Assembly (NCBI RefSeq): GCF_009914755.1
Contig: NC_060925.1
DNA length: 64,000 nt
From: the human T2T-CHM13v2.0 reference genome, Homo sapiens
Strand: one strand, 5' to 3'
Of the stretch, positions 1 to 64,000 are shown one piece after another. Position 1 is the first letter of the stretch; every line of letters starts with the position of its first letter. Below the pieces are notes generated by a model. It saw only the letters and a program-made list of their open reading frames with translations, ran no database searches and was not told the DNA's origin. A program made the translations under genes and the position numbers.

Positions 1-578
1 ATCAGCACTCTGTAAAAACGCACCAATTAGCACTCTGTGTCTAGTTAAAGGATTGTAAATGCACCAATCAGCACTCTGTAAAATGGACCAATCAGCAGGA
101 TGTGGGCGGGGCCAAATAAGGGAATAAAAGCTGGCCACCCAAGCCAGCAGTGGCAACCAGCTTGGGTCCCCTTCCATGCTGTGGAAGCTTTGTTCTTTCG
201 CTCTTCACAATAAATCTTGCTGCTGCTCACTCTGGGTTTGCACTACCTTTATGAGTTGTAACACTCACGGCAAGGGTCTATGGCTTCATTCCTGAGGTCA
301 GCGAGACCACGAACCCACTGGGAGGAACAAACAATTCTGGACGCGCCACGTTTAAGAGCTGTAACACTCACTGCGAAGGTCTGTGGCTTCACTCCTGAAG
401 TCAGCGAGACCACGAACCCACCGGAAGGAAGAAACTCCGGACACATCTGAACATCTGAAGGAATAAACTCTGGACAAACCATCTTTAAGAGCTGTAACAC
501 TCACCGCAAGGGTCCACAGCTTCATTCTTGAAGTCAGCGAGACCAGGAACCCACCGGAAAGAATAAATTCCGGACACA
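1..578 (+). mobile_element. LTR12-family (HERV9) LTR, 3' portion
   Basis: Tandem CCAAT(C/T)AGCA repeats, GC box GGGCGGGG, AATAAAAGC TATA, three ~105-bp U5 repeats (gtaacactcac...gaagtcagcgagaccacgaaccc), ends ...ccggacaca; no PBS follows. Confidence 0.9.
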
Positions 579-896
579 ACATTTCTTTTTTCTTTGAGAC
601 AGGGTCTCAGTGGCACAATCATAGCTCACTGCAGCCTCAACCTCCTGGGCTCAAGAGATCCTCCTGCCTCAGTCTCCTGAGTAGCTGGCACACCGCCATG
701 CCCTGCCAATTTTTTTTGTAGAGACAGGGGTCTCACTGTGCTGCCTACACTGGTCTCGAGCTCCTGGTCTCAAGCAGTCCTCCCTCCTGGTCGTCCCAAA
801 GTGCTGGGATTATAGGTGTGAGCCACCGTGCCTGGCCTCTTTTCTTCTTTTTTCCCTCCACATGTGTCTTATTTTTTTTATTTTTTTATTTTTTGA

Positions 897-1136
<240 letters not shown>

Positions 1137-1139
1137 TGA

Positions 1140-1472
<333 letters not shown>

Positions 1473-1545
1473 TGAGCCTGGCCTCTATATAAGCCCTAAG
1501 TTCTAACCGCTCCTCTGAGTTACTCATCACTGAATTTCCGTTGCA

Positions 1546-2885
<1,340 letters not shown>

Positions 2886-3169
2886 TAATTTTTGTATTTT
2901 TAGTAGAGATGGGGTTTTACCATGTTGGCCAGGCTGGTCTTGAACTCCTGACCTCAAATGATTCATCCACCTGGGCCTCCCAAAGCACTGGGATTACAAA
3001 CATGAGCTACCGCATCTAGCCTCCGAGTAATTTTTATATTTTTAGTAGAGACAGAGTTTCACCATATTGGCCAGGCTGGTGTTGAACTTCTGGCCTCAAA
3101 GTGATCCACCCTCATCAGCCTCCCACAGTGTTGGGATTACAGGCGTGAGCCACTCTGACCAGCCAAAGA

Positions 3170-3787
<618 letters not shown>

Positions 3788-3922
3788 TAATACATTTTTG
3801 TTGAATGGATGAAGTGCTTCTCCATAAGGGATGTTTGGGTTCAATTTTCTGGCTCCCACAAACCCACCTTCTGAGTCTCAGACCCTCTCCTTGTCCATAC
3901 CTGTCCATGCGGAGATAGGCGG

Positions 3923-5313
<1,391 letters not shown>

Positions 5314-5843
5314 AGGTGGTGATCTTCAGGAACCCACCTGCACCTGTGAGATTCTGAAGACGTGGACCCAGCCTTCACAGGCATCCAAGTTACCTTCCCC
5401 ATGAGGACTTGTTTTACAGATCACAAAAGACATCTGCACTTTGTATGGCTCCAGCAGGATCTCTCTGATCTGTGAGGATTAATGAGCCAGCCACATCTCT
5501 CCCCAGCTTCCTGGACCAATGGCGCAAACCTAGTTCAGAAACCCAGCAAGTTGCTTGAGGCATTAGCCAGGCATCCGTGGTATGCAAGTTTTGGCACTGG
5601 TTTGCTGTTTGGATGTTTTTCTCCTTCAGGCGGAAATTTACAAAGCACTCATGCTCCAACTACCATGGCAGAGAGAGGAGGTGAAGCAAATTGTAAAAAC
5701 TTCAACCTCAGTATTGAGTTTCTCCTTGACTTGTGTTGAAGCCAATGATGGCAAGGGATGTGGATAACCTGGATGTTTTCTCTTGGGATCCACCCTCTCA
5801 CAGGTGTTCCTCTGAGCACTTTGCAGGATGAGAAGTTGAATAG

Positions 5844-6062
<219 letters not shown>

Positions 6063-6501
6063 TAGAGACGGAGTTTTGCCATGTTGTCCAGGCTGGTCTT
6101 CAACTCCTGGGCTCAAGCAATCTGTCTACTTCGGCCTTACAAAGTGGGTGCTGATTTCTCTGCAGCTTATGGACACACCATAAGCTGGGGGCACCCATGG
6201 AAGTGCTTTAGCTTGTAATCTCCATCAACATCTCCCACAAGACACCTCCCCAAACTTGATCTGGTTTGGGGAGTCACTGCTGTCTGGAGGAAAACATCTC
6301 TAATTTAGCCCTCGAGATTACACATATTAAGTTCAACTAAGTACGAACTCAAGGTATATTAAATACAATTTCCAAACACACCAGCCATCATGAGTGAGAA
6401 TCAGCAGAAACTATGAATGACAGACTTAGGCCATCTCAGGTTTTTGGAGTGATCAGATACAGATTATTTTATTAATTAATTAATTAATTAATTATTTTTG
6501 A

Positions 6502-6645
<144 letters not shown>

Positions 6646-6784
6646 TGAGATGGGGTTTTGCCATGTTAGCCAGGCTGGTCTCGAACCCCTGACCTCAGAT
6701 GATCCACCTGCCTTGGCCTTCCAAAGTGCTGGGGTTGCAGGCATGAGCCATCCCGCCTGGCCAGATACAGATTATTAAGCATAG

Positions 6785-7111
<327 letters not shown>

Positions 7112-7749
7112 TAAAGTGCTTGGGATTACAGGCGTGAGCCACTGCGCCCCGCCCTGGGTGTCTGTTTCGATCTTGCTGCTCCTCTGAGCCTCCTATACAA
7201 AGATTCTGGCGCTACTGCACGCCCTGTGTTTGTGTCCTCTATGTTAAAGTTCTTTTTCCTGGCTAATGTGGTCCAGACATGTTGGAAGGGATTCTAAAGT
7301 AACAATCCTGTGACCACGTGACTGTGAGAAGAATTCTTTTCTAAAGAAAAGGATCTTCATCACATACCGACCCATCTCTTTCACTACCTTTAATACCACC
7401 TCAGATATCTCTCTTTTCATTTCCTGCAGCCCTTATTGCTTCCGTGGTGTTAGGCCCCTTGGCATTTTGTCATATTTGTTTTTTTCCATTTTGTAGCTGA
7501 CTGTCTCACCAGTCACTCCTGTCTGGAGGAAAACATTCCCAGTTTAGCCCTTGAGATTACACTTATTAAGTTCAACAAAGCACAGCCTCATGATACATAA
7601 TTTCCAAACACACAAGGAAGCCAGCCATGATGAATGAGAAACTATGAACAACAGACTTAGGCCTCTTTAGGATTTTGGAGAAATCAGATACAGATTATTA
7701 AATAACTACTCATGGATTTTTTTTTGGGTGGGGCGGTGCTGCTTTTTGA

Positions 7750-7992
<243 letters not shown>

Positions 7993-8304
7993 TGATCCAT
8001 GAGCCTCAGCCTCCCAAAGTGCTGGGATTACTGGCATGAGCCACTGTGCCCGGCCTTGATTTTTTTTTTTTTTTTTTTTTTTGAGACAGAGTCTTGCTCT
8101 GTCACCCAGGCTGGAGTGCAGTGGCAAAATCTCGGCTCACTGCAAGCTCCGCCTCCCGGGGTTCACGCCTTTCTCCTGCCTCAGCCTCCCAAGTAGCTGG
8201 GACTACAGGCGCCCGCCACTACGCCCGGCTAATTTTTTGTATTTTTAGTAGAGATGGGGTTTCACTGTGTTAGCCAGGATGGTCTCGATCTCCTGACCTC
8301 GTGA

Positions 8305-8680
<376 letters not shown>

Positions 8681-8879
8681 CGATTTCTATTTTTAATAGA
8701 GATGGGGTCTTGCTATTTTGCCCAGGCTGGTCTTCAACTCCCGAGCTCAGGCAATCCTTCTGCCTTGGCCTCCCAAAGTGCTGGGATTACAGGTGTGAGC
8801 CACTGTGCCCAGCCAAAAATTTTTAAAAATGAGTTTAAAAATGAGCAGTAAGAAGAGACTTCTAAAAATGAGCATGCTT

Positions 8880-9280
8880 TCTCTGATGCAGAACCAGGGC
8901 TGAGCTCACACTAAAGGCCTTTCCACACTTACCACATTCATAAGCTTTCTCACCATGGGTTCTTCGATGCCTAAAAAGGCTTGTACTCCAAACAAAGCTT
9001 TGCCCATATTTGTCACAGTTTTGAGGTCTCCTTTTAAAGGCGTTCTGATCTTTTTCATTTAATTTATCCCCAAATTCACAGAATTCTCTGCCTTCAGAAT
9101 CCTGGAGAACATTCTCTCTGAGACTGCTAGACTCTTCTGTCAATGGTTCAATTTTTGCTGTAATTCCCTCCTCTGAAGCTGGCTTTCCAATCTTGGTCTT
9201 GTTTTCACCATCTCGACTTGGTCCCTGGACCGCTGTGAAGCCTCACACCCGGCGAACCTGCCATCGCCCTGTCCGCTCTC
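8880..9280 (-). pseudogene. Processed fragment of a C2H2 zinc-finger mRNA (ZNF271/Zfp35-like)
   Basis: Minus strand translates [53 protein letters not shown]...[46 protein letters not shown]; preceded by a 69-nt CpG-rich exon-like piece (9212-9280) joined at gag|ATGGTG. Confidence 0.75.
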
Positions 9281-10376
9281 ACGGCACAATCAGGAGCTGT
9301 GCTATACGCTCTCCTGGCTCTGCTTTCCAGGGAACAGAAGTAGATATAACAATTTGAATTTCTGCATTGTAATCTGAATCAATGACTCCTGTCTGTACTT
9401 GCACTCCTTTTAAATTTAAACTAGACCTACCTAGTTTAAGTAGTAATCCTACTGTCCCCACTGGCATCATCTGATTGCAGACAGCAACATTCTTTAACAG
9501 TCCCATTACAAAAGGAGAACCTGGTCCATATTGATTAATAGCTTGCTTAAATTCTTTGAGTAATTTAAAAGAAAAAGGCTCAAATGTAGCTATAATATTT
9601 CCCTGTTGATCTGGGGGATATATTCTAACAGGGAACTGCCAAGCCTCTATATCACCCTCTCTTCTAGCTTGCTGAATTCCTGTCTGAATAGAACTAAGAG
9701 CAGTCATTCGAGGCGCTGCTTGAACAGTCACTGGGGCAACTACTTTTTGCCCAGTGTCCTCCGGAAAAGAAAGATCTGGAGGTCAGGCCACTTTCTGTCT
9801 TCAAAATAAGGAGGGGATGCAGGAGGGTAGGGATGAACCTCTTCCTCCTTTGCTGCTTTAGCTTTAGCTGGCAAACAAACCTGCTCTGTCACCTCTTCTG
9901 TTACTTCATTATACTTTCCTTCCTCGTCATCATCAGTGTGAAAAGCTTCCAAGGACCCTGATGCTTCTGAGCTCCTCTTCTTACTCACCACGGGGATTGC
10001 TTAAGAGTACTCGGGTGTCCTCCAGTTTAGTTTCACGTTCTCCAACTGTCGCTCCGGCGACCCTTTGACCCGGATGTGAGCCCCCATGTTGGGCACCGCT
10101 TGCCGAGACCAGCTCAGTCGCGGAGACTCTAACCCGGCGGCACTAGAGGAATTAAAGACACACACACAGAAATATAGAGTGTGGAGTGGGAGATCAGGGG
10201 ACTCACAGCCTTCAGAGCTTGACTCACATGTTTATTGACAGCAAGCCAGTGATAAGCATTATTTCTATAGATTATAGATTAACTAAAAGTATTCCCTACA
10301 GGAAACAAAGGGATGGGCCAAGACAAAGGGATGGGCTCTGGCTAGTTATCACACAAACAATAGCATGAGTGATCTG
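9281..10376 (-). mobile_element. HERV-K(HML-3)/HERVK9 fragment: partial MER9 LTR (10101-10350), Lys PBS, deleted gag fused to dUTPase
   Basis: LTR end ...gagctggtctcggca; PBS-like CGGTGCCCAACATGGGGGC at 10080-10098; Gag peptides EVTEEVTEQVCLPAK and AWQFPV..QYGPGSPF; dUTPase motifs GRSSLNLKG, TGVIDSDY, GERIAQLL. Confidence 0.88.
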
Positions 10377-10454
10377 GTCTGAAATTCCAGGGCTCAAACA
10401 GTCTTCACGCTCTGGCCTCCTAAAGTGCTGGGATTACAGATGGGAGCCACTGCA

Positions 10455-11212
<758 letters not shown>

Positions 11213-11213
11213 T

Positions 11214-11381
11214 TAATAATCACATCACAAGACGTCTTACACTCATGAACTGTCCCTACATTAGGCCTAAAAACAGATGCAATCCCCGGACGCCTAAACC
11301 AAACCACATTCACCGCCACACGACCAGGAGTATACTACGGTCAATGGTCAGAAATCTGCAGAGCTAGCCACAGTTTTATAC
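11214..11381 (+). pseudogene. NUMT: nuclear copy of part of mitochondrial CO2
   Basis: In the vertebrate mitochondrial code reads [54 protein letters not shown], versus COX2 ...DVLHSWAVP...YYGQCSEICGANHSFM. Confidence 0.95.
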
Positions 11382-11389
11382 AACCATCT

Positions 11390-12140
<751 letters not shown>

Positions 12141-13641
12141 AAGGAAGGAAATGGGCGATTTCCTCATCAATACTCTACTCCGGTACATACAAAATACTGA
12201 ATGTGTTTCAACAATTAAAACAATGAGGTTGGCCAAGTGTGGTGGGGGATGGAGGGGGGTGGGGTGCCGCGGGGATCACTTTCACTCAGGAGATCGAGAC
12301 CAACCTGGGCAACACAGCAAAATCCCATCTCTACAAAAAATACAGAACCTAGCTGGGTGGGCTTGGTGGCATGCTTGTAGTCCCAGCTACTCTGGAGGCT
12401 GAGGTGGGAGGATCACTTGAGCCCAGGAGGCAGAGGTTGCAGTGAGCTGAGATCACACCACTGCACTACAGCCTGGACGACAGAGCCAGACCCTGTCTCA
12501 AAACAAAACAAAAAACCAATGAGGTTGATCTACAGTGTATGTACATCGTGGAAAAGTGTCCATAATACAGAAAGTGAAAAAATCAAACCTCTGAACCATG
12601 TGTGTAATAGTCCACCTGCGTGTGTGCGTGACTGTGCATCTGGAGTCTGCAGAAGGGCATGACCACGTGGTTAACAGGTCAACAGCGGCTCCCTCTGCAG
12701 AGGGAGCTGGAGGGAAGACAGGAAATGGAGGGATTTGCTTTTGCTTCTCTACACATTGCTTGGATATTTTATTTATTCCTTCATTTTATTTCATTTCATT
12801 TTGCTTTGTTTTTAACAAAAGGCATGTATTCCTTGTAGTGTACAATTTCCGGAGCCCACACCTGTTTGCCTGTAGCTAGGACTCAGATCAGATACATTAA
12901 AGGATGGCCAGGCAAGAGGCAGTGACATCCTGTGTTCCCTGGGGCAGTTCCTCCCTCCTCCGCCTAAGAACCACAATCTAGGTAGACCCCCTAGAGGGGC
13001 TGGGAGGATCCACTCTTCTTTCCCTTTTTTAAGGGGAAGGGTTTGTTTTGGGAGGAGTTCTTTTGTTAGTCAGAGTGGCCCAAGGGCTCCAGAGGTAAAT
13101 ACAAGCACTCCACTCTCTTCAGTCTCTTTTTACATTGCCTTCCCCAGTGGGGTGCTAAGGGCTGGCCAGGGCATGCTTCCACAAGTTCCTTTGATTATTT
13201 AGAAAAAGGCTTACATAATTCAACCCGAAGGACTCTGAGAGGTGAATCGAGTGTGCAGGAATCAACTGGACAGTGGCCGAACAGGAAGTTCAAAACTTGT
13301 GAATAGCGTTGTTTTGATTAATTAACCATCTCAGTCTCCCAGGGAGGGGTCTCTAAAGACTGGGCAGTAAAAAAAGCAACAACAACAACAACAAAAAAAC
13401 AACAAAAACCTCCCCAAACTGTGCAGTAATGTCTTTGCCTGCCCTGGAGGGCCCCTTGGGTAGGTTTTATATGAGCTCGGGTGTCTTGAGTGAGTCCACC
13501 ATCTGGGAGGCAGGCAGTGCCAACTCAGGGGACCGCAGTGGATGGGAGACTGTGTCAGGGGTGACCCCCAGGGGACCCTGGTCCACTGGTTGGCCAACTT
13601 TGTTGTTGTCATCTCTGAGGTTGGGCTGATTGAAAGTGGCC

Positions 13642-15065
<1,424 letters not shown>

Positions 15066-15801
15066 TGATTGCTGTGTGTGTGTGTGTGTGTTTGTGCGGG
15101 GGTGGGTGGGTGTGGGTGTGTTTTCTTTTCTTTAAAAAGTTTATAAAATTTGAGTCAGGGTCTTGCTCTGTTGCCTGGGCTGTAGTGCAGTGGCATAATC
15201 ATGGCTCATGGCAGCCTCAAACTCTTGGCCTCAAGCAATCCTCCCATCAGCCTCCCCAAATCCTGGAATTTAACAGGTTGGCCAAGAGCAGTGAGCCATT
15301 CATTGCACCTGACCGTGTGCGTGTTTGCTAAAAAGTGCAGATAACTTACTCCCTGGTTTGTTTTCTTAGTGAGCTCATATTGTCTACCTTCTAAAGACCA
15401 AAGCGTCAGGACTGCAGAGCCCCATTCTGGCTTTGGCAAACACGTGGAGTGAGACTGGTTTCCACCTGAGAAATAACCCTTCTGGTTTCCCTCCGAGCAT
15501 GCTCCTCTCCTGCGCGTTACCTACGTGGTAGGGAGATGGTGTTGCACACTGCAGAGGCTCACCCCATAGAGGGAGAACTTCCTAAACTGAGCTGAGTCCT
15601 GGTGTCCCGTGAAACACTCTACAGAGGGTGCCTGGGGGTGTCTTTCTCGGAAAAGACTCCCCCAGGTAGTGAGGAAGGCAGGACCTGGCAGAGGGAGAAC
15701 CCAGTGTTGCTGGAACTGAGGCCGTTTCTGCAATGAAGCTCTGGTCCCAAATTGAGACATGAGGTCTGGGCCTTTGCATCTCTGTTTCTTTTCACTTTTA
15801 A

Positions 15802-16131
<330 letters not shown>

Positions 16132-17559
16132 TGAAAATTAAAATGACATCCAGGGCTCACTGGATTTGCTCATACAAAGGCAGGGGCATCTAGACCACAG
16201 AGAGTAATCGGTGCTGGTTCAATGGCCTTGAACACTACTCATTTTATCAATGAAAAATCATTCTTAGCTCTCATTGTGCTAATTAACAAACCATCTGGTG
16301 TGGATTGGAGATAGAGCTAGAGTGGCTTTTGTTGAGTCTTTCAAATGTAGGTTCTAATCACCCCTGGAATTTCGCGCTCCCAATTCCGCAGCGCTGACTG
16401 CCCCTAGAAAGCAGGCTGAAGCTAAGTGACACGTACAGTTGGTGCTGAGGGTTTTTGAAGTAAATTACAGGCACGCTTTTCAAGCTCTGAGCTCTTGAGA
16501 AGACCACTGAGCTCAAAGTTAGTCCAACAAATAATGTTCATCATACACAGCATCTTCTGTTTAAGAAGGCAGGAAATTGGCCGGGTGCGGTGGCTCACAC
16601 CTATAATCCTAGGACTTTGAGAGGCCGAGGCTGGCAGATCACTTGAAGTCAGCAGTTCGAGAGACCAGCCCACATGGCGAAACCCTATTTCTACTAAAAA
16701 TACAAAAAATTAGCCAGGCATGATGGCGTGTGCCTATAGTCTCAGCTACTCGGGAGGCTGAGGTTGAGAATTGCTTGAACCCAGGAGGCGGATGTTGCAG
16801 TGAGCCCAGATCATGCCACTGCACTCCAGCCTGGGCGACAGAGCGAGACTGTATCAAAACAATCAAGCAAAAATGGTTGTTGTCAACACAGTGGGTAACA
16901 TCTGAACCAAACAAGCCAGGAAATTGAGCACTTGGTTTTAGAAAACTTTTCATCCAAAAAGGGTTAACAGATTTATAATGTGAGTTTAAAGGGGTCATCT
17001 CGAGTTTTCAAGAACATTCATTTATGCCAAGCAGCTCCTTCTCCACTGATATCAAAGATATTTTACTGTAGAGGGCACCAAATACACCCCTTCATTATTT
17101 TCTCCTTTTAAAGAAAACAGGACAAATTAGTGACCTGGAAGGTTTGGATATAAACACATCAGAGAAATCATTGTTTTGAGAGTTCTTTTCAGCTTAATTA
17201 ATTCACATTGGCTGCTCAAATTCATTTTAGGTCTGGAGGCGATTTTCAAACAAAATGTTATGACAGAGATCATAACAAAGATTTGGAGCAAAGATTTCTG
17301 TTTGCTGAGCTGTCACTCAAGCTAAACAGATAGCAACAGGGAATCTTTAGGCAAATTAACTTTCCCCTGAATGGGTTCTTTTATCCTGTCCATCTGCATT
17401 CATTCCCATGGGTACTTCGAGACCGAGCTAACAAGTCAGATATACATAATAAAGAAAATTGCTCAAGGGAAAAAAAAATCAACTGTTCATTTGGGAAAAT
17501 GTGGTGCTAGTCTAAATACAATTCTCTATTAATTTCAAGGGGTCTAAAAATCTATCACC

Positions 17560-18128
17560 AGTTCTTCAAAAAGTTAAACAGACTTATCCTGTGGCCCAGC
17601 AATTACATTCCTAGGTATGCACCCCGAAGAACTGAAAACAGATAGTCAAACAAATACTTGCACACAAATGTTCATCGCAGCACTATTCTCAATAGCCAAA
17701 AAGTGGAAATTACTCAAAATTCCATCAACAGATGAATGGAGAAACAAAATGTGGTATATACGTATACAACAGAATATCATCCAGCCGTGAAAACAAATTA
17801 ACTACTGATGTGTGATACAACGTAGATGAACCTCAGAAACATGACCTTAAGTGTTAAAAGCCAGACATAAAGATCATGATTCCGCTTATGTGAAATATAT
17901 GAATGATCCCCTTTATACGAAATATTCAGAATAGGTGAATTTATCAAGACAGAAAGCAGATCAGTGGTTGTCAAGGGATGGGGAGGGGGGAATGAGGAAT
18001 GACCGCTAATGGGTACGGGGTTTTCTTTCGGGGTGATGAAAATGTTTTGGAACAAGATAGAGGGGCTGGTACGCAGCATCTGTGAAGGTACTAAATGCCA
18101 CTGAAGTGTACTTTTTAAAAACGTTAAT
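17560..18128 (+). mobile_element. Old L1M (L1MB-like) 3' end
   Basis: cccagcaattacattcctaggtat, aatgttcatcgcagcactattc, ggggtgatgaaaatgttttggaac. Confidence 0.8.
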
Positions 18129-18308
18129 GTGGTGAGGTGCGGTGGCTCACGCCTGTAATCCCAGCATTTTGGGTGGCTGAGGTGAGTGGATCACCTGAGG
18201 TCAGGAGTTTGAGACCAGCCTGGCCAACATGGTGACACTCCGTCTCTACTAAAAATAGAAAAAAATTAGCCAAGTGTGGTGGCGGGTGCCTGTAATCCCA
18301 GCTACTCA

Positions 18309-18410
<102 letters not shown>

Positions 18411-18454
18411 TCAAAAAAAAAAAAAAAAGTTAATGTGTCCAGCACAGTGGCTCA

Positions 18455-18694
<240 letters not shown>

Positions 18695-18715
18695 TTACAG
18701 AAGGAGACTATGTAT

Positions 18716-18760
<45 letters not shown>

Positions 18761-18819
18761 GGGCGCGGTGGCTCACGCTTGTAATCCCAGCGCTTTGGGA
18801 GGCCGAGGCGGGCAGATCA

Positions 18820-19074
<255 letters not shown>

Positions 19075-19698
19075 TCACAGCACTTTAGGAGGCCGAGACG
19101 GGAGGATTGCTTGAGCCCAGTAGTTCAAGATCAGCCTGGGCAACATAGCAAGACCCTGTCTCTATAAAATAGGAAAAAAAAGAGGTTAATGTTGTATTAT
19201 ATTACTTTAATTTTACCCCAATATGAGTTTGTAAACAAATCAAGTTCTCTGTAAACAAGTATTTGATGGTCTGGAAAATGGGATTGCCTCAATATCCAAA
19301 CAGCCGTTTCTGGGCAGCTTCCTGACCATCCGGTAGGTTTCTTGGTCCAGCCCTGAGTCTCCTTGGCAATGCATCAGGGAGACACCAGGCTCATTCCTCT
19401 TTCCTCGTGGCTTCCATATCTTTCCATCCCTCAGCCCTCCGCAGAACCAGCTGTTTGCGGTCACACCGTGGATCTTGTATGAAGCAAAAACAAAAAAAAC
19501 AGGGCCAGGCGCGGTGGCTCACGCCTGTAATCCCAGCACGTTGGGAGGCTGAGGTGGGCAGATCACTTGAGCTCAGGAATTCAAGACCAGCCTGACCAAC
19601 ATGGTGAAACCCCATCTCTACTAAAAATACAAACATTAGCCAGACGATGGCTCATGCCTGTAATTCCAGCACTTTGAGAGGCCAAGGTGGGTGGATCA

Positions 19699-19980
<282 letters not shown>

Positions 19981-20736
19981 TCATGAGCGTACAATAAATG
20001 CTTCAGCTGGAAAAACTGCATATTTACAGGACTGCCTTCAATATGGTGGTGGTTCTCCTGACTGCAGGGGATGCGGCAGCAAGTAATAAACCCTTCAAAA
20101 GTTGCTTTGTTTTTGCAAGCAAGACATTGAGAAGCAGAGAAAATGTAGACAGTTGAAGATAAACAAAAACACAGCACTGGCTGCTTCTTTGCGTTTTCCA
20201 GAATATTTCAGTGGAGCAGCTGTTACGGGAGGAATATAAAAATCTAAAGTAAGGCTGGGAGCAGTGGCTCACTACTGTAATCTCAACACTTTGGGAGGCT
20301 GAGGCAGGAGGATTGCTTGAGGTCAGGAGTTCAAGACTAGCCTGGGCAATATAGCAAGACTCTGTCTCTACCAAAGCCAGAAAAAAAAAATCTAAAATAA
20401 AGTATTCTTAGGGACACCTCTCAAGAATTGTAACTAAGAGGTGGGCAAGGTGGTTCCTGCCTGTTGTTTCAGCTACTGAGTTTCAGGCTGCAGCGTGCTG
20501 GGATAGCACTTGTGAATAGCCACTGCTCTCCAGTCTCGGCAACATAGCAAGACCCTGTCTTTAAAAAAAAAAACAGTTCTGAAAGAAAAATGAGCAACCT
20601 TGAACCCTTTGGCCTCAGACAGTACAGGGCTTGCTCACCTAGAAAGTTAAAATAAAGAAAGTGGGCCGGACATGGTGGCTCACGCCTGTAATCCCAGCAC
20701 TTTGGGAGGCCGAGGCGGGTGGATCACCTGAGGTCA

Positions 20737-20994
<258 letters not shown>

Positions 20995-22584
20995 TTATTG
21001 TCACTATTTATATCCCAATGACTGGTCTTTTAATTTTACTAGAGAGCAACTTCCTTGTCAATTGCCCTGAACAGAGTTGATCTCACTTCAGAGCAGTATG
21101 ATTATGAATTTTCAGCTCTACCAAGTTTTGGCATCAGCATTTCCTCATTGATAAAAGTACTCTTGATTTCTTCTCTCAGCTGGGGTAGCTCAGAGAGGCC
21201 TGAATGTGCAAACCAGTACCTTTATTTATTCTTCTTGGCTGTGGAAAATCGTCCATTATAGGAATATTGTTAACATTTTTTTTGGGGTGGTGGGGGTCGG
21301 AGTCTTGCTCTGTTGTCCAGGCTGGAGTTCAGCGGCATGATCTCGGCTCTCTGCAACCTCCGCCTCCCAGGTTCAAGTGATTCTCCTGCCTCAAGCTCCT
21401 GAGTAGCTGGGATTACAGGTGTCTGCCACCATGCCCAGTTAATTTTTGTATTTTTAGTGGAGACGGGGTTTCACCATGTTGGCCAGGCTGGTCTCGAACT
21501 CCTGACCTCAAATGATCTACCCACCTCAGCCTCCCAAAGTGCTGGGATTACAGGTGTGAGCCACCGTGCCCGGCAACGTTTTTTTATATAATGTTTTTTT
21601 GAGATGGAGTCTTGTTCTATCGCCCAGGCTGGGGTACAGTGGTGCAATCTTGATTCACTGCAACCTCTGCCTTCAGGGTTCAAGTGATTCTTGTGCCTCA
21701 GCCTCCTGAGTAGCTGGGATTACAGGCATATGCCACCATGCCCAGCTAATTTTTGTATTTTTAGTAGAGATGAGGTTTTGCCATGTTGGCCAGGCTGGTC
21801 TCGAACTCCTGGCCTCAAGTGATCTGCCTGCCTTGGCCTCCCAAAGTGCTGGGATTACAGGTGTGAGCCACAGTGCCCTGTCAACTTTTTTTTTTTTTAA
21901 GTTAAGAATGAAGGTCAACAAATTAAGTTGGAAGTAAACCGGGGCTCTTGATAGGTTAAATCTAACACATCCAAGGACACCAGGGTCATTTATACCAACA
22001 GGGTCTGTCTACAAGTTATAAGGTTTTAATGTGTTTTATTTTAGAGATGGGGTCTCGCTAAGTTGCCCAGGCTGTATTTGAACTCCTGGGTTCAAGGAAT
22101 GCTCCTGCCTCAGCCTCCCAAATAGCTGGGACTATAGGTGTGTGCCACTGGGCCCAGCTTAATTGTTCTTAAAAGCCTATCTATGTTCATGAAGGTCAAA
22201 GTGTTGAAATCTGGCCATGCAGGGTGGCTCACGTCTGTAATCCTAGCACTTTTGGAGGCTAAGGCGGGCAGATCACTTGAGGCCAGGAGTTTGAGACCAG
22301 CCTGGCCAACATGGCAAAACCTCATCTCTACTAAAAATACAAAAATTTAGCTGGGCATCATGGCATGCCCCTGTAATCCCATCTGCTTGGGAGGCTAAAG
22401 CAGGAGAATCACTTGAACCTGGGAGGGGGAGGTTGCAGTGAGCTGAGATCATGCCACTGTTCTCCAGCCTGGGTGACAGAGTGAGACTCTGTCTCAAAAA
22501 ACAAAAAACAGGCTGGGCGTGGTGGCTCACGCCTGTAATCCCAGTACTTTGGGAGGCCAAGGTGGGCCAATCACCTGAGGTCAG

Positions 22585-22935
22585 TGGTAGAGACCAAGTT
22601 ACCCCTCCCTTCCCCCATAAGCCTCACAAACAGCTCTTGTAACTCCTCTGTGAGGCTGCTAAACCACTATAACTTCCTCCTCAGACTGCCCCCATTACCC
22701 GTCTTCTTTGTTCTATTCCAGTGATTGTTTTTGCAAAATTCCAAAACAGACCCAGGCAAACAGACCCAGGATATAGTCCCACCTGGAAAATCCCCAAGCC
22801 TCACCCCCTATATCAATCCCCTGCTTTGCTAGCTCGGGGCTGCCTCCTCTGACTATAAAGGAACAGCCCGGCAGGTTAACAAACTTGCTGGCCTGACTTT
22901 GGGTCTACTTGTCTTATCTCTCGGCAACCCTTACA
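22585..22935 (+). repeat. Proviral 5' LTR (351 bp)
   Basis: Direct repeat of 29025-29372. Confidence 0.95.
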
Positions 22936-22938
22936 TTT

Positions 22939-22956
22939 TAGTGCCGAAACCCGGGA
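22939..22956 (+). other. Primer binding site, tRNA-Phe
   Basis: TAGTGCCGAAACCCGGGA, one mismatch to the tRNA-Phe 3' complement TGGTGCCGAAACCCGGGA. Confidence 0.9.
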
Positions 22957-23385
22957 AGGGGATAGGCTCTGGCTGGACATCCTTAAGGGACTCTCCCTCT
23001 CTCTCTCTCTCTGTCTACTCCCCATCGCCATCACCCCTTCTCCCAGCTGTCCTCCCCTTCCCAAACCTGCCAAAGACCCGAAGAATCTCCTAGACTCTAC
23101 CATTGCTGGCGACTGCATCCACCATCAGGGCCTCCACAGGGGTCAGTAAGAGAGACCCTTACCATTTACCTGGAATCCTTGACCGACTCTTTCTTGCCCG
23201 AAAGACCCAGCGCTGGGTCAAGGGCTTCCTCCAGCCTCCAGGCCTTTAGTTCCTCCATCTCGGGGATGCCTGATTCGGGGGTTACCTCCCTTCTCCTGGC
23301 ACGATCGGCAGGACAGGGGATGCCTTCTCCTGCCGTTCTTGTCATCGGCAGTCTCTTCTTCCTCTACCCTCTCCTTCCCTTCACC

Positions 23386-24988
23386 ATGGGAGCCTCTCAG
23401 TCTACCCTTTCCAAGATTACCCCCTTCAGGTGTCTCCTGCGCAATCTCAATGCTCTCTGCCTCTGTTCAGAGGTCCGTCCTAAGAGGCTTATCTTTTACT
23501 GTAACACTACATAGCCTCAATATAAATTAGACAGTGGTTCCCAATGGCCCGAAAACGGCACTTTCGATTTCAGTGTACTCAGGGACTTAGATAACTTTTG
23601 CCATCGCAATGGAAACTGGTCTGAGATTCCTCATGTCCAGGATTTTTTCACCCTCTGTTGCCATCCTTCTCTTTGCCAGTCCTGTTCAACCTTCCAAATC
23701 CTCCCTGCCTGCTCCAAGCCTGACTCGTCTTCTGCTTCCCTCCCATCAGCTCCAACCGACGACTCCTCTTCTTTTGACCCTGCTGACTTTTCCATTCCCC
23801 AACCGCGCCCTAATCCTCCTCCCCATCACCCCGACCCTCCACCGTATGCCCCTGCTCCAGCTCTGTCCCCTTCTCCTCCTCTCTCAAACCACCTGGCTTC
23901 AGACTGTAAGTCCTCTCTGTCTCCACTTCTTACCTGCTCCCGGACCCGGCATGCCCTTCCTTACTCCCGCTCCGAGAGGTCGCAAGAGCTGAAGGAATTG
24001 TCCATGTCCATGTTCGTTTCTCTCTTACTGATCTTTCCCAAATCAAAAAGCATCTTGGGTCCTTCTCCTCTGATCCCAATACTTACATCAAAGAATTTAA
24101 ATATCTCACCCAGTCTTATAAACTTACTTAGCATGATCTCTATATTATTCTCTCCTCTACCCTCTTTCTGGAATAGAAGGAAAGAGTGTGGCTCTCGGCC
24201 CAGGCACATGCCAATGACCTCCATCAGGAAGATCCTACTAAGCCAGTAGGGGCTGCAGCAGTCCCCCAGGAAGAGCCTTCCTGGGAATAGCAACCCACAG
24301 ACCCCAGCCGAGCGTCCTGAAACCATATGGTTACTTGCCTCATTGTAGGCCTTAACAAAGCTGTTCACAAAGATGTAAACTTTAAAAAAACTCAAAGAAA
24401 TTTCCCAAAGAGCAGATGAAAACCCTGCTGAGTTTCTTTCCCACCTTACAGAGGTTCCCCAAAAATATACCTGTGTTGATCCTACCTCCTGTAAAATGAC
24501 TATTGTCCTCAATACTCATTTTATTTCCCAATCAGCCCCAGACATTTGGCACAAACTTAAAAAGGTCGAGGATAGCCCTCAAACCCCACAGCAAGACCTC
24601 CTTAACCTGGCTTTCAAAGTCTTTATAACAGGGTTGAGCAAAATAAATTAAATAAAGCCCAAAGAGATTGTGCTAAATACCAGCTTCTAGCAGCGGCTAT
24701 CTGTCAGCCTAGGCATAGTACCGAAGGGCACAAAAGATCTGATAGCAGCATCCCTCGCAGGCCTTGTTTCAAGTGCAGCAAGGAAGGCCACTGGGCGGGG
24801 GCATGTCCTAATTCACGAGTACCAAAGAGCCCTTGCCCGGTTTGTCAACAGATAGGTCACTGGAAATCTGATTGTCCCCTCAACAGTCAGACAAACCTGT
24901 CCCTCCAGACCTCCACCTCTTCAGCAACACAAAGGGCGAAGAGCCGCTTGCACTCTTGCAGCTCCTTGGCCTGGCCACTAAAGATTGA
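23386..24988 (+). pseudogene. Defective ERV gag
   Basis: MGASQS start; LIFYCNTT*PQYKLDSGSQWPENGTFDF; PPPY motif; two CCHC knuckles CFKCSKEGHWAGAC and CPVCQQIGHWKSDC (24765-24875); stops and frameshifts; TGA at 24986-24988. Confidence 0.88.
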
Positions 24989-27680
24989 CAAGGCCCAGGG
25001 CCCCCGGCCCCATCTGCCATCACTGCATCAGAGCCCAGGGTAACTCTACTAGTGGCAGGTAAGCCAATCTCTTTTTTAATTGATACCAGGGCCACCTACT
25101 TGGCTTTGCCTGAATTTTCAGGACCCACTCATCCCTTCCAGGTCTCAGTTGTAGGGGTTGATGGACTTATTTCTCGTCCACGTGTCACCAGGCCTCTCAC
25201 CTGTTCCCTGTTTGAAACTGTCTTCTCACACTCTTTCCTTATCATGCCTTGCTGCCCAATCCCTATTTTAGGACGAGATCTTTTAGTCAAATTCAAAGCC
25301 TCTATCACTTCCTCCAGTCTCCCTCCACCAGAGTCTCTCCTGCTTCTCGCGCTACTTCAGCCCCTGACCCCTCTCCCCAGTACCCACTTCCCGCCTCCCT
25401 TGATGATCCAATCATGTATGACACCACCACCCCTTCCTTAGCCACTCACCATGACCCCATCAAAATTTGGCTCAAAGACCCTTCCAAATTTCCCAATGTC
25501 CCCCAGTACCCTATTTCTCTGACTCACCAAAGAGGCCTACAGACCATCATAAACAAGCTCCATGCATGTGGTCTTCTTAGACCAACACGTTCCCCATATA
25601 ACACCCCCATTCTCCGTTAAAAAATCAGATGGCTCATACTGACTTGTCCAGGAACTCTGAGCCGTCAATCAAGCTGTCCTCCCTATTCATCCCATAGACC
25701 CCAACCCATATACGCTTCTCTTTCTCATCCCTCTGACACAACCCATTACACTGCTATTGACCCAAAGGATGCCTTGCTCTTTCGCCAGGCTGGAGTACAG
25801 TGGTGTGATCTCAGTTCACTGCAACCTCTGCCTCCTGGGTTCAAGTGATTCTCCTGCTTCAGCCTCCTGAGTAGCTGGGACTACAGGTGCCCACCACAGC
25901 ATCTGGCTAAATTTTGTATTTTTAGTAGAGATGGGTTTTCACCATCCTGGCCAGGCTGGTCTTGAACTCCTGACCTCATGATCCACACGACTCGGCCTCC
26001 CAAAGTGCTGGGATTACAGGTGTGAGCCACTACACCCAGCCAAGGATGCCTTCTTCACCATTCCTTTATACCTGGATTCCCAAGACCTCTTTGCTTTCAC
26101 CTGGACTGACCCTGACATCCTCCAGTCACAACAACTCACATGGACTGTCCTCCCTCAAGGCTTCAGGGATAGCCCTCATTTCTTCGGACAAACTTTCACC
26201 CAGGACCTCACCTCCTTAGACCTCTCTCCTAGCCGTCTCCTTCAGTATGTGGATGACCTTCTCCTTTGCAGCCCTTCTCTAAAAGACTCTCAAACTCACA
26301 CAGTCACTCTTTTAAACTTTCTCGCTGCCAAAGGGCATAGAGTTTCCCCTTCCAGGGCTCAGCTCTCCATCCCCAAAGTGACTTGCTCAGGAGTTCAACT
26401 TTCTCCTGGGGCCCAGGCTATGACCCAGCCTGAGCAGCACTCATAAACAATCTGCCCCCGCCTTCCTCCAAAGATGAAATCCTTTCCTTTCTAGGGCTGG
26501 CAGGCTTTTTTAGAATACAGATTCCCAACTTTGCCCTTCCGGCTCACCCCCTCTATGAAGCAGCCAAAGTCCCCCTCAATGAACTCCTAAACCCCTCATA
26601 TAACATACTCCCCAATTTCCACAAACTCCAAACCACTCTTCTCACTGCACCGGCTCTGTCCTTACCTGATATCACCCAACCTTTCACTGTCTGTACTGCC
26701 GAGAACCAAGGAACAGCCCTCAGTGTACTAGGGCAACAGAAGAGAAATCCTCCTTCCTTTGCCCCTGTAGCCTACCTCTCTAAACAACTCGATAACACAA
26801 TCAAAGGGTGGCCTGCTTGTCTTAGGGCTTTAGCAGCAGCAGCCATTCTAGCTCTAGAAAGCAGGAAACTAACATTCGGACAAAACACCACCATCCACAA
26901 TCCTCATAATCTACAAGATCTCCTCACCTCCCGAGCATTAAGCTCCCTTCCTCCTTCCCGGATTCAATCACTCCATGCTCTCTTTATCAAAAATCCTGAA
27001 TTCAGCCTTGCCAAGAGTGCTACCCTCAACCCAGCATCCTTCCTGGGAATACCTTACTCCCTGTATCCTCTTCCCCTCCTACTCATTCTTGCACTGAAAT
27101 CCTAGACCACCTGCAGCCACATTTCCCAAACATTTCCTCTGAGACTCTCACCAACCCTGATGACCAGCTATTCATAGATGGCTCCTCTTCTGGGACCACT
27201 GGCTCCCCCAAAATTGCTGGATACGCAGTTGTTTCTCTTGACTGAGTAATTGAAGCCAAGCCCCTACCTCCAGGAACCTCCTCCCAAAAAGCAGAACTTA
27301 CAGCTTTCACCAGAGCCCTAACCCTTTCCAAAGGCAAATGAGTCAACATTTATACAGACTCCAAATATGTCTATCACATCCTTCATTCCCACACCACCAT
27401 CTGGCAAGAGAGGGGATTCCTTACTGCCAAAGGGAACCCCATCACTAACGGCCCCCTTATTTACCAACTCCTTCAGGCTGTACACCTGCCAACTCAAGCA
27501 GGAGTTATACACTGTCAAGGACCCCAAACAGGATCAGATAACATTTCAAGAGGGAACAGAAAGGCTGATGAAGCAGCAAAAGAAGCCTCCCTTTCTTCTG
27601 CCCCTGCTTCTCTCCTCCTCATTGCCCCTGCAGTCCAACCCCAGTATTCCCTCACTGAGAGAGCTTCACTACTACAATGA
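24989..27680 (+). pseudogene. Defective ERV pro-pol (PR, RT, RNase H; integrase absent)
   Basis: FLIDTRAT (DTG mutated), ILGRDLL, LPQGFRDSP, YVDD at 26246-26257, RNase H FIDGSS / KAEL / YTDSKY / GNRKAD; no integrase motifs before env begins. Confidence 0.88.
25776..26041 (-). mobile_element. Tail-less AluSc-like insertion within pol
   Basis: 11-bp TSD AAGGATGCCTT at 25765-25775 and 26042-26052; no poly(T); terminal Alu bases missing. Confidence 0.85.
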
Positions 27681-28942
27681 GGGTCTCTGCCTTTATAGAC
27701 AAAGCCCTCACCCTCGCCGGAAACTATCCTACCACCTTAGCTAACAGAGCTACCAAACTCCTCTCCACATGTACTGCCAACTACAACTGCTCCAAGCTCC
27801 CTCACCCTACCATTCAAGGCCCCATAACCCTCGACACCACTAGAATTGGCCAAGTCCCCTTATGTATCACTTCTTCCAATAGACACGTACACATAGGCAC
27901 CGTCCCTCCTTCCACCTGTAATTCAACCCAAATCATCTTTCACCCGTCTTCCCACACCTCACTCCGAGTAGATTATTCAGTCTTTCCTGAAGCCAACGGT
28001 CTCCTCACTCAGCCCCTTCACATCACCTCTCCCCCGGCCTCTCAGACATAGAAACTCCTTCCCCAAACAGGGGTTCTCAAAGAGGTCTCTCTCTCCTCCT
28101 CACTCTGGGTTGCCGAAGCCAAGCCTAGGCTCTCTAAATGAGGAACGTACATGCTACAGCATCTGTTCTCAATTCACTTGTCTGTTTGTATCAACACCTC
28201 AGGCATCTTTTTCTTCTGTGGCTCCACGATCTACTCCTGTCTCCCTACCAACTGGACAGGTACCTGCACCTTAATTTACCTTACCCCCAATATTAATCTC
28301 GTTCCCCCAGACCAAGAACTCCATATTCCCGCCACAGTCCATGCCTGTTCAAAGAAGGCAATACAATTTGTTCCTTTATTAGCAGCCCTCAGGGTCACAG
28401 CAGGTGTTGGACTAGGAGCTGGAAGCTTAGGAACTTCATTATCATATTTTCAGTCACTCTCCAAAGACTTTCAAGCATCATCAGAAGAGATTGCAGATTC
28501 TCTCACTCACCTCCAAAATCAATTAGGCTCTCTAGCAGCAGTTACCCTACAGAACCGCAGAGGCCTTGATCTTCTTACAGCCGAAAAGGGCGGTCTCTGT
28601 GTCTTTTTAGGTGAACAATGTTGTTTCTATCTCAGCCAATCTGGATTAGTATGAGATGCGGTCAAAAAACTCAAAGACCGAGCACAAAAATTAAGGGACA
28701 GTCAATCCACATGGCCTCAGTGGTTCAGTAACTCCTGGGCTCCCTGGCTTCTGCCCCTCCTAGGTCCTGCTATAACCCTTTCTTTCTTTTTAGCATTTGG
28801 CCCCTGCCTCTTATGTCTCCCTACCCAGTTTTTACAGAACCGTATCAGAGCATTCACCCATGGAACAATACAAGACATGATGCTGCTCCAAGGATACCAA
28901 CCGTTCCAAACCCAATCTCCACCATCCGGCCTTTCCCCTTAA
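27681..28942 (+). pseudogene. 5'-deleted ERV env (partial SU plus TM)
   Basis: CLPTNWTGTC; degenerate furin site CSKK/AIQFVPLL; ISD LQNRRGLDLLTAEKGGLC; CX6CC; TGA at 28652; WLLPLLGP..FGPC in the same frame to TAA at 28940-28942. Confidence 0.9.
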
Positions 28943-29024
28943 CCAGCGACCCTCTTTAGCTTGAAGTAGCCAGATGAGAATGGCGCCCCTCTTCTATTAT
29001 CTATTATCTATTAAAAGGCTGAAA

Positions 29025-29372
29025 TGTTTGAGACAAAGCTACCCCTCTCTTCCCCCATAAGCCTCACAAACAGCTCTTGTAACCCCTCTGTGAGGCTGCT
29101 ATACCACTATAACTTCCTCCTCAGACTGCCCCCATTACCCATCTTCTTTGTTCTATTCCAGTAATTGTTTTTGCAAAATTTCAAGAGGCCTGGCAAACAG
29201 ACCCAGGATATGGTCCCACCTAGAAAATCCCCAAGCCTCACTCCCTATATCAATCCCCTGCTTTGCTAGCTCGGGGCTGCCTCCTCTGACTATAAAGAAG
29301 CAGTCCGGCAGGTTAATAAACTTGCTGGCCTGACTTTGGCTCTACTTGTCTTATCTCTCGGCAACCCTTACA
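29025..29372 (+). repeat. Proviral 3' LTR (348 bp)
   Basis: Direct repeat of 22585-22935; AATAAA at 29315-29320. Confidence 0.95.
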
Positions 29373-29561
29373 GTCAGGAGTTTGAGACCAGCCTGGCCAA
29401 CATGGTAAAACCCTGTCTCTACTGAAAATACAAAAATTAGCTGGGTGTGGTGGCAGGTGCCTGTAGTCTCAGCTACTTGGGAGGCTGAGTTGGGAGGATC
29501 CCTTGAACCCAGGAGGCAGAGGTTACACTCCAGCATGGTTGTTACAGTGAGACTCCATCAC

Positions 29562-29593
<32 letters not shown>

Positions 29594-29625
29594 GAAAAAA
29601 GAAAGTAACCCTTGGCTCATGCTAG

Positions 29626-29848
<223 letters not shown>

Positions 29849-30889
29849 TAGTGTTAGCCAGGATGGTCTTGATCTCCTGACCTTATGATCCACCTGCCTC
29901 GGCTTCACCAAAGTGCTGGGATTACAGGCGTGAGCCACCACGCCCGGCCTAAAGTGAACACTTCTAGCCAGGGTTATTTTCACCCATGGGTGGGTCCATC
30001 TGTAAGTCTTAAGGATTTTAATGATTCTTAAAAACTACTCCCAGCTGGGTGTAGTGGTGTGTGTCTGTAGCCCCAGCTACTCGGGAAGCTGAGGCAGGAG
30101 CATCGCTTGAGCTCAGGAGTTTGAGAGCAGCCTGGGCAACACAGCGAGACCCTGTTTCTTAAAAAAAAAAAAAAAAAGAAGAAGCCTATTCATGTTCATG
30201 AGTGTGGGAATATTGAAATCCCAGGCCCAATCCATTAACAGACCATAACAGGTCTACCTTCAATATATTTTCTAAGTGATGTTTAGAAAATATACACTGA
30301 AACAGTGTATATGTGAGGATGTATCACTTAGGAATGCTTTCAGATGCAAGTAACAGAACATCCAATTACCAGTGACCCAATAAAAGAGGAGTGGCTGGGC
30401 ATGGTAGCTCATGCCTGTAATCCCAGCCCTTTGGGAGGCTGAGGCAGGTTGATCACGAGGTCAGGAGTTCAAGACCACCCTGGCCAAGATGGTGAAACAC
30501 CGTCTGTACTAAAAATACAAAAATTAGCCAGGCATGGTGGTGCGTGCCTGTAGTCCCAGCTACTCGGGAGGCTGAGACAGAGAACTGCTTGAACCCAGGA
30601 GACAGAGGTTGCAGTGAGCCTAGATCACACCACTGCACTCCAGCCTGGGTGACAGAGCAAGACTTTGTCTCAAAAAAAAAAAAAAAAAAAAAAGAAAGAA
30701 AGAGGAGTAATTTTTCTTGGAAAACAAGACATCTGGTGGCAATTGCTGGCACTGCCTCAGGTGCCCTATGGAGCTTTTGAGGACCCAGGCTCTTCTTCTC
30801 TTCTGCTCCACTGTCGTCAGCATGCTGGCTTTTTATCTTCATGGCTGCAAGATAGCTGCCACAGCTCCAGGCATCAAACCTAATTTTAG

Positions 30890-31174
<285 letters not shown>

Positions 31175-31410
31175 TGATCTCAGCCCACTGAAACCTCCAC
31201 TTCCTGGTTCCACCTTAGCCTCCTGAGTAGCTGGGACTACAGGCACATGCCACCACACCTGGCTAATTTTTGTATTTTTAGTAGAGATGGGGTTTTACCA
31301 TGTTGCCCAGGCTGGTCTCGAACTCCTGACCTCAAGTGATCAACCAGCCTTGGCCTCCCAAAGTGATGGGACTACAGGCGTGAGCCACTGCAGCTGGCAT
31401 GCCTGGCTAA

Positions 31411-31611
<201 letters not shown>

Positions 31612-31963
31612 TAAAAGTGAGTGACATGTCTGCCCTTAGCCACAAGAGGGGCTGGGAAGGGGGCAAGGGAAGGGGATTGGTGTCTGCCACAGTTGAGTAA
31701 ATGGAAGAGATTGATCAATAAAAGATGACACTTACATAAGGGACCAAAAAAGCCCAGCAAATATGGTCTGAAAACTACAAAAGTCTTGGGAAGATCATTC
31801 AGCCATTTATTCATTCATTCCTTCTATTCAATCCTGTTAGGATTTTTACATCTGAGTTCATGAATGGCACTGGCTTATAATTATTTTTCATGCTGTTCTT
31901 GTTAGATTTGGGTGCCAAAGATATATGAGCCTCACAAAATGAGTTGGAGAGACTTTTCTGTTT

Positions 31964-32127
31964 TTGGCAAACTTTTCCTGTAAAGGGCCAGATGGTAAAC
32001 ATGTTGGGTTTTCCAGGCCCTGTGTCTCTGTTGTGACTGCTTGGCGCAGCCGTTAGAGTGTGAGAGTAGCCACAGACGATACGTAAAAGCCAAATTGGGC
32101 CCACAAGCTGTGGTTTACCTAGCCCTG
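31964..32127 (+). mobile_element. MER58-like DNA transposon fragment
   Basis: ttggcaaacttttcctgtaaagggccagatggtaaac ... gggcccacaagctgtggttt..ccctg. Confidence 0.7.
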
Positions 32128-32369
32128 TCTAAGCTATGTTTTATGTAATTTTGGAAATGTTTGTTTCTTCAATGTTTGGGAAAACTTGCCCATAATATGT
32201 TATGGGCTTGTTTTTGATTCATGAGAATAGTTTTCTATTGTTGGTTTGATTTCTTTAATAAATACAGAATTATTCTGATTGTCTCCTCTTAAACATTGTT
32301 AAGTTATATTCTTGTAGGAATTTGTCTATTTGATCTACATTCTCAAATTAACGGACAAAGAACTTTTCA

Positions 32370-35940
<3,571 letters not shown>

Positions 35941-36012
35941 GTTTTTCTTTTTTGGGGGTAGAGATGTGGTCTTGCTATGTTGTCCAGGCTGATCTTGAGC
36001 TCCCGGCCTTAA

Positions 36013-36321
<309 letters not shown>

Positions 36322-36420
36322 TAGCCAGGATGGTCTCGATTTCCTGACCTTATGATCCACCTGCCTCGGCCTCCCAAAGTGCTGGGATTACAGGCATGAG
36401 CCACCATGCCCGGCCTATAA

Positions 36421-36708
<288 letters not shown>

Positions 36709-36757
36709 TAAAGCTCTGGGATTACAGGCGTGAGCCACCACACCCAGCCCTGTTTAA

Positions 36758-36889
<132 letters not shown>

Positions 36890-37230
36890 TAGCTGGGACT
36901 ACAGGTGCGTGCCACCACACCCAGCTAATTTTTTGTATTTGTAGTAAACCACAGTGTTAGCTAGGATGGTCTCGATCTCCTGACCTTGTGATCTGCCCGC
37001 CTCGGCCTCCCAAAGTGTGCTGGGATTACAAGCATGAGCCACTGTGCTCGACCAAGAAATTCTTAAAAAAAAAAAAAAAAGAAATTCTAGTAGCACAGAG
37101 ACTGAAGAAAAAAATTCTTGCCAATTCCCTCGTTTATTCAGGTATTGAATTTCTCTCAGTAATCTTTGGCCAGGTGTGGTGGCTCACACCTGTAATTTCA
37201 CACTTTGGGAAGATGAGACAAGGCAGATCA

Positions 37231-37449
<219 letters not shown>

Positions 37450-37883
37450 CTAAAATAGTAATAATCTTTTATTAGAGTTATTCATGGGTGTCTGATATTT
37501 TCTGATGACATTGTAAAGTGGTAGAAGTTTTTAAAGAGAAACTTAATTTTAGTATAGTTTTAGATTTACAGAAAAGTTACAAAGACCATGCAGAGTTCTT
37601 GTAATGGTATAATTTTTAAAATCAAAAAAACTTTACATTTCATTTTCTAATTGTTGCTGTTTTGCAGAAATACAATTGTATTTTGTATATTGACTTTTTT
37701 TTTTTTGAAACAGAGTCTCTCTCCCTATTACATCTCTTTTATTTTTAGATCAATATGTGAAAGTTTGCTGGGTGCAGTGGCTCATGCCTGTAATCCCAGC
37801 ACTTTGGGAGACCAAGGCAGGATGATCACTTGATCTCAGGAGTTTGGAACCAGACTGGGTAGCATGGTGAGACCCCATTTCTA

Positions 37884-38039
<156 letters not shown>

Positions 38040-38077
38040 CTAAGAAAAAAAAGTATGGGGCCAGGTACAGTGGCTCA

Positions 38078-38465
<388 letters not shown>

Positions 38466-38845
38466 TCACTCTGTTGCCCAGGCTGGAGTGCAGTGGTGTG
38501 ATCTTGGCTCACTGCAACCTCTCCCTCCCAGGTTCCAGTGATTCTACTGCCTTAGCCTCCTGAGTAGCCGGGATTACAGACATGCGCCTGGCTAATTTTT
38601 TTATTTTCAGTGGAGATGGGGTTTCACCACTTTGGCCAGGCTAGTCTCGAACTCCTGACCTCAGGTGATTTGTCCGCCTCAGCCTCCCAAAGTGCTGGGA
38701 TTACAGGCCTGAGCCACTGCGCCCGGCCACAAGACTGTATATTTCTGATGTGGAGCTTCCCTCTTCATGCCAAACTGTGATTCAGCCAAAAGTTGACTCT
38801 TGTATCTTGGGTGAGGGAGGCCACATTCAAGGAGTGCTGGTCTGA

Positions 38846-39043
<198 letters not shown>

Positions 39044-39763
39044 TGAGACGGAGTCTTGCTCTGTTACCCAGGCTAGAGTGCAGTGGCATGATGTTGGCTT
39101 ACTGCAACCTCCACTCCTGGGTTCAAGTGATTCTTCTGCCTCAGCCTCCCGAGTAGATGGGACTACAGGCATGTGCCGCCAGGCCCAGCTAATTTTTGTA
39201 TTTTTAGTAGAGACAGGGTTTCACCATATTGGCCAGGCTGGTCTCGAACTCCTGATCTCATGATCTGCCTGCCTCGGCCTCTCAAGAGTGCTGAGATTAC
39301 AGGTGTGAGCCACCGTGCCCAGCTCCACCTGGCTAATTTTTGTATTTTTTGTAGAGATGGGTTTTTACCATGTTGCCCAGGCTGGTCTTTAACTCCTGAG
39401 CTCAAGTGATCCACCAGCCTCAGACTCCCAAAGTGGTAGGATTACAGGCGTGAGCCAGCGAGCCCGGCTCACACTGGGTGTTTGACCCTGCTTCTCTCTT
39501 TACTGTTTTGCAGGTTACCAGGACTTTTCCAGTCTAGTCAGCTGACTCTAGTCATATCACTGTGACCATTAAGAGCTCAGAAAAAATGTCCTGGCAATAG
39601 TACATTCTTTGGACAGGCTAGCCCTTGTTCATTTGGCTCCTCTATGACTCTTCATTCCTGGTATATTTCATGATATTGCTGAGTTATTACTCCGTTCTCT
39701 GAAGTCTAAATCCAATTTTCAGCAACTCATGGTTTAATTTATCTTGGTAATTCCCAATATCTT

Positions 39764-41428
39764 TGTGGTAGGCTGAATAATGACCCCCCCCAAAATGTCC
39801 ACATCCTAATCCCCTGGAACCTGTGTATGTTACATTACAGGGCAAAGGGGACTTGCATATGTGACTAAGTCTCATCTCATCATCCTGGATTATCTGGGTA
39901 GACCCTAAATGTAATCACAAGGACCGTAATATGAGGGAGGTCAAGAAGATCAAAGGAGGAAGTGAGGGAGGGGGCAGTTAGGAGCTGGTTAGGCAGATAG
40001 AGAGGGAGGGTCTCTGGAGAAGGACAGAGTGGGACAATGTTCACAGAAACAACTGAAGAACAGCTAAAGGGAAGAAATGTGGTTAAGAATTTCCCCTTGT
40101 GCCAGGATGTTGCTCAAAAGTGACTGTCCCAACCAAGGCGCAGGTGCAATAAATCAACCTAAATGTCCTTCACTTGACCCAGCTCATTATAATGTCATTA
40201 ACATAACATTAGCATTGTGGTTTTAGCACCCTGGTGGGTTTTGTTTAGGCACTCATGGATAATAACCAAGATGGAGTCACTCTGGCCAACCCCAGGCGTA
40301 TACAGATGCAACACTCCTAGGAGGGAATTTTACCCTCCCATTTGAGCAAAGCCCACAAAAGACTTCCTGGCTTCTGCGGCATAAAAGACACAGAACTCAG
40401 CCCTGTTTCTGGCAACTTGCTTTTGTTGCAATAAACTGAGGAATGGAGAGACCAATATGAGAGAAACAGGAGGATTGTTTATTTTCGGTATGCACTGGCT
40501 CAGTGGACTCACATCCAAAAAGCTGAGCATTGAACAAAGACAGAGTGGGGTTTTTATAAGTGGCCTTACAGAAGCAAAACAAAAGCAGTTAATCATACAG
40601 TGACAGGTCACGTAATCTATAGCATAACATAATTTGTGACCTTACATAGCTGGTGGCCTTGCAGCTGCATCGAAAGAAAAACAAGAGCTGGCTAAATACA
40701 GACATTTGTAAAACATAATAATGCTTAAGAAGACTGAGAAAAGAGTAACAGTAAAATAATCTGTCTTTCTCTCTTTTTTTCCCCCTCAACCTTGCTCTGG
40801 AAGCAGGGGAGTGTCTGGAGCCCATTCCTTTGGCCTTGGCTATTCCGACAGCGTTGTAACAGTCCTTGAAATGAGCTTGCTAAGCAGAGGAAAACTTGTC
40901 CTTTTCTTTTTCTTTTGAAACCTTGCCTTGCCACATTCTGGGCCTTAGCTTTTACTTTTCTTGGGGTGAATAAGTGCAGTACTTATTATTATGATTGTTA
41001 TTTTTAAATTTCTGCCTCGCTTTCAGGACCCCTCTCTTTGCTGAGAGTTTTCCTTTTGTTTAATAAATCCTGTTCTATTCTACTCACTCTCCACTGTCTG
41101 TGTGCCTTATTCTTCTTGGTCGTAGAGCAAGAACTCGGACCTAGCTGCACTAAGGACTAAGCAAACTACAAAGGAAGCAAGAGATTGGAGTGATTCAAGG
41201 AAGAAGCCACGAGCCAAGGAATGCAGGTGGCCACTAGGAGCTGAAAAATGCAAGGGAACCGATGATCCCCTCAGAGCCTCTGAAGGAGCCACCCCTGCCC
41301 ATACCTTGACTTTAGCCCAGTGAAACTGGTTTTGAATTTCTGACCTTTAGATCTGTAAGATAATGAACTTGTGTTGTTTTAAGCACTGAGTTTTTGGCAG
41401 TTTGTTACAGCAGTGGGAAACTAATACA
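39764..41428 (+). mobile_element. Three-level LTR nest: MLT1 containing an LTR (39963-41170), which contains an LTR10-like element (40424-41019, -)
   Basis: MLT1 halves tgtggtaggctgaataatg... and ...tttgttacagcagtgggaaactaataca; inner element flanked by cttt TSD; host LTR resumes seamlessly (gcttt|caggacccctct). Confidence 0.7.
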
Positions 41429-42618
41429 ATCCTCTGCTTGCATAATCGGTCCCTTAGTCATGAGGGGAGGGTGACGACTCATTATGCATTTGATCAGGAA
41501 GGGTGGATTTGACCTGCTTATTGACCAGGGAAGGGTGGAGCTGAAAGGCATACAAACCTGCCATGCAGATGTAAACTAGGGGTGGAGCATACTGAAGAGA
41601 TATAAGCAAGACTCTGGCCTACTAGGGGTGGAGCACACTGAAGAGATATAAGCAAGACTCATGGATAATAACCAAGATGGAGTCACTCTGGCCAATCCCA
41701 GGCATATACAGATGCAACCCTCCTAGTAGGGAATTTTACCCTCCCATTTGAGCAAAGCCCACGGAAGACTTCCCGGCTTCTGCCACATAAAAGACACAGA
41801 ACACAGAACTCTACTTCTACAAGAAGTAGAAGGTAGAGCCAGCAAGAGATACAAACAGAACATCCAATTCTCGTGGCAGGAGGATGGTGAGTTTGCACAG
41901 AGAAGGGGCACAGGATGATGGCAGGCTGAGCTGTAAATATTTTTAGGTATTTGGTTCCTATTTTGCTTATACCTAAATTAATGATAGAAAAGAGGATTTC
42001 CACTAGGGTTTTGGGCTGATTGCTTTTGGATGTGGGTTACTGGTACCCAGTGGGGAAGAGGATAGAGACACAGGAGGAGATGCCTGTTGGGAGACAACCC
42101 TACCCAACAGGTGCTGAATTCCAGGAGGATGTGTGAGGCTGGAGATACTCTCTAAGACTGGGGAACTCATCACCAGGAGGCTAGTGAGAGAAAGCAAGGG
42201 CCCCCCCGTGGAGTTGGACCTGACTGTAGCTGGATATTTTGCGAGTGGGTTAGTTTACACAATGACTTGTCAATGCTCCATTTATATGGATATAGCTGAA
42301 AGTCAGAAAGGAAATAGAAATCTGTGAGTTTAGCATCAAAATGCCGAAGGCATTTCAGAGTGTGTGTATTTTAGGTAGAGGACAGTCTCTGGGCTGTTGG
42401 CTTAGCTCTATCCATTCTTCTTGGACATGTAATTTTAAGAAGTGTGGTCATCTGGTTTCTGCCAAACAGATGAGGAAGCCAGGAGATGAGAACAGACAGA
42501 CAACCCTAAGAGGCAAGAGCTGGAAGCCCATGTTAGAAATGCTAATAGTGGGCCAGGCGCGGTGGCTCACACCTGTAATCTCAGCACTTTGGGAGGCCAA
42601 GGCAGGCGGATCACCTCA

Positions 42619-42831
<213 letters not shown>

Positions 42832-43223
42832 TCAAAAAAAAAAAAAAAAAAAAAGAAAAGAAAAAAAGAAAGAAATGCTAACAATGAAAAAACAATGAAA
42901 AACAAAATCAATACACACACAATGGTACCTCCAGCTGCTCCTGCCGCTCAGCCCTTCCCAAGAACTTCCCAATCTCCCTACAATCCACCAATCCAGGGTT
43001 AACTCCTGGCAGAGCAGGGAGCTTTCAGACTTTCCTCCACACCAAGTCTGGCTTCTGTCCTGATTGGTTATGTCCCAGCCTTATGGATACCCCTGAGCAT
43101 AAACGTGCATTGCTTTAGTAATCAATTAAGCTAGCTAACTTTCCTCTCTCAGTATCTGGTAAAAGAAATCCAAAAACTACAGTTAGGGGTCATTTCTTTC
43201 CTTTCTTTCTTTTTTTTTTTTGA

Positions 43224-43556
<333 letters not shown>

Positions 43557-43722
43557 TAATAAAATTCAGCTTTATCTATTTAAAACTGTACCGTACATTT
43601 TAGAGGTTTTAAACATCTTGGTGCTTACATAGGATTGAGCCTGTAACCATCTAGAACTTACTTGTTCAGAGTGACTCATTCTTCAGGATGAGCTCACACT
43701 CCTGCATGAAACAGAACAATAG

Positions 43723-44334
<612 letters not shown>

Positions 44335-47300
44335 TAATAATGATAAACTTGTCAACTCATCTCCGACAGCCAATCCAACCATAGACCCTAGAAAAATAGG
44401 AGTTTAGAATTAAAAAAACAACCTTGATCAGCCAAGGATATGGTTGGATGAAGGCAGAAGGAAGCTCATAGCATAGAGAGACACACTAAAAATAAAAGCA
44501 ACAAAAACAGAGCACACATAGGGCACGCACCTGTTGTCCCAGCTACTTGGAGGGGATGAGGCGGAAGGGGGTGCTGAGGCGGGAGGATCACCTGAGCACT
44601 GGGAGGCTGCAGTGAGCCATGATTGCACCACTGCACTCCAGCCTGGGCAACAGAGTGAGACCCTGTCTCAAAAAAGAAACCAAAAACCAAAAACAACAAC
44701 AACAAAAACCCACTGCCACCACCACCAACAAAAGCAAACCCAAACAAACAATGTGCCTCCCAAATCCAAGAAGAAGACTCATGTTCAAAGGTGACGGAAA
44801 ATTTCAGGTTTGAAGTAGACAAGGAGTCAGAAAATAGGCAACACTACTGACCACACCTGATTCTGGGTCCAGTATGTCCTTGGCAGTGTGCTGTACAGCG
44901 GAGGGAGGGGACCCTCTCTCTAGAAATATGCCCTCGTTGGCAGATGGCCTTGCTTCTCCAAGAGGCCATCATCTGATCTGACCCCCGTATTGCCTTAATT
45001 ACTCACTTTCACACCAATTCTCAACACCAGCCAGGTCAACAGGTTGCTGGCCAGTCCAGGCTCTTGCCTGAGCGAAAGGCAAAACCAGGGCAAAGCTTCA
45101 GATGTGATGGGTGGATACGCTGCACAGCAGTTCTGCAGAGGGGCTGCTGGCATCACAGCTTCACAGACGCAGTATGTGCACTGTATTTTAAGGAGCTGTG
45201 TGAGGCAAGGAACGCCCCAGAGCTCTCCTGGGAAGCCCCAAATGCTCACCGCAGGGCAGTGAGACCCGTGGGGCTGGGAGCTGCCAGGAGTGGTGGGCCC
45301 TCTGCATTTCACTGTGCTCTCCCGCAAGCACTCCTCTCTCTGACTCTCCAGGGCCCTTTCCTTCCTCCCTCTTTGGGCAGTCTTCCCCTCCCCCTTGGCC
45401 CAGGCTTTCTCTGAGCTCCTTCCTGCTCCAGTTCCCCTCGCCTGGGCTCATCCAGTCCTCCCAGGCTTCCGTGACAGCCTGACATTTTAGTCTCTGCCTG
45501 CCTGCAGCTCCCTGATTCTTTCTGGGTCTCCCAATTCAGATTCCCAAGAAAAAATTCAGATGACTGAGTTTGTGTTTTCCTGCCAGTTTGATGTCAGGGG
45601 TCCTGCCTGGGCTTGTAAAGGGTCTTGGTCTCCTCAGCAGAGGTGGGGCCTTGTGATTTACAAGGTGGCCCTTTCCGCAGGGCTGGGAGTCAGCAGGTGG
45701 GCGTCACTGGTTTAGCAAGGACAGAAGAGTAGGTTTCTCATTTTTGCAAAGAAATGGTCCATAAGCTGGAGATTGAAGCATTTTTCCTCCAGTTCCCTCA
45801 CTAACCAGCTGGGTGGCAATGATAAATCACTTCCTTTTCCTATAAAATGAGGGGTCTGAATAGATGCTAATGCCATTTGCTACACACCAGGCACTGCTCC
45901 AACTACTGCAGGCACATTTATTGCCGAATCCCCACAAAGGAGGTGCTATCACTAACTCCTTTTAAAGAAAGGAGGCGGCCAGGTGCGGCGGCTCACGCCT
46001 GTAATCCCAGCACTTTGGGAGCACGAGGCGGGAGAATCGCTTGAGTCCAGGAGTTTGAGGCCAGCCTAAGCAACATGGTGAAAACCTGTATCTACAAAAA
46101 GTACAAAAATTAGCAGGGCGTAGTGGCATGCGACTGTGGTCCCAGCTACTTGGGAAGCTGAGGCAGGAGGATTGCTTGAGTCCAAGAGAAGTGAGCTGAA
46201 ATCGTATCATTGCACTCCAGCCTGGTGACAGAGAGAGACCCTGTCTCAAAAAAGAAAGAAAGAGAGAAAGAGAGAAAGAAAAGAAAGAGAGAAAGGAAGA
46301 AAGAAAGAGAAAAAAGAAAAGGAAGGAAAGCTGAGGCACAGAGCGCTGAGTTGCCCATGGTCACACAGTTAGCAGGTGGCACAGATCCTGTCTAGTTTCA
46401 GAATCCTTGTCCTTGAACATGCTTTGCTCTCTCTCTGAGATTCTTTCAGCTCTTGAGCTTTAGAAATGGAAGTTTCCAGCAAGTTCTTTGCAGCAGCTGA
46501 TGTTCCCTATTAAATGACAGTGGGGAGTCTTAGAAGTATTCGGGAGGCCTACGTTCACCGCTAACATCCTTGTTGTGAAGGCCTGCTGACGTTTGCCATT
46601 CCAGGACCAAGTGGACAATGAGTTAAGCTAGGCCAGGAGGGGGTTCAGCTCCCCATAACAAGGCAGGGGTGGCCCTTTGTGTCCGGCAGCATGGTAGCCC
46701 CCCCGCAGGAGCTCCGGCTACCCTTTGTGTTTGACCTTGTGGAAGGGCATGGGAAATGCTGGCCTGTCAGCAGGCATAAACTCAAAAGTTTCTCCTTCAG
46801 CTAATTTCAGGGACTGTCTAGCCAAGTGAATACACAGGATTAGGTAATCCATGGATCCTGCGAGGGCAATTGGCTGATTGGCTTAGGTGTGCCCAAGAGC
46901 CCTGCAGGTGTCAGAACAAATCCATGTAGAAATGCAGACGCCCACACCGGCTTGAATGGCATAAAGGCACACATTGGAATGTGGCTCATGAGCTGGGACC
47001 CAGGATCAACCACTGGTTTAAGGAGAGGACCGTGAAATGTCCAAACATGGAGGCCAGGCCACCTCCCTGGATGCCTGGCTGAGGGCAGCCACATGTCTGC
47101 AGCGGTGGCTTGTGTCCATGACTGAGATGGGCAGGGTTTGCAGGCAGTGGTGATCCCATCAGCAGTCCCCAGATCTCTAATGTCAGGAGAAAGAGCATGG
47201 GAAGTCCGACGTCCAGGAAAGTCTTTCATCCTGCTTCTCCCTGCCTTGGGCCTTTTCCCATTTCCGCGGTCACCTGTCCACAATGGCTGCACTGTGTGGC

Positions 47301-47469
47301 TCTTCAGGTGTTCCTAAGACACTGAACAACCAAACCCATGGACTGACCGGATATGAAATTGACGTGGGAGGAGATCAGGCAGGTGCTGGGGCTGCCTGGC
47401 GCAATGCACGGAGCCAGAAGTGCTGTTATGGGGAGGGTGTTATTGTTTTAGTGGGTGCAGCAAAGGGTG

Positions 47470-48033
<564 letters not shown>

Positions 48034-48456
48034 TAGGGCATTTCACAGGATGGCCAGGCAGCCCACTTGCCATATGTTGGGGGTCTGCTCATTGTGGCTT
48101 CAGATGTTACCTTTTCAGTGTCTCAGAAGGTATGGAGAATAAGCTGAACTTAAACTTCAAATAAGGAAAAGAAGGAAATAGCTTTCCCCTTCACAAACTC
48201 CTGATTTACTTACAGGCTTTTTGCTTTAAATTTTTTTCCATCCACAGTGTTGGCTGGTTCAAAAGCACACTCACTGCTTCTATTTGTAAAACCATTTGCT
48301 TTGTTGGTCCGTGTAAGTGGAAAACAAAGTTCTTAGAAAAGACTCTCGGTAACCTCACGGAAGGTGCTGTGGGGTTTGCGAGACCTTCTTTCTTGGAAAT
48401 TTCATGGTAGGCAGTTTACCCAGAACATCTTGACATAAGGACCCAGTTCCCTTTGA

Positions 48457-48819
<363 letters not shown>

Positions 48820-49362
48820 TAAAATCCTGGCATTCAACATGGGTTCTGGTCCACATGTGAGCCAAAGCTAGAAGGCCGTGTCTGTGGACTTTGTGGACAC
48901 TAAACAGCCCTTTCCAGGGGCAGTGAGGAGAGCTTCTTCCCGCATCCCCCTTCTTTCCATACGGGACCATGGATTGGGGCCCATGAGGAGGCTGGTGGCC
49001 GCTGGCTGATGCAGGAAGTGAGACAAACATCTGCTTCCTGCAGAGTCTGCCCCAGTTCAGCTGCTCCGGAAGCATTCCTTCAGGGTGAACGGGATGATCT
49101 GTTAAGTCAAGGGCAACGGAATTAGGGACATCCTGGGAGGTTCAGAAAGTCCAGCCAGCTCTGAACAACCGCTCTGTTCCTGAGCACAGTGATCTTACAC
49201 ATGGCAGTGCCTCGGAAGCCTGGGGCATTCTGCTTCACTTGGCCAAGCAGTGCAGGCAGGTGGTTCAGAGGTGAAGGAAGAGAGAATTCAGACAATGAAG
49301 TCCTTGTCCTTCCCAGGCTCTGCCCAGCCTCTGAGACAGTGGGCTTCCTGGGAAACTACTAG

Positions 49363-49713
<351 letters not shown>

Positions 49714-50455
49714 TAGTAGAGATGGAGTTTCTCCAGGTTTGTCAGGGTGGGTCTCGAGCTCCCAACCTTAGGTGATCCACCCGCCTCGGCCTCCCAAAGT
49801 GTTGGGATTACAGGCATGAGCCACCGTGCCCAGCCACAAACACCTGTCTTAAAACAAGCTGTGTACTCACCACACAGCTACCCCCGAACAGGGAACAGAG
49901 GTGGGATTCTCCATGTCACATGGCTGACTCCAAGCTCCACAGCTGTATGGGAGCCAAGTCACCATGATAATCACTCACCTATGTTACTCTGTCCCCTAGG
50001 ATTATCAACCCTCTCTGAAAAGATAAACTTTCTCCTTATGAATTTTAAAAAAGTACTCATTCTAGGTTGTCCTGGAACCTGATGCTTCCTTAGTTTCCCT
50101 GAATCCATAAGTGTAGACACCTAGATGGTCTTTACCATACGGGAATCCATAAAAGGGGCTGGAGCAAGAAAATAGTGGTGGGGGGTTCCTGCAGCATGGG
50201 GAGGTGGGGGCTGTGTTCCTGTTGGGGGCATGGAAGGACAACTGGGCCCTTGGGAGGAAATGAGGAAGAGGCCCCAGGAGCAGCACAGGAAGAGCAAAGC
50301 CAAGGATCCCTCCATGCATTCACCAGCTGGAAATAAGTCAAACGAGAGCAAAAATTTACGTATAAAAGACTCTCAGGCCGGGCACGGTGGCTCACGCCTG
50401 TAATCCCAGCACTTTGGGAGGCCAAGGTGGGTGGATCACCTGAGGTCAGGAGTTA

Positions 50456-50737
<282 letters not shown>

Positions 50738-50947
50738 TTAGCACCAAAGCCCCCCAAACACCAGAGTCCTTGGAGTTGACCTCGTTGTCTTTTTGGCCTC
50801 CTTCTGGGGGACCTGCTTCTGCTTTCTGGAAGGTGCCTCCGTGGGTCCCCGCCCAGCAGGCCCTGGCCTCTGGCCTCTGGCCTGGTGAGGTTCCTCCAGA
50901 GTGGGCGCAGCCAGGCAGCCCCTTGAACTGTGTCTTTCCTGTCTTAG

Positions 50948-51127
50948 AAGGGGCACTGGACGAAGCGCACTGGCCACAGCACTACCCCGCCTGTGGGGGC
51001 CAGAGACAGTCGCCTATCAACCTACAGAGGACGAAGGTGCGGTACAACCCCTCCTTGAAGGGGCTCAATATGACAGGCTATGAGACCCAGGCAGGGGAGT
51101 TCCCCATGGTCAACAATGGCCACACAG
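50948..51127 (+). CDS. CA6: Carbonic anhydrase VI coding exon 2
   Basis: Acceptor tctttcctgtcttag|AA; encodes (E)[25 protein letters not shown]...NMT...VNNGHT with alpha-CA QSPI and NNGHT motifs; donor CAG|gtaag; 180 nt, phase 1-1. Confidence 0.97.
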
Positions 51128-51655
51128 GTAAGAGGAAGGGGTGGTGAGGGGCTCCAGTCCATGGGCAGCCTGCAGGGGAAGGCAGGTTACACGTGTCCCT
51201 GCCAGGAATGGCTTGCACAGAGACACAGAGCACGGCCTCAGAGCTGGAGGCCTCGAACATGAGGGTCGAACATGAGGGCTGACTGGCCCCGAAACCTAGT
51301 GGCTCTTCCAGAGAGGGCAGCATCCATCTTTCGACTCAACTCCCTGCTGGTCCCTTCCTGCAGCGTTATCCTCTTACCCGAGCTCACCCAACCCACCCAG
51401 CAGGTGACAGGCAGGACAGGCCGTGCTGCTGAAGCCACCCTTCCCACGGGGGCTTTCTGTCCATCACCTTGGGTCAGCTTTTCCACATTTCCTATATTGA
51501 GTCTATTCAGCTCAAAGCACCTGACAGGTAGGACCAGGGTTTCTCAGAGTTTTAAGAAGAAAGCTCTGGCTTTCTGATCCCTACAAGAAAGAAGGTGAAG
51601 GTCAGACAGAAAAAGCAGGGCCGTGGGGATGCCCCACTTCAGGAATCCGATATGA

Positions 51656-52012
<357 letters not shown>

Positions 52013-52605
52013 TGATTTTCCAAGTTGGCTCGACTCCTCTGAGCCTCATGACCACCCCAGGAGGGGGCATTTTTTAGGCAGGAAGTCTGAGGCCTCAGGA
52101 GGTCGAGGGACTCACCCAAGGCCACACACTGTCTAATGGCCAAGATGGGCTCACACCCCCAGTTGTCAGGTTTCTTGGCCACATCCTCCTTAGGTTCTGC
52201 ACTCTCTCACTCCTGCTTGGGTTGAGATACATCCCTGCCTGCCACACAGCGATAGGACAGTCACTGGACTTGGCCAGGCATGGTGGCTCATGCCTGTAAA
52301 CCCAGTACTTTAGGAGGCTGAGGTGGGAGGATCACTTGATGCCAGAGTTTGAGACCAACCTGGGCAACTTGGTGAGACTTCATCTCTACAAAAAATCAAA
52401 ACATTAGCCAGGAGTGGTGGTGAGTGCCTGTAGTCCCAGCTACTCGGGAGGCTGAGGTGGGAGGATCACTTGAGCCTGGGAGGTCAAGGTTGTGGTGAGC
52501 CGAGATTACCACTGTACTCCACCCTGGGCAACAGAGCGAGACCGTTTCTTTAAAATAAAAAAATAAAAGGGTCACAGGACTTAGTGTTCTTATCTTGCAC
52601 AATCA

Positions 52606-52899
<294 letters not shown>

Positions 52900-53689
52900 T
52901 CAAAGAAAAAAAAAAAAAGAAAGAAAGAAAACCAATTGTCCTTTATAGGGTTGGTGAAAGTAGCAAATTGGAGAATGAAGCTCTGTCTGTAAAAGGACTC
53001 AGGTTTATGTGGCCAGGAGCCCTGAAATACACAAAGAATGAACAAAAGCCTCATTTTCATCATAATGTCGAGCTCTTGTTTCCAAAGTTACTCTCTGATG
53101 CTTCCAGATTGGCAGGCGGAACTCTTCCTCCCCTCCTTGTCCTCTCCTTGTGGAGAAGGGGCGAAGCACAAAGGCCAAAGGCAGTGGCTTTGTTCACCCT
53201 CCCTGGACAGCTGGTGGGAAGCAATCATTGATGGAGGATCTCTATGGGCAACGCTTGCTGAGTGCGGGCTTCGTGCTGAGGGCCCAGAAGAGGGAAGGCA
53301 TATGGAAGAGAAGAGCCCAGCTTCCCAAGGGGCTTGCAGCGGCTCCCGCCTCCCAATTTCCAGAGGACCCTGTACCTTCTTCCTTTAGGGCTCTGCTCAA
53401 ATTTCTGTGGTCCGGAAGCCTGTTCCTTTGGGGTTCTCACCTCACACGACAGCATGTCGGACATTAGAGTGGACCCAAAGTTCACATTAATTATATATAT
53501 ATTAAAAACAATTTTTTTTTTTGAGATGGAGTCTTGCTCTGTCACCCCGGCTGGAGTGCAGTGGTGCAATCTTGGCTCACTGAAACCTCCACTTCCCAGA
53601 TTCAAGCAATTCTCCTGCCTCAGCTTCCCTGGTACCTGGGACTACAGGCATGTGCCACCACGCCCAGCTAATTTTTGTATTTTTAGTAG

Positions 53690-54149
<460 letters not shown>

Positions 54150-54320
54150 TAATTTAGCTTTTGAAGTTATTTGGCTATTGCCATTGGCTACTTTTCAGCA
54201 AGCTCCAAGCACATTCAGGAATTCTACTGAAGGGGGAAAAAAAGCTAATCTACAAACTTTGAATCTAATGAGATTTTGATGAACACTAAGCTTAACAGTA
54301 AAGTTGACATGACGTATTAA

Positions 54321-54771
<451 letters not shown>

Positions 54772-54983
54772 TAGTTTTTCCTCTTCCAAAATGTCATATG
54801 GTTGGAATCACACAGCATGTAGCCTTTTCACATTGGCTTCTTTCACTTAGCAATATGCATTTAAGTTTCCTCCATGTCTTTTCATGGCTTGATAGCTCAT
54901 TTCTTTTCAGTGCTGAATATTCTATTGCCTGGATGAACCAGTTTATCCATTCACCTATCCAAAGACATCCGGGCTGCTTCTCA

Positions 54984-55154
<171 letters not shown>

Positions 55155-55304
55155 TTAGCCTGGCATGGTGGCTCAAACATACAGTCCTGGCTACATAGGA
55201 GGTTGAGGTGCGAGGCTCACTTGAGCAGCTTGGGAGGTCAAGGCTGCAGTGAGCTATGATTGCACCACTGCACTCCAGCCTGGGTGACAGAGCAAGACCT
55301 TCTC

Positions 55305-55344
55305 TCAATCAATCAATCAATCAGTCAATCAATCAATCAATCAA
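55305..55344. repeat. (TCAA)n microsatellite replacing an Alu tail
   Basis: Direct reading of the sequence. Confidence 0.85.
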
Positions 55345-55415
55345 TTCCATGTGTAGGTTTGTGTGTTTTCAGTCCATGTGGGTAATTACCAAGAGCTTGC
55401 TTGATCGTATAGTAA

Positions 55416-56273
55416 TGTCAGAGGCGTTTGAACCAGAGTGACCCCATCTTGAATAGGGGGTGGGTAAGATAAGGTTGAGACCTACTGGACTGCACTCCCA
55501 GGAGGTTAAGGCATTCTCAGTCACAGGATGAGATAGGAGGTTGGCACAAGATACAGGTCATAAAGCTTGCTGATAAAACAGGTTGCAGTAAAGAAGCCTG
55601 ACAAATCCTACCAAAATCAAGATGGCCACGAGAGTGACCTCCAGTTGTCCTCACTGCTACAGTCCCACTAGTGCTATGACAGTTTACATATGACATGGCA
55701 ACGTCAGGAAGTTACCCTATGTGGTCTAAAAAGGGGAGGCATGAATAATACACCCCTTGTTTAGCATATAATTAAGACATAACCATAAAAACGGGCAACC
55801 AGCTGCCCTTGGGGCTGCTCTGCCTGTGGAGCAGCCATTCTTTATTCCACTACTTCCGTTTTTTTTTTTTTTTGGAGACAGAATCTTGCTCTGAGGCTGG
55901 AGTGCAGTGGTGCTACCTTGGCTCCCTGCAACCTCTGCCTCCTGGTTCAAGTGATTCTCGTGCCTCAGCCTCCCAAGTAGCTGGGTTTACAGGCATGCAC
56001 CACCATGCTCCATTAAGTTTTATAATTTTAGTAAAGACGGGGTTTCGCCATGTCGGCCAGGCTGGTCTTGAACTCCTGACCTCAAGTGATCTGCCTGCTT
56101 CGGCCTCCCAAAGTGCTGGGATTACAGGTGTGAGGCACTGCGCCTGGCCTATTCCTTTATTTTCTTAATAAACTTGCTTTCACTTTATTCTGTGGACTCA
56201 CCCCAAATTCTTTCTTGTGTGAGATCCAAGAACCCTCTCTTGGGGTCTGGATTGGGACCGGTTTTTGGTAACA
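55416..56273 (+). mobile_element. MER41A-type solo LTR in CA6 intron 2 with an internal Alu
   Basis: tgtcagaggcgtttgaaccagag...ggggtctggattgggacc..ggtaaca; aaggggagg|catgaataat junction lacks the GAS-containing segment. Confidence 0.85.
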
Positions 56274-56770
56274 TATAGACCAAGTTGGAAATAATTGACA
56301 TTGAGATAGTATTAAGTCTTCCTATCTGTGAACATGGAATATTTCTCCACTTATTTAGTTCTTCCTGATTTATTTCATTAGTTTTGTGATTTTCCTTATA
56401 TAGATTTTGTCCATATTTTTGGGTTATTTTTGTATTTTTAGTAGAGACGAGGTTTCGCCATGTTGGCTAGGTTGGTCTTGAACCCCTGACCTCAGGTGAT
56501 CTGCCTGCCTTGGCCTCCTAAATTGCTAGGATTACAGGTGTGAGCTGCCGGGCCTGGCCTCCTCATTTTAAAATTAAATTTAAATTAGATTCAACATTTC
56601 AATAAAGAGAAATTCAAATTGAAACACAGGCTGTTGAAACAAAGACAAGTTGCTACAAAATTTCTAAAATGAACTCCCAATTTCTCTGTTTTGGTGCAGA
56701 CTAGTAACAGTTGGTGGGCCGGCACTGATCCATTAATATATATTGCCCAGGTGCCGGCACTGATCCATTA

Positions 56771-57207
<437 letters not shown>

Positions 57208-57688
57208 TCATTTCTCCTGTGGTGCTTACTGTCCATTTAGGGAGCTCTGCTCGGGTCCTCAGCTCCTCGGCTCCCGTCTGCTTTCAGCATCACTGACCTT
57301 GCACGCCTCCTTTTAAGGCCCTTCCACGCCTCCTTTTAAGGCCCTTCCGTCCTTTTCTTGCAAGCATTGATTTTTGAGGCCAGCTACATCTCAAGCTCTA
57401 AATACAGAGCATTTGTTCTGCCAAACAGCCGGTGAAAACCTTTCAGGCCGGATTACTGCATTATAGCACATTACGTTATGAATTTAATCATAGCTCCCCG
57501 CTCCTTTAGACAATTTGGAAAGAAAGAGGGGGCACGTGACAGGTTTTAAATACCTCATATTTGCTATCTTTTAAGAAAACGTTCTTGTTTACAGCCACCA
57601 TTGATGACTTTAAATAGGAAGATCTTGCCAGGCGCAGTGGCTCGCGCCTATAATCCCAGCACTCTGGGAGGCTGAGGAGGTTGGATCA

Positions 57689-58304
<616 letters not shown>

Positions 58305-58821
58305 TCATCGTGGTGCCACTGCACTCCAGCCTGAGCAACAGAGTGAGCATGAAAAAAAACAAAGAAAAGAAAACAGTTCTAAGAGGCCCCACTTCCTATT
58401 CTTATACCTTCGGCAAATTCCAAACTTGGCCAGAGATAGAGAGTAGAATTCTAGTTTCCAAGCCCATTGGCCATAATTTTTCAGGACCTTCCCTTTCCCT
58501 GGGGCCAGCAAGCTGGACCTGCCACTGTGTGGTCCTGCCTCTGGCCTGTTGGTTCTGGGCGGGAAGGAGCGTGCTGGGGAGAGGCACTTGCCCAGCCTGG
58601 TTTACTTAGTGCCTGGCCTCCATCCTGACCTCACCCTGTGCCCTGTGCGCAAACGCCTCTTCTCCTTTGGTGACCCTGCCCATGGCATTCTAAGCCAGTC
58701 TATGGTATTGGCTTGCCCTGGGCTCAGACAGGTGGGAGGTGAGCAGAGAAGCTACCCAGCCTGTAGGCCTGACCCCTCTGTGTTCACCTACTCTGCTCTC
58801 AGCCCCACCTTGTCTCTCCAG

Positions 58822-58970
58822 TGCAGATCGGCCTGCCCTCCACCATGCGCATGACAGTGGCTGACGGCACTGTATACATAGCCCAGCAGATGCACTTTCA
58901 CTGGGGAGGTGCGTCCTCGGAGATCAGCGGCTCTGAGCACACCGTGGACGGGATCAGACATGTGATCGAG
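58822..58970 (+). CDS. CA6: Carbonic anhydrase VI coding exon 3 (Zn ligands His111, His113)
   Basis: Acceptor tgtctctccag|TG; encodes (V)[49 protein letters not shown]; donor GAG|gtacc; 149 nt. Confidence 0.97.
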
Positions 58971-58978
58971 GTACCTGA

Positions 58979-59344
<366 letters not shown>

Positions 59345-59438
59345 TAGCCAAGGCCAGGTGCACTGGCTCACGCCTGTAATTCCATCACTTTGGGAGGCCA
59401 AGGCAGGGGAATTGCTTGAGCCCAGGAGTTGTAGATCA

Positions 59439-59675
<237 letters not shown>

Positions 59676-59907
59676 TCATGCTGAAGTTGAGTTTATTTTT
59701 TATTCACTCAGCAACTATTGACAGATCACCACTTTGTGACAGGGGTTCAGGCAAGGTCCTGCCCTCACAGGACTCAGGTTGGCAGGACTTCACAGCCCAC
59801 AGGGTGTGGCAAGCCCTCCTTTGTTTCAGCTGGATTTCTATGTGTTAGATTTTCTTTTTTTTTGTTTCTTGAGACAGAGTTTTGCTCTTTTGCCCAGGCT
59901 GGAGTGA

Positions 59908-60201
<294 letters not shown>

Positions 60202-60594
60202 TGACTACATGTTAACAATGGTTGCCTGGGACAAGGGGCGCAAGCTCACTCTCCCTGCAAAGCCCCCAGACACTCCAGGAGAACCCACTGTCCTCATGTG
60301 ATCCCTTCAGACTCTGCCAGCTTGTCTGCCTGGAGGGAGGTGTGGTCGGGAAATGGCCTCGAACTGCCATCTTCCAGAATCCCACTCTTGCTCTTTCCAT
60401 TCTTGGGGAAGTTTCTGCTCTTGATAGATAGGAATTGCAGCCCAGATGGAGAGAGATGGAGGTCCAAGTTGCTTGTGTGGAACAGTCTGAGGCCTCAGAC
60501 GGAGCACCTTTCTTTCTCTTCCTCCTTCCCTGGAAATCTTAAGCATTTGAATTTCTATGAACTGCCCTTGACCCACTCTACCTTGCTCTTACAG

Positions 60595-60687
60595 ATTCAC
60601 ATTGTTCACTACAATTCTAAATACAAGAGCTATGATATAGCCCAAGATGCGCCGGATGGTTTGGCTGTACTGGCAGCCTTCGTTGAG
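60595..60687 (+). CDS. CA6: Carbonic anhydrase VI coding exon 4 (third Zn ligand His138); gene continues past the window end
   Basis: Acceptor ttgctcttacag|ATT; encodes [31 protein letters not shown]; donor GAG|gtaag; 93 nt; in frame with exons 1-3. Confidence 0.97.
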
Positions 60688-61018
60688 GTAAGCAGAAACT
60701 ACCCATGTGTGTCTGTATTTGAAGTTATAGGTTGATGTCCAAACAAGGTGTGAAGTCTAGTTGAACAGTCTTCTTTATTATCACTCTTCATCTTTTCCTG
60801 AGCTCACAGTTCTTGGAAACATTGACTCGATGGAAGATCACTGTGCTCCTTCCGTGCTGTCAATCTCCGGACCTTGGTTAACGTGGACAAGCTGACTTAA
60901 AAGAGCTGGAATCCCAGAGGGGTTGCGTAGACACAAATTGTTCGAAGGGCAAGGGGAAACCTGCAACTCAGTCAGACAAAGGCAACACCTCTGCATTTCC
61001 TTTTTTTTTTTTTTTTGA

Positions 61019-61609
<591 letters not shown>

Positions 61610-61934
61610 CTATCTCAAAAAAAAAAAAAAAAAAAGCTGGGCGCGATGGCTCATGCCTGTAATCCCAGCACTTTGGGAGGCTGAGGCAGATGGATCACCT
61701 GAGGTCAGGAATTCAAGACCAGCCTGACCAACATGGGGAAACCCCATCTCTACTAAAAATACAAAAGTAGCCAGGCGTGGTGACGCACGCCTGTAATCCC
61801 AGCTACTTAGGAGGCTGAGGCAGGAGAACTACTCGAACCCAAGAGGCAGAGGCTGCAGTGAGCCAAGATAATGCCACTACACTCCAGCCTGGATGACAGA
61901 GCGAGACTCCGTCTCAAAAAAAAAAAAAAAGTCG

Positions 61935-62427
61935 GGCATGCAAAGAAATAGGAAAATGTAATCCATATTTAGGAGGAAAAAATAACTCAAAACAATCTAT
62001 AGAAACTGACCTGAGTGGACCCAGAGTGATTAAGCAGACAGGACTTTAAAACAACTATCAATGCTGTGGCTGGGAGAAAAATTAAAAAAAAAAAACAACT
62101 ATCATAAATGTTTGAAGAATGAAAGGAAACTATGTTCAAAGAATTGAAGGAAAATATGATGACAATGACTCAAAAAAGGAATCTCAATGGAGAAATAGAA
62201 ACTTTAAAGATGCACCAAATGGAAAGTCTAGAGTTGAAAAGTACAATAAACAAAATGGAAAAAGAATCACTAGATGGGCCCAAAGCAGATCTGAGGCAGC
62301 AGAAGAAAAAAAGAATCAGTGCATTTGAAGATAGAGCAATGAAATTATCCAATCTGAAAAACAGAGAAAAAAGACAGAAGAAAAATGAACAGCCTTGCAG
62401 ACTCATGGGGACAAAATCAAGTATAGC

Positions 62428-62479
<52 letters not shown>

Positions 62480-63370
62480 ATGGGAGTCCCAGAAGGAAAG
62501 GAGAGAGAGAAAGTGGAAGAAAAACACGAAACAAAACAAAACAATGGCCCAAAAGCCTCAAATCTGAGGAAAAACATAAATTTATCAATCCAAGAAACTA
62601 AAAATACCCCAAGTCTGATAAATAAACCCCAAGTCTAGATACATCAAAAATCAAACTGTTGAAAGCAGCAAGAGAAAAGGGATTTATTATATGTAGGGGA
62701 ATGACAGTACAATTAATGGCTGACTTTTCAAGTCATCAGAACACAGTGGAATGACTGTCAATCAAGAATTCTATATCCAATAAACCACCCTTCAAAAATG
62801 AAGGTGAAACAACACATTCCCAGATATACGAAAACCAGTATAATTGCTAGCCGGTCTATCTTACAAGTCATATATAAGGATGCTTTTCTGGCTGAAAGAA
62901 AATAATACCAGACGGTTAACTCTGATCCACAGAAAGAAGTGAAGAGTACTGGAAATGGAGAATAGAAAAGACTACATACATATATTTTTTGTGTTTTCTT
63001 CTTTTAATTTCTTTTTAAAAACCATCAAGATTATTTAAAGCAATGACTATACCACTGACTTATAATATATGTAGATATAATGCATATGACAAAAATAGAA
63101 GGATGAGGATGAAATAGAGCTCTTTTGAAGCAAAGTTGCTATATTTTACTGAAATTAAGTTAATATTAACCTGACATAGATTGTGATTGAGTTGTATATG
63201 GTAATCATTTGAGCAACCACTAAGAAAATAACTAAAAATGATTAAATGGTAAATGAGAAGTATTTGCTTAACACAAAAGAAGGCAGTAAAGGTGGACCAA
63301 TGCAACAAAAAAGGCACGAGACATCTAGAAAACAAATAGCAAATGCAGTCATAAAGCCAAGAAAGCCAAA
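61935..63370 (+). mobile_element. Old L1M ORF1 region in CA6 intron 4
   Basis: A-rich; translates MFKELKENM..LELKSTINKM..RISAFEDR..IMGVPEG, typical of the L1 ORF1 coiled coil. Confidence 0.8.
62429..62478. repeat. (CA)n(TA)n microsatellite
   Basis: About 20 CA units followed by a TA run. Confidence 0.95.
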
Positions 63371-63580
63371 TTTATGCACAGTGAAAGAGATCAACACCAC
63401 TTGACTGAAAAGAGCCATTGAAAATAGACCTTTTTCACCCAAAGCAACTTTTCTGACTGTTAAAGTCAATACTCATTCAGAAAGAGTGACCTGGTGTTGG
63501 GGGAATTGTAGTCGTTCTGCCTTGGACATCTGGCTCTCTGTCGGAAGTCCTGAGGATGAAGAAGGGAACTTGTGAGATCA

Positions 63581-63975
<395 letters not shown>

Positions 63976-64000
63976 TTAGAGTAAGAGTTGGCCATTTCTG

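What the first reader, a model, noticed from the sequence alone, without database searches (positions are those of the whole stretch)
8880..10376. Chimeric retrocopy: HERV-K(HML-3) LTR-gag-dUTPase RNA fused to a spliced ZNF271-like cellular mRNA
Seen: the minus strand reads partial MER9 LTR, Lys PBS, gag, dUTPase (...GERIAQLLIVP), then switches abruptly at 9281/9280 to a 69-nt CpG-rich non-viral segment joined with no intron to a zinc-finger exon ([11 protein letters not shown]...[16 protein letters not shown]). Knowledge from memory: the peptide closely resembles the N-terminus of mouse Zfp35 / human ZNF271. Inference: a template switch between a retroviral RNA and a spliced host mRNA, i.e. 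a host-gene capture fossil. No polyA, 3'LTR or TSD survives at the ZNF end, which implies a later or target-site deletion.
Basis: partly seen in the sequence, partly recalled or inferred. Interest (0 to 1): 0.8.

Follow-up and report, generated by a model that had tools for sequence, protein, structure and literature searches.

The report
Endogenous retrovirus fused to ZNF271 cDNA
A broken ancient retrovirus copy on human chromosome 1 is joined, base for base, to the very start of an intron-free copy of a chromosome-18 zinc-finger gene transcript, a rare fossil that probably records a reverse transcriptase hopping between a host and a viral RNA.

Summary
Read on the minus strand, 10350-9281 is the 3' half of a 506-bp LTR, a primer-binding site, gag and a dUTPase fragment of a betaretroviral HERV. 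At 9281/9280 it switches to a cDNA of a chr18 gene. Window 9279-9212 matches chr18:35,481,655-722 at 97%, and a GT donor follows there. Window 9211-8916 matches chr18:35,497,300-596 at 94%, and an AG acceptor precedes there. The two chr18 exons lie 15.6 kb apart, so the source was spliced mRNA. The junction is unique in the genome.

New details:
- One orphan G (9280) sits between the two parts, as expected from a copied mRNA cap.
- The gag-dUTPase fusion is a ~960-nt deletion shared by at least 22 other genomic copies.
- 10376-10352 is an inverted LTR snippet.
- The retrocopy keeps 42 nt and 4 nt that the human source gene has since lost.

The mechanism is not settled, because both ends are truncated and there is no poly(A), TSD, 3' LTR or L1 endonuclease-like site.
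- Template switch by a retroviral reverse transcriptase ("LTR-mediated retroposition", three human cases in print): about 0.5.
- L1-made processed pseudogene nested in a provirus, followed by deletions: about 0.3.

This is a new member of a known kind, of moderate interest.

The parts
10374..10465 (-). Upstream flank. 5' ~92 nt of an old AluJ-like element, cut off at its 3' side. It is preceded by an L1-EN-like site with half-TSD AAAAACTGGAG, whose partner is absent from the window.
   Evidence: Sequence. EN-site scan gave 1 mismatch. No second copy of the half-TSD was found.
10352..10376 (+). 25-nt inverted copy of the LTR segment that normally lies about 24 nt upstream of the point where the direct LTR begins. 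It shares 3 nt (CAG) with the end of the Alu piece.
   Evidence: 25/25 match in reverse orientation to chr8 LTR L037:800-824. Sequences compared.
10101..10350 (-). It carries a TATA-like ctataat (10277-10271) and AATAAA (10236-10231).
   Evidence: Alignment to both LTRs of the chr4 sibling. Genome matches.
10081..10098 (-). Primer-binding site directly after the LTR end. The tRNA-Lys assignment is recalled, not tested.
   Evidence: Sequence. Alignment with the chr4 5' LTR and leader.
9464..10080 (-). Leader with the retroviral splice donor (9989|9988), then gag remnant up to the N-terminal 42 profile positions of the capsid (Gag_p24).
   Evidence: Pfam. Matches to siblings.
9281..9466 (-). dUTPase fragment (Pfam profile 42-102 of 129). 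It is joined to gag by a ~960-nt deletion with a 4-nt overlap (9466-9463) that is shared with other copies. The viral sequence ends at 9281.
   Evidence: Pfam. The chr19 and chr8 copies carry ~960 nt more. 22 of 46 non-self rows cross the break. Sibling alignment.
9280..9280 (-). Orphan G at the junction, matching neither parent. All 13 HERV siblings have A here and chr18 has T. It may be cap-derived.
9212..9279 (-). Copy of the first exon of the chr18 zinc-finger gene (68 nt, 66/68 identical, 6 of 7 CpGs kept).
8871..9211 (-). Copy of the start of the large zinc-finger exon, joined to exon 1 without the 15.6-kb intron. It includes 8915-8874, which is 42 nt now missing from the human source gene, and a GAGA that the source gene has lost.
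   Evidence: Orthologue alignment.
8815..8870 (-). 56-nt spacer, unique in the genome. It is neither viral nor from the chr18 gene, so it is probably older local DNA. It ends in the TT|AAAA target site of the next Alu.
7740..8814 (-). Cluster of four nested or adjacent Alu elements downstream. It is not part of the chimera.
   Evidence: Sequence. Alu matches. Hub repeat mask.

Best explanation
This is a fossil of reverse-transcriptase template switching, most likely inside a particle of the endogenous betaretrovirus ('LTR-mediated retroposition').

Proposed sequence of events:
1. A capped, spliced mRNA of the chr18 zinc-finger gene (ZNF271-like; first exon joined directly to the large finger exon) was copied 3' to 5'.
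2. At the cap the enzyme added one C, which reads as G in the sense strand.
3. The enzyme then continued on viral RNA inside the dUTPase region and copied it through gag, the PBS and the LTR.
4. The viral partner was an already defective variant with a ~960-nt gag-pro deletion.
5. The integrated chimera later lost, or never had, everything 3' of the second zinc finger and the first ~240 nt of the 5' LTR.

Shown here: the exact junction, the spliced origin, uniqueness in the genome, and the absence of L1 hallmarks.

Inferred: which enzyme acted, the order of events, and the later deletions.

Today the piece is non-coding. There are stop codons at and after the junction and no ATG. According to the hub annotation, the junction lies inside an exon of lncRNA LINC03153.
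For: 1. Spliced origin. Two chr18 exons 15.6 kb apart are joined exactly at GT/AG borders.

2. The host part starts where an mRNA would start. In chr18 the first matched base is an A preceded by T (pyrimidine-purine initiator) inside CpG-rich DNA. One orphan G separates it from the virus. An extra G at cDNA 5' ends is a known signature of copying the cap (recalled knowledge).

3. No L1 endonuclease-like site lies 6-25 nt upstream of the junction. The best site has 3 mismatches to TT|AAAA, as at 54% of 20,000 random positions. A control Alu in the same window scores 0 and the flanking AluJ scores 1.

4. The retrocopy is 5'-complete and 3'-truncated, with no poly(A) and no TSD. This is the pattern described for LTR-mediated retrocopies and the opposite of the usual L1 5' truncation (PMC5131818, passages read).

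5. Both parts have the same orientation.

6. The viral part is an ordinary member of its subfamily. Its terminal branch is 0.050, against 0.032-0.069 for 11 siblings. There is no closer source copy in the genome, as expected for a virus-derived rather than a locus-derived template.

7. Dating is compatible with one event. Of 14 substitutions over 364 nt between retrocopy and source, at least 7 are on the retrocopy side (1.9-3.0%). This compares with ~3.9% per LTR in the chr4 sibling.
Against: - Only one virus-host junction exists. No viral sequence or 3' LTR follows the ZNF part anywhere in window 1-20000. No further ZNF271 piece exists in the whole window. The defining 'flanked on both sides by a discontinuous LTR element' cannot be shown.
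- There is no microsimilarity at the junction (0 nt plus 1 orphan nt). Tan et al. found microsimilarity at 25 of 29 Drosophila junctions.
- Both ends need extra deletions or an aberrant integration.
- The inverted 25-nt LTR snippet at the 5' end has the topology of L1 twin priming. That would point to L1 rather than to a retroviral integrase.
- The transcription start site of the chr18 gene was not checked against any annotation or CAGE data.
- L1-made processed pseudogenes are thousands of times more common in the human genome than LTR-mediated ones. Tan et al. kept 3 of 518 LTR-flanked human retrocopies.
Confidence: 0.5

Rival explanations
1. Two independent, ordinary events. A defective HML-3-type provirus integrated here. 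Later L1 inserted a full-length processed pseudogene of the ZNF271-like mRNA into its dUTPase region in the same orientation. Subsequent deletions then removed the 3' part of the pseudogene with its poly(A), the second TSD copy, the rest of the provirus and its 3' LTR, and separately the 5' ~240 nt of the 5' LTR.
For: - L1 retroposition is the dominant source of human retrocopies (PMC5131818).
- A 5'-complete cDNA with an extra G is also typical of full-length L1-mediated copies (recalled).
- Deletion has clearly acted at this locus. The flanking AluJ lacks its 3' part and its second TSD, and the LTR is truncated.
- By my own rough estimate, not from any call, chance nesting of about one retrocopy in HML-3 internal sequence is expected genome-wide.
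- The retrocopy-side divergence (1.9-3.0%) is, if anything, lower than the viral terminal branch (5.0%).
Against: - No EN-like target site lies within 25 nt upstream of the junction (3 mismatches).
- There is no poly(A), no TSD and no resumption of viral sequence.
- It needs at least three separate events, with two deletion breakpoints falling within 1.5 kb around the junction.
- For a multi-kb mRNA, 5'-complete L1 copies are a minority (recalled).
Confidence: 0.3
2. An L1-made chimeric retrocopy (Buzdin-type). L1 ORF2p copied the ZNF271-like mRNA from its poly(A) to the cap. It then switched to a HERV-containing transcript that included part of U3, such as a read-through RNA. The insertion was completed by twin priming, which left the 25-nt inverted LTR snippet. 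The 3' end with its poly(A) was lost later.
For: - The arrangement of the inverted snippet (inverted a..b, a gap of ~24 nt, then direct c..) and the 3-nt CAG overlap with the flank are what twin priming produces (twin-priming model recalled, 5'-inverted class mentioned in the search listing of PMC2912911).
- The switch at the cap with an orphan G fits any reverse transcriptase.
- A good EN-like site exists at the AluJ flank, but that site belongs to the Alu itself.
Against: - There is no poly(A) and no TSD for the composite.
- The flank at the 5' end is the middle of an Alu, not an A-rich EN site.
- It needs a viral RNA that carries U3 in front of R-U5, which genomic viral RNA does not.
- No closer source provirus exists in the genome.
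Confidence: 0.12
3. A purely DNA-level accident. Either a deletion or other rearrangement fused a provirus to a nearby, separately inserted retrocopy, or a stray cDNA fragment was patched into a double-strand break by end joining.
For: - Both outer borders look like end-joining scars. These are a truncated Alu, an inverted 25-nt snippet, 0-3 nt overlaps, and unique DNA directly after the ZNF part.
- No integration hallmark of any kind survives.
Against: A random deletion breakpoint would have to fall exactly, within 1 nt, on the first base of the mRNA copy.

The break-repair version still needs a pre-formed chimeric cDNA, that is, a template switch.
Confidence: 0.08

Closest known systems
LTR-mediated retroposition (Tan et al. 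2016, Genome Res, PMC5131818). Human examples are the FAM8A1 retrocopies inside HERVK14 (first described by Jamain et al. 2001, cited there) and one MER4-flanked retrocopy.
   Same: An intron-free partial mRNA copy is fused in sense orientation to internal ERV sequence. There is no poly(A), no TSD and no L1 target site. The mRNA is truncated at its 3' side. The chimera is transcribed as part of a lincRNA, as noted for two of their three human cases in Suppl. Table 8.
   Different: - Only the 5' virus-host junction survives; there is no ERV sequence on the other side.
- There is no microsimilarity, only one orphan nucleotide.
- The switch is at the very 5' end of the mRNA.
- The ERV family differs (HML-3-type rather than HERVK14/MER4).
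- This locus is not in their list (one supplementary file could not be searched).
L1-mediated processed pseudogene nested in an older repeat
   Same: It is intronless, may have a 5'-complete end with an extra G, and lies inside a repeat.
   Different: Poly(A), TSD and a TT|AAAA-like target are all absent. The 3' end is truncated rather than the 5' end.
L1 template-switch chimeric retrogenes (Buzdin-type, e.g. U6-L1, U6-mRNA; PMC4476161 seen in the search listing only)
   Same: Two unrelated RNAs are fused head-to-tail in the same orientation, with the 3' partner complete at its 5' end.
   Different: - The 5' partner here is a retroviral sequence including part of U3, not a small nuclear RNA.
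- There is no poly(A) or TSD around the composite.
Acutely transforming (transducing) retroviruses and Ty1 retrosequences in yeast (recalled; cited within PMC5131818)
   Same: Host mRNA sequence is joined to viral sequence by non-homologous RT template switching in a particle.
   Different: - There is no second junction and no 3' LTR.
- There are no sibling copies, so there is no sign that the chimera ever replicated.
- The captured piece is a 5' UTR plus two decayed zinc fingers and has no reading-frame fusion.

Membership tests
LTR-mediated retrocopy (Tan et al. 2016) | Retrocopy lacks the introns of its parental gene | tested here: met
   Exons 15.6 kb apart on chr18 are joined exactly at GT/AG borders.
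LTR-mediated retrocopy (Tan et al. 2016) | Flanked on both sides by one discontinuous LTR element whose internal part is replaced | tested here: not met
   ERV sequence lies only on the 5' side. No HML-3 match occurs elsewhere in window 1-20000. The spacer after the ZNF part is unique, non-viral DNA. Their Suppl. Table 8 note allows one-sided cases.
LTR-mediated retrocopy (Tan et al. 2016) | Microsimilarity at the fusion point | tested here: not met
   There are 0 shared nt, and one orphan G instead. De novo nucleotides were reported at 3 of 29 Drosophila junctions.
LTR-mediated retrocopy (Tan et al. 2016) | No L1 hallmarks (poly(A), TSD, EN site) | tested here: met
   None was found. This is weak, because the 3' end of the copy is missing.
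L1-mediated processed pseudogene | 3' poly(A) tail and flanking TSD | tested here: not met
   The ZNF part stops in the second finger at ~8871 and abuts unique DNA. There is no A-run and no repeat of the pre-junction sequence.
L1-mediated processed pseudogene | TT|AAAA-like target at the start of the TSD | tested here: not met
   The best site has 3 mismatches for TSD lengths 6-25. Control Alus score 0 and 1.
L1 chimeric retrogene (template switch by ORF2p) | Composite bounded by one TSD pair and ending in poly(A) | tested here: not met
   There is no TSD for either possible 5' border (10376 or 10465) and no poly(A).
HERV-K(HML-3) / MER9 | Betaretroviral gene order, with dUTPase in the pro region after gag | tested here: met
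   Gag_p24 and dUTPase Pfam hits lie in one frame. Fuller copies carry ~960 nt between them.
HERV-K(HML-3) / MER9 | Assignment to the HERVK9-int/MER9 consensus families; tRNA-Lys PBS | not testable with these tools
No repeat library is on hand. The equivalence HERVK9 = HML3 and MER9 = HML3 LTR, with ~150 copies, comes from PMC4724089 (passages). The LTR is 506 bp and there are many genomic copies. The PBS-tRNA match was not tested.
ZNF271 (mouse Zfp35 orthologue) as source gene | Source locus is the annotated ZNF271P gene on chr18 | tested here: inconclusive
   The locus is fixed by coordinates. Orthologue fragments P0004, P0005 and P0011 are 69-71% identical over the whole alignment, including the unique N-terminal part. 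The best Atlas cluster for P0004 is auto-named 'Zinc finger protein 271' at score 0.98. No annotation of chr18 was available.

The most novel reading that the evidence does not exclude
The locus is a fourth human case, and the first involving an HML-3-type virus, of a host mRNA captured inside a retroviral particle. The switch happened at the cap of a full-length spliced mRNA and left the cap-templated G, an in-vivo counterpart of the 'template-switching at the cap' used in cDNA library chemistry.

The captured piece also preserves the state of ZNF271 before the human gene lost 4 nt and 42 nt. The virus-host junction is now part of a lncRNA exon.
Probability: 0.5. Interest if true: 0.55.

Novelty: new member of a known kind. 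Interest (0 to 1): 0.45.

Why it matters
Host-gene capture by endogenous retroviruses is very rare in the human record. One systematic screen reports three cases.

- **Mechanism.** Each additional junction shows how reverse transcriptases recombine unrelated RNAs. This one sits exactly at an mRNA 5' end with a single orphan G and no microhomology.
- **Screening gap.** Screens restricted to protein-coding parent genes would miss chimeras whose parent gene is now classed as a pseudogene.
- **History of ZNF271.** The retrocopy dates and preserves an older state of the gene. It keeps an intact reading frame and a zinc finger that the human gene has lost.
- **Expression.** The viral leader and the chimeric junction supply exons of the annotated lncRNA LINC03153 and overlap annotated enhancer elements.

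If primate orthologues instead show a nested L1 insertion, the locus is ordinary.

Tried and rejected
**Junction as a splice site.** I considered that the junction was a splice of a HERV donor to the chr18 exon. I rejected this because the only nearby acceptor (cctag|) is 2 nt off, and the HERV side has no donor at the right base.

**Origin of the 56-nt spacer after the ZNF part.**
- I looked for it in the chr18 gene (18 kb in two loci) and in three sibling proviruses with short-word BLAST. Only chance matches of 15 nt or less appeared.
- I also searched the whole genome and found only the self match.

**More viral or ZNF271 sequence.** I looked for a 3' LTR, for further HML-3 pieces in window 1-20000, and for further ZNF271 pieces in the whole window. 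None was found.

**TSDs.** The half-TSD of the flanking AluJ (AAAACTGGAG) has no partner. There were 6 matches with up to 1 mismatch in the window, against 9.1 expected by chance, and none is in a suitable place.

**Flanks as parts of one older repeat.**
- The upstream flank is unique apart from a 126-nt L1 3' end piece.
- The downstream flank is unique apart from a 76% local paralogue.

**Dating.** The retrocopy-side divergence (7-11 of 364 nt) does not differ significantly from the LTR-derived age of a sibling. Dating therefore does not separate the models.

**Literature.**
- 0 papers for 'HML-3' + 'ZNF271'.
- 0 papers for 'LINC03153'.
- 0 papers for 'ZNF271' + 'retrocopy'.
- 0 papers for 'retroviral vector particles' / 'natural processed pseudogenes' / 'cDNA genes'.
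- One irrelevant hit for 'ZNF271P' + 'chr18'.

**Naming the source gene.** Two word-index protein searches returned only unnamed fragments as close relatives.

**Supplements I could not see.** Vargiu et al. Table S1 (.xls; it may list this locus) could not be read. One supplementary file of Tan et al. could not be searched.

Full report
**What is there.** All coordinates are window coordinates read on the minus strand. The stretch 10465-8815 reads in this order:
1. 10465-10374: the first ~92 nt of an old AluJ-like element.
2. 10376-10352: a 25-nt piece that is the reverse complement of an LTR segment.
3. 10350-10101: the 3' ~270 nt of a retroviral LTR, with a TATA-like ctataat at 10277-10271 and AATAAA at 10236-10231.
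4. 10098-10081: a primer-binding site.
5. A leader with the retroviral splice donor at 9989|9988.
6. gag sequence running into the first ~42 profile positions of the capsid domain.
7. A dUTPase fragment (profile positions 42-102 of 129), directly in the same frame and ending at 9281.
8. 9280: one G.
9. 9279-9212: 68 nt of CpG-rich sequence.
10. 9211-~8871: the N-terminal coding part of a C2H2 zinc-finger gene with two fingers.
11. 8870-8815: 56 nt of unique DNA.
12. From 8814: a cluster of Alu elements.

The domains come from Pfam: Gag_p24 E 3.6e-10, dUTPase E 7.2e-11, zf-C2H2 E 1.6e-7.

**The host part is a spliced cDNA of a chr18 gene.** I searched the window's own genome with 9280-8880.
- Besides the self match it gave C18:35,497,300-35,497,596 (94%, E 6.6e-129, query 65-365).
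- It also gave C18:35,481,655-35,481,722 (97%, E 6e-23, query 2-69).
- All other hits were short zinc-finger similarities of 73-89%.
- In chr18 the upstream piece is followed by gtaagg, and the downstream piece is preceded by ttgttccag.
- The window therefore carries the exact exon-exon join of two exons 15.6 kb apart (alignments).

On the gene's identity:
- Three orthologue fragments (P0004 from a mustelid, P0005, P0011) align at 69-71% identity over the whole alignment, including the non-finger N-terminal part.
- The Atlas's nearest cluster for P0004 is auto-named 'Zinc finger protein 271' (score 0.98, 168 shared features). This is a lead, not proof.

**The retrocopy is older in state than its source.**
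- After GGAAAGGCC the window has 42 nt (8915-8874) encoding [14 protein letters not shown]. The human chr18 gene lacks them.
- The window also has a GAGA that chr18 lacks.
- All three orthologues carry ...[17 protein letters not shown]..., and their reading frame is that of the window copy. The two losses therefore happened in the source gene after the copy was made.
- The chr18 finger array also has an in-frame stop and a frameshift further on.
- I polarised the 14 substitutions in 364 shared nt against the orthologues. At least 7 are on the retrocopy side, at least 3 on the chr18 side, and 4 are undecided.

**The viral part.** A genome search with 10400-9281 returned 46 non-self rows, with 40 of 1,385 candidates scored.
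- 22 rows cross window position ~9463 without interruption.
- 15 rows stop there.
- In the chr19 and chr8 copies, ~960 nt lie between the two halves, with a 4-nt overlap at 9466-9463.
- The in-frame gag-dUTPase fusion is therefore a deletion of a whole subfamily and is not part of the event at this locus.
- A chr4 member is a 6.06-kb provirus with two 506-bp LTRs that are 92.3% alike. The deleted form therefore spread as a provirus.
- In a tree of the window copy and 11 siblings over ~1.07 kb, the phylogeny is star-like. The window's terminal branch (0.050) lies inside the siblings' range of 0.032-0.069. No sibling is a markedly closer source; pairwise differences are 8.8-11.1%.
- The names HML-3/MER9 could not be tested because no repeat library was available. 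Vargiu et al. equate HERVK9 with HML3 and MER9 with its LTR, at ~150 copies (PMC4724089, passages).

**The junction.**
- All 13 aligned siblings read ...ctgattgtgcc(g/a)t|atgtggaaatgggg.
- chr18 reads ...cccagattcct|agagcggacaggg.
- The window reads ...ctgattgtgccgt-g-agagcggacaggg.
- There is thus no shared microhomology, and one base (G at 9280) matches neither parent.
- In chr18 the first copied base is an A preceded by a T, which is a pyrimidine-purine initiator, inside CpG-rich sequence.
- This fits the true 5' end of a capped mRNA. The extra G is the known footprint of a reverse transcriptase copying the cap (recalled knowledge).
- I could not check the annotated transcription start.
- The 80-mer across the junction is unique. 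Of 40 scored hits, only the self hit spans both halves. The chimera left no siblings.
- A TGA is created at the junction and a second one lies 36 nt on. The 126-codon ZNF frame has no ATG, so nothing here is coding.

**The outer borders.**

5' side:
- The LTR lacks its first ~240 nt. The part that remains begins ~90 nt upstream of the TATA-like box, so some U3 is present.
- Just before it, 10376-10352 matches the chr8 LTR at L037:800-824 25/25 in reverse orientation. That segment normally lies ~24 nt upstream of where the direct LTR begins.
- This gives the order flank | inverted a..b | gap | direct c.., with a 3-nt CAG overlap to the truncated Alu.
- That is the topology of L1 twin priming. 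It is also reachable by end joining.
- The AluJ piece has a good L1 target (TC|AAAAACTGGAG, 1 mismatch), but its 3' part and second TSD are gone. A deletion has therefore acted here.

3' side:
- The ZNF copy stops in the linker after the second finger.
- The next 56 nt match neither the chr18 gene nor three sibling proviruses, and they are unique in the genome.
- No 3' LTR or further HML-3 sequence occurs in window 1-20000. No further ZNF271 piece occurs in the whole window.
- There is no poly(A) and no TSD.

**Mechanism.** Three families of explanation remain.

(A) A template switch by a reverse transcriptase at the cap of the host mRNA onto viral RNA.
- This could have happened in a retroviral particle (LTR-mediated retroposition) or by L1 ORF2p.

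(B) An L1-made processed pseudogene nested in a provirus and later trimmed.

(C) DNA-level fusion.
- This is unlikely, because a random breakpoint would have to hit the first base of the cDNA.

Between A and B the human sequence gives only soft evidence.
- The 6-25 nt before the junction contain no TT|AAAA-like site. The best has 3 mismatches, as at 54% of 20,000 random positions.
- As controls, a nested Alu scores 0 and the AluJ scores 1.
- The two parts share orientation.
- The copy is 5'-complete and 3'-truncated without poly(A). Tan et al. describe this pattern for LTR-mediated retrocopies and contrast it with L1's 5' truncation (PMC5131818; passages and section 6 read).

Against A:
- Only one junction survives.
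- There is no microsimilarity, which was present at 25 of 29 Drosophila junctions.
- L1 retroposition is overwhelmingly more common. Tan et al. retained 3 of 518 LTR-flanked human retrocopies.
- The twin-priming-like snippet hints at L1 involvement.

Dating is compatible with a single event but cannot exclude a later insertion.

My odds are:
- 0.50 retroviral template switch
- 0.12 L1 template-switch chimera
- 0.30 nested L1 pseudogene
- 0.08 other

**Comparison with what is known.** The closest described kind is LTR-mediated retroposition.
- Supplementary Table 8 of Tan et al. lists the human cases: two retrocopies of ENSG00000137414 (FAM8A1) in HERVK14 on chr6 and chr11, and one of ENSG00000176788 in MER4 on chr13.
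- None is on chr1 and none comes from ZNF271 (one supplementary file could not be searched).
- Full-text searches for HML-3 + ZNF271, LINC03153, and ZNF271 + retrocopy found nothing.
- If reading A is right, this is a new member of a known kind. It would be distinguished by the HML-3-type partner, the switch at the cap with an orphan G, and the loss of the 3' half.
- If reading B is right, the locus is ordinary.

**Present-day use (from the hub annotation, checked against the sequence).**
- LINC03153 exon 10142-9989 starts at an AG in U5 and ends at the retroviral splice donor.
- Exon 9322-8933 starts at an AG in the dUTPase fragment, contains the virus-host junction, and ends at a GTAAGT formed by zinc-finger codons.
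- RefSeq enhancer features cover 9604-10605.
- Six of the seven CpGs of the copied first exon survive. The window's U5 keeps more CpGs than the chr4 sibling. This fits a germline-unmethylated regulatory region (inference).

Noticed in passing
L002/L028 (G000:C18:35497300 onward) compared with window 8871-9211: The human chr18 source gene has lost 4 nt (a frameshift) and 42 nt (14 codons of a zinc finger) that the chr1 retrocopy and three non-primate orthologue fragments still have. It also carries an in-frame stop later in the finger array. The retrocopy is a snapshot from before these lesions.
   Followed up: partly
window 9463-9466; loci L014-L024, L035, L037: A subfamily of the HML-3-type virus has a ~960-nt deletion that fuses the capsid N-terminus in frame to the middle of dUTPase. 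22 of 46 genome rows cross the break and 15 stop at it. One member on chr4 is a 6.06-kb provirus with both LTRs, so the defective form spread.
   Followed up: partly
window 10352-10376: A 25-nt inverted LTR snippet lies between a truncated AluJ and the truncated LTR. Its topology resembles L1 twin priming. Its origin is unexplained.
   Followed up: partly
window 10690-11150: A full Alu and a 126-nt L1 3'-end fragment sit side by side. The same ~10-nt flank (GTGTATTGGG) appears three times: before the Alu, between the two elements, and after the L1 piece. This suggests repeated use of one target site.
   Followed up: no
window 7511-7699 and 6272-6468: An otherwise unique downstream flank has a 76%-identical local paralogue about 1.2 kb away.
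   Followed up: no
window 8933-9322 and 9989-10142: Exons of lncRNA LINC03153 reuse the retroviral major splice donor, an AG in U5, an AG in the dUTPase fragment, and a GTAAGT made by zinc-finger codons. One exon contains the virus-host junction.
   Followed up: partly
window 7740-8814: Four Alus are nested or abutting. One is flanked by a perfect 14-nt TSD at a TT|AAAA site inside the A-rich middle of an older AluJ-like element. That older element's own 3' part and TSD partner are missing.
   Followed up: no
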